In this document: positions 1-64,000 of the stretch, piece after piece
How the letters are laid out: each line of letters starts with the position of its first letter
Numbering within the stretch: position 1 is the stretch's first letter
DNA from: Bacilli bacterium
GTDB taxonomy: Bacteria > Bacillota_I > Bacilli_A > RF39 > UBA660
Direction: 5' to 3'
Length of the DNA: 64,000 bases
Assembly (NCBI GenBank): GCA_017411405.1
Contig: JAFQQE010000012.1
Coordinates: 86,161-150,160, forward strand
Made by a program: the position numbers and the translations under genes
The notes under the pieces: model-generated
What the model was told of the DNA's origin: nothing
What the model saw: the letters and a program-made list of their open reading frames with translations, nothing else
Database searches by the model: none

Positions 1-1
1 A

Positions 2-562
2 TCTACTTTTATGGTAGAAATGTTAGAAGCTAGAAATGCTATTGTTAATGCAACAGCGAACAGTTTGATATTATTTGATGAATTAGGACGTGGAACGGCA
101 ACGTTTGATGGCTTATCTATTGCTCAATCAATTTTAGAATATGTTGATTCAAACATAAAATGTAAAACTATGTTTTCTACTCATTATCATGAACTAACAA
201 GTTTAGAAAATAATCATTCTACTATAAAGAATGTTCATGTAGAAGCCGTGGATAATGATGGAGTAATTACTTTTTTACATAAAGTATGTGATGGGGCAGT
301 TGATAAGAGTTATGGTATACATGTTGCTTCTTTAGCGAAAATGCCAGATAGTGTAATTAGACGTGCTAGCGAAATTTTGAATATATATGAATCTGATAAA
401 AGTAAAAAAGAAATAGTTGAGAGAAGTGAACAAATCAGTTTTACTTTTGAAAATAAAGAAAGTGAAGTAGAAAAAGAATTAAAAAATATTGATATTATGA
501 AAATTACTCCGATTGATGCGATTAATATATTATATAAATTACAAGATAAATTAAAAAAATAA
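2..562 (+). CDS. mutS: DNA mismatch repair protein MutS, 3' part (runs off window start)
   Basis: [16 protein letters not shown] and FSTHYHEL motifs of the MutS ATPase domain; SYGIHVA helix-turn-helix. Confidence 0.95.
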
Positions 563-588
563 TAGGTATATAAAATCTATTATTTTTA

Positions 589-1017
589 TTATATATATTT
601 TTTTAATTTACATTCTAATCTTTCGTGTTTATGAAGAATTATATAATCAAATAATGAATTATACTTGTTGTAAAAATAATCACAGTAATTATAACCATTA
701 TAAAAATTCTTTTTTAATAACTCACTAATATTGTTATTTTTTTCACTATTAATATTTTTTATAAAAATATTAAAACTATCTAAATAATTATCACTAGTTC
801 CTAGTATTTTATAATATTTAATATTAGTTAATTCTAAAATTCTTTTTTCTAATTCTTTTAATATTTCATTTTCATTAAAAACAAAAACGGAATTATCCTT
901 TTTTTTAGAGAAATATCCTAAAAGGATAGAATATATTTCTAAACTATATTTGTTAATTTCTTCTTTGTTGTTTGATAATTCTATTAATTTAGTTATATAT
1001 TTAATAGTTTTTAGCAT
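589..1017 (-). CDS. hypothetical protein
   Basis: 142-aa ORF with an AGGAAGGA RBS upstream on the minus strand; no recognised motif. Confidence 0.6.
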   Translation of the reverse strand: MLKTIKYITKLIELSNNKEEINKYSLEIYSILLGYFSKKKDNSVFVFNENEILKELEKRILELTNIKYYKILGTSDNYLDSFNIFIKNINSEKNNNISELLKKNFYNGYNYCDYFYNKYNSLFDYIILHKHERLECKLKKYI

Positions 1018-1090
1018 AAAAATCCTTCCTTTTTTTATCTATTATAGTTGATGGATAAATTAAAGTAAATAAAAAACTCCTTTATGGAGT

Positions 1091-2503
1091 TTAGTTGTTT
1101 AAAAAATCTAAATCAAATACTTCATAGTCCGAATCATTTTTTTCAACTATTTTTTTTATATTTTCATTGTCGATTAATATATTTTTATTTTTTTCAGCTA
1201 TTTCTAATGATTCTGTCAAACCTTTACTTGTTAAGTCTGAATCATCAATATCGATCGCTTTAACTAATTCTTCAAAAGTTGTATCGCCATTTATTACTTT
1301 AGTAAGTCCATCTTGTAACATATTAATTGTTCCAGAGCTATAAACTAAATCTCTTAATTCTTCTTTTTTTATGTTATTTGTAATAGCATCTCTAATATCT
1401 TGATTAATTTCAAGTACTTCGTGTATTGCTATACGACCTTTGTATCCATCATGACATTTATCGCAACTTTTTGTTTCATAAATTTCGTTAATATCCAAAT
1501 TCAAACTATTTTTAAATACTTTCTTTTCGTATGGAGTAGTTGGTCTTGTTCCTCTACAATATGGGCATAATTTTTTACATAATTTTTGACTTACTATACC
1601 AGTTAATGCAGTTCCTAATAAATATCTTTCAATATTCATATCTAGTAAACGTTCTATTGTATTTAATGCTGTGTTTGTATGTATTGTTGATAAAACTAAA
1701 TGTCCTGTAATTGATGCACGAACAGCTATTTTGGCTGTTTCATCGTCTCTTATTTCTCCGATCATTATTATATCTGGGTCTTGACGTAATATACTTCTTA
1801 AGCAAGCAGCAAAAGTGAGACCTATATCACTAATTACTTGTACTTGATTAATTCCAGGAATATTCATTTCTATTGGATCTTCTACTGTTATTATATTTCT
1901 ATCTATTGTATTTAATCTTTGCAAAACTGAATATACTGTTGTTGATTTACCACTACCTGTTGCTCCTGTTACTAAAATTATTCCATTTGGTTGTTCGCTC
2001 ATTTTTATTATTTTTTTTAAATTTGTATCGTTAAATCCTAAAGTTTCTAATCCTTGTGTACTCATTGAATAATCTAAGATACGTACTACTATGTTTTCTC
2101 CCATATTAGTAGGCAATGAACTCACACGTAAATCTACGTCTTTATCTAATATTTTTTGTTTAATAGCACCATCTTGAGGTATTCTACTTTCTGTTATATT
2201 CATACCAGCTAGTATTTTCATTCTAGTTATCATATTTTTTTTGACGTAACCAGGTACGTTTGCATAATTTCTAAGTTCTCCATCAATACGTATTCTAATT
2301 ATTATTCCATCTTCAGTTGGATTAAAATGTATATCAGACGCTTTATTATTTATTGAGTCAACTATTATATTATTAACTATATCAGTAATTGCTACATTTT
2401 CATAATCATAAGTTTTCATAAAGTTAGTTGGAGTTGTATTAGAAATTGTTTCTTTATTTAGTATTGGATTTATTATATCGTCGTATAAAATATCTTCATT
2501 CAT
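1091..2503 (-). CDS. GspE/PulE/PilB-family type IV pilus/competence assembly ATPase
   Basis: ASDIHF, RIRIDG, Walker A GATGSGKST, LRQDPDIIMIGEIRD, tetracysteine CPYC/CDKC. Confidence 0.93.
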   Translation of the reverse strand: MNEDILYDDIINPILNKETISNTTPTNFMKTYDYENVAITDIVNNIIVDSINNKASDIHFNPTEDGIIIRIRIDGELRNYANVPGYVKKNMITRMKILAGMNITESRIPQDGAIKQKILDKDVDLRVSSLPTNMGENIVVRILDYSMSTQGLETLGFNDTNLKKIIKMSEQPNGIILVTGATGSGKSTTVYSVLQRLNTIDRNIITVEDPIEMNIPGINQVQVISDIGLTFAACLRSILRQDPDIIMIGEIRDDETAKIAVRASITGHLVLSTIHTNTALNTIERLLDMNIERYLLGTALTGIVSQKLCKKLCPYCRGTRPTTPYEKKVFKNSLNLDINEIYETKSCDKCHDGYKGRIAIHEVLEINQDIRDAITNNIKKEELRDLVYSSGTINMLQDGLTKVINGDTTFEELVKAIDIDDSDLTSKGLTESLEIAEKNKNILIDNENIKKIVEKNDSDYEVFDLDFLNN

Positions 2504-2744
2504 AATACCACTCCTTATTCTATAAAATATTATAATATAAAATTATATAAAACACAATATCAAGTATAAAAAAGTTTTACTTTTTTTCTTATTTAGTTTA
2601 TTATTAAATTAAGTATAATATGGAGTAGTGGTACTCATGAATTTGTTGAAAACTAAAGTATATAAGACTTTATACAATACCGAAAATAATAATATTGTTG
2701 TATAAAGTATTGAAATTTAAAATAAATTAATATATAATATGTAA

Positions 2745-2970
2745 GAAATGCAGAGAAGTTGAGGAAGTATATTAAATTATTTTTTAAAGAGAGTTAGTGG
2801 CTGGTGTGAACTAATAAAAATATTTAGTAGAAAGTAGCAATGGAGCTGAATGTCTGAGTTTAGTAAGATATTACGTTTAACGCGTTAAGTTAAGAGGTGT
2901 ATTAAATACATAAATTAAGGTGGTACCACGAAAATTCTCGTCCTTTGGATTGGGAATTTTTTATTTTAGA
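2745..2970 (+). promoter_or_regulatory. T-box riboswitch leader of valS (Val specifier GTA)
   Basis: AGAGA and GGTGTGAA stem-I motifs, GAAA-GTA-G specifier, T-box AAGGTGGTACCACG at 2917-2930, U-tract before the RBS. Confidence 0.9.
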
Positions 2971-2983
2971 AAGGAAAAATATT

Positions 2984-5524
2984 ATGTTAGAAACAAAATA
3001 TAATCATAAGTCAGTAGAAATTGGTAAGTATGAAAATTGGAAAAGTAAAGGATACTTTGAGCCAACAAATAATGGTAAAGGTAAATTTTCTATAGTTATT
3101 CCACCTCCTAATGTTACAGGTAAATTACATTTAGGACATGCTTGGGATACAACTTTACAAGATATAATTGTAAGATTTAAAAGAATGCAAGGGTTTGATA
3201 CTTTATGGTTGCCTGGAATGGACCATGCTGCTATAGCAACTGAAGCTAAAGTAGTAGCAAAATTAAAAAGTAATGGTATAAATAAATATGAATTAGGTCG
3301 TGAAGGTTTTTTAAAGGAAGCATGGAAGTGGAAAGAAGAATATGCTGAAAATATTAGAAATCAATGGGGAAAATTAGGTTTATCTTTGGCTTATTCAAAA
3401 GAACGTTTTACTTTAGATGAAGGATTAAATAAAGCAGTTACTAAAGTATTTGTTGATTTGTATAATGAAGGATTAATTTATAGAGGGGAAAGAATAATAA
3501 ATTGGGATCCAGAGGCTAAAACTGCTTTATCTAATGAAGAAGTTTTATATGAAGAAGTTGAAGGTGCATTTTATCATTTAAAATATTATTTAGAGGGTAG
3601 TGATAAATATTTAAGAGTTGCTACAACAAGACCTGAAACTTTATTTGGCGATACAGCAGTTGCTGTAAATCCTAATGATGAAAGATATAAAGAATATATT
3701 GGGCAAAATGTTATACTACCTATTTTAAATAAACCAATACCTATTGTTGCTGATGAACATGCTGATCCTGAATTTGGTACTGGTGTTGTTAAAATTACTC
3801 CAGCGCATGATCCTAACGATTTTGAAGTTGGAAATCGTCATAATTTAGAAAGAATAAAAGTTTTAAATCCTGACGGAACAATGAATGATAATGCTGGTAT
3901 TTATTCTGGTTTAGATAGATTTGAATGCAGAAAAAGATTGATAGAAGATTTAACCAATGAAAATTTATTAATTGAAATTGAACCAATCACGCATTCTGTT
4001 GGACATAGTGAAAGAACTAGTGTAATGGTAGAACCATATTTATCTAAACAATGGTTTGTTAAAATGGAAGAACTAGCTAAGCGTGTTTTAGAAATACAAA
4101 AAAACGAAGATGAAAAAGTGAATTTTGTTCCTGAAAGATTTGAGAAAATATTAAATCATTGGATGGAAGATTGCCATGATTGGTGTATATCACGTCAATT
4201 ATGGTGGGGACATAGAATTCCTGCATGGTATAAAGGAGATAGTATTTATGTAGGTGAAGTTGCTCCTGTAGGTGATGGTTGGGTTCAAGATGAGGATGTT
4301 TTAGATACGTGGTTTTCTAGTGCTTTATGGCCTTTTTCAACTTTTGGTTGGCCGGATAAAACTGAAGATTTAGAAAAGTTTTTTCCTACTGATGTGTTAG
4401 TTACTGGATATGATATTATTTTCTTCTGGGTAGCAAGAATGGTTTTCCAAGGATTACATTTTATGAATCAAAGACCTTTTAAAGATTGTTTAGTACATGG
4501 TTTGATTCGTGATAAAATAGGTAGAAAAATGTCTAAGAGTTTAGGTAATGGAGTAGATCCTATGGATGTTATTGAAGAATATGGATGTGATGCATTGCGT
4601 TTCTTCTTATGTAGTAATAGTGCTCCTGGACAAGATTTAAGATATGATGAAGAAAAAGTTAAGGGTGAATGGAATTTCATAAATAAATTATGGAATGCAT
4701 CTCGATATGTTTTAATGAATGTAGAAGATTTTGATATGAAAAATTATAATTTAGATAATTTAGAAATTCAAGACAAATATATTTTAAACAAAATGAATAA
4801 TACTATAAAACATGTTACAAAACATATGGAAAAATATGATTTTAATATAGTTGGAAGTACATTATATGATTTTATATGGACTGATTTCTGTGATAATTAT
4901 ATTGAAATGAGTAAATTTAAACAAGATGATACTACTAAATCTGTTCTTATTACAGTATTAATGAATATAATAAAAATGTTACATCCATTTATGCCTTTCG
5001 TAACTGAGGAAATATATTTAATGATGCCTAATAAAGATGCTGAATCTATTATGATTAGTTCTTATCCTGAATTTAATAATAAGTTTAAATTTGATAAAGA
5101 AGAAAAAGAAATTATTAATATGTTGGAGTATGTAACTTTATTTAGAAATAAATTACATGATATAAATTGTGGTAAAGAATTTGAAATTATTACAAATAAT
5201 GAAAATGGGTTATTATTTAATTTATTAAAATTAAAAGATAAAAAAGTAATGAATTCTAAATATAATGATTCCGTAAAAGTAAATTTATATGATTATGATA
5301 TTTCTATTTATTTTGATAATAGTAGTAATTTAGAAAATGAAATAAATGAATTAAATAAAGAAAAAGATAATCTTATAAAGAGTATTGAAAGACGTGAAAA
5401 ATTGCTTTCTAATGAAAACTATGTTAATAAAGCACCTGTATTTGTTGTAGAAAAAGATAGAGAATTATTAAAACAAGAAAAAGATAGATTAGAATTTATT
5501 AATAGAGAATTAAATAACTTATAG
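2984..5524 (+). CDS. valS: valine--tRNA ligase
   Basis: [25 protein letters not shown]; start moved to ATG 2984 after the AAGGA RBS. Confidence 0.98.
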
Positions 5525-5688
5525 AAATATTTTATATGATGATTTTTATATAAAAAGTTTTAAAATACTAATTATAAATTATTAGTGTTTTTTTTCTTGA
5601 AATAATAAAAATTATTTTATATAATCAATAATAGAGAGGAGTATGGAAATTATTATTTATTTTAATAATTTATAAAAAAGGTGATAAT

Positions 5689-6789
5689 ATGTTTGATTTT
5701 AGTAATTTTAATAATGCTGATATAGTTAATACAACAGCAAATAATGAAGGGATGTTAGCTTTATTTTTAGGGACTTTAATTTTTTCTTTGATATTATCTA
5801 TTATATTAATAATATCTTATGTTAAAGCTTTAAAGAAATCAGGAGCATCTTTAATTAATATTTTATGGTTGTTTTTACCTATACCAATATTAGGAAGTGT
5901 TATGTTAGCATTGAAGATTGATCCTAAAAAATATGGTAAGGGTAGTGGTTATTTAGTTGGTATGATTTTATTACCTATAATATTTGTTCCTATTATAGCT
6001 TTTTCAGATAATGTTGTAAAAGACAATAGTGAAAAACAAGATAATACGAATTTTGATGCAATGAATGTTGTGAACAATGATGTTGAAATTAATAGTTTTG
6101 GAAACACATCAATAGTAGATAATACGAATAATATACCAGTAGAAAATAATAATACATTAGAAGTTGAAACAGATGTTAATCGTCAAGGTATATCTAATTT
6201 AAATATTGAACCTCAAATTGAAAATTCAATAAATGTTGTAGATTCTACTATTAAAGATATGCAAGAACAAAATAATGGTACTCTAAATAATGAACCTGTT
6301 TTAGATTCTACACCTATAATGGAAAGTGCTCCAGCATTTAATAGTGTGCCTGAAATTCCTGTAAGCGAACCTGTGAATGTAGAAACAAATATTGAAACCC
6401 TTTCAGAAAACCAAGCGCAACCATCAGCATTTAATAGTGTGCCTGAAATTCCTGTAAGCGAACCTGTGAATGTAGAAACAAATATTGAAACTTTTTCAGA
6501 AAATCAAGTACAATCATCAGCATTTAATAGTGTGCCTGAAATTCCTGTAAGCGAACCAGTTGGTTTAGCTTCAACTATAGAACAAATTCCTGAAAAACCG
6601 GTTGAGCCTAATATTAATAATGGAATAGATAATGTGGTTCAAATAGAGCCAATTATGGAAGAACCTATTAAGGTTGAAGAAGTTTATGTTACTCCAATAG
6701 TTACAGATAATAAAGTTTGTAAAAATTGTGGTAATGCTATTCCTGATATTGTTTCAATTTGTCCTAATTGTGGAACAGATAATGAGTAA
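5689..6789 (+). CDS. membrane protein with Pro/Glu/Asn-rich repeat linker and C-terminal zinc ribbon
   Basis: Three N-terminal hydrophobic segments, low-complexity linker, CKNC..CPNC at the C-terminus. Confidence 0.75.
   Translation: MFDFSNFNNADIVNTTANNEGMLALFLGTLIFSLILSIILIISYVKALKKSGASLINILWLFLPIPILGSVMLALKIDPKKYGKGSGYLVGMILLPIIFVPIIAFSDNVVKDNSEKQDNTNFDAMNVVNNDVEINSFGNTSIVDNTNNIPVENNNTLEVETDVNRQGISNLNIEPQIENSINVVDSTIKDMQEQNNGTLNNEPVLDSTPIMESAPAFNSVPEIPVSEPVNVETNIETLSENQAQPSAFNSVPEIPVSEPVNVETNIETFSENQVQSSAFNSVPEIPVSEPVGLASTIEQIPEKPVEPNINNGIDNVVQIEPIMEEPIKVEEVYVTPIVTDNKVCKNCGNAIPDIVSICPNCGTDNE
6332..6557 (+). repeat. 93-bp intragenic tandem repeat (~2.4 copies, 31 aa unit)
   Basis: CAGCATTTAATAGTGTGCCTGAAATTCCTGTAAGCGAACC starts at 6332, 6425 and 6518. 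Confidence 0.95.
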
Positions 6790-6849
6790 ATTAAGAATTT
6801 ACTCTTTTAAATTGTTTAATAATATTATATAATTATATAAGGTGATAGT

Positions 6850-7746
6850 ATGAATACTAGAATAGTTGAAGAGTGTTATACACTAATTGATTTAATGAGT
6901 ATTATAATAGAAAAAGAAACTGATGAATACGTTATTAATAATGCTAAAAAATGTTTGGTTTATTTTGTTAATCAATTATATGAAGAAGAAAATAAAAATA
7001 AAAGTAATATTAATTCAAGAGATTTTTATGAGCAAATTTTATTAAATAATGGAATAGAAAAAAATAAACTAAAAGAATTGAAAAAGCCTGAAAAAAGTGA
7101 AGGAGAAAAAATTAGAGAATCAATAATTAATTATAAGTTGAGTGTTTTATTAAGAGAATTGAAAAATGTTTTAAAAAGACCGAATTTTCTATCTTTAAGA
7201 ACTTGGGTTAATAATTTTTATGATATTGTAGTTTATTATCAACTTGATAAACAGGAAATGTTTACTTTTATGATTAATAATATGAAAAAATATTCTGTAG
7301 AAGATAAAGTTATTCAGAAAGCAAGTAAATTATATTTAGAAAAAGATGGGGTAATTGGTCCGAAATCTGTAGAAGAAAAAAAATCAATTGAGAAAGAATA
7401 TTCTATTATAAAAAAGAAAAAAAATAGAATTTCAGAGGAAAAATTAAATGCTTTAAGGAAAAAATCACTTGATACTATTCAAAGTAATATAAATATAAGT
7501 TTGGCTGATAATGATTTTGAAAAGAAGAGATTTGTTTATGTAAAAGCATATTTAATAAAATTAAAAAATTTAATTAAGACAGGAAAAGAAAAAATAGATA
7601 TTCAACATAAAATAAATAGTCTTACTTCTATTTTATTAAACATCAAAAGTAAAACTATAAAAAAATCAAAAACTATTGAAAGCGTAGAAGAAAATTTGGA
7701 GAATGATGATACTGATATAAAAAAAGGAGTGAGTTTAATTAAATGA
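6850..7746 (+). CDS. hypothetical Lys-rich protein
   Basis: 298-aa ORF with an AAGGTGA RBS. Confidence 0.7.
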   Translation: MNTRIVEECYTLIDLMSIIIEKETDEYVINNAKKCLVYFVNQLYEEENKNKSNINSRDFYEQILLNNGIEKNKLKELKKPEKSEGEKIRESIINYKLSVLLRELKNVLKRPNFLSLRTWVNNFYDIVVYYQLDKQEMFTFMINNMKKYSVEDKVIQKASKLYLEKDGVIGPKSVEEKKSIEKEYSIIKKKKNRISEEKLNALRKKSLDTIQSNINISLADNDFEKKRFVYVKAYLIKLKNLIKTGKEKIDIQHKINSLTSILLNIKSKTIKKSKTIESVEENLENDDTDIKKGVSLIK

Positions 7747-7991
7747 TAGAGAACGGAACTATTGTTGAATTAAGCAATAATAAAAAATATATATTAACTG
7801 ATTCTGTTATAGAAAATAATCATATTTATTATTTAGCTTTAGAAGTAGATTATAAAACAGAAATTCCTAATGAAAATAGTATGTTTTTTGAACTTAAAAA
7901 TAATAATATTTTAACTCCAATTACTGATATTAATGATATAGATTTTTTAAAAATAGTATTTGTAAATAAATTTATTGAAAATACAAATTAA
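7743..7991 (+). CDS. small acidic hypothetical protein (DUF1292-like)
   Basis: AAGGAG RBS; overlaps the upstream stop; Y..YLAL pattern resembles DUF1292. Confidence 0.6.
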   Translation: MIENGTIVELSNNKKYILTDSVIENNHIYYLALEVDYKTEIPNENSMFFELKNNNILTPITDINDIDFLKIVFVNKFIENTN

Positions 7992-8151
7992 ATTGTTTGC
8001 ATATCATAAAAAACTATGTTATAATACCCGTTACAAATGGGGTTATTTGTATAGAATATAAAGAAACTCTAAGTTTCTTTATTTTTATAGAATTATAATT
8101 ATTATTTTTACATAATTTTTTATTGAGATAATTATGCTGGGGGGGATCTTA

Positions 8152-8709
8152 ATGATATTAAAATATTTCGAAAAATTTTTTAATCATAAGTTTAAAAAAT
8201 ATATTATTAATTATGAAATAAAAAATAATAAAATTAAAATAATAAATTCTTATGGGGAATTTAAAGAAGTAGATAATAATGTAAAGAATAAAGTAAAAGT
8301 TATGGAGGTAATTAGTGATCATAAAAAGGAAATAACTGAAAAAATTAATTATTATGACAATAAAAGAAATGATTATATATTTATAATATTTAGTAGTTTA
8401 TTATTTATATTATTTTTAGGATTTATTTGTTTATTTAGTTTTTTTACAGGAAGTTATATATTTTTATTATTATCTATAGTATCTTTTAGTATAAGTTTAG
8501 TAGTATTTAGTTCTAATTTATATAATATTTTATTATTTAGAAAAGAAGTAAAAAGGTTAGTAAATGCTATTGAAAACAAGAATTTTGCTGATAATAATGA
8601 ATTTAAAGAAATTATATTAGATAGTTTTATATTTGTTAAAAATTATATTTATAATGTATTGATTAAGATTATTTCTTTATTTGAAAATATAAAAGTAAAA
8701 TTTAATTAA
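8152..8709 (+). CDS. hypothetical membrane protein
   Basis: Two central hydrophobic segments; ATG follows a G-run RBS. Confidence 0.65.
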   Translation: MILKYFEKFFNHKFKKYIINYEIKNNKIKIINSYGEFKEVDNNVKNKVKVMEVISDHKKEITEKINYYDNKRNDYIFIIFSSLLFILFLGFICLFSFFTGSYIFLLLSIVSFSISLVVFSSNLYNILLFRKEVKRLVNAIENKNFADNNEFKEIILDSFIFVKNYIYNVLIKIISLFENIKVKFN

Positions 8710-8756
8710 TTTTATTTTTTTATGTGTTATAATATTTTTAAGGATGAGTGATAATT

Positions 8757-9743
8757 ATGAAAAAAAGAATATTAACAGGATTACAACCAACTGGAGTTAT
8801 TACATTAGGTAATTATATAGGTGCTATTAAACAAATGATAGAAATGCAAGAAAATTATGAATCTTATATTTTTATTGCAGATATGCATGCTATTACTGTA
8901 AATCAAGATCCTATAGTTTTACGTGAAAATATTAAAAGTTTAGTTGCTTTATATTTAGCTTGTGGGATAGATCCTAAAAAGAATACTATATATATTCAAT
9001 CTGATAATCCATATATCGGAGGTATAAGTTGGATGTTAGAATGTAATTCATATTATGGAGAATTATCAAGAATGACACAATTTAAAGATAAAGCAAAAAA
9101 GAATGCTAATTTTACTTCAGGACTTTTAACTTATCCCGTATTAATGGCTGCAGATATTTTATCTATGGATGCTGATTATGTTCCTGTTGGAGTAGATCAA
9201 AAACAACATGTAGAGTTGGCTAGGGATATAGCAATAAGATTTAATAATAAATATGGGGAAATGTTTAAAATACCTGAACCTATTTTAAAAAAAGTTGGTA
9301 CAAAAATAATGGATTTACAAACACCTGATAAAAAAATGAGTAAGAGCAGTGAAAATCAAAAGGGAGTTATAAGATTATTAGATGATATAGATGTTATAAG
9401 AAAAAAGATAATGTCTGCAACAACTGATTCTGAAATGGTTGTTAGATTTGATCCTGAAAATAAACCTGGAATATCAAATTTAATAAATATATATTCATCT
9501 TTAACTAATAAAAGTATAGAGGAAATAGAAATGGAATTTAAAGATTCTAATTATGGTAATTTTAAAAGTAGAGTTGCTGATATAGTAGTTGATGTAATAT
9601 CTAATATTCAAAATAAATATAATGAAATATTAAATAGTGATTATTTAGATGAAATTTTAGATAGTGGTATGAATAAAAATATAGAAATTTCTAAAGAATT
9701 CTATCAAAAAATGAAAAAAGTTATTGGATTAGGTAGAAATTAA
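8757..9743 (+). CDS. trpS: tryptophan--tRNA ligase
   Basis: GLQPTG..TLGNYIGA, YPVLMAADIL, VPVGVDQKQH, KMSKS. Confidence 0.97.
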   Translation: MKKRILTGLQPTGVITLGNYIGAIKQMIEMQENYESYIFIADMHAITVNQDPIVLRENIKSLVALYLACGIDPKKNTIYIQSDNPYIGGISWMLECNSYYGELSRMTQFKDKAKKNANFTSGLLTYPVLMAADILSMDADYVPVGVDQKQHVELARDIAIRFNNKYGEMFKIPEPILKKVGTKIMDLQTPDKKMSKSSENQKGVIRLLDDIDVIRKKIMSATTDSEMVVRFDPENKPGISNLINIYSSLTNKSIEEIEMEFKDSNYGNFKSRVADIVVDVISNIQNKYNEILNSDYLDEILDSGMNKNIEISKEFYQKMKKVIGLGRN

Positions 9744-9795
9744 TTAGTTTTTACTTGATAATTGTATTATTATTTGATACAATTATTTTGTTCTT

Positions 9796-9872
9796 GGCGG
9801 GATTGGTGAAGTGGTTAACACGCCGGATTGTGGCTCCGGTATGCGTGGGTTCGATCCCCACATCTCGCCCCA
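9796..9872 (+). tRNA. tRNA-His (GTG) with G-1 and encoded CCA
   Basis: Acceptor GCGGGAT/ATCTCGC, anticodon arm CCGGA-TTGTGGC-TCCGG (GTG at 9830-9832), T arm GTGGG-TTCGATC-CCCAC, C73 then CCA. Confidence 0.97.
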
Positions 9873-9882
9873 TTTGAGTATT

Positions 9883-9916
9883 TGGTGAAGCTGAAAGATG
9901 CTTCACTTTTTCTTTT
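9883..9916 (+). terminator. intrinsic terminator after tRNA-His, repeated after every cassette core
   Basis: GGTGAAGC-TGAAAGAT-GCTTCACT followed by TTTTCTTTT; homologous copies near 11166, 12549, 13892, 14982 and 16222. Confidence 0.85.
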
Positions 9917-10254
9917 GAATAAGCCTTATTTTAAGGGCTTTTGATATTTTAAATGATTTTTAATAATAAAAAATTTTAAAAAAGTTATAGAAAAATTGAT
10001 AAAATTAAATTTAAAAATATAATCACTAAAAATTCTTGAATTTAATATATTTTTTTGATGAAAAAATCAATAAAAATAGTAAAAAGTCAAAAAAAGGTCA
10101 AAAAAATCGAAAAAAAAGGTCAAGCACTAGGTCAAGGATTGGTCAAGGAAATCAACTGAAAAAGGCAAATAAAAGTCATATTTAGCTCATTTTTTGGTCA
10201 AAAATAAGTACAGTAAATTTCGTAAACTTAGGTTGTAAAGGGTTTTATAGCATA

Positions 10255-10284
10255 TTTACAAATAATAATATGTGATGATATAAT
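10255..10284 (+). promoter_or_regulatory. sigma-A-like promoter of cassette 1 gene (same layout in cassettes 2 and 3)
   Basis: TTTACA-18 bp-TATAAT with TG extension; also 11516-11545 and 12919-12948. Confidence 0.7.
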
Positions 10285-10312
10285 TTTAAATAGAAAGTAG
10301 GTTGAATTAAAA

Positions 10313-11065
10313 ATGGAAGAAAAGAAAAATAATAAAGGATTAGTTTTGTTAATTGTAATTTTATTAATTTTAGTACTAGGATTAGTAGGGTATATTTTTT
10401 ATGATAAAGTTTTGTTAAAAGACATACCACAAAATGAGAATAATATTACTTCAATTACGACTACAAATATAAAAGAAAGTTATAATGATATAAAAGCAAT
10501 ATTTAAATCTTTGCCTAATAAAAATGATGAATCAGTATTGTGGGATGGTTCCATTAATGATCTTATTAAAGAAGAAGTTAATTTTGACACAGATTTTAAG
10601 AATGTTAGTAAAAATGAACATGGTTTTGATTTAGATTATAGTTGTGTTGAATATAATCCTGAGGATAATGATGAAGGAATAGATAAATGTACTAAATTTG
10701 AAATTGTTATAAATAATCAAAAAAATGAATTATATTCTAATTTTTGGTATCATTTAAGGGTAATGTTAACAAAAGAATATCTAATTACTTATGATGGTAG
10801 TTTTGCAGGAGATTTAAGGATTTTTGATAAGACAGGAAAAGAAATTTTTAATGAATACATAGCTACTGATTTTGGAATTAAATTAGATGAAGAAAATTAT
10901 GTTGATGAAATTTATGGTTATACACCTAGTATTAAAGATAATAAGTTATATTTTGTAAAATATATTAAAGGAAATGAGGATACTTTTGTTATAAGTAATT
11001 TTGATTTAAGTAATAAAAAAGTAACTGAAATTTCAAATTTTAAGGGCGATGTAGGAATAATTTAA
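10313..11065 (+). CDS. cassette 1 cargo: N-terminally anchored surface protein, paralog A
   Basis: MEEKKNNKGL + TM (LVLGLVGYI.YD) + Thr-rich linker + variable acidic domain. Confidence 0.85.
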   Translation: MEEKKNNKGLVLLIVILLILVLGLVGYIFYDKVLLKDIPQNENNITSITTTNIKESYNDIKAIFKSLPNKNDESVLWDGSINDLIKEEVNFDTDFKNVSKNEHGFDLDYSCVEYNPEDNDEGIDKCTKFEIVINNQKNELYSNFWYHLRVMLTKEYLITYDGSFAGDLRIFDKTGKEIFNEYIATDFGIKLDEENYVDEIYGYTPSIKDNKLYFVKYIKGNEDTFVISNFDLSNKKVTEISNFKGDVGII

Positions 11066-11067
11066 AA

Positions 11068-11199
11068 TAACTGGATATATAAAAATATTTGTGCTAAAGT
11101 GATAATAGAGGACAAGATACAAGGGAGCTTCTATTATGTTCACAAAACGCCCCATTAAGATATTTGGTGAAGCTGAAAAAAGCTTCACTTTTTCTTTTG
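11068..11199 (+). repeat. cassette junction repeat (80-bp right arm + tRNA-end core + terminator)
   Basis: TAACTGG..GTGATAATAGAGGACA..GGGAGCTTCTATTATGTTCACAAAA-CGCCCCATT-..TTTGGTGAAGC. Confidence 0.92.
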
Positions 11200-11574
11200 C
11201 AAAAGCCTTTATTTATAGGGGGTTAAGAGTAATTATTATATTTATATCTTTTATAATTATTAATTAATTTTCTTAAAATTATACAAAAAATCTATTAAAA
11301 AATAGAATATCAAAAATCATTAAAAAAATGTTGTTTTTTATGTAAAAATTAGGTAAAAACTTTTTTAGGTCAAAAAAAGGTCCAGGAAGTGGCTAAAAAA
11401 AGTCAAGGTTTAGGTCAGAAAAAAGTCAAAAAAAGGTCAAAAAAAAGTCATATTTCGGTCATAAAAAAGTACTGGACATGTTGTAAAGTAAGATAGTAAA
11501 GGGAATTTTAAAATATTTACAAGAAATAAAACAAGATGATATAATTTTGTTATAGAAAAAGAGGTTGAAAAAAT

Positions 11575-12423
11575 ATGGAAGAAAATAAAAATAATAAAGG
11601 ATTAATTTGGTTAATATTAATTTTAATAATATTAGTATTAGGATTAGTAGGTTATATTGTATATGATAAACTTTTAAAAATTGATAAGACTATTCCTAAT
11701 AATGATGAAACAACAATTACCACAACAACTACTGTAAAAAATGAAATATTCAGAGATAGTGTTTCTGAACTATTTGTTGATTATCCAATTAAAAATGATG
11801 AAACTGTTATTGCAAATGGGTTTATTGATGAAATTATAGAAAAAAATATAAGTCATAAAGAAATATATGAAAATAAAAAAAGTAAATTTATTGGGACAGA
11901 TATTGAATTTACATATAATTCAAAAAAATGTAATATGGAAGAAGTACAAGATGATAATGGGAACATTATCAATTATGAGAATTGGTGTGAAGATATAGAA
12001 ATTAGTATAGATGGTAATCATATTTTTACTATAAATGTACCTGCTAAAGGTCCAGGAGAAGATATTCCGTATATTCTCATAACTAACAACTATATAATTA
12101 GCCAATATGATGGATTTGATGAATTTGATGGAAACGGAGTTATTAAAATATTTAATTTAAATGGTAAATTGATTAAAGAAATAAAAAACACAAGTTATAT
12201 GGGTATGCTAGATGATTGTGGTGATTATAACGAAAATGAAAATACTGTGTTTTATGATAAATATGTAATGATAGATAATAATAAACTATATTATGTTTCT
12301 TATTCTGATGTATGGTTTCCGGGAAATGACACAGAAAATGCAAGTATAAATTACTTAGATTTAGATACTATGACAGAAAACGTTTTAAAGAAATTTAAAG
12401 CAAGATTTACACAACAATGTTAA
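11575..12423 (+). CDS. cassette 2 cargo: N-terminally anchored surface protein, paralog B
   Basis: Same N-terminal ~35 aa as 10313 and 12979; divergent body; shared NNKLYY motif near the C-terminus. Confidence 0.85.
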   Translation: MEENKNNKGLIWLILILIILVLGLVGYIVYDKLLKIDKTIPNNDETTITTTTTVKNEIFRDSVSELFVDYPIKNDETVIANGFIDEIIEKNISHKEIYENKKSKFIGTDIEFTYNSKKCNMEEVQDDNGNIINYENWCEDIEISIDGNHIFTINVPAKGPGEDIPYILITNNYIISQYDGFDEFDGNGVIKIFNLNGKLIKEIKNTSYMGMLDDCGDYNENENTVFYDKYVMIDNNKLYYVSYSDVWFPGNDTENASINYLDLDTMTENVLKKFKARFTQQC

Positions 12424-12450
12424 TTCGTAAAAAAATATAATTAAAATTAA

Positions 12451-12582
12451 TAACTGGATATATGAAAATAAGTGTGATAAAGTGATAATAGAGGACAGAA
12501 ACTAAGGGAGCTTCTATTATGTTCACAATACGCCCCATTTGAGTATTTGGTGAAGCTGAAATAAGCTTCGCTTTTTCTTTTG
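12451..12582 (+). repeat. cassette junction repeat
   Basis: TAACTGG at 12451 lies exactly 80 bp before the core at 12531. Confidence 0.92.
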
Positions 12583-12978
12583 GAAATCCCTTATTTCAAG
12601 GGCTTTTGTCATTTTAAATGATTTTTGATAATAAAATATTTTCAAAAAAAATAGAAAAATTGATAAAATTAAATTTAAAAATAAAATCTCTAAAAATTCC
12701 TTAATTTAATACTTTTTTTGATGAAAAAATCAATAAAAAAATGGTAAAAGTCAAAAAAAGGTCAAAAAAATAGAAAAAAAAGGTCAAGCATTAGGTCAAG
12801 GATTGGTCAAGGAATTCAACAGTAAAAGGCAAAATAAAGTCATATTTAGGTCATTTTTTGGTCAAAAATAAGTACAGTAAATTTCGTAAACTTAGATTGT
12901 AAAGGCCTTTCTAGATTATTTACAAGAAGTAATTAATATTGATATAATAAAAATATAGAAAAAGAGGTTGAAATAAAA

Positions 12979-13749
12979 ATGGAAGAAAAGAAAAATAATA
13001 AAGGATTAATTTGGTTAATAGTAATTTTAATTATTTTAGTATTAGGATTAGTAGGATATATCGTTTATGATATAGTTTTGAAAGTTGATAAAACTAATCT
13101 TACTCCAAATAATACTAGCACAACTACTACAAGTAAAAAGATTATAGAAGAACAAAATTTTACTAAATATCCTGAAAAAAACGATGATAATATTGTTAAT
13201 TTTAACTTGCATGAATTATACGTTAATGAAAATGTTAATTTAATGGAAAATTTTAAAAATTTAAAGTTAAAAAAAGGAAATATAGATTATACACTAAATT
13301 GTACGAAGTATGATGAAGCGCATGTTGAAGCATTTGGATATGCATGTAGTCATTTTGAAATTTTAATTAATAAAGTAAAATTAGAAGATTATTTTAATGA
13401 AGGTTGTGGACATACAAAGCATATTATAATTAATGGAGATTATTTAATATTACAACTTTCCACAGGATGTGATGAAGGTTGTGGATATATTAAAATATTT
13501 AAAAATGGCGAACTTATTTATACTGTAAAAGGTACTACATCTTATTTGGATTTAAATGATTCTTTTGATAATATAATAAAATATTCTAATAACAAATTAT
13601 ATTACTTTATCCAAACAAAAGAAACAGATGTGGCTTATAATGTATTGAAAATGATTGATTTTAATAAATCTGAAATAATAGAAGAAGAATTAGAAAGAAA
13701 AGAAACTGATTATGCTGTTTGCTATGATCTTTCTGGCGAATTTGAATAA
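12979..13749 (+). CDS. cassette 3 cargo: N-terminally anchored surface protein, paralog C
   Basis: Conserved N-terminal anchor, Cys-containing variable domain, NNKLYY motif. Confidence 0.85.
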   Translation: MEEKKNNKGLIWLIVILIILVLGLVGYIVYDIVLKVDKTNLTPNNTSTTTTSKKIIEEQNFTKYPEKNDDNIVNFNLHELYVNENVNLMENFKNLKLKKGNIDYTLNCTKYDEAHVEAFGYACSHFEILINKVKLEDYFNEGCGHTKHIIINGDYLILQLSTGCDEGCGYIKIFKNGELIYTVKGTTSYLDLNDSFDNIIKYSNNKLYYFIQTKETDVAYNVLKMIDFNKSEIIEEELERKETDYAVCYDLSGEFE

Positions 13750-13793
13750 TATTTGTATAAATTGTTAAATGAATAATATATAATTAAAATTAA

Positions 13794-13924
13794 TAACTGG
13801 ATTTACAAAAATATATGTGATAGAGTAATAATAGAGGACAGAAACTAAGGGAGCTTCTATTATGTTCACAAAACGCCCCATTAGGCAATTTGGTGAAGCT
13901 GAAATACGCTTCACTTTTTTCTTT
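13794..13924 (+). repeat. cassette junction repeat
   Basis: TAACTGG at 13794 lies 80 bp before the core at 13874. Confidence 0.92.
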
Positions 13925-14164
13925 GTCATAAAAAAGTCAAAAAATGGTCAACTTTTGGTCATGAAAAAGTCTTGAAAAGGTCCTGAAAAAGTACAGAAAA
14001 AGTCAAAAATTTATAAATAAAAGTCAGGTTAAGGTCAAAAAAAGGTCATAAATAAGTCAAAAAAAGGTACTGGACTTTTTGTAACAAATTTTTTTTAAAA
14101 CAAAAAATTATTTCTTTTAAATCATTTTTATGTTAAAATATAAAATACAAATGGAGGTTTTGAA

Positions 14165-14677
14165 ATGGAAATAATTAATAAAGAATATGTAAAAATAGAT
14201 AAATTTGATCTTTTTATCGAGCAAGTAAGAGCATCAACAGAAGATAATAAATTTAATATAAATTTTTTTCAAAATTTAACACGTATTATCTATGATTATG
14301 AAAAGAAAAATCATAGATCTATAAATGAACTATATATAAAAACTGATAGTCTATGTTATAAAAAATTACAAAAGACTATACAATTTTCTATAAAAAGACA
14401 AACAGTAATAAATGCTATAATATTTGCTTTATTAAATAATGAGACAAATATTGCATTACAGTTAATAAATCATATTAAACAAGATAAAATTTTTCCTAGT
14501 CAATTGGATAATTTATTAGATTATGTTTTTATTAATGGAATGAATACAAATGATTTTTTCAATGGTGAAAAAGATAAATTTATTTATAATGATACTAAAA
14601 ATGAAATTGAAATAGGTAAAATTTATAATGTAAATACAATTAAATCGACAGGACAAACTAAAAAATTAATTAAATAA
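14165..14677 (+). CDS. cassette 4 cargo: hypothetical protein
   Basis: GGAGG RBS, TG-TAAAAT -10 upstream; unrelated to the cassette 1-3 cargo. Confidence 0.75.
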   Translation: MEIINKEYVKIDKFDLFIEQVRASTEDNKFNINFFQNLTRIIYDYEKKNHRSINELYIKTDSLCYKKLQKTIQFSIKRQTVINAIIFALLNNETNIALQLINHIKQDKIFPSQLDNLLDYVFINGMNTNDFFNGEKDKFIYNDTKNEIEIGKIYNVNTIKSTGQTKKLIK

Positions 14678-14736
14678 AAATATTTTATACTAAAAGTAGT
14701 ATTTTTGACAGACTAAATATATATAATATTATGTGG

Positions 14737-14880
14737 AGTCAAAAATTGGGCAGAAAAAGGTCAAACTACAGGTCATGTTTTGGTCAACCTTTAGTCATGA
14801 GTTGGGCAAGGAATGGTCATGAAGTGGTCACACAAAAGTCAAGATTTGGTCATTTTTAGGTCAAAAAAAGGTCAAAAAAA
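14737..14880 (+). repeat. 11-bp-periodic (G/A)GTCA direct-repeat array, 13 copies
   Basis: GTCA/GGCA at 14738, 14749, 14760, 14772, 14783, 14794, 14805, 14816, 14827, 14838, 14849, 14860, 14871. Confidence 0.9.
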
Positions 14881-14932
14881 TCTAGACTAAATTTATATAA
14901 TGCGGTATAAATTTTATTGTAAGGATAATTTG

Positions 14933-15016
14933 ACAATAGAGGGCTTCTATTATGTTCACAAAACGCCCCATTAAGATATTTGGTGAAGCTCTAGTAAGCT
15001 TCACTTTTTCTTTTGC
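14933..15016 (+). repeat. cassette junction repeat, short variant
   Basis: AATAGAGGGCTTCTATTATGTTCACAAAA-CGCCCCATT(14964)-AAGATATTTGGTGAAGC; lacks the TAACTGG part. Confidence 0.9.
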
Positions 15017-15215
15017 ATAAAAAAGTCAAAAAAAGGTCAAGTTTTGGTCACGAAAAAGACCTGAAAAAGTACCGAAAAAGTCCAGAAAAAGGCAAAAAAT
15101 TATAGAAAAAAGTCAAGACTAGGCAAAAAACAAGCAATTTTTGATCAAAAAAATGTCAAAAAAAGTTATGTGAGTATTGTTTGTGATATAATAATTTTAG
15201 AAAAGGAGAAATCAC

Positions 15216-15758
15216 ATGAAAAAAACAAGTAAAAAGAATGTTAGACGCGCCCTATTATCTATAACTGTTGGGATATTAGTATGCATGCCACTTGCAGTCA
15301 TAGAGGCATGGCCAGTGGTAATACTTTTCGGTGGTATTTGTAGTATTTTTCCAGGTGCGGTAATTCTTGATAAATTAGGGCTAATAGAATTAGTTGATGT
15401 AAAAAGATATAAAAAAATTGTTGATGAAAAAGGTAATATATTATATGATGATTATGAAAATGTAAAAAAAGTAGATGCGAACGATTATGAAAAAGAATTG
15501 AGATTTGCTGACGAAAGAAAAAGAGCAAATATATTATTTGAAGATACATACAAAAAGCCAATTATTACTAAACAAACAAGAGAAAATATTTTAAATTCTC
15601 CTAATTTATATTCAAATTGCGATATTAGAGTTAGGATGGGAAAATTTTATACTGACGAAGAAAAAGAAAAGTATATAGAAGAAAGCTTAAAAAGACCTTT
15701 ACCTGGTGAAGAAGGACTTAAACTAATAAAAAAGTGGAAACCAAGAAATAATAAGTAA
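15216..15758 (+). CDS. cassette 5 cargo: hypothetical protein with two N-terminal TM segments
   Basis: AAAGGAG RBS, TATAAT upstream, hydrophobic residues ~13-60. Confidence 0.75.
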   Translation: MKKTSKKNVRRALLSITVGILVCMPLAVIEAWPVVILFGGICSIFPGAVILDKLGLIELVDVKRYKKIVDEKGNILYDDYENVKKVDANDYEKELRFADERKRANILFEDTYKKPIITKQTRENILNSPNLYSNCDIRVRMGKFYTDEEKEKYIEESLKRPLPGEEGLKLIKKWKPRNNK

Positions 15759-15797
15759 TATTTTGACATCTTATAATATTTATGATATATTGAATAC

Positions 15798-15908
15798 GTC
15801 AAAGAAATTTGCATAAAATAAAAAAGGATACATTTGATTGCGAGAATCAGATGTTTCCCTTAATGGATTGCATCTGAAATCAACAGTTGTTGAAATCAGA
15901 TGTTTTTA
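15798..15908 (+). ncRNA. putative antisense (antitoxin-like) sRNA
   Basis: TTGACA-17-TATATT promoter at ~15764-15792; terminator CATCTGA..TCAGATG-TTTTT ending ~15907; convergent with a small hydrophobic ORF. Confidence 0.5.
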
Positions 15909-15986
15909 TTATTTATACAGTAAGGTGATTACTATAAAAAATAATAGTAGATTTATTATAAATAGAGAAAACTCTCTTTTAGTCAT
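15909..15986 (-). CDS. 25-aa hydrophobic peptide, type I toxin-like (MTKREFSLFIINLLLFFIVITLLYK)
   Basis: AAAGGTGGTG RBS; minus-strand promoter TTGTCG-17-TATAAT at 16090-16062; single TM; absent from the ORF track. Confidence 0.65.
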   Translation of the reverse strand: MTKREFSLFIINLLLFFIVITLLYK

Positions 15987-16123
15987 AATTAACCACCACC
16001 TTTCATTTATGTTTATAAACGAAAGGGAAGGCATCTGATATTTTCAAATGTATCCAAATAAATTATAGCAAACATTTGTATTTTCGACAATAAGAATCTA
16101 TAAAAAAATATAATTAAAGTTAA

Positions 16124-16254
16124 TAACTGGATATATAGAAATATATGTGATAAAGTGATAATAGAGGACAGGAACTAAGGAAACTTCTGTTATGTTCACA
16201 ACATGCCCCATTAACATGTTTGGTGAAGCTGAAATAAGCTTCATTTTTTCTTTG
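16124..16254 (+). repeat. cassette junction repeat, more diverged
   Basis: TAACTGG at 16124 lies 80 bp before the variant core TGCCCCATT at 16204. Confidence 0.88.
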
Positions 16255-16496
16255 GCGTAAAAAAGTCAGAAAAAACGTCAACTTTTGGTCACGAAAAAGA
16301 CCTGAAAAAGTACTGGAAAAGTCCAGAAAAAGTCAAAAAATTAGAGAAAAAAGACAGGTTTAGGTCAAAAAAAAGGTCAAAAATAAGTCATAAAAAAGTA
16401 CTGGACTTTTTGTAACAAATTTTTTTTTAAATAAAAAATAATTTCTTTTAAATCATTTTTATGTTAAAATATAAAACACAAACGGAGGTTTTGTAT

Positions 16497-17246
16497 ATGA
16501 ATATAGAATTTGTATCTAAAGATAATGAAGCAAAAGTGTTTGATGAAAATAACAATGGTAAAAAAATTAATAATACTGATAATATTGAAGAAATATTAAT
16601 AAAAGAAAATGTAATTGAAAACATGGAAAAGGAAATTGAACAATTAAAAAAAGATATTAATAATTATAATAAAAGTCGAAGAATTCCAACTTGGTTACCT
16701 TTAACTATGTTTACAATACTACCTTTAATTATTAATCCTATTATAATGAATGAACTTGGTGTATGGAATGATATAATATCTAATACTATTCTTGGTATAA
16801 ATAAGTTAGGACCATTACTAACTGTTTCAATTACCGGTTTTATGATAATACCTGGGTCTTTAATGTCATTATCATTTTTATTAGCAAATAAAGAAAGAAA
16901 TAAATATCAAAAAGCTAGAGAAATAAAATTAGAATTTTTAAAAAAAGATATTGTTAATCAAAGAGAATTATTAAATGAATTAAAAAACAACAAAACTTTA
17001 AGTGAAGAAAATAAAGATTTTAAAGTTCAAAAAGTTAATGATTTAGAGCAATTAAAAAGTTTAAGAGCATGTTTATTATTATGTGAACATATTGCTTACA
17101 ATGAAAAGAAATGGTATAAATATTATCAAGAAGGTAAGTTAGCTAAAAAAATGGAAAAATATTGGAATGAATCTGGTGTAGAAATGGCTAAAGATTATTT
17201 TGAAGAAAAAGGACCTATATTAGCCAAAAAATATGATAAAAAATAA
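16497..17246 (+). CDS. cassette 6 cargo: coiled-coil/two-TM hypothetical protein
   Basis: Start moved to ATG 16497 after GGAGG; upstream arm nearly identical to that of cassette 4. Confidence 0.75.
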   Translation: MNIEFVSKDNEAKVFDENNNGKKINNTDNIEEILIKENVIENMEKEIEQLKKDINNYNKSRRIPTWLPLTMFTILPLIINPIIMNELGVWNDIISNTILGINKLGPLLTVSITGFMIIPGSLMSLSFLLANKERNKYQKAREIKLEFLKKDIVNQRELLNELKNNKTLSEENKDFKVQKVNDLEQLKSLRACLLLCEHIAYNEKKWYKYYQEGKLAKKMEKYWNESGVEMAKDYFEEKGPILAKKYDKK

Positions 17247-17461
17247 AAAGTTTTATTTAGAAAAAGATAAAATATGAATAAGGTCATAATTTGGTCAAAA
17301 AAAGGTCATGCAGTAGGTCATTTTTTGGGCAACCTTTGGAAAATAAAAAGTTATAAATATAGTTTAAAAAAGATAACACAATATTAAAAAATATGATTAT
17401 AATTACGCTCTAATAAGGTATAATTTTTTTTATATGTGTTAAATTAGTATAGAGGTAATAT

Positions 17462-18853
17462 ATGAAGAATAATTTAACTAAATATAATAATAAAAGAAAT
17501 TTTGATAAAACTAAAGAACCTAGAGGTAAAAAAGAAAGTAATAATAAAAAACTTAGATTTGTTGTTCAACATCATATTGCAAGAAAAGATCATTATGATT
17601 TGAGATTAGAATACGATGGAGTATTAAAGAGTTGGGCAGTACCTAAAGGACCTAGTTATAATATTAAAGATAAACGTTTATCAATTTTAGTAGAAGATCA
17701 TCCATTAGAATATCGTAATTTTGAAGGTGTTATACCTAAAGGTGAGTATGGTGGTGGTACTGTCATGTTATTTGACGAAGGAACTTATGAACCTTTATAT
17801 GACTTTAAGAAAAGTTTTAAAGATGGAATGATAAAAATTATATTATATGGAAAAAGATTAAAAGGTGTTTGGACTTTAGTTCATTTTAAAGAAGATAATT
17901 GGTTGTTAATCAAGGAAAAAGATGAATATATGGAATTTAGTGATATTAAAACTATTAATACAAGTATTAAAAGTGGTAGAACAATGGAAGAGATTGAAAA
18001 TGGTATAAAAAATAATACTGAAGATGTTATAGAGGGTGTTAAGATAAGTAATCCTGATAAGATAATTTATAAGAAACCAAATATTACTAAATTGGAAATA
18101 ATTAAGTATTATAAAGCTGTTTCAAAAAGAATGTTGCCATATTTAAAAAATCGTGTTATAAGTACGGTTAGATGTCCTGATGGAATAGATGGTGCTTCTT
18201 TTTTTAAAAAACATTTTGAAAATGAAAGAGAAGGTTTATGTAAAGTAGATTTAAAAAATATGAGTAGTAAAGAAGATGATTATTATTTTCTAACAAGTGT
18301 AAAAGGTTTAATAAGTGAAGTTCAAATGAATAGTTTTGAATTTCATATTTGGGGAAGTAGAGTGGAAGATTTAGAAAATCCTGATATATTGGTTTTTGAT
18401 TTCGATCCTGATGAAAATTTAAATTTAAAGAAATTAAGAGATGGAGTTAGAGATTTAAAAAGTATATTAGATGAATTGAAATTAAAGTCTTTTTTGAAAA
18501 CTAGTGGTGGTAAAGGTTATCATGTTTTGGTTCCAATTAGTGGGGTAAATTGGAAAGAATTTCGTTTGATTGCGAAAAATATTGCAGAATTAATGGAAGC
18601 AAAATGGCCTTTAAAATATACAAGTAATATTAGAAAACATAAACGTAAGAATAAAATATTTATTGATTGGGTCAGAAATACTAGGGGAGCTACTAGTGTT
18701 GCACCATATTCTTTAAGACTAAGAAATAAAGCAACTGTGTCCTTTCCAATCTCTTGGAATGAGTTAGATAAAATTAAACCGAATAGTATAACTTTAAAAA
18801 AAGCATTAGAAAAAATAAAAGGAAAAGATCCTTGGAAAGGTTTTTATAAATAA
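17462..18853 (+). CDS. ligD: LigD-type 3'-phosphoesterase + primase-polymerase fusion lacking the ligase domain
   Basis: FVVQHH..HYDLRLE..LKSWAVPKGPS (PE domain); SNPDK, VFDFDP, KTSGGKGYH, APYSLR (Pol domain); no KxDG ligase domain. Confidence 0.88.
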   Translation: MKNNLTKYNNKRNFDKTKEPRGKKESNNKKLRFVVQHHIARKDHYDLRLEYDGVLKSWAVPKGPSYNIKDKRLSILVEDHPLEYRNFEGVIPKGEYGGGTVMLFDEGTYEPLYDFKKSFKDGMIKIILYGKRLKGVWTLVHFKEDNWLLIKEKDEYMEFSDIKTINTSIKSGRTMEEIENGIKNNTEDVIEGVKISNPDKIIYKKPNITKLEIIKYYKAVSKRMLPYLKNRVISTVRCPDGIDGASFFKKHFENEREGLCKVDLKNMSSKEDDYYFLTSVKGLISEVQMNSFEFHIWGSRVEDLENPDILVFDFDPDENLNLKKLRDGVRDLKSILDELKLKSFLKTSGGKGYHVLVPISGVNWKEFRLIAKNIAELMEAKWPLKYTSNIRKHKRKNKIFIDWVRNTRGATSVAPYSLRLRNKATVSFPISWNELDKIKPNSITLKKALEKIKGKDPWKGFYK

Positions 18854-18913
18854 TAAGTATTGTAAATTATTTCTTTTTGTGTAATAATAGTTTTAATTTT
18901 TGAGGGTGGTATT

Positions 18914-19645
18914 ATGCTTTGTCCGTTTTATTTTTTTGATGAAAAAGAAAGAGAGTTAGAAAATATACATTGTGATATTATATTTAATATATCTAAGTTA
19001 TTTAAAGAATTGAATACTAATAACATTTATGAAATATTTTATATTTATTGTTATTTGTTATGGAATGGTTATTTTTCAGTGGATAAAATATACATGTATG
19101 ATTATAAAGATATTTTAGATGAAGATAACACTATATTTTTAGGTAAGGGTTGCTGTAGGCATAATTCATCTCTTTTAACTGATGTATTAAGATATTTAGA
19201 ATTTAATAGCACGGAAGTAAGTATAAGAACTATAAATGTTAAATTAGATAGAATAATTAATGATATCAAAAGAATACATGTATTATATGGAGAAAAAGAA
19301 GAAAAAGTACCTAAAAATCTTCCGAATCATAGTGTTGTTTTAGTTAAACAAAATAGTTCTCTTTTGTTAGATTCTACAGCATTAACTTGTATAGAAGTTT
19401 TAAATAAAGGCAAACTTTATTGTCCTGATGGGAAATATAAAATAAATAGAAAGCTATTTTTAAATGAAATAAATAAAAGAAATATTAATTTTGAAAGTAA
19501 ATCATTATTAAGTAAAGAAGTTTTAAAAAATCATTATTTTATAGCTAAAAATATAATAAAAGATAATAAAAATTTAATTGAAGATTTTTATAATGATAAT
19601 AATAATAAATATAATAAAGTTAAAGAATTAGTTAAAAAAATATAA
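18914..19645 (+). CDS. hypothetical protein, possible transglutaminase/papain-like Cys-His-Asp fold
   Basis: GCCRHNS, NHSVVLV and LLLDST occur in triad order. Confidence 0.55.
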   Translation: MLCPFYFFDEKERELENIHCDIIFNISKLFKELNTNNIYEIFYIYCYLLWNGYFSVDKIYMYDYKDILDEDNTIFLGKGCCRHNSSLLTDVLRYLEFNSTEVSIRTINVKLDRIINDIKRIHVLYGEKEEKVPKNLPNHSVVLVKQNSSLLLDSTALTCIEVLNKGKLYCPDGKYKINRKLFLNEINKRNINFESKSLLSKEVLKNHYFIAKNIIKDNKNLIEDFYNDNNNKYNKVKELVKKI

Positions 19646-19722
19646 TTTTTATAAAGTATAGTTATTATACTTTATTTTTTTTTAATACTTTGATATAATT
19701 TATTAAGAATAAGAGGGATTAT

Positions 19723-20613
19723 ATGAATAATGTAGTGGATATGGTTAAATATTATATAGTACATAAAAATGCTGATAATAGTGTTATAGAATATTTAAAA
19801 AATAAAATAGATAAATGTGAAATTAAAGATCTAATTGTTGTACAGGTTGAATTATTATTTACTGATCCTTGTGATAATGTAGTTAGCGAATTAGTTAATT
19901 ATATAAATAATAAAATAAATATAATATTAAAAGATATTAAGTTGTCTTCTTTAGTTAATTTAATATGTGATTTACATAATAAAGTAGATGATTTGTTAGA
20001 TTTAAATAAAGAATTAGAAAATAATAATGATACTATGTTTTCTAATATAAAACTTAAAAATTTTAATAATGATATAAGTGATACTGATAATGCTTCTATT
20101 TTAATTAATGAAATTCAAAATAATAAATTTATTATTAGTAGAAATAATAGTGTAATTAGTTCTATTAATATTTGGTTAAATAATTTGTCTAATAGTTTTA
20201 ATAAGAGAGTAGATAATGTAAATATTAAAGAATTATTAGTTAGTTATATAGATTTATTATCTTTAATTAATAAAGATGAGTTTATAAATAACTATATTAA
20301 TAAAATATCTAATAATATTGATAAATTATTATTAAATAGTAATTTGTTAGAGACTATAACTAATATAATACCAGAGATAGATAAAATATATAAAGATAAT
20401 TATGAAGAAAAAAATAATATATATAAATTATTAGATTATTATATTGATTTGGTAGAAATAACTGTAAAGAAAAAAATTAATAATTTAAATTATGAAGAAA
20501 AGATATTATTAAAAGAGAAGATAGAGTTAATAATTGAAGAAATATTAAATAATGATAATCCTGATGATGATTTTAAAGTGTTAGTTATTAATAGTTATTT
20601 AAAATTATTATAA
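19723..20613 (+). CDS. Asn/Ile-rich hypothetical protein
   Basis: 296-aa ORF, GAGGG RBS, TG-TATAAT upstream. Confidence 0.6.
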   Translation: MNNVVDMVKYYIVHKNADNSVIEYLKNKIDKCEIKDLIVVQVELLFTDPCDNVVSELVNYINNKINIILKDIKLSSLVNLICDLHNKVDDLLDLNKELENNNDTMFSNIKLKNFNNDISDTDNASILINEIQNNKFIISRNNSVISSINIWLNNLSNSFNKRVDNVNIKELLVSYIDLLSLINKDEFINNYINKISNNIDKLLLNSNLLETITNIIPEIDKIYKDNYEEKNNIYKLLDYYIDLVEITVKKKINNLNYEEKILLKEKIELIIEEILNNDNPDDDFKVLVINSYLKLL

Positions 20614-20647
20614 TAAACAAAATATAATATTGTGCATATAATTAAGT

Positions 20648-20863
20648 ATGAAGACAATAAAATTAAATGAATTTACTCATGATGGAGAATTAATTAATTT
20701 AGAGACTGATTATATGCCATATGAAAAACTTTTATATAATCCTTCTTTGTATTTAGATAAGAATAAGAAATATTATTTTTATTGTAAGAATGGTGTTAAA
20801 AGTAAAAAGGTAGTAAGTATATTGGAAATATATGGGTATGATGTTACAAGAGTTATTAATTAG
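20648..20863 (+). CDS. small rhodanese-like protein
   Basis: YFYCKNGVKS..V..L...GY.V resembles the rhodanese active-site loop. Confidence 0.6.
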   Translation: MKTIKLNEFTHDGELINLETDYMPYEKLLYNPSLYLDKNKKYYFYCKNGVKSKKVVSILEIYGYDVTRVIN

Positions 20864-20909
20864 CTCTTTTTTTTATTTATTAATTGTTATATAATTAATT
20901 TGTGATTAT

Positions 20910-21488
20910 ATGAAAGATTTAGATATATTATTAACTAATTTATTAATGAGTATTGGTGTATGGGGGTATATTTTATCTTGTTTATGTATAATAATTGAGT
21001 CTATAATTCCTATACTTCCTTTAAGTGTATTTATAACTTTATTATTTTATAAATTTGGTGTATTTATTGGTTTTATAATTAGTTATATTTTTACTATTAT
21101 TGGTTGTATTGTTTCGTATAATATATTTAATAGTAAATTAAGAATAAAATTAGATAATTATATAATTAGAAAAGATAGTAAAAATCTTGATAAGATAGTT
21201 AAGAATATAAGAAATGTAAAGTTTGTAAATTTATCTTTATTGATAGCGTTACCTTTTACTCCTGCGTTTTTAATTAATATAGCGTGTGGTTTGGCGAATG
21301 TTAGTAAGAAAAAATATTTTTTAGCTTTAGTTATTGGTAAAGTATTTTTAGTAATATTTTGGGGATTAGTTGGTACAAGTGTTATAACTAGTATTAAAAA
21401 TCCTATTAATTTAATTTATATAGGATTATTATTGATATTATGTTTTTTAATAAGTCGATTTGTTAGTAAGAAAGAAGGTATAGAATGA
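20910..21488 (+). CDS. TVP38/TMEM64 (DedA/VTT) family membrane protein
   Basis: ESIIPILP, LPFTPAFLINIACG motifs. Confidence 0.88.
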   Translation: MKDLDILLTNLLMSIGVWGYILSCLCIIIESIIPILPLSVFITLLFYKFGVFIGFIISYIFTIIGCIVSYNIFNSKLRIKLDNYIIRKDSKNLDKIVKNIRNVKFVNLSLLIALPFTPAFLINIACGLANVSKKKYFLALVIGKVFLVIFWGLVGTSVITSIKNPINLIYIGLLLILCFLISRFVSKKEGIE

Positions 21489-22552
21489 TATATGTAGTTA
21501 TTGGATTATTGGTAGTTAGTATAGTATTAAATATTATATTATTATTTAAAAAGAATAATAATGATACTATAGAAAGATTAGGTAAGTTAGAAACTGATTT
21601 GACTAAAGAATTGGGTGAGTTTAAATTTAATTTTAGTAGAACTATAAATGAAGATTTTACTAAGTTAAATGAAACTATTATAAATAGATTAAATATTATA
21701 AATGATAAAGTAAATGAAAGATTAGATGTTAATTTTGAAAAGACTAATAAGACTTTTACAAATATTTTAGAAAGATTATCTAAGATAGATGAAGCTCAAA
21801 AGAAGATAGACAGTTTAAGTGGTGAGATAGTTAGTTTACAATCAGTACTTACAGATAAAAAGACTAGGGGTATATTTGGGGAAACTAATTTAAATTATAT
21901 ATTAGATAGTATTTTTGGTAAGAATGATAAAATATATCAGACTCAATATAGTTTAGGGAATGGATTTATTAGTGATGCTATATTATTTGCTCCAGAGCCA
22001 TTGGGAACTATTTGTATAGATAGTAAATTTCCTTTGGAAAATTATAGAAGAATGACAGATAAAAATTTAAGTAGTATAGAAAGAGATAATGCTACTAAAT
22101 TATTTAAAGCGGATGTAAAGAAACATATTGATGCTATAAGACAAAAATATATTGTTCCAGGTGTTACTAGTAGTGAAGCAATAATGTTTTTGCCTGCTGA
22201 AGCAATATTTGCTGAAATAAATGCATATCACTCTGATTTAGTAGAATATAGTTATAAATCTAAAGTATGGATATGTGGTCCTACAACTTTAATGAGTACA
22301 TTAACTATAATTAGTATGATATTAAAGAATATGGAAAGAGATAAGTATGCTAAAGTTATACATAATGAGTTAAATAAATTAGGTATAGAGTTTGATAGAT
22401 ATAAAGATCGTTGGGATAAGTTATCAAGAAGTATAGACACTGTATCAAAAGATGTAAAAGATATACATACTACAACTGAAAAAATTACTAAGAGATTTGA
22501 TGCTATAAATAATGTAAGTGTAGAGAAAAATTTATTAGAGAATAATGAGTAG
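21485..22552 (+). CDS. rmuC: DNA recombination protein RmuC
   Basis: K.RG.FGE..L, IDSKFP, KKHID.I..KYI, MFLPAEAIF. Confidence 0.93.
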   Translation: MIYVVIGLLVVSIVLNIILLFKKNNNDTIERLGKLETDLTKELGEFKFNFSRTINEDFTKLNETIINRLNIINDKVNERLDVNFEKTNKTFTNILERLSKIDEAQKKIDSLSGEIVSLQSVLTDKKTRGIFGETNLNYILDSIFGKNDKIYQTQYSLGNGFISDAILFAPEPLGTICIDSKFPLENYRRMTDKNLSSIERDNATKLFKADVKKHIDAIRQKYIVPGVTSSEAIMFLPAEAIFAEINAYHSDLVEYSYKSKVWICGPTTLMSTLTIISMILKNMERDKYAKVIHNELNKLGIEFDRYKDRWDKLSRSIDTVSKDVKDIHTTTEKITKRFDAINNVSVEKNLLENNE

Positions 22553-22579
22553 TTAAACTTACCCAATAAAATGGTTTCA

Positions 22580-22612
22580 GTACTTAATCGTTAGATTGAG
22601 TACTATTTTTTT
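22580..22612 (+). terminator. hairpin terminator between rmuC and a convergent small ORF
   Basis: AGTACTTAATC-GTTA-GATTGAGTACT followed by a T-tract. Confidence 0.75.
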
Positions 22613-22692
22613 ATACATAGAATCATTAAAGAGACTACTAATAAAATGATAATTAATATTAGAAATGAGATTAGTAAATCTTTTTTCTTCAT
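22603..22692 (-). CDS. 29-aa hydrophobic peptide, type I toxin-like (MKKKDLLISFLILIIILLVVSLMILCIKK)
   Basis: AGGAGG RBS; promoter TTGTAA-17-CATAAT at 22784-22756; absent from the ORF track. Confidence 0.65.
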   Translation of the reverse strand: MKKKDLLISFLILIIILLVVSLMILCIKK

Positions 22693-22921
22693 AATATCAA
22701 GCCTCCTCTTAAAGAAAGCAGGCAAGTACTCAACGGTTAGTATTTCCTAATAATCATTATGAAAAAAAATATCTATTATTACAACAATCTATTGTATAAA
22801 AATATATATATATATATTATTAGTAAATGACAAATGCTATTTTACATCTAAGTTGTAAATCAAATATATTATTATTTTATTAATTATATATAGTTTGATA
22901 TAATAGTTTTAACAAGAGGAA

Positions 22922-23419
22922 GTGTTGAAGTTGAAAGATATATTAGAAAATATTTTTGGATTTTTATATACATTGAGTATGGGCGATTATATATTTTTTA
23001 TGTTAGCTTTTATATTATTATTAGGTGTAGTATATATGATCTATTTAATAAAAAAGGAAGATGAGAAAGTGGAAACATATTATAAGGAAGAAAATTCTGA
23101 TTATTTAGAAAGTATTAAAGAGAAGATAGAAAAAGAGTATAAACCTACTACAATTAAATTAACTGAATATGAAGAAGAACAAGAAAAGAACGCTATTATT
23201 AGCTATGACGAATTAGTGAAAAATAAGGATAGCTATACTATTTCTTATGATGATGAATATGTTTCTAATAGTGAAATAAATGTAAAGAAGATATCAAGTG
23301 ATAACACTGGTGTAAAAAGTGATAATAATGAAACTTTACAAGTTAAATTAATGAATTATGATAAAGAAGAGGCTTTTTTAACTGCCTTAAAACAATTACA
23401 ACAAAATTTATCAAATTAA
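22922..23419 (+). CDS. hypothetical membrane-anchored protein
   Basis: N-terminal TM; YEEEQEKNAIISYDEL and FLTALKQL segments. Confidence 0.7.
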   Translation: MLKLKDILENIFGFLYTLSMGDYIFFMLAFILLLGVVYMIYLIKKEDEKVETYYKEENSDYLESIKEKIEKEYKPTTIKLTEYEEEQEKNAIISYDELVKNKDSYTISYDDEYVSNSEINVKKISSDNTGVKSDNNETLQVKLMNYDKEEAFLTALKQLQQNLSN

Positions 23420-23474
23420 TACTTTAAATAAGTATTTTTTTTTGATATAATTAAATAGATTAGAGGGTGTTATT

Positions 23475-25460
23475 ATGAATAATACAAAAAAGATGTTAAT
23501 AGTAAGTATAGTAGTTATTGTTTTAGTAACTTGTATATCGTTAGTATCTTATGGTTATGTATACACTAAATCTTTTGGAAATAGTGAAGTAAAAAATACT
23601 ACTTTTATTAGTCAAACATTAAAAGTACTATATAGTGATGGAAGTGAATCTATTACAAGTGATTATGGTAATAATTTTGTACCTGGTTCTATTATTAATA
23701 AAACATTCACTTTAACTAATATTGGAAATAATGATGTTTCTTATTCTATTAATATAAGTGAAGTAATAAATTCATTTACTAGAAAAGATGATATAGTGTA
23801 TGAGGTAAGTGAAAGTGGTACTGTAATAGGCTCTGGAACTTTTCCTAGTAGTGATGAAACGTTGGTATTAGGTGATAGTTTAAATCAAGGGCAATCAAAG
23901 ACTTATACATTAATTATTAGTTATTTAAATACTGAGGATAATCAAATTGTTGATAGTGGAGCTACAATAGGTGGTAAAATTACTTTTGGAGAAAGATCAA
24001 ATTCTTTATATAAATTGAATATATATGGAAATAGTAAACAAGATGGAACACCAAGTCCAACTAATCCTCTTGAAGTTCTTAGTTTGGGGACTAAGACTAA
24101 CAATTTATTTGATTTGAATATATTAAATAACACACTTTATGAAGTTAACAATGATAAAGTTAAAATTCTTAAAAGTAATACCGTAGGTTGGGCTGAGTTA
24201 GAATCTTTAAATTTAAAACCAAATACTAAATACATTTTAAGTGTTGAAAATGCAATGGATATAGATATAAGGACAAATGATTATAATGTGAAATTGTTTA
24301 AAAAGGATAATACTAATACAGCTGTTTTTACGACTGATGATACAGGAGTAACTTGTTTTAAATTTTTTAGTCCTGATGATTCTTATCCTTTTGAGATCGG
24401 GTATATTCAATTGAATGAAGGAGAAACGGCAACTAATTATGAGCCTTTTGGTAAATATGAAATTCCTATATCAGTAGAAAGTGGAAAGAATTTATTTGAT
24501 ATTAATTCAACTAAATTAGCTTTAATGAATGTTCATGCTGAGAATCGTGCTCCAAAGATAGAAAATAATATAATATATAGTGGTGGTAAAACTGGCTCAT
24601 CTGAAGGAGCAACTCTTTATATTAATACTTTAGGTAATGATTCAACGACTATATCTTTTGATGCTGATTATAATGATTCGGAAACAACACATTATTATAG
24701 AATTTATTTGTTCAATGATATTGATGAAAATGGTCTAATTATAGACGTTAATAGAGGTACAATTTTTTCAGTTAGTAAGGAAAACAAGAATGTAGTGACT
24801 GTCGATACTAGAGGGTATAAATATGTTGGAATTGTTTTTTGGAGTACTAATCAATATGGAATGGCTATTTCTAATCTTCAATTTGAAAAAGGGGATAAGG
24901 CAACTAATTATGAACCATATAAATATTCTTATGTTAAAAGTATTTATTTAGATGAGCCTTTAAGAAGTGTTGGAACTTGTGATACTTGTTCTGATTATAT
25001 TGATTTAGTTAATGGTAAGGTGGTAAGAAATATAACTAAACAGTATTTAAAAGATTTTGGATATATATTACAAAATGTTGCTGTAACTGGAGGATATAGA
25101 GCGGGATATTTTTCTCCAACTCCTAGTATTATTTCCATGAAAAAAGGAATTGCGCTTGGTGGATTTAGTAATGTTTTGCCAGCAAATGATGGAGCATGGG
25201 GCTCTTTAAATAGTGAAAATATTAGGTTTGGGCAAAATAATACAGTGTTATATATTTATACGACTAATACTTATGCAACAAAAGCTGATTTACTTAATTA
25301 TTTAGGTAATGGTGATTCTACTGTTCCTTATGTAGTGTATCAATTAAATAATCCAGTATATGAAACTATAGAGTCCATTGATTCTAGTGATTTTGTTGGG
25401 AAAACTGTAGTAGTATGTGATAAAGAAGGAATTTGTGCTAGTAGAGTTGATCAAATTTAA
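23475..25460 (+). CDS. secreted/surface protein: TasA/SipW-like N-terminus plus phage-tail-like repeats
   Basis: Signal ending SYGY; two NLFD...Q.E.G..ATNYEP modules; GNSKQDGTPSPTNP. Confidence 0.65.
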   Translation: MNNTKKMLIVSIVVIVLVTCISLVSYGYVYTKSFGNSEVKNTTFISQTLKVLYSDGSESITSDYGNNFVPGSIINKTFTLTNIGNNDVSYSINISEVINSFTRKDDIVYEVSESGTVIGSGTFPSSDETLVLGDSLNQGQSKTYTLIISYLNTEDNQIVDSGATIGGKITFGERSNSLYKLNIYGNSKQDGTPSPTNPLEVLSLGTKTNNLFDLNILNNTLYEVNNDKVKILKSNTVGWAELESLNLKPNTKYILSVENAMDIDIRTNDYNVKLFKKDNTNTAVFTTDDTGVTCFKFFSPDDSYPFEIGYIQLNEGETATNYEPFGKYEIPISVESGKNLFDINSTKLALMNVHAENRAPKIENNIIYSGGKTGSSEGATLYINTLGNDSTTISFDADYNDSETTHYYRIYLFNDIDENGLIIDVNRGTIFSVSKENKNVVTVDTRGYKYVGIVFWSTNQYGMAISNLQFEKGDKATNYEPYKYSYVKSIYLDEPLRSVGTCDTCSDYIDLVNGKVVRNITKQYLKDFGYILQNVAVTGGYRAGYFSPTPSIISMKKGIALGGFSNVLPANDGAWGSLNSENIRFGQNNTVLYIYTTNTYATKADLLNYLGNGDSTVPYVVYQLNNPVYETIESIDSSDFVGKTVVVCDKEGICASRVDQI

Positions 25461-25528
25461 TGTAAAGTTTTATAAAAGCAGTTAAAAAAAACTGCTTTTT
25501 ATTATATAATCTTATTAGAGGTGGATAT

Positions 25529-26605
25529 ATGAAAGTTATAATTACTGCTGGAGGTACTGGGGGGCATATTTATCCTGCGTTAGCGATTGTAAATAAAATA
25601 AAAGAGTTAGAACCTAATAGTGAATTTATATATATTGGTACACATAATAGAATGGAAAAGGATATTGTTCCTAAACATAATTTAGAATATGTTGGATTAG
25701 AAATATATGGTTTATCTAAGAAAAATATATTTAGAAATGTTAAAAATGTTTTTTTAATTAGTAAGGCTATAAATAAATGTAAAAAAATTATGAAAGATTT
25801 TAAACCTGATATAGTTATTGGTGTAGGTGGATATGTTACTTATCCTGTTATTTTTGCTGCACATAGTTTAGGTATTAAGACATTTATTCATGAACAAAAT
25901 AGTATACCTGGTAAATCTAATAGGGCATTAGAAAAATATGTGGATTTGATTGGCGTAAGTTTTAAAGATAGTGAAAAATACTTTAAAGATAGAAGTAAAG
26001 TTCATTTTACTGGTAATCCTTGTAGTGAAAATGCTTTAGATATAAGAAAGATTAGTAAAACTAAGTTTGGTGTTGATGCTTATAGAAAATTAGTGTTAGT
26101 AGTAAGCGGTAGTTTAGGATCAAGTGTAGTTAATGAAAAAATGAAAGATTTTTTACTTGATAGTGGTGATAAAGATTATGACATAATATATATTACTGGT
26201 AAAAGTCATTACGAATCTTTTAATAGTAATTCTTTTCCAAGTAATGTACATATATATCCTTTTATTGAGAATTTAAGTGGGTTACTTAAAGATGCTGATG
26301 TTGTTGTCAGTCGAGCTGGTGCTAGTTCTTTAAGCGAAATTATTGCTTTATCTATACCAAGCATTATTATTCCTAGTCCTTATGTTGCTAATAATCATCA
26401 ATATTATAATGCATTAAGTTTAAAAAATAGTGAAGCTTGTATAATGTTAGAAGAAAAAGATTTAAATAGCAAAGTATTAAGTGAGAGTATCGATAAATGT
26501 TTAGATCAAAAGTATAGAGAAAAGTTAAAAAGTAATATGAAATCATTTAGTATAAAAAATAGTAGTACTAGAATATATGAATTAATTAAAGATATAATAA
26601 AGTAG
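25529..26605 (+). CDS. murG: MurG N-acetylglucosaminyl transferase
   Basis: GGTGGHIYPA, HEQN, GSLG, SRAGAS. Confidence 0.97.
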   Translation: MKVIITAGGTGGHIYPALAIVNKIKELEPNSEFIYIGTHNRMEKDIVPKHNLEYVGLEIYGLSKKNIFRNVKNVFLISKAINKCKKIMKDFKPDIVIGVGGYVTYPVIFAAHSLGIKTFIHEQNSIPGKSNRALEKYVDLIGVSFKDSEKYFKDRSKVHFTGNPCSENALDIRKISKTKFGVDAYRKLVLVVSGSLGSSVVNEKMKDFLLDSGDKDYDIIYITGKSHYESFNSNSFPSNVHIYPFIENLSGLLKDADVVVSRAGASSLSEIIALSIPSIIIPSPYVANNHQYYNALSLKNSEACIMLEEKDLNSKVLSESIDKCLDQKYREKLKSNMKSFSIKNSSTRIYELIKDIIK

Positions 26606-26612
26606 GTTTTAT

Positions 26613-27326
26613 ATGAAGAAGAAAGTTAGAAAAAGATTAAATATAAAAAGAACTATAGTTTTTTTGTTATTTATTTATATTATAGGTTATCTTGTATATT
26701 TTATGTTGAATCAACCTATTAAGCATATTGAAATAAGTGGTAATAGTAGAGTAAGTGATAATGAGATATTGCGTATTAGTAAGTTAGAAAATTATCCATC
26801 TATATTTAAATATAGAACTAGTACTATTGAAAAGAGAATAAAAACTATAGAATTAGTTAATGAAGTTAAAGTGAAAAAATGGTTTGGTTTTAAAGTTATT
26901 ATAGAAGTTGATGAGAATGAATTGTTATTTTATTATAAAAATACTGATAATATTGCTATAAGTAGTGGAAATATTATAAAAAATAATTATAATAATGTTT
27001 ATGGATTACCAATATTATTAAATGATGTAGATAAAGATTTATTAAAAAAGTTTATTATTTCTTTTGGTAACATTAAAACTAATATTATTTCTGAGATGAA
27101 TACTATAGAATATAAGCCTTTATATAATAGTGAAAATGTTGTTATTAGTGATAATAGATTTGTTATTTTAATGAATGATGGTAATACTATTGAAGTTAAT
27201 ACTAATTCTTTAAGTGTATTAAATAAATATAATGATATTTATGCTTCTTTAGATGGCAAGAAGGGGACAATTAGTTTAGATACTAATAAATTAAGTAGTT
27301 TGGTATTTATACCTTATGAGGAGTAG
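26613..27326 (+). CDS. divIB: cell division protein FtsQ/DivIB
   Basis: Basic N-terminus, TM, POTRA-like I.ISGN; follows murG. Confidence 0.8.
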   Translation: MKKKVRKRLNIKRTIVFLLFIYIIGYLVYFMLNQPIKHIEISGNSRVSDNEILRISKLENYPSIFKYRTSTIEKRIKTIELVNEVKVKKWFGFKVIIEVDENELLFYYKNTDNIAISSGNIIKNNYNNVYGLPILLNDVDKDLLKKFIISFGNIKTNIISEMNTIEYKPLYNSENVVISDNRFVILMNDGNTIEVNTNSLSVLNKYNDIYASLDGKKGTISLDTNKLSSLVFIPYEE

Positions 27327-27331
27327 TTTTT

Positions 27332-27925
27332 ATGAATTATGATAAAGAAATGAATAAAATAATAGAAAGTTTAGATCATAAACCTAAATTATTATTACAT
27401 TCTTGTTGTGCACCTTGTTCGACAACAGTTATAGAAAGATTAATTTCATATTTTGATATTACTATATTATATTATAATCCTAATATAGAACCTATTAGTG
27501 AATATGAATTAAGGAAAGGTGAACAAAAAAGAATAGTTAAAGAATATGGTATTAATTTTTTAGATTGTGATTATGATAATGAACTTTTTAACAATATGTC
27601 TAAAGGGTTAGAATTAGTTCCCGAAAGAGGAATAAGATGTCATAAGTGTTATAGATTAAGACTCGATTATACTGCTAAAAAAGCTAAAGAAAATAATTTT
27701 GAATTTTTTGGAACAACTTTAACTGTTAGTCCATATAAATTAAGTAATGTTATTAATGAAATTGGTTTAGAATTGGAAACTATGTATGATATTAAATTTT
27801 TAGTTAGTGATTTTAAGAAAAATGAAGGGTATAAAAGAAGTATAGAACTATCTAGAAAATATAATTTGTATAGGCAAAATTATTGTGGTTGTAAATTTTC
27901 AAAAGTAGGTGATATCAATGAATAA
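27332..27925 (+). CDS. queH: epoxyqueuosine reductase QueH
   Basis: LHSCCAPCS, YNPNI, RCHKCY..RL, YRQNYCGC. Confidence 0.92.
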   Translation: MNYDKEMNKIIESLDHKPKLLLHSCCAPCSTTVIERLISYFDITILYYNPNIEPISEYELRKGEQKRIVKEYGINFLDCDYDNELFNNMSKGLELVPERGIRCHKCYRLRLDYTAKKAKENNFEFFGTTLTVSPYKLSNVINEIGLELETMYDIKFLVSDFKKNEGYKRSIELSRKYNLYRQNYCGCKFSKVGDINE

Positions 27926-29063
27926 GAAAGGATTTACATTGGTAGAATTATTAAGTGTCGTTATTATACTTAGTATATTGATTGTAGTAGTTGCTACTAA
28001 TGGATTTGGATTATTTAATAAAGCTAAAGAAAAAATTAATGAACAAGAAATAAATAATATTAAAGAATCAATAAGTATATTATTAACTGAAATAGATCAT
28101 TGTGAGGATGATACTAAAGATTATGAAACTTTAAAAAAATATTTTAATAATATTGGTACAGTTAATAGTTGTGATAGTTTGAAATCTACTTTGAAATCTA
28201 CTGTAAGTAGAGTAGTATTATTAAATATGGAAGAATTGCTAGAAGATAAATATATAGATGATAAAATATATAATAGTATTGGTACTATTATATTGCCTTT
28301 TGATTCTATTGATAATGATGTTTTAAATTTGCATATTATTGAAAAAAAAATATTAGAATATGAGAATGTAGAAAAGATAAAAGAATGTAGTAGTGATTTT
28401 CCAGATGATGTATATGGTGATATAAATTTTGATGGCGATATTAATGTTAGCGATGCTGTGATGATACAAAATTTTGCCAAGGCGAGTAATGAATTAAGTG
28501 ATATACAAAAAGTATTAGTTGATGTAAATAATGATAAAGAAATAACTCTTGAAGATGCTGTAGTGTTACAACGTTATTTATTGATGCCTGAAATTTTTCC
28601 TATAGATAAATATTATGATAAAGAAAGTATCAAGGAATATATGTATGGTGATATTAATGTTGATGGTAACGTTGATGATGAAGATCTAGATAAATTAACG
28701 GATTATTTAAAAAAATATATTAATCCTTTACAACAAATATTATCTGATGTAGATAATGATGGAAGTATAACGGAGTATGATGGTGTATTATTATTTAGAT
28801 ATTCTATGAATATAAATGAATGTGATATTTGTGAGAAAATATATGCTATTGATAATACTTTTGGGTGTGGTGATATAAATGGAGATGAAAATTTTGATGA
28901 AAATGATATAATAATGTTAGAAGATTATTTAAATAATAAAGATACTTATAAATTTTATTTGCTTTCACTTAATCAACAAAGAAGAGCAGACATAAATGGG
29001 GATGGAAAAGTAGATATTTCTGATTTATATATTTTAAATGAATATTTGGATAAACAAAAATAA
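27918..29063 (+). CDS. type IV prepilin-like protein with three dockerin modules
   Basis: MNKKG/FTLVELL class III signal; six D(I/V)N.D(G) calcium-binding repeats arranged in three pairs. Confidence 0.85.
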   Translation: MNKKGFTLVELLSVVIILSILIVVVATNGFGLFNKAKEKINEQEINNIKESISILLTEIDHCEDDTKDYETLKKYFNNIGTVNSCDSLKSTLKSTVSRVVLLNMEELLEDKYIDDKIYNSIGTIILPFDSIDNDVLNLHIIEKKILEYENVEKIKECSSDFPDDVYGDINFDGDINVSDAVMIQNFAKASNELSDIQKVLVDVNNDKEITLEDAVVLQRYLLMPEIFPIDKYYDKESIKEYMYGDINVDGNVDDEDLDKLTDYLKKYINPLQQILSDVDNDGSITEYDGVLLFRYSMNINECDICEKIYAIDNTFGCGDINGDENFDENDIIMLEDYLNNKDTYKFYLLSLNQQRRADINGDGKVDISDLYILNEYLDKQK

Positions 29064-29080
29064 ATGGGTGATTGTGTTAT

Positions 29081-31144
29081 ATGAAGAAATTAAAAGAATT
29101 TATATTTAGTAAAAGAGTAAGAGATATTATTTTAATAAGTTTATTTGTGTTTGTTACAGAATTGATAGTAAGATTTGTAACAAATATAGATATAAATTAT
29201 GGAATTTTAAGAATATTTATATCTTCTTTAATTATAGGTATGATAGTATCTTTGATTAGTTCTTACTTTAATAAAGTAATAGGTAAAATAATTAAGATTA
29301 TTATTTCTTTTTTACTTACATTTTATATATTTGTGGAAGTTGGTTTATATAATTATTTAGGTTTTTATATGGGAATAGGTAATGGGGAACAAGGTGCTAA
29401 GAATTTGAGTTATATATTAGATTTTCTTAAATCAGTTAAACCTACATATTATTTAGTTTTTATACCATTTATTTTATTGATTCTATATTATATATTTATT
29501 GATAAAAAGTTATTAAAGTTTGAGGAAACTAAGAAGAGTAAAAGAGTAGGAGTAAAAAAACTTATTCCAACATTAATATCTCTTATAACTATTGTTATTT
29601 TAAGTGGTATATATTATAGTACTTTAATTATTCCATTTATGCAAAATAAATTAGAAAGTACTGATAATAAAACGTTATTCTTATATCCTGAAAATAGTAA
29701 TTTATCTGTTAGTCAATTTGGTGTATTAGTATATGGAGTTACAGATATTAATTCAATTATATTTGATATAAATATTGAAGATGTTGATAAATTTGAAAAT
29801 GTAAATGGAGAAAATAATAATGATGTTATTACTGATTATTCTAGGATTATTAATGATGATGCATGGAATAGTTTAATTAGTAATGAAAAAAATAGTACAT
29901 ATAATAATTTAAATAATTATTTTATTAATAGAGATATTACTAGTAAAAATGAATATACTGGTATATTTAAAGATAAGAATTTGATAGTTATTCTTTTAGA
30001 AAGTGTTAATGAAATAGCGTTAGAAAAAGAGTTTTTTCCTAATATATGGAAAATATATAGTGAAGGTATAAGTTTTAGAAATAATTATTCACCACGTAAT
30101 AATTGTAGTACTGGTAATAATGAAATGACAGTTATGACTGGTTTATATAGTATTAATAATACTTGTACTGCTAATAAATATAAGAATAATGAGTATTATC
30201 AAGCTATATTCAATATATTTAAAAATAGTGGTTATAATGCTACAAGTTATCACTCATATACTGATAAATATTATTCTAGACATACTATACATAAAAATAT
30301 GGGTAGTGAAAAATTTTATGGTGTAGTTGATCTTGGGATGGAATATAGTAATATTTATGAGGAATGGCCTAGTGATCTTACATTTTTTGAAACTGCGATG
30401 CCATATTTTATAAATCAAGATAAGTTTTTAGCATTTATGACTACTGTAACTACACATCAAACGTATAATGTTCCTAGTACTTTGGGTGATAAGTATTTAG
30501 ATTTGTTTAGTGATACAGAATATTCAACTACTACAAAGAGATATTTATCTAAAATGTATGAACTTGATAAAGCTTTAGGATATATGTTAGAAGAATTAGA
30601 GAAAAATGGTAAATTAGATGATACAGTAATAGCGATGTTTTCTGATCATTATCCATATGGTTTAACTAATACTCAAATAAATAGTGTTTTAGATTATGAT
30701 GTTAATATTAGACAAGAAGTAGATAGAACACCTATGGTTATATATAATTCAAAAATTGAACCAAAAGAAATAACTAAATATACTAGTTTAGTAGATTTGT
30801 TGCCAACATTATTAAATATGTTTGACTTAAACTATGATCCTAGACTTTATTTTGGTACTGATATTATGAGTGATAATGTTGGACGCGTAGCCTTTGCTGA
30901 TGGTTCTTGGCAAGATGAAGTAGGATTCTATTCAGCTACTAATGGAAAATTTACTGAAACGAATAATGAAGGTAAAACTTACACTATAGATGAGATTAAA
31001 ATGATTAATAAAGAAATTAGTACTGAAAAGAAGATGAGTAATTTAGCTATAAAGAATAATTATTTTGAATATTTAAAAGATGGTTTAGAAAAAAATAAGG
31101 TTGTAGTAAGTGACGTAGTAGAAAATAGTGATAAAGCAGAATAA
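29081..31144 (+). CDS. LTA synthase (LtaS)/sulfatase family membrane protein
   Basis: Five N-terminal TMs; KNLIVILLES, TGNNE, FSDHYPY. Confidence 0.88.
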   Translation: MKKLKEFIFSKRVRDIILISLFVFVTELIVRFVTNIDINYGILRIFISSLIIGMIVSLISSYFNKVIGKIIKIIISFLLTFYIFVEVGLYNYLGFYMGIGNGEQGAKNLSYILDFLKSVKPTYYLVFIPFILLILYYIFIDKKLLKFEETKKSKRVGVKKLIPTLISLITIVILSGIYYSTLIIPFMQNKLESTDNKTLFLYPENSNLSVSQFGVLVYGVTDINSIIFDINIEDVDKFENVNGENNNDVITDYSRIINDDAWNSLISNEKNSTYNNLNNYFINRDITSKNEYTGIFKDKNLIVILLESVNEIALEKEFFPNIWKIYSEGISFRNNYSPRNNCSTGNNEMTVMTGLYSINNTCTANKYKNNEYYQAIFNIFKNSGYNATSYHSYTDKYYSRHTIHKNMGSEKFYGVVDLGMEYSNIYEEWPSDLTFFETAMPYFINQDKFLAFMTTVTTHQTYNVPSTLGDKYLDLFSDTEYSTTTKRYLSKMYELDKALGYMLEELEKNGKLDDTVIAMFSDHYPYGLTNTQINSVLDYDVNIRQEVDRTPMVIYNSKIEPKEITKYTSLVDLLPTLLNMFDLNYDPRLYFGTDIMSDNVGRVAFADGSWQDEVGFYSATNGKFTETNNEGKTYTIDEIKMINKEISTEKKMSNLAIKNNYFEYLKDGLEKNKVVVSDVVENSDKAE

Positions 31145-31338
31145 TGTAAAATATGTGTAAAATTTTAAATTATAATGATTTAAAGAATCTGTTAGGAAAT
31201 ATATAACAGATTTTTTTAATTGCATAAATTTTTATAATATTTTTTACTAATATAAAATTTTTGTATACCTGATTTTATAAATTTGTAATTTTACATGTTT
31301 TTATTATTTATGTTATTTTTGCTTGGGAGGTCGAAGTA

Positions 31339-32223
31339 ATGAAAAATGATATAAAATTTATAAATGATAAAGTAGTAAAAAAGATATTAACTAGTGAGGA
31401 GGAAGAAAATAGAGAATATTTAGTTAGAATAATAAGTGGAGTAACTGGTATAGATAAGACGTTATTAAAAGATAATATTAAATTAGTTACAAACGAAATA
31501 AGTAGTAATATTAATACTGTAAATAGTGTAGTGGATGCAGTGTTTGATGATAATAGAGAATATATTAATATAGAAATTAATTATAATTATAGCAAAACTA
31601 CTATAGTAAAAAATAATATTTATGTGTATCATATGATATTAAGACAAGTAAAAAAATCTAAGGATTACAAGAAAGTAACTCCTGTAATACAAATAAATAT
31701 AAACGGATATGATTTATTTGGAAAAAATGACTTTTTATATAAAACACAAATGAAAGAGATGAAATATAATTTAATAAGAGATGAAATGATAACGGTATAT
31801 GATATAAATCTAGATTTTCTTAGAAATATAGATTATAATAAAATAAAGAAAGGACATATATCTGATTTAGAAAAAATATTATATTTATTTATTTGTGATG
31901 ATAAAGTATTATTAGATGATATGTATAAAGGTGATATAACAATGGATAAGATTAGAGATGATTTTGATAAGATAACTTGGGAAAGAGATTCTGTATTATA
32001 TTATGATCCGGAAGATTTAAATAGGCAAATAATAGAAGAAAAAGTAGAAGAAGAAGTAAATAAGAGAATGGAGGAAATAAATAAAAGATTAGATAAAGAA
32101 ACTAAACAAACTCAAAAACTTATTGTTAAAAATATGATTGAAAAAGGTTTAGATGATAAAATTATAAAAGATGTATTAAATATAGATGATGAAACTTTGA
32201 AAAGTTGTAAAGAAATAAATTGA
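31339..32223 (+). CDS. Rpn/PD-(D/E)XK nuclease family protein
   Basis: ND.VVK.IL, VDAV..INIEIN, IQININ; C-terminal IVKNMIEKGLD..II helix-turn-helix-like tail. Confidence 0.75.
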   Translation: MKNDIKFINDKVVKKILTSEEEENREYLVRIISGVTGIDKTLLKDNIKLVTNEISSNINTVNSVVDAVFDDNREYINIEINYNYSKTTIVKNNIYVYHMILRQVKKSKDYKKVTPVIQININGYDLFGKNDFLYKTQMKEMKYNLIRDEMITVYDINLDFLRNIDYNKIKKGHISDLEKILYLFICDDKVLLDDMYKGDITMDKIRDDFDKITWERDSVLYYDPEDLNRQIIEEKVEEEVNKRMEEINKRLDKETKQTQKLIVKNMIEKGLDDKIIKDVLNIDDETLKSCKEIN

Positions 32224-32290
32224 CATTTCTTTTTTTATATTGTATTCTTGAAATCGAGGAATATTTAGAAAATCGAAAGTGAGTGAATAT

Positions 32291-34309
32291 ATGAATTTAG
32301 TAATAGTTGAGTCGCCAAGTAAGACTAAAGCGATTGGTAAATATTTAGGTAGTAATTATAAAGTTGTATCAAGTAAAGGGCATATAAGAGATTTAGCTAC
32401 TAGTGGTAAATTTGGATTGGGTGTAGATATAGAAAAAGATTTTGAACCTAATTATATACCTATAACTGGTAAGAAAAAAATAATTAATGAATTAAAGCGT
32501 GATGCTAAAGAGGCTGATATGGTTTATCTTGCAACAGACCCTGATCGTGAAGGAGAAGCTATTAGTTGGCATTTATATGATGCTATAGGATTAAATGATG
32601 ATAATTATAAAAGAATTCTTTTTAATGAAATAACAGAAGGTGCTGTAAAAGATGCTATAAAAAATCCTAAGATGATTGATTATAATTTAGTTAAGAGTCA
32701 AGAAACTAGAAGAATATTAGACAGAATTATAGGATTTAGGTTGTCAAAACTTATGCAATCTAAAACTGGAGGTAAATCTGCTGGACGTGTACAAAGCGTA
32801 GCATTAAAACTTATTGTAGATAGAGAAAGAGAAATAGAAGCTTTTATACCAGAAGAATATTGGACTATAGAAGCTGATTTTGATTTATTTAAGTCTGAAT
32901 TAGAAAAATATAATAATAAGAAATTAGAAATTAAAAGCGAAGAAGAAGCGAATAAAATACTTATTGAGTTATCTGATACATTTAAAGTAATTAGTGTAGA
33001 GAGTAAAGAAAAAAATAAAAAGGGTGTAATGCCATTTATTACTTCTACATTACAACAAGCTTGTTCTACTAAATTTAATTTTGGTTCTAGTAAAACTATG
33101 AGTATAGCTCAAAAGTTATATGAAGGTAAAGATATTGGTAGTGAAACTGTCGGTTTAATTAGTTATATGAGAACTGATTCAACAAGACTTTCAAATGTTT
33201 TTGTTAGTGATGCTTTATCATATATAGAAAGTGAATTTGGAAAAGAATACGTAGGGAATGTTAAGATAAGTAAAAAGACTGATAACGTACAGGATGCTCA
33301 TGAAGCTATAAGGCCTACAAGTATAAAACGTACTCCAGAAAGTGTTAAAAAATATTTAACTAGTGATGAATTTAAAGTATATAGTATTATTTATTATCGT
33401 GCTCTAGCTAGTTTAATGAAGGATGCTAAAGTTATTCAAACAAGTATAGTAATGGATAATAATAATTATCATTTTAAAACTACTGGTCAAGTTACTAGTT
33501 TTGACGGATTTATGAAAGTATATAAGGATTATATGAATTCTGAAGATGTAACTCTTCCAATTATTAAAGAAGGAGATATTTTTAATACTGATAAGATATC
33601 AAGTGAACAACATTTTACTAAACCTGCATCTCGTTATACAGAAGCTTCATTAATTAAAGAAATGGAAAGTTTAGGAATAGGTAGACCTAGTACTTATGCT
33701 AAGACTATGGAAACTTTAAAAGAAAGAGCTTATGTTAATATTATAGATAAGAAATTTCATCCAACTGAAGTTGGTATAGAAACTACAGATAAATTACAAG
33801 AATTTTTCTCTAATATAATAAATGTTGAATATACTCGTGATATGGAAACTGATTTAGATGAAATTGCTTTAGAAAAGCAAGATAATATTAAAGTATTAAG
33901 AGATTTTTATGATAAGTTTGAACCATTAGTAGAAAATGCTTTTTCTAATATGGAGAAGAAAGCACCTGTTAGTACTGGCGAGGTTTGCCCTAATTGTGGT
34001 AATGAATTAGTTATTAGGAAGGGTAGATATGGAGAATTTACTGCTTGTAGTAATTATCCGGAATGTAAATATATAAAACAAGTAGAAAAAGAGATAAAAG
34101 AAATTTGTGATTGTCCTGTTTGTAATAATGGGAAAATAATAGAAAAGAAAACTAAGAAAAATAAAATATTTTATGGATGTAATAATTATCCTAAATGTAA
34201 AACTGCTGCTTGGGATATACCTACTGGAGAATTATGTCCAGAATGTAAGAACTTATTAATTAATAAAAATAATATTATTAAGTGTAGTAATTGTGAATAT
34301 GAAAAGTAA
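32291..34309 (+). CDS. topA: DNA topoisomerase I
   Basis: LVIVESP.K, ATDPDREGE, SAGRVQS, YMRTDS, C-terminal zinc fingers. Confidence 0.98.
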   Translation: MNLVIVESPSKTKAIGKYLGSNYKVVSSKGHIRDLATSGKFGLGVDIEKDFEPNYIPITGKKKIINELKRDAKEADMVYLATDPDREGEAISWHLYDAIGLNDDNYKRILFNEITEGAVKDAIKNPKMIDYNLVKSQETRRILDRIIGFRLSKLMQSKTGGKSAGRVQSVALKLIVDREREIEAFIPEEYWTIEADFDLFKSELEKYNNKKLEIKSEEEANKILIELSDTFKVISVESKEKNKKGVMPFITSTLQQACSTKFNFGSSKTMSIAQKLYEGKDIGSETVGLISYMRTDSTRLSNVFVSDALSYIESEFGKEYVGNVKISKKTDNVQDAHEAIRPTSIKRTPESVKKYLTSDEFKVYSIIYYRALASLMKDAKVIQTSIVMDNNNYHFKTTGQVTSFDGFMKVYKDYMNSEDVTLPIIKEGDIFNTDKISSEQHFTKPASRYTEASLIKEMESLGIGRPSTYAKTMETLKERAYVNIIDKKFHPTEVGIETTDKLQEFFSNIINVEYTRDMETDLDEIALEKQDNIKVLRDFYDKFEPLVENAFSNMEKKAPVSTGEVCPNCGNELVIRKGRYGEFTACSNYPECKYIKQVEKEIKEICDCPVCNNGKIIEKKTKKNKIFYGCNNYPKCKTAAWDIPTGELCPECKNLLINKNNIIKCSNCEYEK

Positions 34310-34368
34310 ACTTAAAAGTTTGCTTTTTTTTAATTCTTTGTGATATTATTAATCTAGGAAGTGATAGA

Positions 34369-35244
34369 ATGAAGAAAAGTTTTTTAGATAGAAAAGATGG
34401 ATATAGAATAAAAGATATGACTGGTATGAATCAAATATTGATTGATTTAAAACCAAGAAGATGTGATAGTGATGTATATATTAATCAAGATATGGATATA
34501 ACTGAATTAGTTAATTATATGGATAAGTTAAAAAAAGATGGTAAGTCTGTTACTTATTTTCATGCGTTTTTAACTGCATTAGGTAAAACTATATATAATA
34601 GAAATAAATTAAATAGATTTGTTCAAAATAGACATTTATTTGAACATAAAGAAATAGTTATATCTTTTGTTGCTAAGGTTAGTTTTGATGATAAGAGTGA
34701 AGAAATAATGGTATTAGTTCCAATAAATGAAGATGATAATATTTTTACTATTAGTGAATTTGTTAAAAATAAAGTAGATGAAATTAGAGAAAAGAAAAGT
34801 AAAAAAGAAGGTGCTAATAATGCTATAGATTTCTTAGGTAAATTACCTAATATTATTAGAATTCCTTTAATTGGTATATTTAAATGGTTAGATAGAATAG
34901 ATTTATTACCTAGTAGTTTGATTAAAGATAATTTATATTATAGTAGTGTAATAGTTTCTAATTTAGGTTCTATTAAATGTGATGCTATATATCATAATTT
35001 AACTAATTTGGGTACTTGTACTGGTTTAATTACTATGGGTGAAATTAAAACTAAAGAAGTAATAAATGATAAAGGTAAAAAAGAAATTAGAAAGTTTTGT
35101 AGTTTTGGAATAAATTTAGATGAGAGAATAGCAGATGGATATTATATGGCTAAATCTATGAAATTATTAGAAAGAATATTAAATAATCCTAGTATGCTTG
35201 AAAGTAAAATTAGTGAAAAAATCGAAGTAGAAGAAAATAGGTAA
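34369..35244 (+). CDS. 2-oxoacid dehydrogenase acyltransferase (E2 catalytic domain)-like protein
   Basis: SNLGS, DERIADG..L.NP; no lipoyl domain. Confidence 0.8.
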   Translation: MKKSFLDRKDGYRIKDMTGMNQILIDLKPRRCDSDVYINQDMDITELVNYMDKLKKDGKSVTYFHAFLTALGKTIYNRNKLNRFVQNRHLFEHKEIVISFVAKVSFDDKSEEIMVLVPINEDDNIFTISEFVKNKVDEIREKKSKKEGANNAIDFLGKLPNIIRIPLIGIFKWLDRIDLLPSSLIKDNLYYSSVIVSNLGSIKCDAIYHNLTNLGTCTGLITMGEIKTKEVINDKGKKEIRKFCSFGINLDERIADGYYMAKSMKLLERILNNPSMLESKISEKIEVEENR

Positions 35245-35321
35245 ATATTTATTAAAATTTCTATTTACTTAATTTGATTATTTATGTTATACTATAATAG
35301 TAATCATAGGAGGAAAATGAT

Positions 35322-35735
35322 ATGGCGTTTGATGGAATAAAAAAAGCATTATTTGATAATGATAATAAAGATAATTCAGTAGAAGATAATTTTTATACTA
35401 TTAGTAATAAACAGTTAAAAGAAGAAGAAAGTAAGAATGGAAGTAAGATGATTCTTGTTGAACCTAGAGCATATTCTGAAAGTCAACAAATTGCAGATTA
35501 TTTGAAAAATAGAAATTCTGTTGTAGTTAATTTAAAGAGAGTAACTAGCGATCAAGCTAAAAGATTAATTGACTTTTTAACTGGAACAATATATGCTATA
35601 GGTGGTTCTTTGCAAAAGTTAGGTAATGGAATCTATTTATGTACACCAAATAATGTTAATGTACAAGGTAAAATGAGTGAGTCTGAAGAAAAAGAAAAAG
35701 CTAAAACTAAATACGAAAGTGATATAGAATTCTAA
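35322..35735 (+). CDS. sepF: cell division protein SepF
   Basis: EPRAYSE, VVVNL, RLIDFLTG, LCTP.NV. Confidence 0.93.
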   Translation: MAFDGIKKALFDNDNKDNSVEDNFYTISNKQLKEEESKNGSKMILVEPRAYSESQQIADYLKNRNSVVVNLKRVTSDQAKRLIDFLTGTIYAIGGSLQKLGNGIYLCTPNNVNVQGKMSESEEKEKAKTKYESDIEF

Positions 35736-35754
35736 TAAATTAGGATGTGGTTAT

Positions 35755-36189
35755 ATGGAAAAATTTAATACTTCTTTTACAGGATATAAAAAAGAAGAAG
35801 TTAATAAGTTTATAGATGATGTTATTAAGCAAGTAGAGTCTATGATTAATAATATGAAATCTAAAGATTTAGAAATAGAAAAATTAAAAAGTGAATTAGA
35901 GCATTATAAATCTTTAGAAAGTAATTTTAATAGGGCATTGTTGTTAGCAGAGGATGCTGGACAACAAATTAGAAATAGTGCAAGGAGTGAATCTACAAAA
36001 CTTTTAGAAGATGCTAAAAGAAATGCTGATAGAATAATTAATAACGCACTTATTAAAGCAGAAAATACTGAAAGGCAAGCAGAAAAATTAAGAAGAAATA
36101 TAATCATATTTAAAAGACGTTTAAGAGATATATTAGAATCTCAAATGGAATTAGTGGATGATATTGATCATATTGATATAAATGATTAA
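35755..36189 (+). CDS. divIVA: DivIVA family protein
   Basis: F..SF.GY..EEVNKFID followed by coiled coil. Confidence 0.88.
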   Translation: MEKFNTSFTGYKKEEVNKFIDDVIKQVESMINNMKSKDLEIEKLKSELEHYKSLESNFNRALLLAEDAGQQIRNSARSESTKLLEDAKRNADRIINNALIKAENTERQAEKLRRNIIIFKRRLRDILESQMELVDDIDHIDIND

Positions 36190-36272
36190 ACATATTAAAG
36201 GCAATTGAAAAATTGTCTTTTTTCTTTCATTTTTAATTAAAAAATGTTACTATAATTGATAGTGGTGATAGT

Positions 36273-38444
36273 ATGTATTATATTAAAGGTAAATTTAAAC
36301 AATCTATATTTAAAAGTGATTCTGGATATAATGTTGGCTTATTTAAAATAAGTGAAACTGATGATCCTGAAATGGAAACTTTTTTAAAAAAGACAGTTAC
36401 TTTTACAGGTTATTTTAGTGAACTAAATCCTGATGATACATACATACTTTATGGTTCTTTGATATATCATGATCGTTATGGATATCAATATAGTGTTGCT
36501 AGTTATGAAAAATGTATGCCTACTGGAAGAGATGCTGTTGTGGAATTTTTAACTAGTTCTTTAATAAAAGGGTGTGGTGAGAAAACTGCAATTAAGATTG
36601 TAGATATATTAGGTGATAATGCTATAGAAAAAATAAAAGAAAATATAAATAATTTAGATCTTATATCTGGTATAAGTGATACTAAAAAGAAATCTATTTA
36701 TAATTCAATACTTAAATATTATGAATCTAATGAAACTATTATTAAGTTAAAAGAATATGGTTTTAGTATAAAAGAAAGTATGAAATTAATTAATGTATAT
36801 GGTAATGGTATATTAAATATTGTTATTAATAATATATATAGTTTAATAGATTTAATAGATTTTAAGACTTTAGATAAAATATATTTAAATATATATAAAG
36901 AAACTACTAATTTACGTATTTTAGCTTGTATTGTTGAAACTATGAAAAGAATTACTTTTAATAGTGGAGATACTTATTCTTATAAAGATGAAATAATAGT
37001 TAGTTTGAGAGATGAATTTAATATTATTATTGATAGTGATGATTATTTTAGTATGTTAAGTAATGAAAATAGAATAGTTATTAAAGATGATAAGTATTAT
37101 TTAAAAGAGTATTATGATAGTGAAAAAAATATAGTTAAAAGATTATATGAAATTAATAATGTTAAAGTAGTTAGTAAAAAGAATGTAAATAATTATATAG
37201 AAGCTTTAGAAAAAGAATTTCATATTAAATATAATGATGAACAAAAAGAAGCTATTAGTTCTATTATAGATAATAATTTAATTGTTATTACTGGCGGACC
37301 TGGTACTGGTAAGACTACTATAGTTAATGGTATTTTGAATTTGTATAAATTAGTAAATAAGTTAAGTGATGATGGTTTAAATAATAAAGTTGCTTTAATT
37401 GCACCTACTGGAAGAGCTAGTAAGAGAATGAGTGAAACTACTAATTTTGGTGCATCTACTATTCATAGATATTTAAAATGGAATAAAGAGACTGATACGT
37501 TTGGTATTAATGAATATAATAAAACTTACCATGAATTAGTTATAGTAGATGAAACTAGTATGATTGATACTATGTTGTTTGATACTTTATTAAAAGGGTT
37601 AAGAAAGGATGTAAAGTTAGTTCTTGTTGGTGATGAGGCACAATTACCTAGCGTTTCTCCTGGACTTATATTAAATGATATAATAAGTAGCAATAAATTT
37701 AAGCATATTAGACTTACTAATATTTATAGACAAAGTAAGAATTCTTATATTCCAATACTTGCAAGTGAAATAAAATCTAAGAATTTAACTGATTATTTAG
37801 ATAAAAAAGATGACTATAATTTTATAGAATGTAATAGTAGAGATATAAAATCTTTGGTAGTTAATATTGCTAATAAAAGTTTAGATAAAGGATATAGTGA
37901 TAATAATATACAAATACTTGCACCTATGTATAAGGGAGAAATTGGTATAGATAATTTGAATATTAATTTACAAAGTATATTTAATCCACACGATGATAAT
38001 TTAAGTGAGGTAGTAATTGGTAGTGTAACTTATAGAATAAATGATAAAGTGTTGAATTTAGTAAATGATGTTGATAAGGGGATATATAATGGTGATATAG
38101 GTTATGTATATGATATTGATATAAATAGTAAGAGTGATTTTATTAGGGTTAATTTTGATAATAATATTGTATCTTTTAAAAGAGATGAAATGTCTAGTAT
38201 AAAGCATGCTTATGCTATAAGTATACACAAGGCTCAAGGTAGTGAATTTGACCATGTTATTATGCCTATAAGTAAATCTTATAATAAGATGTTATATAAT
38301 AAGCTTATTTATACTGGTATATCTCGTGCTAAGAAGAGTTTAATTATTATAGGAAGTAAGGAAGCGTTTTTATACTCTGTAAATAATGATTATAGTAATA
38401 CAAGAAAGACAACTCTTTTAGAATTATTAGTGAATAAAAAATAA
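36273..38444 (+). CDS. recD2: ATP-dependent RecD2 helicase
   Basis: GGPGTGKTT, APTGRAS, DETSM, HKAQGSEF. Confidence 0.93.
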   Translation: MYYIKGKFKQSIFKSDSGYNVGLFKISETDDPEMETFLKKTVTFTGYFSELNPDDTYILYGSLIYHDRYGYQYSVASYEKCMPTGRDAVVEFLTSSLIKGCGEKTAIKIVDILGDNAIEKIKENINNLDLISGISDTKKKSIYNSILKYYESNETIIKLKEYGFSIKESMKLINVYGNGILNIVINNIYSLIDLIDFKTLDKIYLNIYKETTNLRILACIVETMKRITFNSGDTYSYKDEIIVSLRDEFNIIIDSDDYFSMLSNENRIVIKDDKYYLKEYYDSEKNIVKRLYEINNVKVVSKKNVNNYIEALEKEFHIKYNDEQKEAISSIIDNNLIVITGGPGTGKTTIVNGILNLYKLVNKLSDDGLNNKVALIAPTGRASKRMSETTNFGASTIHRYLKWNKETDTFGINEYNKTYHELVIVDETSMIDTMLFDTLLKGLRKDVKLVLVGDEAQLPSVSPGLILNDIISSNKFKHIRLTNIYRQSKNSYIPILASEIKSKNLTDYLDKKDDYNFIECNSRDIKSLVVNIANKSLDKGYSDNNIQILAPMYKGEIGIDNLNINLQSIFNPHDDNLSEVVIGSVTYRINDKVLNLVNDVDKGIYNGDIGYVYDIDINSKSDFIRVNFDNNIVSFKRDEMSSIKHAYAISIHKAQGSEFDHVIMPISKSYNKMLYNKLIYTGISRAKKSLIIIGSKEAFLYSVNNDYSNTRKTTLLELLVNKK

Positions 38445-38478
38445 TTTATTATACATAATAATTGTAAAGGAGAAGATT

Positions 38479-38607
38479 ATGAAAAAATTAGGAAAAACTT
38501 TAACAGTTATGGGTATACTTGGTGCAGCAGGTATGGGAACTTATATGTATATGAAAATGAATAAAAATGTAGTAAAAGAATATATGACTTATCTTGATAA
38601 TAGATAA
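38479..38607 (+). CDS. 42-aa small protein, possibly YrzQ/DUF3918-like
   Basis: AAAGGAG RBS; MKKLGKTLTVMGILGAAGMGTYMY..; absent from the ORF track; family guess is from memory only. Confidence 0.6.
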   Translation: MKKLGKTLTVMGILGAAGMGTYMYMKMNKNVVKEYMTYLDNR

Positions 38608-38640
38608 GTTTTTATATTATAATAAAGTATAGGTGGTTAT

Positions 38641-39573
38641 ATGGAATATATTATTAAGTCTAATTCTTATAGATTGAGTAAAGATAAAATAAATGAATTA
38701 ACTTTAGGTATAGAAAAGGATAATATAAGTTATTTTGATTTAAATATAGATTCAATAAATGTTATATTAGAAGAAGCTAGTTATAATTCTTTATTTGATT
38801 CCAAAAAAGCTATAATTGTTTATAATAGTAATATATTTGGTACTAAGTATGAATATAAAGATGACTTAGAATTATTAGAGAAATATTTAAATAATTCTAA
38901 TAGTAATACTATATTAATATTTTTATCAGATAGTATTTCTTTAAAAAAGAAATGTGTTAAGATGATAAAAGATAATGATCATTTATTTGAATTGAGTATG
39001 CCTATAAAAGATGATTTAAATGATAAGATAAAAGATTATTTATCTAAGTATAATTATAAGATTGAAAATAAGGCTTTAACTAAATTAATAAATAATTTGG
39101 ATAGTAATTATGATTATATATTAAATGAATTAGATAAAGTTATGCTTGTTAAAAAAGATTATTTAATTAATTTAGATGATATAGAAAAATATACTATTAG
39201 TATTAAGAGTGATAATATATTTGATTTTGTTAATGTAATTATAAAGAAAGATACTAAGAAAATTAAAGAATATTTAGATAATTATATATATGAAAAATTA
39301 GAACCTGCTATATTATTTAGTAATATTGCTAATCAATATAGATTAATATATGTAGTTAAAAATTTAGTGAAAAATGGATATAGCGAAAAGAAAATAGCAG
39401 AAGAGTTAGATATTCATCCATATAGAGTTAAGATTGCTTATGAGAATTCTTTTAATTATAGGGATAAAGAATTAATAGATATTCTACTTAGTATTGGTGA
39501 ATATGATGAAAAGATTAAAAGTGGTTTACTAGATAAGTATGTTGCTTTAAAAGTTTTTTTATTAAATTTATAG
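38641..39573 (+). CDS. holA: DNA polymerase III delta subunit
   Basis: SLF..KK, NELDK, IFDFV, IHPYRVK, IKSG. Confidence 0.88.
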   Translation: MEYIIKSNSYRLSKDKINELTLGIEKDNISYFDLNIDSINVILEEASYNSLFDSKKAIIVYNSNIFGTKYEYKDDLELLEKYLNNSNSNTILIFLSDSISLKKKCVKMIKDNDHLFELSMPIKDDLNDKIKDYLSKYNYKIENKALTKLINNLDSNYDYILNELDKVMLVKKDYLINLDDIEKYTISIKSDNIFDFVNVIIKKDTKKIKEYLDNYIYEKLEPAILFSNIANQYRLIYVVKNLVKNGYSEKKIAEELDIHPYRVKIAYENSFNYRDKELIDILLSIGEYDEKIKSGLLDKYVALKVFLLNL

Positions 39574-39621
39574 TGATTAATAGAATATTTTTTGATAAAA
39601 TAGATAAGGTTAGGTGATTAG

Positions 39622-40272
39622 ATGAAGAGTGTAATAGCTATAGATGGACCTGCTGGTAGTGGTAAAGGTACTATTGCTAAATTAGTTGGTAAAAAATTAG
39701 GTTATATGTATATTGATTCAGGAGCTATTTATAGGTGTGTTGCTTTATTAACTATTAGGAATGGCATTGATATAAATGATGAAGAAAAACTATGTGATAT
39801 AGCTAAGAAAATGAATGTTGAATTTATTGATAATAAAGTGTTTTTAGATTTAGAAGATGTTGGGGTAGATATTAGAAGTAAAGAAGTTTCAGATATTGTA
39901 TCGTTAGTATCTAAGCATAAAAAACTTAGAGATATTATAATTGAAATAGAGAGAAATTATGCTAAGGATAAAGATATAATAATGGAAGGTAGAGATATTA
40001 CTACTGTAGTATTTCCGAATGCTAAATATAAATTTTATTTAGATGCTGATTTAAATGTTCGAGCGAAGAGAAGATATGAAGAATTAATAAAAAGAAACAT
40101 TAAAATCACTTTAGAAGAAGTAGTTGACGGTATTAGTAAAAGAGATTATAATGATACACATAAAGAAGTTGGTGCTTTAATTAGAACTGACGAACAAATA
40201 TATATTAATACTACTGATGTAGAGATAGAAGAAGTAGTAAATAAAATAATAGAAGTTGTTAGGAGTGAATAA
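39622..40272 (+). CDS. cmk: cytidylate kinase
   Basis: IAIDGPAGSGKGT, DSGAIYR, EGRDI. Confidence 0.96.
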   Translation: MKSVIAIDGPAGSGKGTIAKLVGKKLGYMYIDSGAIYRCVALLTIRNGIDINDEEKLCDIAKKMNVEFIDNKVFLDLEDVGVDIRSKEVSDIVSLVSKHKKLRDIIIEIERNYAKDKDIIMEGRDITTVVFPNAKYKFYLDADLNVRAKRRYEELIKRNIKITLEEVVDGISKRDYNDTHKEVGALIRTDEQIYINTTDVEIEEVVNKIIEVVRSE

Positions 40273-40273
40273 T

Positions 40274-51041: not shown

Positions 51042-51141
51042 CTTAGTAAAAATATGGTATAAAACTTAATTAATTACAAAAAATAAGGAAATCGAAAAGT
51101 AAGAAAAACTTTTATATAAAACAATAAAGAAGGAGGTAGCA

Positions 51142-51996
51142 ATGAAGAAAATTGGAGATAAATATACTAACAATACTTTTGAAAACATAAAGCATATTGA
51201 TGATTATGGCAATGAATTTTGGTTTGCTCGTGAATTACAAAAAGTATTGGAATATAAAGATTGGAGAAATTTTCAAAAAGTAATAGATAAAGCAGTTATA
51301 TCAGCAAACAATAGTGTTTCAAGTAAAGAAGATTGGGTTGTCGAGGTTAACAAGCCAATAAAAACTGGAAAAGGTAAAGAAGAAATTATTAAAGACTATA
51401 AACTTTCAAGATATATATGTTATTTAATAGTACAAAATGCTGATCCAAGTAAAGAAGTTGTTGCCTTAGGACAAACATATTTTGCTATACAAACTAGAAA
51501 ACAAGAAATAACGGAACAAGAATATGATTTGCTGTCAGATGATGAAAAAAGATTTTATCAAAGAAAATTAACAAGACAAGGTAATTACACACTACAAAAA
51601 GTTGCATCATCTGCTGGTGTTAAAAATATGGCTGAATTCCATAATGCAGGATATAAAGGACTATATAATGGTGAAACTGCTGATGATATTTTTAAAAGAA
51701 AGAAATTAAGATATAGAGAAGATATTTTAGATAATATGAATGAAGATGAATTAGTTGCTAATTTATTTAGAATAAATCAAACAAAGCAAAGACTAATAAG
51801 AGATAATGTACAAGGAGAAAAAGAAGCGAAAGATGTACATTATGAAGTTGGTCAAAAAGTTAGGAAAGCAATTTTAGATATTGGTGGAATGATGCCAGAA
51901 GAAATGCCAACACCTAAAAAGAGTTTAAAAGAACTTGAAAGAGAAAAGAAACAATTAGAAACTAAAGATCAAAAGAAACTTGAGGGAATAAAATAA
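51142..51996 (+). CDS. dinD: DNA damage-inducible protein D (BRO-N domain)
   Basis: FENIKH, EFWFARELQ..LEY..WRNF, QTYFAIQTRKQE, FHNAGYKGLY. Confidence 0.9.
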   Translation: MKKIGDKYTNNTFENIKHIDDYGNEFWFARELQKVLEYKDWRNFQKVIDKAVISANNSVSSKEDWVVEVNKPIKTGKGKEEIIKDYKLSRYICYLIVQNADPSKEVVALGQTYFAIQTRKQEITEQEYDLLSDDEKRFYQRKLTRQGNYTLQKVASSAGVKNMAEFHNAGYKGLYNGETADDIFKRKKLRYREDILDNMNEDELVANLFRINQTKQRLIRDNVQGEKEAKDVHYEVGQKVRKAILDIGGMMPEEMPTPKKSLKELEREKKQLETKDQKKLEGIK

Positions 51997-52011
51997 AGGA
52001 AGTGTTAAATA

Positions 52012-52935
52012 ATGGATATGTATCAAAAAAGAGAGATGAGAAAAAATAAAAAGATTGTCGAAAACACAAAAAGTTTACCATCGACGAATATCAACTGGTT
52101 TCCAGGACATATGCAAAAAACAAAACGTCAAATAAGTGAATTATTGCCTCTTATAGATGTTGTATATGAGCTTATTGATGCTAGGATACCATATTCTAGT
52201 AAAATTGTAGATATAGACAATATTATAAAGAATAAACCAAGAATACTTATTATGACTAAATATGATTTATGTGATAAGGAAGAGACCTGTAAATGGGTTA
52301 AATATTATGAGGATAAAGGATATAAAGTTATAAAGGCTAATTTGAATAATAGTGATATTATTAAAGATATTACTAGAATTACTAATGATTTTATGGAAGA
52401 AATTAATAGTAAGAGATTAGATAAAGGTATGAAAGAAAAACAAATTAAGGCTTTGGTAATTGGAATACCTAATGTTGGTAAAAGTACTTTGATTAACAAA
52501 ATGGTTGGTAAGAAAGTTAGTGATGTTGGTAATAAGCCTGGTGTTACTAAAAATTTAACTTGGTTAAAAACAAATAGTAATATATTATTGTTGGATACTC
52601 CGGGAATATTATGGCCTAAATTTGATAATAATGAAGTTGCTCTTAATTTAGCCAGTATGACAGCTATCAAACAAGAAATACTTGATAAAGATGAAATTGC
52701 TATACATATTTTAAATAAATTATATAATTTTTATCCAAATATTTTAAAGATGAGATATAATATTGATTATATTGATGATGATTTATGTGTTACTTATGAT
52801 GCTATAGGTAAAAAAATAGGTGCTATTATTAGTGGCGGAGAAGTTGATTATAATAGAGTAAGTGATCATATTTTAAACGATATAAAAAATGAATATGTAA
52901 AGGATATTACATTTGATAGGATAGATGATAAATGA
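52012..52935 (+). CDS. rbgA: ribosome biogenesis GTPase RbgA/YlqF
   Basis: NWFPGHM, DARIP.SS, GIPNVGKS, DTPGILWP. Confidence 0.95.
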   Translation: MDMYQKREMRKNKKIVENTKSLPSTNINWFPGHMQKTKRQISELLPLIDVVYELIDARIPYSSKIVDIDNIIKNKPRILIMTKYDLCDKEETCKWVKYYEDKGYKVIKANLNNSDIIKDITRITNDFMEEINSKRLDKGMKEKQIKALVIGIPNVGKSTLINKMVGKKVSDVGNKPGVTKNLTWLKTNSNILLLDTPGILWPKFDNNEVALNLASMTAIKQEILDKDEIAIHILNKLYNFYPNILKMRYNIDYIDDDLCVTYDAIGKKIGAIISGGEVDYNRVSDHILNDIKNEYVKDITFDRIDDK

Positions 52936-53612
52936 AAATTACAGATGATGAGAAGATAGAAAGAATAGATGAAATAGAAAGAATTTTGATAGAAATATTA
53001 GATTTAGATAATATATTTTCTGTAGAAGAAAAAAGTTCTTTTTTTGAAAAGATAATACCTTATTTACAACATAATAGAAATAAAACTTTATTAGGAAGAA
53101 AACCTGAAACTATTGAAAGACAAATTGATAATTATATTAATTTTTGTAAAAGTATAGGATTAAAAAAAATTGAAATAGTAAAAAGTATATATAATTTTCC
53201 TAGTATAATACATACATTTAATGAAGAGGATTTTTTATACAAATATATTTTAATGAGTGTTGTTGAAAATGAGGATAATACTATTAGAAAGAATATGATA
53301 GTAGAAAAGCCTGAAGATTTTAAAATTAGTTTAAATGTATTATATGCTAGATATTGTTTAATGAAAGATTTAAAATATCCTAATATAACATGGAGAAATT
53401 TAATACATGATTCTCATAATGATTTTGTAAGTAAGTTTGTTAAAAGAGGGTATGATAAAGCTTATAAGGTTTATAAAAGTTGTGATATGTTGACTAAAGA
53501 AGTATTAGAAAATATGTATCCTGTTGATTATAATTTTATTTTAGAATTAGATAATTTAGATATAAATAATTTTGGTGTTAGTGATGAAAAAAGAAATAAT
53601 AAAAAATTTTGA
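52932..53612 (+). CDS. hypothetical protein inserted between rbgA and rnhB
   Basis: 226-aa ORF overlapping both neighbours. Confidence 0.65.
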   Translation: MKITDDEKIERIDEIERILIEILDLDNIFSVEEKSSFFEKIIPYLQHNRNKTLLGRKPETIERQIDNYINFCKSIGLKKIEIVKSIYNFPSIIHTFNEEDFLYKYILMSVVENEDNTIRKNMIVEKPEDFKISLNVLYARYCLMKDLKYPNITWRNLIHDSHNDFVSKFVKRGYDKAYKVYKSCDMLTKEVLENMYPVDYNFILELDNLDINNFGVSDEKRNNKKF

Positions 53613-54216
53613 TAATTTAGCATATGAAAAAGAATTATATAAAAGTGGTGTAAAATTAATTGCAGGTGTTGATGAAGTTGGTCGTGGGCCATTAATAGGT
53701 CCTGTTGTTGCAGCTGCTGTAATTTTACCTTCTAATTATAAATTAGAAGGACTTACTGATTCTAAAAAGTTAAGCGAAAAAAAAAGAGATGAATACTATA
53801 AAATTATAATGGAAAATGCAATTGCTGTTGGTATTGGTATTATTGATGAAAATGTAATTGATGAGGTTAATATATATGAAGCTACTAAGTTAGCTATGAA
53901 GGACGCTATTGATAAATTAAGTGTTAAACCAGAACATGTTTTAATAGATGCTATGCCTTTAGATATAGAGATTAATACAACTAGCATTATTAAAGGAGAT
54001 CTTTTTAGTCAATCTATAGCAGCAGCTAGTGTTATTGCAAAAGTAACAAGAGACAGTATGATGTATGAGTTAGATAAAAAATATCCTATGTATGGTTTTG
54101 CTAGTCATAAAGGTTATCCGACTAAGAAACATATAGATGCAATAAATGAATATGGTTTAATTGATGGGTATAGAAAGACTTATGCTCCTATTAAAGATAT
54201 AGTTAAGGAGGGTTAA
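53584..54216 (+). CDS. rnhB: ribonuclease HII
   Basis: GVDEVGRGPL.GPV, DSKKL, IAAASVIAKVTRD, HKGYPT. Confidence 0.97.
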   Translation: MKKEIIKNFDNLAYEKELYKSGVKLIAGVDEVGRGPLIGPVVAAAVILPSNYKLEGLTDSKKLSEKKRDEYYKIIMENAIAVGIGIIDENVIDEVNIYEATKLAMKDAIDKLSVKPEHVLIDAMPLDIEINTTSIIKGDLFSQSIAAASVIAKVTRDSMMYELDKKYPMYGFASHKGYPTKKHIDAINEYGLIDGYRKTYAPIKDIVKEG

Positions 54217-54218
54217 AA

Positions 54219-55190
54219 ATGGGTTTGTTTGATAAATTTAAGTCTATTTTTAAAAAAGAAGAGAAAAAAGATTTAGAAAGTTATGATAAGGGTTTAGAAA
54301 AAACTCGTAATGAGTTTGTTAGTGAATTAAATTTGTTAGGTATAAAATATACTAAAGTTACTGAAGAATATTTTGAAGAATTAGAAAGTTTATTAATAAA
54401 AGCTGATATTGGTGTTAATACTGTATTTGATTTTTTAGATAAATTAAGAAAAAGAGTTAAAAGTGAAAATATTACTGATACTAATATGTTAAAAGAAGTA
54501 ATAGTTGATGAATTATTTTTAATATATGTTAATGGAGATAGTTTAAGTGATAAAATAAATTTTAATAGTGATGGGCCTACGGTACTTTTGTTTGTTGGGG
54601 TTAATGGAGTAGGTAAAACGACTACAATAGGTAAGCTTGCTAATAAGTATAAATTAGAAGGTAAAAAAGTTATGTTAATTGCTGGTGATACTTTTAGAGC
54701 AGGAGCTGTAGAACAATTGAAAATTTGGGCTGATAGAACTAATTCTTTGTTTTTTGGTAAAGAGGGAATAGATCCTGCAGGTGTTGTTTATGAAGGAATA
54801 GAAAACGCTTTAAAAGAAGATGTTGATATAGTATTAGTTGATACTGCAGGAAGACTTCAAAATAAAGTTAATTTAATGAATGAATTAGAAAAAATTAATA
54901 AAGTTATAGGTAGATTAATTCCTAATGCCCCTCAAGAAACTTTACTAATTATAGATGCAACCACTGGACAAAATGGTATATTACAAGCAGAAAGTTTTAA
55001 GGAGGTTACAGATATTACTGGTATTGTTTTAACTAAATTAGATGGTACTGCTAAGGGCGGTATAGTACTCGCGATAAAAGAGAGTGTTGGAATACCTGTT
55101 AAATTTATTGGACTTGGTGAAGGCGTTGATGATTTAAAAACGTTTGATATTGAAGAATATATATATGGTTTATTTAAGGATATGATGTGA
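54219..55190 (+). CDS. ftsY: SRP receptor FtsY
   Basis: GVNGVGKTTTIGKLA, DTFRAGA, DTAGRL, TKLDGTAKGG. Confidence 0.97.
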   Translation: MGLFDKFKSIFKKEEKKDLESYDKGLEKTRNEFVSELNLLGIKYTKVTEEYFEELESLLIKADIGVNTVFDFLDKLRKRVKSENITDTNMLKEVIVDELFLIYVNGDSLSDKINFNSDGPTVLLFVGVNGVGKTTTIGKLANKYKLEGKKVMLIAGDTFRAGAVEQLKIWADRTNSLFFGKEGIDPAGVVYEGIENALKEDVDIVLVDTAGRLQNKVNLMNELEKINKVIGRLIPNAPQETLLIIDATTGQNGILQAESFKEVTDITGIVLTKLDGTAKGGIVLAIKESVGIPVKFIGLGEGVDDLKTFDIEEYIYGLFKDMM

Positions 55191-55471
55191 TGGAAGAAAG
55201 AGAATATATTATTGCTTTATATGAATATTATGGTAAATTGTTGACTTTAAAACAACAAAGTTATTTTGAAGATTATTATTATGATAATTTAACTATGGAA
55301 GAGATTGCTATAAATGATTCTGTAAGTAAAAATGCAGTTAGTAAACAGTTAATTAGTATAAAAGATAAATTAATATCTTTAGAAGAAATACTTAATTTAT
55401 ATAGTAATAGAATAAAAATTAATAAAATTTTAAAAGAAACAGACTTTAATAAAATAAGTGAGTATATTTAA
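55190..55471 (+). CDS. ylxM: YlxM/p13-like helix-turn-helix protein
   Basis: LYEYYG.LLT.KQ..Y...YY..NL...EIA....VS..AV; follows ftsY. Confidence 0.85.
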   Translation: MEEREYIIALYEYYGKLLTLKQQSYFEDYYYDNLTMEEIAINDSVSKNAVSKQLISIKDKLISLEEILNLYSNRIKINKILKETDFNKISEYI

Positions 55472-55608
55472 AATACTTAGTTTGATTACTGAGTATTTTT
55501 TAATTTAAATAAATATATAAACACTTGTTTTGTTTCTTAAAGATAAAAATTTGACAAAAAAGAAAAATAGTGTATAATAGTAGCCGTTAAAGAAAGAGGG
55601 AATGTTTT

Positions 55609-57366
55609 GTGAAAAATTTAGTTAAAATTATTTTATGTTTTATTTTTGTTTTTAGTTTTTCTTTAAATGTTTATGCTGCTAGTTCTAGTATAACAGTAAG
55701 TAAAACCGGTGATGAATTAGAATATATAAATGGTTTAAAGATTAATGAAAATAAAGCAAGTTCTTATAAGATTTATGTATTAGATAAAGATACATATTTT
55801 GATAGTAAGAAAACTTTAAAAAATCCAGTTTTAGCTGATTCTGGTATAAGTTATATTATTAATAATAGTGATGTAACTAGTAATAGTGATAGAAATTATT
55901 ATATTACACAAGTAGCTATACTATGGTATCAAGATGTTTTAAATGGTAATGATAATAATATAAGTAGTGAAATGAAAACTTATATTAAAAATAATACTAA
56001 AAAAACAGAGTGTTATTATATTAATAAGTTAGTAAATGGTGCTATAGAATATAGCAAATCTTCGAATTTATTAAATATAGTTACTGAAGATATTACTTTT
56101 AGTAAAGAAGGAAGTTATTATTATTCTAATGAGATAGAAGTAGAATCTTATAATTTAAAAAGTAATCCTGTTATTAAGTTATATAATGATCCAAAGAATA
56201 CTGATATAATTGAAGAGGATCTTACTAAAGATGGTATTAGTACTTTTAAAATTAAAGTTCCTGTAAAATCTTTAGAAGAAGATATTATTGATTTTGAATT
56301 AAATGTAACAGGCAAAGTAAATGATGATAATTATTATCAATATGATAATGTTATATATAGTAGAAAATATACTGATACTATTAATGTAAATGATAATATG
56401 ATAGTTAGTATAGAAGAATTTAAAACAACTTATGTAAGAATTGAAGTAATAGATAATGATGGAGATTATATTAGTGGATTAAACTTTAAAGTATATAGTG
56501 GTGATTGTACTAATACAACTTGTTCTAGTAAAAATTTAGTACATAGTTTTACTACTAAGAGTGTTTATACTACTTTAAGTAATAAATTAACTTATGGAAC
56601 TTATACAGTTGTTTTATCAAGTAAAACAAAATATGATTTACCAGAAAAGACTTTAATTGAAGTATTAAATATAGAAGATACTCAAAAATTTATTATTAAA
56701 GAAACTGGTGATAATGTAGCTGATAATGAAGATGTTAAAGACGATAATACTAATGATAAAGATATAGTAAATAATAAGAATATATATATTTATAATGATA
56801 TTAAAGATAAGAATAATACTTTAAGTATATATGATATAAAAGGTAATTTAGCACATAGTTATAGTAGTGATAATAATCCATATAACATTAATTTAAGTGT
56901 TGGAGAATATTACATAATAGATTCAAATAATTTATTAGATAAAGTTTATTTTATGATAACTAGTAGTGATGAATTAATGGTTAAAGTTAATGGAATTTAT
57001 GTTAGTGCTAATTATATAACATTAAATAAAATTATATTTGAAGACGTTGAAGATGACGATTTAATAGTAGATGATAATATAAATAATAATGATAATGTTA
57101 CTGATAATAATTCTAGTAATAATAACTATTATGTAGATGAAAATGGTAATATACATATAGACAATATTGATGGAATAGATAGTATAGAAATTACAAACAA
57201 AGTTGAAACTAATACTGATGTTGAGATTAATTGGCTTGATAAAGTTGTAGATTGTCCTACTACTAGTTTATCTTCTAGCTTAAAATATATAATTGGTGCA
57301 ATTATTTTAAGTACTGGTTTATATTTAGTAATTAGAAATGTCAAGAGAAGTAAAAATAATATTTAG
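55609..57366 (+). CDS. sortase-anchored surface protein with TQxA(I)W thioester-like domain
   Basis: Signal peptide, YYITQVAILWY, C-terminal CPTTS + TM + basic tail; adjacent to a sortase. Confidence 0.7.
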   Translation: MKNLVKIILCFIFVFSFSLNVYAASSSITVSKTGDELEYINGLKINENKASSYKIYVLDKDTYFDSKKTLKNPVLADSGISYIINNSDVTSNSDRNYYITQVAILWYQDVLNGNDNNISSEMKTYIKNNTKKTECYYINKLVNGAIEYSKSSNLLNIVTEDITFSKEGSYYYSNEIEVESYNLKSNPVIKLYNDPKNTDIIEEDLTKDGISTFKIKVPVKSLEEDIIDFELNVTGKVNDDNYYQYDNVIYSRKYTDTINVNDNMIVSIEEFKTTYVRIEVIDNDGDYISGLNFKVYSGDCTNTTCSSKNLVHSFTTKSVYTTLSNKLTYGTYTVVLSSKTKYDLPEKTLIEVLNIEDTQKFIIKETGDNVADNEDVKDDNTNDKDIVNNKNIYIYNDIKDKNNTLSIYDIKGNLAHSYSSDNNPYNINLSVGEYYIIDSNNLLDKVYFMITSSDELMVKVNGIYVSANYITLNKIIFEDVEDDDLIVDDNINNNDNVTDNNSSNNNYYVDENGNIHIDNIDGIDSIEITNKVETNTDVEINWLDKVVDCPTTSLSSSLKYIIGAIILSTGLYLVIRNVKRSKNNI

Positions 57367-57982
57367 TTTTATTATATTATTTGTTGGTTTATGTATATTT
57401 TGTTCTGAATATTTTGAATCTAAAAAAATTGCTGTATATGATTATATGAATGGGTTATATTATAATAATGATTCTAAGATTGATGAAGAAGATATACTTA
57501 TTAATGAAGAAGTTATAGAGAATAATGAGGAAATAGAGTTAGAAGATACTAAAGAAGAAGAAAAAGTAGTTGAAAAAGTAAAATATATTGGATATTTAAA
57601 TATACCTAAGATTAATTTAAAAAAAGGATTTACTAATATAGAAAGTAAATATAATACAGTTAGTAGAAATATACAAATATTAGATAGTTCTGATTATCCT
57701 GACAAAGTTAATGGTAATGTTATATTTGCAAGTCATTCTGGGAATTCTAGTGTATCTTATTTTAAAAAATTATATTTGTTAGGTATAGGGGATAATGTTT
57801 ATATAGAGTATAATAGTAAAAATTATACTTATCAAATAGTTGATATATATGAAGTAGAAAAGACAGGTAAAGTTAATATAAGAAGAAATAAAGATAAAAG
57901 TATATTAACTTTGATTACTTGTACTAAGAATAATAGTGAAACTCAAACTGTATATATTAGTGAACTTATAAGTGTAGAGTAA
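57338..57982 (+). CDS. sortase
   Basis: N-terminal TM, IG.L.IPKINL, GNVIFASH, LTLITC. Confidence 0.9.
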   Translation: MSREVKIIFSFIILFVGLCIFCSEYFESKKIAVYDYMNGLYYNNDSKIDEEDILINEEVIENNEEIELEDTKEEEKVVEKVKYIGYLNIPKINLKKGFTNIESKYNTVSRNIQILDSSDYPDKVNGNVIFASHSGNSSVSYFKKLYLLGIGDNVYIEYNSKNYTYQIVDIYEVEKTGKVNIRRNKDKSILTLITCTKNNSETQTVYISELISVE

Positions 57983-57997
57983 AAAGGGGTGCTTTAT

Positions 57998-58591
57998 ATG
58001 GTTGAATTTAATTTATTAGAAAAATTAAATATAATATTTGATTTTATAAAGAAAAATTCTTTAATAAGTTTAGTTATATTACTTATTATAGTAATGTTAT
58101 TAGATTTGTTTTATGGAAAAAATAAGAAGAGTACTAAAATAACATATAGTATAATAATATGTTTAAGTCTAATATATATATTTATGATTTATTATAAACC
58201 ATTATTTAATATAATAGATGTTTATATAACTAATATAGTTAAACTTACTTATTTTCCTTCTATTATAGATTATATTAGTTTTGTTTTTGTTAGTGTATTT
58301 ATACAAATATTTTCTTATAAGAAGGGTAGTAATGTAATAAAAAATATTAATTTATGGTGTGGGATATTTATAGAGATATTATTTATTATAAATGTTATTG
58401 CAATGAATAATATAGTAGTTGATTTAAATAGTGTAACTTCTATATATCAAAATGATTTATTATTAAGTATATTTCAAATAACTGGTTTAGTATTTGTTAT
58501 TTGGTTATTATTTAATATTATGTATTTAATAGTTCATATATTTGTTAATAATAGAATTGAAATGCCTAAATTAAATGAATATTATGAATAA
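57998..58591 (+). CDS. hypothetical multi-pass membrane protein
   Basis: About five hydrophobic segments, YFPS motif. Confidence 0.65.
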   Translation: MVEFNLLEKLNIIFDFIKKNSLISLVILLIIVMLLDLFYGKNKKSTKITYSIIICLSLIYIFMIYYKPLFNIIDVYITNIVKLTYFPSIIDYISFVFVSVFIQIFSYKKGSNVIKNINLWCGIFIEILFIINVIAMNNIVVDLNSVTSIYQNDLLLSIFQITGLVFVIWLLFNIMYLIVHIFVNNRIEMPKLNEYYE

Positions 58592-58596
58592 ATGTC

Positions 58597-58705
58597 AAAA
58601 ACAGTGCAAAAAGGATTAAAAAATATAAAAATGCACTGTTTTTTTAAAATTTAGTGCAAAAATGGTTAAAAAAACACAAAAATGCACTGTTTTTTTAAAA
58701 TTTAG
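58597..58705 (+). repeat. ~50-bp tandem duplication of a hairpin/terminator-like element
   Basis: AGTGCAAAAA..AAAAATGCACTGTTTTTTTAAAATTT starts at 58603 and 58653. Confidence 0.8.
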
Positions 58706-58775
58706 TTTATTTTTAAAAATATTACTCAATAAAATTATAAAGTATGTTATAATTTATTAGATAAGAGGTGTTATT

Positions 58776-60203
58776 ATGAAAGATAATAAAAATATAACTA
58801 GTAGAGATGTAGATTTTGCTAAATGGTATAATGATGTTATTTTTAATGCTGATTTAATTGATTATTCAAGTGTTAAAGGAAGTATGATTATTAGACCTTA
58901 TGGTTATGCTATTTGGGAAAATATACAAAGTGTATTAGATAAGAAGTTTAAAGAATTAGGTCATGTTAATGTACAAATGCCTATGTTTATACCTGAAAGT
59001 TTATTAAATATAGAAAAAGATCATGTAGAAGGTTTTGCTCCTGAGGTTGCTTGGGTAACTCATGGAGGGAATACTCTATTAGATGAAAGAATGTGTGTAA
59101 GACCTACTAGTGAAGTTTTATTTTGTGATCATTATAAAAAGATTATTAAAAGTTATAGGGATCTTCCTCTTTTATATAATCAATGGTGTACTATAGTTAG
59201 ATGGGAAAAAGAAACTAGACCATTTTTAAGAAGTAGAGAGATATTATGGCAAGAAGGTCATACTATGCATGCTACAGAAGAGGAAGCTAAAGAAGAAACT
59301 TTAAGAATGTTTAAAGTATATGAAGATTTTCAAAAGAATTATTTAGCTTTACCTGTTATAGTTGGTAAAAAAAGTGATAAAGAAAAGTTTGCTGGTGCTG
59401 AAGAAACTTATACTATTGAAGCAATGATGTATAATGGAGTTGCTTTACAAAATGGAACTAGTCATTATTTTGGACAAAAATTTACAAAAGCTTTTGATAT
59501 TAAATTTTTAAATAGAGAAAATAAGTGGGAACATCCATATCAAACTAGTTGGGGTGTTACTACTCGTATGATAGGCGCAATTATAATGACACATGGAGAT
59601 GATTATGGACTTGTGCTACCTCCAAATATAGCTCCTATAAAAGTATGTATAGTACCTATTAAAGAAACTGATGAAGTTAAAGAATGTATAAAATATTTAG
59701 AAGATGGATTAAAAGCAAATGATATAACATTTATAACTGATCATTCTGATAAATCTGCTGGATTTAAATTTGCTGAAGCTGAAGTAAAAGGATATCCAAT
59801 TAGAATAGAAATTGGACCAAGAGATTTAGAACGTGGTGAAGTAACTTTAGTTAGACGTGATACTAGAGAAAAAATTACTATTAATAAAATTGACGCTATT
59901 TATAATATTAAAACTTTATTAATTGATATACAACATAATTTATATGATACTGCTGAAAAACGTAGAAATAGTATGTTATATAATGATGTAAAAACTTACG
60001 AAGAATTAAAAGATATTGCATTAAATAAACCGGGATTTGCATTAGTTAATTGGTGTGGCAATCAAGAATGTGAAGATAAAATTAAAGATGAATTAGGATT
60101 AAAATCTCGTTGTATACCAACTAATCATGATATAAGTGATGGTAACTGTGTAGTTTGTGGTAAAGAAGGCAAAGTAAAAATATATTTTGGTAAACAATAT
60201 TAA
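58776..60203 (+). CDS. proS: proline--tRNA ligase (archaeal/eukaryote-like type)
   Basis: HVEGFAPEV, RPTSE, WQEGHT, QTSWG.TTR; C-terminal Y. Confidence 0.96.
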   Translation: MKDNKNITSRDVDFAKWYNDVIFNADLIDYSSVKGSMIIRPYGYAIWENIQSVLDKKFKELGHVNVQMPMFIPESLLNIEKDHVEGFAPEVAWVTHGGNTLLDERMCVRPTSEVLFCDHYKKIIKSYRDLPLLYNQWCTIVRWEKETRPFLRSREILWQEGHTMHATEEEAKEETLRMFKVYEDFQKNYLALPVIVGKKSDKEKFAGAEETYTIEAMMYNGVALQNGTSHYFGQKFTKAFDIKFLNRENKWEHPYQTSWGVTTRMIGAIIMTHGDDYGLVLPPNIAPIKVCIVPIKETDEVKECIKYLEDGLKANDITFITDHSDKSAGFKFAEAEVKGYPIRIEIGPRDLERGEVTLVRRDTREKITINKIDAIYNIKTLLIDIQHNLYDTAEKRRNSMLYNDVKTYEELKDIALNKPGFALVNWCGNQECEDKIKDELGLKSRCIPTNHDISDGNCVVCGKEGKVKIYFGKQY

Positions 60204-60289
60204 AATCATAAGACAAAAATCTTGTGATTTTTTTATTGAAAAAACACTTCATTTATATTATACTTATTAATAGAGAGTAGGAATACATT

Positions 60290-64000: not shown

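Follow-up and report, generated by a model that had tools for sequence, protein, structure and literature searches.

Downstream of a tRNA-His gene, the genome of a small gut bacterium (G000; 1,039,562 bp, or 1.04-Mb, in 29 contigs, the assembly being 78% complete) carries six tandem units of 1.09-1.38 kb. Our analysis of the 64,000-nucleotide stretch of DNA that contains them (hereafter, the window) confirmed that this array is real. We give about an even chance to the reading that the array consists of six integrase-less mini-cassettes, CIME-like and integron-like at once, which inserted site-specifically by a recombinase acting in trans and were partly expanded by duplication. The units resemble mobile elements in miniature, dependent on a recombinase borrowed from larger ones, because related cassettes with other genes occupy the same spot in other genera.

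A tandem array at the 3′ end of tRNA-His

The first core copy, CGCCCCATT at 9866-9874, is composed of the last 7 bases of tRNA-His and 2 bases beyond. The 9-bp tRNA end YGCCCCATT is found in the window at 9866, 11148, 12531, 13874, 14964 and 16204, always on the + strand, with core-to-core spacings of 1282, 1383, 1343, 1090 and 1240 bp; 0.13 copies were expected, and none of 100 shuffles reached six. These are the positions and unit sizes reported in an earlier note on this DNA, recovered here far above shuffled sequence. The core occurs nine times in the G000 genome, and the hairpin GGTGAAGC..GCTTC(A/G) follows only the six array copies. All genome-wide matches to this hairpin motif (6/6) and to the right-end motif (5/5), as well as all GGTCA clusters (6/6), fall inside the array. 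The features of the locus are as follows.

9797..9872, + strand: tRNA-His (GTG), found by ARAGORN and by the Rfam tRNA model (61.5 bits)
9866..9907, + strand: junction J0, with core 9866-9874 and terminator hairpin 9884-9907, from alignment
9866..11147, + strand: unit 1 (1282 bp), with core, hairpin, second hairpin 9921-9940 and an A/T-rich stretch
10085-10200, + strand: left arm of unit 1, 7 phased GTCA motifs
10255-10284, + strand: promoter-like site of unit 1, between left arm and cargo
10313..11065, + strand: cargo 1, membrane-anchored, 250 aa, without an assigned family; cargo 2 and 3 are its paralogs
11066-11147, + strand: type A right end of unit 1, directly after cargo 1
11066..11189, + strand: junction J1-2, with type A right end, core 11148-11156 and hairpin 11166-11189
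11148..12530, + strand: unit 2 (1383 bp), with 8-motif phased left arm 11368-11461 and promoter-like site 11516-11545
11575..12423, + strand: cargo 2, 282 aa, paralogous to cargo 1 (36% identity)
12446..12572, + strand: junction J2-3, with type A right end, core 12531-12539 and hairpin 12549-12572
12531..13873, + strand: unit 3 (1343 bp), with 8-motif phased left arm 12749-12864 and promoter-like site 12919-12948
12979..13749, + strand: cargo 3, 256 aa, paralogous to cargo 1 (34% identity)
13786..13915, + strand: junction J3-4, with type A right end, core 13874-13882 and hairpin 13892-13915
13874..14963, + strand: unit 4 (1090 bp), with short left arm 13935-14059 of 9 phased motifs
14165..14677, + strand: cargo 4, 170 aa, no family
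14737-14874, + strand: right arm of unit 4, 11 phased GGTCA motifs
14875-14963, + strand: type B right end of unit 4, after the right arm
14875..15005, + strand: junction J4-5, with type B right end, core 14964-14972 and hairpin 14982-15005
14964..16203, + strand: unit 5 (1240 bp), with left arm 15024-15115, cargo and type A right end 16104-16203
15216..15758, + strand: cargo 5, 180 aa, N-terminal membrane segments, no family
15776-16006: separate module of unit 5, about 230 bp, between cargo 5 and the right end
15909..15986, − strand: ORF of 25 codons in the unit 5 module, hydrophobic and with a strong ribosome-binding site
16104..16245, + strand: junction J5-6, with type A right end, core TGCCCCATT 16204-16212 and hairpin 16222-16245
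16204..17344, + strand: unit 6 (about 1140 bp), with left arm 16264-16390, cargo and truncated right arm 17282-17320
16497..17246, + strand: cargo 6, 249 aa from an ATG behind a ribosome-binding site

Organization of the units

The general order of a unit is core, terminator hairpin, phased GGTCA arm, own promoter, one cargo gene and conserved right end, the conserved non-coding backbone amounting to ~0.4-0.5 kb per cassette. The uniform plan proposed in the earlier note holds for units 1-5 and fails for unit 6, which has neither right end nor core: its right arm breaks off at about 17320-17344, just ahead of ligD, and homology to the ligD flank of a congener, G010, picks up again at 17415. 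Likewise, each unit has one main cargo gene as claimed, except that unit 5 holds a second small module besides.

Every unit starts with a terminator; 10 terminator-like sites were found in 9700-17500, six of them the unit hairpins, compared with 0.9 in shuffles. GGTCA occurs 36 times on the + strand of the array and its complement TGACC never, against 6 and 2 occurrences, respectively, in the other 56.5 kb of the window. The arm motifs are spaced by 11 (29 times), 12 (6), 22 (8), 33 (4), 32 (2), 21 (1) and 23 bp (1), and are thus helically phased. When the whole G000 genome was scanned for 11-bp-phased 5-mers, the array and a single unrelated site were matched. In units 4 and 6 only, a GGTCA arm is also present on the right side, units 1-3 and 5 having the left one alone; repeated arm motifs flank both sides of the attB-shared core in units 4 and 6, in the single cassettes of G010 and L061 described below, and in the viral contig L076. 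The phased arms may act as an operator array, or may provide a scaffold on which an accessory protein of recombination assembles.

The promoter-like sites of units 1-3 match at 11/12 positions and have a TG extension, and units 4-6 have extended -10-like boxes, as judged by eye. Units 4-6 have left arms in common, and the promoter and 5′ UTR of unit 6 are homologous to those of unit 4 up to the start codon. The junction repeats are 130-300 bp long, with 80-90% identity.

The division of the cargo into three divergent paralogs and three unrelated proteins, as first described, was borne out. Cargo 1-3 are 34-36% identical and share a nearly invariant N-terminal membrane anchor of about 35 residues; cargo 4, 5 and 6 are unrelated. 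None of the six proteins had a Pfam match above the cut-off, and none could be assigned to a PADLOC family or to a PHROG family with a known function; the cargo 6 protein, also with no family above cut-off, has a coiled-coil and two central membrane segments. Pfam and PHROG searches revealed no integration or transfer genes inside the units, nor were fragments of recombinase or phage genes found there with Pfam, PHROG and PADLOC. The ~230-bp module of unit 5 recurs inverted in L059, and the region of its 25-codon ORF has a contig depth 4-5 times higher in this bin; we infer only that this ORF resembles a type I toxin.

Single cassettes and empty sites in relatives

We compared the interval from trpS through tRNA-His to ligD among relatives, as the earlier note had proposed, and found single cassettes with different cargo at some loci and empty sites at four. 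In G010, of the same genus, one cassette lies at tRNA-His; its arms are homologous, its cargo is unrelated and the 8-bp core is duplicated. Read from trpS, the locus continues with tRNA-His, core, hairpin and left arm, then a C39-like cargo gene (Pfam E 1e-6), a right arm of GGTCA repeats, the type B right end, AGCCCCAT, the native terminator and ligD. In another genus (L061/G288), the same arms surround a 362-aa cargo, with CGCCCCAT on either end. The L061 locus has only the 76-bp tRNA in common with the window locus, and its duplicated core adjoins an unrelated native flank. In a third single cassette among the relatives the left arm differs and the distal core is degenerate. L070 has a 1.1-kb cassette with two genes, and G156 retains a decayed empty unit. 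At 4 of the 15 loci of the genus the tRNA-His site is empty, the tRNA being followed by an unrelated terminator and then by convergent ligD. Direct att-core copies that bound an element at the 3′ end of its target gene are therefore present both as the six window cores and in the G010 and L061 single cassettes. Together with the four empty congeners, these single cassettes support the proposal that the units are discrete cassettes inserted at the tRNA-His core.

Hairpin, right-end and arm motifs were found only within the array in G000, and the same arms were found with other cargo in relatives. Both arms of unit 4 are homologous to those of the single cassettes, with 81-85% identity to G010 and 80-88% to L061. 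Overall, arms of G000 and L061 are 77-88% identical, compared with 67-69%, in partial alignments, for the Xer recombinase loci of the same genome pairs. The homology among unit 4, unit 6 and L061 ends at the start codon, and in three genomes three ORFs unrelated to one another follow one and the same set of left arm, promoter and ribosome-binding site. As judged from these alignments, the backbone is conserved across genera and the cargo is unrelated.

Recombinases and a phage contig associated with the same core

In agreement with the earlier claim that no integrase lies in or beside the array, Phage_integrase and Resolvase profiles had no match on the window's contig, and the 10 ORFs flanking the array include no recombinase family. 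The five PF00589 matches in G000 are all on other contigs. The two serine recombinases of G000 are 27-28% identical to that of G433 (see below), and its tyrosine integrases use other att sites; neither a second att copy nor a cognate recombinase was found in the 78%-complete assembly. GTCA clusters are absent from the 26 integrase loci of 5 other cassette-bearing genomes, and no GGTCA arm lies beside a tyrosine integrase in G000 or at those loci. The search for a recombinase physically linked to this core yielded only a large serine recombinase, in relatives, and no tyrosine integrase with GGTCA arms.

In relatives, the same core is used by an 8.8-kb element that encodes a large serine recombinase. 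In G005:C17, tRNA-His is followed by CGCCCCAT, an ORF of 96 aa and a serine recombinase of 578 aa, which is intact; next come cargo, the type C right end and TTGCCCCAT, and beyond them the native flank also seen in G010. Right ends of types A and C lack a GGTCA arm on the P side. G433 has an element of this kind, with its recombinase split into 396 + 159 aa. Behind it lies a hairpin-type cassette, and the right ends of element and cassette are 81% identical over 135 bp. A PNPOx-like ORF is shared between the L070 cassette and the G005:C17 element, with 90% identity over exactly the ORF. Close homologs of the G433 recombinase are encoded in 3 of the 5 other cassette-bearing genomes and in neither G010 nor G434. 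Internal-deletion derivatives of the serine-recombinase element exist in relatives: beside a GNAT gene, G003 retains no more than 31 aa of the 96-aa ORF and 41 aa from the tail of the recombinase, and G012 and G008 have kept the left end alone.

The attP of a large serine recombinase is expected to span about 50 bp, its dyad symmetry being centred on the crossover. In the attP reconstructed for the G005:C17 element, the core is flanked on both sides, at about 15-25 bp, by an 11-bp dyad (9 of 11). The cassette junctions contain AGCTTC-N37-GAAGCT, centred within 1 nt of the core's GC; this symmetry may be incidental because its right half belongs to the terminator stem.

On the 25.6-kb viral contig L076, structural genes, holin and endolysin are followed by a GGTCA arm, type B right end, core, hairpin and ligD. 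Its left end is missing, and the arm may not be the phage's own. Of five related phage records, 3 carry a serine recombinase gene whose product has 34-47% identity to that of G433, none encodes a tyrosine recombinase and none contains GTCA clusters; in one, the recombinase module abuts a tRNA 3′ end.

Origin of the array

In the proposed scheme, each cassette would be one accessory gene with its own promoter in a conserved backbone, and the terminator hairpin would restore tRNA-His termination after insertion. The cassette family probably entered tRNA-His by site-specific recombination within CGCCCCAT, as the core duplication and the empty sites in relatives indirectly suggest. The recombinase would be supplied in trans by larger elements using the same core, candidates in relatives being the 8.8-kb serine-recombinase element and a temperate phage with GGTCA arm, right end and core. 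Further insertions, or Campbell-type recombination in which the conserved backbones pair, may account for part of the stack's growth, and tandem duplication (units 1-3) for another part. The G000 array would now be an orphan with its distal attR deleted, which would leave unit 6 fixed. Against this scheme, close homologs of the G433 serine recombinase are absent from G010 and G434, and none in G000 is cognate. Contigs assembled from public runs showed no circle, no excision product and no presence or absence of units at strain level. Furthermore, serine integrases recombine attP with attB alone and are not known to require accessory arms, and tandem stacking with phased arms therefore suits a serine recombinase poorly.

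Tyrosine recombinases are the ones for which tandem accretion is natural, and the junctions might instead be attP sites of a heterobivalent tyrosine integrase, with the GGTCA repeats as arm-type (or Xis/Cox-type) sites and serial insertion at attL/attR. The 8-bp identity block, the two-sided arms (units 4 and 6, G010, L061, L076) and their single orientation and 11-bp phasing fit such an enzyme. We nevertheless consider this improbable, given that no such gene lies beside copies of the arms in G000 or at the integrase loci of the 5 other cassette-bearing genomes, that 0/5 phage relatives of L076 encode one, and that right ends of types A and C lack a P-side arm.

Alternatively, each unit could be a static relic, the leftover ends and one gene of a full-size tRNA-His element or prophage, that never moved as a 1.2-kb unit. 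Decay of larger elements is directly seen in relatives (the split recombinase of G433; the G003, G012 and G008 fragments), so some cassettes could be deletion relics; the decayed G156 unit and the eroded distal end of the array itself point the same way. For the whole array this is unlikely, though not negligible: it requires at least six independent integrations, each followed by a deletion sparing exactly one gene, its promoter and both ends, and it is at odds with the absence of gene fragments or phage-family remnants from the units and with the common left arm, promoter and ribosome-binding site ahead of three unrelated ORFs in three genomes. Units 1-3 could also be plain tandem duplicates because they have arms, promoter and signal anchor in common. 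Extended to the array, this would confine site-specific recombination to a single ancient insertion, after which units multiplied in tandem by unequal crossing-over at the junction repeats and homologous recombination in the arms replaced their cargo. The clear paralogy of units 1-3, with near-identical arms, promoter and N-terminal anchor, and the shared left arms of units 4-6 agree with this history, for which the junction repeats would suffice as substrates. We regard it as doubtful, as it accounts neither for single same-arm cassettes at tRNA-His in another genus nor for the source of the unrelated cargo.

Comparison with known systems

The array resembles integrons and CALINs, the latter being integrase-less integron cassette arrays, in its stacked ~1 kb one-gene units with a putative recombination site at each junction, its unrelated, mostly orphan cargo and its growth beside a fixed site. 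In contrast to integrons, the platform is a tRNA gene and not attI, no IntI-type recombinase is encoded on the window's contig or among the 10 flanking ORFs, and every cassette has its own promoter or promoter-like site and terminator, integron cassettes being promoterless and transcribed from a shared Pc promoter. Five junctions folded as DNA gave z-scores of -0.96 to -2.55, only the 8-9-bp terminator hairpin being recurrent and stable, unlike attC sites, which as imperfect palindromes fold in single-stranded form.

IMEX elements and pdif modules are likewise recombinase-less modules between short recombination sites, mobilized by host XerC/D. A junction 12-mer matches the putative dif of G000, on C28, at 11/12 positions. 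An Xer module was rejected, as the junction has no complete two-armed site, the left arm being absent, and insertion is at the tRNA end and not at dif.

Tandem stacks and long phased arms are, to our knowledge, not features of serine-integrase sites. The likeness to large-serine-recombinase tRNA elements lies in relatives, where a 578-aa recombinase is encoded beside attL at the same core; the window has no such gene. In tycheposons of Prochlorococcus, as outlined in 10.1101/2020.12.28.424599, successive integrations push older elements inward and leave degenerate remnants; tycheposons have their own tyrosine recombinase and several genes, whereas the array units have no recombinase and one gene.

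The array shares recombinase-less units, direct att-core copies and tandem arrangement at a tRNA 3′ end with CIMEs (cis-mobilizable elements), which are usually many kb long and found singly. According to the passages of PMC5704250 that deal with them, CIMEs of streptococci carry no integration or transfer genes, keep attL and attR, lie in tandem at a tRNA 3′ end, move only via a neighbour's recombinase, and are described as decayed ICEs or IMEs. The earlier note had recognised no known family; going by those passages, the idea has a precedent, as integrase-less elements accreting in tandem at tRNA 3′ ends are known as CIMEs. The array departs from them in its six 1.1-1.4 kb units with one promoter-equipped gene each, its cross-genus backbone, its freedom from gene remnants, and its candidate helper, which would be a serine-recombinase element or a phage and not an ICE.

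Organization of the array

The window lies within contig C17 of a 1.04-Mb bin (G000; ~24% G+C, 29 contigs, 78% completeness). The annotated features of the interval are as follows.

8748–9743, trpS, one neighbour of the tRNA-His interval
9797–9872, tRNA-His, flanked by trpS and a LigD-like gene
15909–15986, minus strand, 25-codon hydrophobic ORF with a strong ribosome-binding site, flanked by hairpins
17462–18853, LigD-like gene with phosphoesterase and primase-polymerase domains

An earlier note had described six copies of the tRNA-His end, each with a hairpin and a GGTCA arm, and this description was confirmed by scans for the core, the hairpin and the phasing of the arms. The core, YGCCCCATT, is composed of the final seven bases of tRNA-His and two further bases; it occurs six times in the window, always on the plus strand, against 0.13 expected copies. 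An identical terminator hairpin is found nine bases past every core copy (6/6), and the six hairpins of the array are the only matches to the hairpin pattern in the genome. The interval has ten terminator-like sites in all, six of them these hairpins, against 0.9 in shuffled sequences. Past the hairpin, the left arm contains 5–9 copies of (A/G)GTC(A/C) set in A-runs, and units 4 and 6 possess an additional arm 3′ of the cargo. The spacing of arm motifs is 11, 22 or 33 bp (±1) in all 51 intervals, and the 36 GGTCA copies of the array lie on one strand only. When the whole genome was scanned for 11-bp-phased 5-mers, the array and one unrelated site were recovered, the latter outside the window (contig C25, ~91.7 kb; six copies of ATCTT in 130 bp).

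Each unit has a promoter-like site, which in units 1–3 matches 11 of 12 positions and carries a TG extension, followed by a strong ribosome-binding site and then one ORF. A further promoter-like site at 14705–14732 (TTGACA, 16-nt spacer, TATTAT; 11/12) is located directly 3′ of cargo 4 and directed into the right GGTCA arm of unit 4. Alignment of the right ends revealed a conserved type A in units 1, 2, 3 and 5 and a type B in unit 4. Unit 6 breaks off within its right arm, and likeness to the ligD flank of the congener G010 restarts at 17415; the distal junction has thus been deleted. An Rfam search of 9000–18500 (E ≤ 1) matched the tRNA alone, and the junction is therefore not a known RNA family.

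Cargo genes

The products of cargo genes 1–3 are paralogs with 34–36% identity, and their first ~35 residues, a membrane anchor, are nearly invariant. Cargo 4–6 are unrelated to cargo 1–3 and to one another. None of the six cargo proteins matched Pfam above the cut-off, a PHROG family of known function or a PADLOC family, and a protein atlas search returned sub-threshold leads only. Unit 5 also holds a ~230-bp module (15776–16006) that includes the 25-codon ORF and resembles a type I toxin-antitoxin or a small mobile repeat. The module is present twice, inverted, in another stretch, L059 (2181–2413 and 2504–2993). In the public sequencing run X1, the bin holding the module has 4–5 times the contig depth of its neighbours.

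tRNA-His loci in the genus and in other genera

We surveyed 16 genomes of the genus, comparing species with species. A tRNA-His match was present in 14 of them, yielding 15 loci (two in G005). Hairpin-type cassettes with GTCA arms occupy three loci (G000, G010 and G005:C20), and five contain a serine-recombinase element, intact in G005:C17, or its left-end remnant (the others being G003, G013, G012 and G008). Four loci (G004, G011, G001 and G007) are empty sites with an unrelated terminator and a convergent ligD, and the remaining three (G009, G002 and G015) are otherwise occupied or unclear.

In G010, the interval from trpS/tRNA-His to ligD is occupied by exactly one cassette, with a C39-like peptidase as cargo. 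The arms of this cassette are, on the left and right respectively, 81% and 85% identical to those of unit 4, and at its far end stands AGCCCCAT, after which comes the native terminator. Because the native flank of G010 is the same as the sequence past the right end of the G005:C17 element, the hairpin comes with the cassette in this lineage.

Scanning one genome per species for the core plus hairpin yielded 19 stretches, 10 from A/T-rich relatives and 9 chance matches in unrelated high-G+C genomes. L061 (locus L024 of G288, a member of another genus) is a single 1.48-kb cassette with a 362-aa cargo and CGCCCCAT at each end; its arms, of the unit-4/6 type, are 77–88% identical to those of the window. 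The homology among unit 4, unit 6 and L061 spans the arm, promoter and ribosome-binding site and ends at the start codon. By comparison, the Xer recombinase loci of the genome pairs G000/G431 and G005/G434 align only partially, at 67–74%, so that the non-coding backbone is at least as conserved as these housekeeping genes. The 1.1-kb cassette of L070 contains two small genes; its left arm is of another kind, its right end is type A-like, and its first gene is also the first gene of G005:C20 (79% identity over 511 bp). The unit of G156 is decayed and empty, its left arm running straight into the right end. The core is duplicated around single cassettes, congeners have empty sites, and the backbone is conserved across genera while the cargo is unrelated.

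Two further arrangements were observed at tRNA-His. The ligD gene is co-directional with the tRNA in G000 (17462–18853), G010, G005:C17 and the viral contig L076; it is convergent and directly adjoins the tRNA in G004 and G011 (L035 and L036), and sequence similarity indicates the same for G001 and G007. The region behind the tRNA has thus undergone inversion or rearrangement within the genus. In L063 (G432; 150–1100 as oriented), a 0.8-kb one-gene insert with no GTCA arm is placed between the tRNA-His end and a second GCCCCATT with the native hairpin, so that a second kind of tiny insert uses the same core. Its 204-aa product may, judging by its sequence, be GNAT-like.

Recombinases associated with the core

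There is no recombinase in or beside the array. G000 encodes five tyrosine recombinases (two Xer-size and three larger) and two large serine recombinases, none of them on the window's contig, and the genome has no second copy elsewhere of the core plus hairpin, the right end or the arm. Among G000 and five other cassette-bearing genomes, neither GTCA clusters near the larger tyrosine integrases nor a tyrosine integrase tied to the arms or core was found. The most widely distributed cluster of tyrosine integrases (~370–395 aa), present in G000, G010, G431, G432 and G435 and absent from G005, G433 and G434, was rejected as the helper because the G000 copy has its own att site, with GGTACC repeats and a TTCAGGGGG core. 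A small integrative element outside the window (L003; contig C13, 28.9–32.2 kb) encodes an Xre-type repressor, a 78-aa excisionase-like ORF, a 329-aa P-loop protein and a 371-aa tyrosine integrase, and is bounded by a hairpin and TTCAGGGGG, with GGTACC repeats at either end. The array was also ruled out as an Xer-dependent module, since its junctions contain no complete Xer site. A 28-bp site with the Firmicutes dif layout, found outside the window on the minus strand of contig C28 (position 125), is likely, judging by its sequence, the chromosome dimer resolution site. A 12-mer of the cassette right end matches the right arm of this site at 11 of 12 bases.

Of the recombinases found, one alone, a large serine recombinase, is physically linked to the tRNA-His core. 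It is intact (578 aa) in G005:C17, where the core leads into a 96-aa ORF, the recombinase gene, ~6 kb of cargo, a type C right end and TTGCCCCAT, in this order. The G433 copy of this element, with the recombinase split (396 + 159 aa), is directly followed by a hairpin-type cassette encoding a 726-aa leucine-rich-repeat protein, and the right ends of the cassette and the element are 81% identical over 135 bp. A PNPOx-like ORF of the G005:C17 element recurs in the L070 cassette with 90% identity, the likeness being confined to the ORF. The serine-recombinase elements use the same core as the cassettes and share ends and cargo with them. Close homologs of the G433 recombinase (42–97% identity) are encoded in G005, G431 and G435 and absent from G010 and G434. 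The junction contains a 6-bp dyad, AGCTTC-N37-GAAGCT, centred within 1 nt of the dyad centre of the reconstructed serine-element attP; the right half of this junction dyad, however, is part of the terminator stem.

Viral contigs and wider searches

In viral contigs, the right-end-plus-core pattern matched three stretches, of which L076 alone was relevant, and an arm 21-mer matched only L076. This 25.6-kb viral contig, a 47%-complete fragment, contains structural genes, a holin, an M23/LysM endolysin and four small genes, and ends with six phased GGTCA motifs, a type B right end, the core, the hairpin and ligD. Its structural genes are 63–81% identical to those of five other viral records, none of which has GTCA clusters or a tyrosine recombinase (0/5). 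Three of the five encode a serine recombinase 34–47% identical to the G433 enzyme, together with homologs of the ORFs next to that enzyme, and in one record the recombinase module adjoins the 3′ end of another tRNA. L076 itself lacks a PF00589 match, and the G433 recombinase module has no homolog in it; our searches did not recover the phage's left end, a 456-aa L076 protein used as query matched the same phage only, and G000 has no prophage related to L076.

The same right-end-plus-core pattern matched 47 stretches of metagenome contigs, none relevant: no GTCA clusters lay alongside, and the AT-rich matches were unrelated. The junction sequence had no match among deposited phages or plasmids. 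Viral contigs gave no match to the serine-element left-end pattern and only one relative, 26% identical, of the G005:C17 recombinase.

A GGTCA x3 pattern matched 10 of 401 genomes of the family, with arrays only in G000, G010 and G288. In four others, the pattern lay in triple 11-bp repeats ahead of a 430-aa gene; the remaining matches were coding repeats, as were the control-pattern matches in G010 and G186. In the four loci concerned (L208, L211, L212 and L214, from four other genera of the family), three perfect GGTCA-bearing 11-bp tandem repeats are set between the promoter of the 430-aa gene and, in three of four, a tRNA 3′ end. From its N-terminal sequence, the gene product is a putative Schlafen/AlbA-type regulator. 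These loci could represent another GGTCA-binding system, or the protein could belong to the family that reads the arms.

Three public runs from one study contained 96–97% of the array's sampled words, and 17 others contained 7–16%. Four public runs, available as assembled contigs, were compared at 88% likeness. Most contig joints had sides of 20–28 nt in A/T-rich sequence and were set aside, as were the uncovered parts in runs X4–X6. In run X5, one contig (depth 5.6; 15 differing letters and 12 gaps per 400) joins a type A right end to a unit-5-like start; at this position in the window, unit 4 ends in type B. This joint hints at another unit order in another organism and is not evidence of excision.

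Origin of the stack

The earlier note had proposed serial mobile cassettes at tRNA-His. The duplicated core, the empty sites and the cross-genus backbone support this proposal in part; units 1–3, however, probably arose by duplication. We put the chances that the stack is one of mini-cassettes at about even. The cassettes or their immediate ancestors would have inserted by site-specific recombination within CGCCCCAT, with the recombinase acting in trans. Further insertions, Campbell-type homologous recombination between backbones and, for units 1–3, duplication would have enlarged the stack. A phage or element integrated beside the cassettes could carry them, as in the cis-mobilisation of CIMEs (cis-mobilizable elements without integration or transfer genes). 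Several other genera (L066, L071 and L075) have sequences like the cassette-borne hairpin as their native tRNA-His flank, and an inserted cassette may therefore rebuild a target-like site at the tRNA. Such a site could permit repeated insertion beside the tRNA.

The association evidence points to a serine recombinase. To our knowledge, serine integrases join attP only with attB and do not need accessory sites. The long phased arms and the stacking would better suit a tyrosine integrase with accessory proteins, but no such integrase was found, and a strict tyrosine-integrase version of the mini-cassette reading, with which it overlaps, appears improbable. We consider equally improbable that duplication and homologous exchange account for the stack as a whole, the likely duplicates being units 1–3. 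That the units are deletion relics is unlikely; if they are, the locus still documents clearly that several types of element have repeatedly used a single tRNA site.

A tentative extension of the mini-cassette reading, which we regard as possible but doubtful, is a self-standing system analogous to integrons, with the recombinase on a phage or small element and the GGTCA arms as a scaffold. In such a system, small-genome gut Bacilli of different genera would capture miniature circles, each an att backbone with a single gene, stack them next to tRNA-His and pass them to one another. Since each cassette brings the core and a native-like hairpin and may regenerate the target, the stack would grow outward from the tRNA. 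The 11-bp-phased arms would form a nucleoprotein scaffold for a putative recombination or packaging protein.

Significance and relation to known systems

If active, the mini-cassettes would be smaller than any integrative unit with cargo so far described at a tRNA site, and would constitute a second, non-integron route for stacking single accessory genes at one locus. The host lineage comprises 1-Mb gut Bacilli known from metagenomes only, and the link to serine elements and a phage suggests a way for genomes this small to gain and reassort surface and accessory genes. The conserved core, hairpin and arm provide a simple handle for finding such arrays, and the phased GGTCA arms offer a clean starting point in the search for a putative DNA-binding partner.

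The array is not an integron: unlike integrons, the locus lacks IntI and attC-like folding, and every unit has its own promoter and terminator. The closest concept is that of CIMEs and of tandem accretion at tRNA 3′ ends (PMC5704250). Tandem tycheposons with partial tRNAs between them offer a parallel (10.1101/2020.12.28.424599). One-gene cassette stacks at tRNA-His were not described in any text returned by a full-text literature search. The novelty lies in the form, one-gene cassettes of 1.1–1.4 kb with a conserved 0.4–0.5-kb backbone, six of them stacked, as well as the occurrence of the family in several genera and its link to serine-recombinase elements and a phage.

Follow-up and report, generated by a model that had tools for sequence, protein, structure and literature searches.

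Cis-mobilizable elements (CIMEs) are known from streptococci, where they accrete in tandem with ICEs or IMEs. The SCC and pseudo-SCC composite islands of staphylococci belong to the Ccr large serine recombinases, and integrons, including the chromosomal arrays and the attC clusters without an integrase, hold ordered, co-oriented single-gene cassettes. Tycheposons are tRNA-linked islands of Prochlorococcus, and the morons beside a phage attR are self-contained units of promoter, gene and terminator that lie by the phage attachment arm. The cis-mobilizable element concept has also been invoked by McMurdie et al. 2011, and an excerpt of the same paper assigns the Dehalococcoides genomic islands at ssrA to the serine recombinase DsiB (PMC3146451). 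For islands in tRNA genes (tDNA islands), the Islander rule, as given in an excerpt of its paper (PMC4383910), requires an integrase for each island.

The case described here lies in a stretch of 64,000 nt (the window), in which 130 bp had been flagged as a recombination site. These 130 bp are probably one of the five internal junctions of a tandem array of six single-gene cassettes, without a recombinase, at the extreme 3′ end of a tRNA-His gene, and the junctions would be attP-like scars moved in trans by a phage-type integrase. Should the cassettes indeed be moved in trans, gut Bacilli with genomes of about 1 Mb would have a compact means of exchanging accessory genes one at a time in a safe part of the chromosome, with no recombinase of their own, and the logic of the integron would be achieved through phage att arms and a tRNA gene. 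Three concrete DNA parts lend themselves to testing: the left arm of 19–22 bp, the 7-bp core and the phased arrays of RGTCA.

Like CIMEs, the cassettes keep their att arms, have no recombination genes, stand in tandem at one site and would move by the integrase of a related autonomous element; as expected of such elements, their short left arm and RGTCA array recur in an autonomous element at the same site, prophage G454. They differ in their size of 1.1–1.4 kb, their single self-promoted gene, their phased RGTCA arms, the prophage as autonomous relative and the site itself, which is the last 6 nt of tRNA-His plus one base; mobilization, moreover, is here something that we infer. The SCC and Dehalococcoides islands, the latter as described in the excerpt of PMC3146451, resemble the array in being tandem, in having short direct repeats of the 3′ end of an essential gene and in that some lack a recombinase, and a further likeness is found in the same genus, where G005 has an island with a large serine recombinase (LSR) and the tRNA-His GCCCCAT core. 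According to the same excerpt for the ssrA islands, however, these islands measure 10–60 kb, carry many genes, occupy rlmH or ssrA and have no counterpart of the phased repeats, while the cassettes have no linked LSR.

With integrons the array has in common cassettes of unknown function, a conserved recombination site at each end of the cassette and one fixed insertion point. In contrast to integrons, it has neither intI with attI nor attC, its cassettes are not promoterless but have their own promoter-like and terminator-like sites, the anchor is a tRNA gene and the site appears to derive from a phage attP. As in tDNA islands and tycheposons, the former going by the excerpt of PMC4383910, the tRNA is regenerated, 3′ fragments are displaced, and tandem arrays and cargo-only units occur; an intact tRNA-His followed by GCCCCAT at five further junctions is the displaced-fragment pattern of Islander, but the fragment measures only 7 nt, each unit comprises a single gene and no integrase gene lies inside each tandem island. 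Three small ORFs preceding the arm in G454 recall morons, from which the cassettes differ in standing alone, each with both att arms, six in a row without a phage. The single-gene scale, the own promoter and terminator, the 7-nt tRNA fragment and the RGTCA arrays set this case apart, and a limited full-text search of the literature found no description of single-gene tRNA cassette arrays.

Anatomy of the array at tRNA-His

The window has a G+C content of 22–29% and comes from an assembly of 1.04 Mb that is 78% complete; the sequencing runs containing the stretch are labelled gut metagenomes. Within the interval of about 7.5 kb from tRNA-His to ligD, six cores delimit six co-oriented units with one ORF each (Table 1). 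From left to right, each unit is made up of a variable 7-nt spacer, a terminator hairpin with a T-run, an RGTCA cluster, a promoter-like site, the ORF and a conserved left arm, which ends in GCTTCTATTATGTTCACAA and 3–4 variable nt before the next GCCCCAT. The left arm is of two types, a long one starting with TAACTGG in units 1, 2, 3 and 5 and a short one in unit 4, which is preceded by a second RGTCA array and is also found in G010, G312 and prophage G454.

Table 1. Features of the tRNA-His locus and its cassette array (positions in the window)
Feature	Position	Strand	Details and basis
trpS	8748..9743	+	conserved left flank of the site; Pfam
tRNA-His (GUG), attB	9797..9872	+	ARAGORN; Rfam tRNA, 61.5 bits
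Core at tRNA-His	9867-9873	+	last 6 nt of the tRNA and next T = GCCCCAT; pattern search
Junction 0 (attL type)	9867..9917	+	core GCCCCAT, 7-nt spacer TTGAGTA, TTTGGTGAAGC..GCTTCAC hairpin 9884-9907, T-run
Cassette 1	9874..11148	+	RGTCA array 10085-10200; promoter-like site 10255-10284
Cassette 1 ORF	10313-11065	+	250 aa; N-terminal membrane anchor
Cassette 1 left arm	start at 11068	+	long type, TAACTGG start
Left-arm block GCTTCTATTATGTTCACAA, flagged junction	11127..11145	+	alignment of 9 junctions from 5 sources
Inverted repeat	11139..11171	+	TTCACAAAA, 15-nt spacer, TTTGGTGAA; 8/9
Core GCCCCAT, junction 1	11149..11155	+	probable crossover zone; attL/attR comparison in G010 and G312
Further core copies	12532-12538, 13875-13881, 14965-14971, 16205-16211	+	
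Intrinsic-terminator-like hairpin	11166..11199	+	GGTGAAGC-loop-GCTTCACT and T-run; terminator scan, fold
Cassette 2	11156..12531	+	RGTCA array 11368-11461; promoter-like site 11516-11545; long left arm
Cassette 2 ORF	11575-12423	+	282 aa; paralog of cassette 1 and 3 products
Cassette 3	12539..13874	+	RGTCA array 12749-12864; promoter-like site 12919-12948; long left arm
Cassette 3 ORF	12979-13749	+	256 aa
Cassette 4	13882..14964	+	RGTCA arrays, proximal 13935-14059 and distal 14737-14874; short (phage-type) left arm 14875-14963
Cassette 4 ORF	14165-14677	+	170 aa
Cassette 5	14972..16204	+	RGTCA sites 15024-15050; long left arm
Cassette 5 ORF	15216-15758	+	180 aa, membrane
Cassette 6	16212..17340	+	RGTCA arrays 16264-16390 and distal 17282-17320
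Cassette 6 ORF	16461-17246	+	likely start ATG at 16497, downstream of GGAGG
ligD-like gene	17462..18853	+	phosphoesterase and primase-polymerase domains; conserved chromosomal right flank; Pfam

Promoter-like sites were strong before ORFs 1–3 (11/12, with TG), and the scan found 10 terminator-like sites where 0.9 were expected. Every one of the six junctions has such a site; there the hairpin takes the form GGTGAAGC-loop-GCTTCAC followed by a T-run. In the folds the core lies between two hairpins, ATAATAGAGG-loop-CTTCTATTAT on the left and the terminator on the right. The products of ORFs 1–3 are paralogs with 33–38% identity, while those of ORFs 4–6 are unrelated to them and to one another; none of the cassette proteins matched a family in Pfam, PHROG or NCBIfam. 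An Rfam scan gave the tRNA as its sole match and no attC-like family. Cassette 5 has a non-coding stretch of 370 nt that contains a reverse ORF of 25 aa. Cassette 6 is broken off at about 17340, inside its distal RGTCA array, and has neither a left arm nor a terminal attR and B′ flank; the array as a whole thus lacks a terminal attR. Searches with PF00589 and PF00239 found no recombinase gene in the array or on its contig, and the five PF00589 matches and the PF00239/LSR matches of the genome are all on other contigs.

The RGTCA repeats are strictly oriented and phased. Between 9873 and 17460 there are 60 on the plus strand and none on the minus strand, and all 46 of the gaps of up to 50 nt lie within 1 of a multiple of 11. 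They flank the core by 60–330 bp, on one or both sides, in the cassettes and in prophage G454. No RGTCA cluster was found elsewhere in the assembly, and viral scans for RGTCA runs and for right-arm pieces returned only G454 or unrelated DNA.

The flagged junction and its crossover zone

The original prediction rested on an inverted repeat in which TTCACAAAA (11139-11147) and TTTGGTGAA (11163-11171) pair at 8/9 positions around a 15-nt spacer, CGCCCCATTAAGATA, that begins with the core. The repeat is exactly where it was placed. The same geometry had been claimed for the other four internal junctions and is present in all of them, but the pairing reaches 8/9 only at 13865 and 14955 and is 7/9 at 12522 and 16195; the five copies are homologous repeats of one junction and hence not independent. 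In the tRNA the left position reads CCCACATCT, with complementarity of merely 3/9. TAACTGG does lie exactly 80 nt upstream of the core at 11068, 12451, 13794 and 16124, and in the junction alignment the block that the short variant at 14964 has in common with the others starts only at about GGGCTTCTATTATGTTCACAAAAC, again as noted before. A single 8/9 repeat is unremarkable in so AT-rich a window, since repeats with 9-nt arms and a 15-nt spacer occur 59 times in it, where 20 block shuffles give 40 on average. The composite junction GCCCCATT-N6-TTTGGTGAAGC, by comparison, occurs six times in the window and never in 100 shuffles, and nowhere else in the 1.04-Mb assembly.

Alignment of nine junctions from five sources showed that the left-arm core (CTTC, TTATGTTCA) is invariant in 9/9, within an invariant left arm of 19–22 bp, and that the conserved junction block runs from about −24 to about +18 around the core, or some 50 bp. 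The 15-nt spacing is kept in the five internal junctions of the window, in the metagenome-assembled (MAG) contig L057, in G454 and in the deduced attP sites of G010 and G312, and is 16 in G005. The symmetry of the arms, by manual count, drops to 6/9 in G312 and G454.

The right arm TTTGGTGAA overlaps the 5′ stem of the intrinsic terminator. The spacer and terminator also form the 3′ flank of tRNA-His in G318, where no GGTCA was seen, and in G045 and G454 they follow the core on its right side. We read the G318 terminator as the probable native terminator of tRNA-His, one that other genera would have, and the right arm of the cassette appears, from this match, to start with a copy of the tRNA gene's own 3′ flank; such a copy would already explain the conservation of the right arm. 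The inverted repeat is thus real, but its right arm is primarily a terminator stem. What stands of the claim that these are paired recombinase half-sites is that the junctions are recombination junctions with the 3′ end of tRNA-His as attB; the two 9-mers are no more than putative paired half-sites, the right one overlapping the terminator stem and the symmetry being 6/9 in G312 and G454.

The crossover zone was located from the clean attL/attR pairs of two relatives. In G010 attL reads TC-GCCCCAT-TAGG and attR TA-GCCCCAT-ATAT; in G312 the two read TC-GCCCCAT-TAAG and AC-GCCCCAT-ATAT. The right flanks at attR (ATATATGAATC.. in G010 and ATATGGGAAAATC.. in G312) are unrelated to the cassette right arm and have no terminator. 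In the window, the 3–4 bases to the left of the core and the 7 bases to its right vary while the core is invariant; the spacer TTGAGTA accompanies the similar right arms of cassettes 1 and 3. Because attL and attR share only GCCCCAT and variable flanks surround a constant core, the exchanges map inside these 7 bp. No empty allele with a right flank identical to that of G010 or G312 was found, so the zone rests on the comparison of attL with attR. In the wider alignment, then, neither a loss of spacing nor a crossover outside the core was seen: the 15-nt spacing holds in relatives and the exchange is confined to GCCCCAT. The centre of the dyad coincides with the last base of the 7-bp zone, and the only dinucleotide shared there, AT, is palindromic.

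Relatives of the cassettes and the prophage G454

The stretch from trpS to tRNA-His has a full-length match in 12 of the 16 genomes of the genus (that of the window, G000, included) and partial or weak matches in the other four. In G011, G007, G004 and G001 a different terminator, which we read as the likely native one in these genomes, stands directly 3′ of tRNA-His; in the three of them that were read at this point (G011, G007 and G004) ligD follows directly in inverted orientation. Another type of element occupies tRNA-His in G003, G012, G013 and on contig C17 of G005, and in diverged form in G008. ligD flanks tRNA-His or attR in G010, G005, G011, G007, G004 and G454. Within the genus, exactly one cassette is present in G010 and at least one in G005, and the other members have no cassette-type insert at the trpS-tRNA-His-ligD locus. 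Outside it, G312, of another genus, has one cassette at tRNA-His, and G180 has decayed junctions and a unit of about 400 bp made up of P′ arm, RGTCA and P arm without an ORF.

The element is rare in the collections searched. Besides G000, its carriers are the four searched genomes G010, G005, G312 and G180, one MAG contig (L057, 3.1 kb, with a junction of the long type) and one IMG/VR phage in two records. When a left-arm probe was run with up to 2 mismatches against 401 genomes of the family, G000 gave five matches and the only exact match elsewhere was in G010; the 1-mismatch matches in G312 and G180 proved real, and the remainder stayed at the level of the reversed-pattern control. A scan of genome contigs returned only two loci, L057 and one contig whose sequence resembles the G010 locus. 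The two loci returned by a scan of metagenome contigs were both unrelated chance matches in GC-richer DNA. Four runs were also examined, through their assembled contigs, and gave no evidence of circles or empty sites; most of the joints found had sides of 20–25 letters in low-complexity DNA and were discarded, and a joint in run X3 that goes back 2331 lies within a repeat common to cassettes 4 and 6 and was not taken as evidence of a circle.

A scan of IMG/VR for the site returned one contig, G454. Its Pfam matches are those of a prophage (small and large terminase, portal, protease, capsid, tail, holin and endolysin), and its end consists of the three small ORFs, an RGTCA array, the short left arm, GCCCCAT, the terminator and ligD, in this order and in the same orientation as in the window. 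As its sequence begins only at the terminase genes, the contig does not include the integrase end. In G460, the second record, the 701 bases compared do not differ from those of G454, and the sequence stops before the att site. PF00589 is absent from all five related phage records, whose terminases are 79–94% identical, and an LSR stands at one end of three of them; RGTCA arrays are found in 0/5. Homology with these relatives ends at the endolysin gene, which indicates that the att module of G454 differs, and the 27 loci examined around the terminase of G454 relatives showed no att features and no recombinase.

How the cassettes may have been moved

Three parts make up every internal junction, namely the left (P) arm of the upstream cassette, ending in CTTC..TTATGTTCA.A and 3–4 variable nt, the 7-bp core GCCCCAT, which restores the end of the tRNA, and the right (P′) arm of the downstream cassette, with its 7-nt spacer, the putative copy of the tRNA-His terminator, the RGTCA repeats in 11-bp phase, the promoter and the gene. 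With a P arm, a core and a P′ arm, each internal junction is attP-like. We propose that conservative site-specific recombination at GCCCCAT would join an excised, circular cassette to the tRNA-proximal site; the integrase would act in trans and would most plausibly come from a temperate phage with the same left arm and site. Repeated insertion would stack the cassettes, much as cis-mobilizable elements accrete. Stacking needs events of the attP x attL type, which are non-canonical for both classes of integrase. What we infer here is that the intermediate is circular, that the integrase acts in trans, and which recombinase, of which class, is involved. As to class, a tyrosine integrase with RGTCA arm or accessory sites is a serious candidate that we would not yet call probable, a large serine recombinase is a possible one, and any other class seems rather unlikely. 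No recombinase linked to a cassette-type site was found in the genomes and viral contigs inspected, and in the window's own genome none of the five tyrosine and two intact serine recombinases has GCCCCA or an RGTCA cluster beside it. More speculatively, and with some doubt on our part, the locus may be an integron-like platform for gene capture on a tRNA gene, at which a phage integrase (possibly of the LSR clade that sits at tRNA 3′ ends) would serially insert self-promoted single-gene cassettes of 1 kb at the 7-base end of tRNA-His, the RGTCA arrays being a new accessory or operator array that couples recombination or expression to the phage.

Were the enzyme a lambda-type (heterobivalent) tyrosine integrase, which is plausible though short of probable, GCCCCAT would be the overlap of 7 bp, with a core-type site, GTTCAC, some 6 bp to the left, and the phased RGTCA repeats would be the arm-type sites, or the excisionase or accessory sites, that build the intasome. 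The 7-bp zone of identity suits an overlap of 6–8 bp. Phased repeat arrays are a hallmark of the attP arms of tyrosine integrases, and here unidirectional repeats in 11-bp phase stand on the P′ arm, joined in the short variant and the phage by others on the P arm. In the chromosomal flanks of both clean attR sites the left motif is also partly mirrored, in register (TTCACAAAT-N8-ATATATGAA in G010; 6–7/9 by manual count), and tRNA genes were, according to an excerpt of the Islander paper, then known only as targets of tyrosine integrases (PMC4383910). Yet the three non-Xer integrases of the genome lie in other elements on other contigs, with neither GCCCCA nor an RGTCA array nearby, the bases abutting the overlap vary, the P′ side has no core motif in register, long-type cassettes carry no RGTCA on the P arm, and tyrosine integrases are absent from all five relatives of G454. 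This absence, with the LSR at one end of three of those five, favours instead an LSR, a possible agent to which the junction would be an attP of about 50 bp, with the arms of a dyad (TTCAC...GTGAA or GCTTC...GAAGC) as half-sites and the crossover dinucleotide inside GCCCCAT; the cassettes would then resemble pseudo-SCC elements moved by a phage or island LSR. LSR att sites measure 40–50 bp and have an imperfect dyad around a central dinucleotide that is not palindromic. The length of the conserved block fits, and the 47-bp dyad GCTTC..GAAGC, though weak, pairs at 11/23 positions against a shuffle mean of 6.2, a score reached by 3% of shuffles. At tRNA-His G005 has an 8.8-kb island with its attR at GCCCCAT and, as its first large gene, an LSR of 603 aa, whose clade is also found at tRNA 3′ ends elsewhere (tRNA-Gly in G180, tRNA-Thr in two viral contigs and another tRNA in phage G458), with a layout in genomes and phages of tRNA 3′ end, hairpin, 96-aa ORF and LSR. 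LSRs abound in the family (9, 6, 5, 3 and 1 PF07508 matches in five genomes), and next to tRNA-Met the window's own genome has a broken one. An excerpt of the 2014 Islander paper (PMC4383910) states that tRNA genes were not among the known targets of serine integrases; the clade exposed here contrasts with that statement in that it does target tRNA genes in this family. Against an LSR as the agent stands that no LSR gene was found beside a cassette-type arm in the first 45 of 80 IMG/VR loci of the clade or in the 27 terminase loci of G454 relatives, and that the attP of the G005 island is unrelated to the cassette arms outside the core. RGTCA arrays were found neither in the LSR-bearing phage relatives (0/5) nor at the clade attL sites inspected, and LSRs are not known to depend on accessory arm sites. 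Moreover, the 7 nt to the right of the core vary where specific LSR contacts would be expected, the dyad centre would give the palindrome AT as crossover dinucleotide, and LSRs normally recombine attP with attB only, whereas stacking is attP x attL. An LSR type common to G010, G312 and G180 was set aside, its flanks having no tRNA, core or repeats.

That no site-specific recombination is at work today, the array having arisen by tandem duplication and divergence of one unit with homologous recombination between arms of about 150 bp and the junction repeats being relics, we consider very unlikely. Cassettes 1–3 are indeed paralogous and share arms as well as N-terminal coding sequence, the arms are 65–87% identical over 144–272 nt, and the distal end of the array is truncated; but no two among ORFs 4–6 and the ORFs in the G010 and G312 cassettes are related, in other genera the tRNA bears single cassettes with clean attL and attR, the flanks differ around an unchanging left-arm core and GCCCCAT, and a prophage ends in the same arm. 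It is harder still to believe that the cassettes are of a host Xer/dif type (pdif modules, IMEX), or that folded single strands recombine through the hairpins flanking the core as in integron attC or HUH systems. For the former speaks the sequence TTATGTTCACA in the left arm, which matches 9/11 positions of the XerD arm of a dif-like site of the host at the end of contig C28, and for the latter the pair of hairpins; but the full 28-bp dif register has 13–14 mismatches, a Xer crossover would fall left of TTATGTT, outside GCCCCAT, the left hairpin is reduced to a few pairs in the short variant, and general searches brought up no integron integrase or HUH gene nearby. A pdif or IMEX module, with XerC arm, 6-bp centre and XerD arm, was ruled out, as only the XerD-like arm matches (9/11).

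If insertion by a phage-type integrase acting in trans is the principal route, as we favour, the paralogy of cassettes 1–3 still means that part of the array could have grown by duplication, and, with its last cassette truncated, it may by now have become fixed in part. In Logan contigs of run X5, from another study, the end of cassette 6 is joined to a complete short left arm, the core and the terminator, so that a full copy of the unit truncated in the window exists elsewhere.

Cassette families and gene order at the tRNA-His hotspot

The recombinase-less single-gene cassettes of the window are not the only units of this kind found at tRNA-His. The cassette found at the tRNA-His gene of G045 is about 790 bp long, contains an ORF of 204 aa and is bounded by GCCCCA, with the native TTTAGTGAAGC terminator coming after it. 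Its arms, which include a 13-bp inverted repeat (CCTATTAGAATAT / ATATTCTAATAGG), are unrelated to those of the window cassettes. The presence of this unrelated type indicates that the tRNA-His site collects several cassette families.

In the cassette-free genomes G011, G007 and G004 of the same genus (loci L062, L063 and L064), tRNA-His is directly followed by ligD, which lies on the strand opposite to that in the window, in G010 and G005, and in the IMG/VR prophage contig G454. This opposite orientation suggests that the hotspot has either undergone an inversion or had a different ancestral arrangement.

Coordinates of the features described
Feature	Location	Strand	Details
Different recombinase-less single-gene cassette at tRNA-His	L297 18974-19900 (G045 contig C15)	reverse	
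10-bp inverted repeat, long left arm	window 11108-11138; equivalent places at other long-type junctions		ATAATAGAGG, 15-nt loop, CTTCTATTAT
25-aa ORF	window 15909-15986, within 15780-16100 of cassette 5	minus	GGTGG-type ribosome site in front
Large serine recombinase remnant of the tRNA-3′-end clade	L076, own genome contig C24, about 108271-109062		
8.8-kb island at second tRNA-His copy	L071 5140-13961 (G005 contig C17)		
dif-like 28-mer	own genome contig C28 near 33523, outside window	minus	

Large serine recombinases behind tRNA genes

A clade of large serine recombinases was found directly behind the 3′ ends of tRNA genes, including those for His, Gly(UCC), Thr(UGU) and Thr(CGU), in relatives and IMG/VR contigs (L207, L209, L211, L216, L217, L226, L238 and L179), always with a small conserved ORF in front of the recombinase gene. 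Passages of the Islander paper (PMC4383910) stated that serine integrases were not known to target tRNA genes. In the window's own genome, a tRNA-Met gene is followed after about 200 nt by the remnant of a recombinase of this clade; the remnant matches query residues 225-488 and contains two in-frame stops.

Besides an ORF of 96 aa, the G005 island has genes for a large serine recombinase of 603 aa, two SET-domain proteins, a protein with a metallo-beta-lactamase fold, a GNAT, YunG and an Mrr-nSTAND3 protein. The attR of the island is TGCCCCAT, beyond which lie NUDIX and ligD genes. The start of its right arm also occurs 3′ of tRNA-His in G003, G012 and G013, and a diverged form follows tRNA-His in G008.

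Inverted repeats, phased arrays and small elements

At junction 5, the 10-bp inverted repeat of the long left arm carries an A-to-G change that keeps the pair as G-U in RNA. The loop of the left-arm inverted repeat is only about 1 nt in the short variant, compared with 15 nt in the long type. Another phased array, GGTCACTTTT(C/T), is repeated at 11 bp in genomes of the family (L091, L092, L097, L098 and L100, from G389, G147, G124, G375 and G356, respectively) and differs from the RGTCA arrays of the cassettes.

The stretch at 15780-16100 of cassette 5 had a contig depth 2-4 times that of neighbouring stretches in all four metagenome runs compared, and an Rfam scan gave no match for it. Possible readings of this stretch are a small multi-copy element and a module resembling a type I toxin. 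The peptide predicted from its reverse ORF is hydrophobic (MTKREFSLFIINLLLFFIVITLLYK).

The dif-like site of the window's own genome lies at the very end of its contig, which also carries both Xer-like recombinases.

Follow-up and report, generated by a model that had tools for sequence, protein, structure and literature searches.

Phased 11-bp repeats in integrase-less cassettes at a bacterial tRNA-His gene probably represent multiplied arm-type integrase sites

We analysed a 64,000-nucleotide stretch of contig JAFQQE010000012.1 (the window) from an uncultured gut bacterium of the Bacilli whose assembly, GCA_017411405.1, comprises 1.04 Mb in 29 contigs, with 24% GC and a completeness of 78%. 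A tRNA-His gene (GTG) was located by ARAGORN on the + strand at 9797-9872 (Rfam tRNA, 61.5 bits; the sole Rfam match in 9500-17600), and it is the attachment target for what follows. Behind it six units of ~1.1-1.4 kb are stacked, each made of a copy of the tRNA 3′ end (CGCCCCATT), a terminator hairpin, a repeat array and one gene. The stack is flanked by TrpRS and the tRNA-His gene and, at the far side, by LigD. The latter (phosphoesterase and primase-polymerase domains; window 17462-18853, compared with L199 606-1943) was next to the tRNA-His locus in every genome inspected; it is encoded on the + strand here and in the congener G010, but G001 has it on the − strand, as do G011, G004 and G007 when judged by eye. 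No recombinase was found within the cassette stack, nor in or beside the cassette loci of the relatives looked at.

The junctions between units are alike. At junction 1 (9859-9922, +) the true 3′ end of the tRNA runs into a cassette-type terminator hairpin (GGTGAAGC..GCTTCAC, then a T-run). The tRNA end CGCCCCA recurs at every cassette junction, and the last 14 nt of the tRNA together with the hairpin recur five times, at 11141, 12524, 13867, 14957 and 16197 (repeat family D6, 77-86% identical), the six tRNA 3′-end/terminator copies being spaced by 1090-1383 bp. All six junction hairpins scored as terminators in a scan that found 10 against 0.9 in shuffled sequence. Each of the five repeated junction copies is preceded by a conserved right end of ~80 nt with an imperfect inverted repeat (ATAATAGAGG/CTTCTATTAT). 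The right-end and junction stretches, which also hold CACAAAACGCCCCATT and the terminator, form repeat family D1 (five copies, 67-100% identity) and lie on the + strand at 11066-11209 (junction 2), 12449-12592, 13792-13935, 14882-15025 and 16122-16265. When folded as single-stranded DNA, the inverted repeat was no more stable than shuffles in five of six copies, the sixth giving z = -1.68 (z 0.01 to -1.68), and it is therefore called an inverted repeat here and not a hairpin.

In all six units the terminator is followed, ~45 nt or ~200 nt on, by a repeat array and then by one + strand ORF. Unit 1 has a left (P′-side) array of 12 repeats (10085-10211), a promoter-like site matching 11 of 12 positions (TTTACA-18-TATAAT with TG, 10255-10284) and cargo ORF 1 of 250 aa (10313-11065). 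Units 2 and 3 carry left arrays of 10 repeats (11368-11472) and 12 repeats (12749-12875, homologous to the unit 1 array; repeat family D7), equivalent promoter-like sites at 11516-11545 and 12919-12948 (11 of 12 each), and cargo ORFs 2 (282 aa, 11575-12423) and 3 (256 aa, 12979-13749). Unit 4 consists of a left array of 14 repeats (13924-14070), cargo ORF 4 (170 aa, 14165-14677) and, downstream of the ORF, a right (P-side) array of 13 repeats (14737-14874), and at the junction between units 4 and 5 up to 27 sites are gathered. In unit 5 the left array (13 repeats, 15024-15158) is the most degenerate of all and precedes cargo ORF 5 (180 aa, 15216-15758). Unit 6 has a left array of 13 repeats (16264-16401), cargo ORF 6 (261 aa, 16461-17246) and a truncated right array of six repeats (17282-17342) that is 80% identical to the first five repeats of the unit 4 right array, 14738-14792 (repeat family D9). 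Neither a right end nor a tRNA copy follows this truncated array, and the far end of unit 6 therefore seems to have been lost. In the likely source sequencing run the contig depth fell from ~90 to 10-30 beyond ~16350 (16350-17700), with ~85 over the TrpRS flank, so the join to unit 6 and LigD may belong to a minor strain or reflect an assembly choice.

None of the six cargo ORFs matched a Pfam family, and eight cargo proteins gave no PADLOC family. ORFs 1-3 are paralogues in their 5′ parts (repeat families D4 and D5). Their promoter regions and N-terminal parts, which include a hydrophobic stretch, are conserved (10306-10469, 11568-11731 and 12972-13135; 75-81% identical DNA) while the remainder diverges, and they look like a variable family of secreted or membrane proteins. 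A separate feature of unit 5 is a non-coding stretch of ~270 bp (15800-16075) with no Rfam match, which was 4-5 times deeper than its neighbours in sequencing runs and occurs twice, in opposite orientations, on a 3.1-kb contig (L145), and has the appearance of a small element in multiple copies.

An earlier note on this DNA had drawn attention to 13 phased motifs in what is here the right array of unit 4. Its coordinates were exact: 13 G[GT]CA starts run from 14738 to 14871 (14738, 14749, 14760, 14772, 14783 ... 14871), with 11 steps of 11 bp and a single step of 12 bp. The other clusters that it named in the cassettes proved real in a register parse, which resolved eight arrays with 93 repeats (12, 10, 12, 14, 13, 13, 13 and 6). 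All of them lie on the + strand, and chains of four or more GTCA were found nowhere else, the seven in the 1.04-Mb assembly all falling here and all on that strand. Between 10000 and 17400 on the + strand we counted 29 GTCA pairs at 11 bp and seven at 12 bp, with no pair at any other distance of 4-20 bp (the multiples 22/23, 33/34 and so on follow), and outside this interval the closest GTCA pairs of the window were at least 46 bp apart. Genome-wide, on both strands, there were 41 GTCA pairs at 11/12 bp, of which 36 sat on the + strand of this 7.4-kb stretch, whose − strand had none; when the stretch was shuffled 1000 times, the mean was 0.06 pairs and the maximum 2. Over the 144 bp first noticed, 12 G[GT]CA pairs were observed and 0.23 expected (maximum 3 in 2000 shuffles). 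Furthermore, no GGTCA-N6/7-GGTCA pair occurred elsewhere in the 78% complete assembly. The note had staked its proposal on a periodicity that exceeds shuffled controls and is not equally common elsewhere; both hold, and the periodicity thus stands.

Each repeat is an A/T-rich stretch followed by R-G-T-C-A. Of the 93 repeats, 86 have the G of the motif and 75 its T; the next position is C in 75 and A in 17, and the last is A in 74 and C in 16. By hand count from the register parse 58 contain GTCA, and variant repeats read GTAC, GTCC or GGCA or are motif-less. The bases between the motifs had been taken to vary freely, which is true only in part, since each of the four positions 5′ of the motif is occupied by A in 56-65 of the 93 repeats. 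The suggestion of phased A-tracts, which might bend the DNA and help to close circles of ~1.2 kb, agrees with this A bias. The picture of a track on one face of the helix is only approximately right. DNA has ~10.5 bp per turn, and with a step of 11.0 bp successive sites would drift round the helix, so that a row of bound protein would wind slowly.

Relatives showed that such cassettes are inserted at the tRNA end. In the congener G010, TrpRS and tRNA-His are followed by one cassette of ~1.02 kb between ...CGCCCCA, the tRNA end, and ...AGCCCCA; beyond it come a different terminator and then LigD. This cassette contains a short left array, a C39-peptidase-like ORF, a right array of 12-13 repeats homologous to 14737-14874, and the same right end. 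Two genomes from other genera of the family, G296 and G153, have a single cassette each at tRNA-His, and right arrays 3′ of the gene were also seen in G010, G296 and G153. The site is cassette-free in G001, where tRNA-His with its own terminator is followed by LigD, and was judged by eye to be empty in G011, G004 and G007 too (4 of 15 congeners in total). G005 and the more distant SIG212 genome have their first cassette in common. We take the varying occupancy and this common cassette as indirect signs of a possible mobilization in trans. The sequence to the right of CGCCCCATT travels with the cassette on its right, and is common to units 1 and 3 (D7), which places the exchange point in or near this 9-mer.

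The cargo of relatives is varied, comprising GNAT acetyltransferases, a Nudix-peptidase S51 fusion, and PNPOx-like, HipA-like and C39-like proteins, and a cassette carries one gene, rarely two. In G164 (L211, G164:C37, 1300-1650) an ORF-less unit, composed of core, terminator, spacer, six to seven repeats, right end and core, follows a HipA-like gene close to the start of the contig, and the 10 kb examined contained no tRNA. The presence of an array in a unit with no ORF indicates that the array is part of the non-coding module and not of the gene. Repeat by repeat, homology links the left array of G296 with those of units 4, 5 and 6, a motif-less repeat included, and the order of 13 is kept across two genera, which suggests that the arrays are old, ordered structures and not fresh slippage products. 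Arrays that are not homologous have motif and phase in common, but not the spacers.

A strict four-repeat pattern found such arrays in 3 of 61 close relatives, and a right-end/core pattern in 5 of 401 sampled family genomes. A three-repeat RGTCA pattern occurred in 10 of the 401, four being cassette loci and six a different feature, GGTCACTTTTC in three copies. The right-end 18-mer gave 21 matches in the genome collection, three of them related (L145, L150, which is G010, and L155); the remaining 18, and all four matches in viral contigs, had unrelated surroundings. The JGI metagenome collection returned no match to the right-end/core pattern and none to the core/terminator pattern, and BLAST of 14700-15170 against phage and plasmid collections gave none.

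As a separate observation, six of the 401 family genomes (L517-L519 and L521-L523; G373, G131, G298, G108, G359 and G340) contain two to three GGTCACTTTT(C/T) 11-mers. In four loci these lie between the start of the neighbouring gene and an annotated tRNA (three tRNA-Leu, one tRNA-Gly); the other two have no annotated tRNA, only a stretch resembling a tRNA 3′ end by eye. The neighbouring gene encodes a protein of ~432 aa with SLFN_AlbA_2 and HATPase_c_4 domains in five of the six, and the motif is oriented relative to the tRNA in the opposite way to the window arrays. The feature may be either a further tRNA-linked cassette or an operator. As a possible host binder we considered, and discarded, the SLFN_AlbA_2 protein encoded after the GGTCACTTTTC repeats in six other genomes; the query used did not find it in this assembly (78% complete).

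We found the closest counterpart of the module in phage attachment sites. The contig G010:C34 retains an attP intact beside its integrase, in the order phased AAACACACTTT-like repeats, ~70 nt, tRNA-His 3′ end (...TTTCGCCCCAT), terminator, two more repeats and the integrase stop. It lies at 9880-11210 of L238, between a 327-aa ORF and the integrase gene, which is on the reverse strand, and the contig also has long ORFs resembling those of phages; the attP arm motif (AAACACAC) is unlike the cassette motif. Judging from gene layout and relatives, this is apparently a temperate phage from the same genus with the same tRNA target.

A search of IMG/VR with an alignment of six members of the integrase family yielded 80 loci, 54 of them with at least 60 nt after the stop. 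A pair of 9-mers at 10-12 bp within 100 nt after the stop was present in 38 of the 54 loci, against 3.4 in shuffles, and a control window inside the integrase gene had such a pair in 3 of 54. The loci follow a common plan, in which the stop is succeeded by two repeats, a terminator, the tRNA 3′ end as reverse complement, 110-170 nt, and a further two repeats in the same direction. Ten IMG/VR loci displayed the 2+2 pattern clearly, and the longest run was three sites. At one locus (L340) the core is that of tRNA-His and the arm motif, in tRNA orientation, is AGGTAC; another (L331) has AGGTACA arms. Both match, in the same orientation, the GGTAC(A) repeats that dominate the G153 cassette and the GTAC repeats of the window. 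At a viral locus from a separate pattern scan (L493) a tRNA end, of a tRNA other than tRNA-His, is followed by three copies of ATGGTCAC and then by the integrase gene. The integrases of the family gave weak N-terminal matches to Arm-DNA-bind_4, below the Pfam cut-off (E-values 3e-4 to 5e-3), and share ~30% identity with those of phages that infect Staphylococcus, Bacillus and other Firmicutes. A preprint on mv4 describes an attP, defined by experiment, of 215 bp at the tRNA-Ser 3′ end, whose arm-binding sites, directly repeated and 11 bp long, stand next to each other in two pairs.

The cassettes share this layout with the attP of related phages and of mv4, and for that reason we consider it probable that the repeats are arm-type sites of a phage-type integrase, carried by integrase-less cassettes at the tRNA-His 3′ end; its binding, its identity and the present mobility of the cassettes we infer from sequence. 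The arm-type option, raised in the earlier note beside several others, is supported by the position and orientation of the arrays and by the attP of related phage integrases, including the tRNA-His one with AGGTAC arms. As in arm-type sites, the repeats stand about one helical turn apart and flank a core identical to attB, the CGCCCCATT junctions being identical to the tRNA-His end.

According to this proposal each unit would be a miniature integrative cassette, devoid of an integrase of its own, inserted at the tRNA-His 3′ end. Read round the putative circle, the non-coding module would comprise an optional right array, ~90 bp with the inverted repeat, the core CGCCCCATT, the terminator and the left array, equivalent to the attP of temperate phages whose integrases are predicted to bear an N-terminal arm-binding domain. 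On insertion, the cassette terminator would replace that of the tRNA and thereby restore its termination. Each RGTCA repeat (or GTAC or GTCC) would dock the arm-binding domain of an integrase that a tRNA-His phage provides in trans, the repeats may be bound by an excisionase as well, and the A-rich spacers probably pre-bend the DNA.

Several observations speak against the arm-site reading. First, arm sites usually number 2 to ~7 per attP, and a full array here has 10-14 (six in the truncated one) vs 2+2, with at most three in a row, in the related phages; this far exceeds the need of a four-subunit recombination complex. Our guess is that so many sites, where phages have two, might favour capture of a borrowed integrase, perhaps of several specificities. 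Second, the left array always lies just upstream of the cargo promoter, where a transcriptional role fits equally well. Third, the array of units 1-3 is ~200 nt from the core, not ~45 nt. Fourth, the Arm-DNA-bind_4 matches of the integrases stay below the cut-off. The searches below for a matching integrase and for excised circles, which found neither, count against it as well.

We also looked for the integrase itself. One with GGTCA arms at a tRNA-His core was found neither in the six cassette-bearing assemblies (this one and five other carriers, 78-95% complete), where three phased GGTMM sites occurred inside cassettes only, nor among the matches listed in two IMG/VR pattern scans, nor in the phage and plasmid collections. 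A viral scan for four GGTCA at 11 bp returned at least 119 loci. Nearly all were unrelated, perfect tandem repeats irrespective of GC content; only 2 of the 119 (L112 and L023) had an integrase-like ORF within 250 bp, both short recombinases. In a scan for a tRNA-His core followed by phased GTCA/GGTCA, the 40 lowest-GC of 80 loci that we inspected look like chance, as do the 14 of lowest local GC among at least 118 loci of a second such scan, with the exception of L493.

The recombinases of this genome, five tyrosine and two serine, are all on other contigs, and its integrases have other flanking repeats and no tRNA-His core. The family of the integrase on contig C13 is also present in other carrier genomes, and four of its seven genes have 2-5 direct repeats with a period of 10-12 bp 3′ of the stop, the motif being gene-specific. 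The C13 integrase was rejected as helper, its flanking repeats being GGTACCT twice and a second CGCCCCAT core being absent from the assembly. It belongs to a small element (G000:C13:28888-32150, L003) with a reverse-strand HTH ORF, a 78-aa ORF, a 329-aa P-loop ORF and the 371-aa integrase, after which the two GGTACCT stand 12 bp apart.

Signs of present movement were sought in sequencing data. Contigs of four sequencing runs aligned to the window contained no circle junction or empty site; the joints were short-sided and noisy, and none joined two cores. One contig of run X4 joins a copy-5-like junction to the left array of cassette 4, preceded by ~400 unmatched letters, which is a weak hint of a different cassette neighbour. 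No free circular copy was detected, since core, right end and array are absent from the rest of the assembly.

The position of the left arrays raises another explanation, in which the repeats are an operator or upstream element for the cargo promoters, and a regulator coating the head-to-tail repeats, or the curvature of phased A-tracts, sets expression of the cassette gene. OmpR/PhoB-type or winged-helix proteins are candidate regulators, and OmpR/PhoB-type operators are direct repeats of 5-6 nt with an 11-bp period that abut the -35 box; the window repeats fit in length and period. All left arrays lie between terminator and cargo promoter, with strong promoter matches 44-48 bp past arrays 1-3, A is enriched 5′ of each motif, and the repeats of the G005 cassette reach within ~10 nt of the -10 box. 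Moreover, six other family genomes have GGTCACTTTTC three times just upstream of a conserved gene, suggesting that such repeats may be operators in these bacteria. The constant position of the arrays upstream of the cargo promoters likewise speaks for a regulatory role. However, the distance from array to -10 box varies from ~20 to ~70 nt, right arrays lie 3′ of the gene in units 4 and 6 and in G010, G296 and G153, and the G164 unit has an array and no gene. No regulator was linked to the cassettes, and phage attP sites have the same layout with no promoter following. We therefore regard an operator as unlikely.

The large number of sites would suit a protein that polymerizes. The repeats could be a track for an excisionase-type winged-helix protein, that is a recombination directionality factor, which would sit once per turn and wrap the arm. 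Xis, Cox, RdfS and BldC are described as head-to-tail oligomers, with BldC placed one DNA turn apart in extended filaments (PMC11963761). Runs of 10-14 unidirectional sites suit oligomers better than a four-subunit integrase complex, and small Xis-like ORFs adjoin integrases in this genome (by eye). Against this, related phages have 2+2 phased repeats at the outer ends of the arms, a pattern that belongs to integrase arm sites in the mv4 preprint, and no directionality factor was linked to the cassettes. Lambda Xis acts on the P arm, whereas the array that all cassettes possess lies on the P′ side. We consider such a filament improbable.

The earlier note had also named iterons and parC-like repeats, an option for which no support was found, as Rep and Par genes are absent in or beside any cassette. 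In its fullest form, this option would have a helper supply a Rep or ParR-like protein that replicates or partitions the excised circle, and the 11-bp iterons of plasmid R1 parC and the origins of staphylococcal pathogenicity islands would be precedents. The many unidirectional 11-bp repeats, the AT-rich ~160 nt beside the array in units 1-3, and the two arrays that flank the junction in unit 4 would agree with this. Yet the arrays are tied to the tRNA-end core just as phage arm sites are, the cargo of relatives is unrelated to such functions, and no free circular copy lies on another contig of the assembly, making an iteron or centromere quite improbable. Finally, GGTCA-containing 11-bp tandem repeats are common in viral contigs (the at least 119 loci above, mostly perfect), but it is very improbable that the arrays are functionless products of replication slippage of an 11-bp unit, given that neighbouring repeats differ in spacer while motif and phase are kept, that the order of 13 with its motif-less member is conserved between two genera, and that the arrays are confined to this module.

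Several known systems resemble the cassettes in part. Like the arm sites of the heterobivalent tyrosine integrases of mv4 and lambda, the cassettes have unidirectional repeats of ~11 bp on both sides of a tRNA-3′-end core, with an element-borne terminator after the core. Unlike a phage attP, they have 10-14 sites per full array, and up to 27 per junction, instead of 2+2, and in place of an integrase gene and the phage genome there are a promoter and one cargo gene. Cis-mobilizable elements (CIMEs), the tandem accretion of integrative elements, and tycheposon islands, which are described as lying at tRNA genes and containing partial tRNAs (10.1101/2020.12.28.424599), are similar in that units flanked by att sites and free of recombinases (neither integrase nor excisionase gene) accumulate at a single tRNA gene, separated by partial copies of it. 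The cassettes differ in their size of ~1.1-1.4 kb, their single gene, a uniform, conserved non-coding module that is not decayed, and the multiplied arm sites.

Integron cassettes are likewise ordered, same-strand arrays of small units with one gene (rarely two) and varied cargo. Integrons are defined by IntI with an adjacent attI, attC hairpins and promoterless cassettes; the cassettes here have no IntI, attI or attC, sit at a tRNA end and carry arm repeats, a feature absent from integrons, and in cassettes 1-3 the scan scored a promoter within each. The parC of plasmid R1, with ten 11-bp iterons bound by ParR, resembles the arrays in its many 11-bp direct repeats in two blocks. Here the blocks flank a tRNA-derived recombination core and not a par promoter, and no parMR or rep genes adjoin them. 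The number of sites, the mixture of variants and the absence of an integrase are what is unusual here. We found no description of integrase-less single-gene cassettes with multiplied arm sites in the open-access literature.

More tentatively, the stack might be an integron-like gene-capture system, in which small-genome gut Bacilli have built single-gene cassettes, some or all of them equipped with a promoter, from phage attP modules at tRNA-His and borrow the integrases of tRNA-His phages, the 10-27 mixed arm sites (GTCA, GTAC and GTCC) being adapted to capture, and perhaps soak up, integrases of several specificities. This is possible, though doubtful at present; if it is true, soaking up integrases could also interfere with lysogeny of the helper phage. 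If the arm-site reading is correct, such cassettes would be a natural test case for how the number and mixture of arm sites tune a tyrosine integrase, which would be relevant to integrase engineering of the kind that the mv4 preprint pursues. An 11-bp phased motif beside a partial tRNA copy could serve as a search signature for further cassettes. The arm-site reading, if correct, would also mean that tiny, recombinase-free cassettes can build an ordered array of accessory genes at a tRNA gene by copying a phage attachment site and multiplying its docking sites, which would add a route of gene gain in gut bacteria with reduced genomes.
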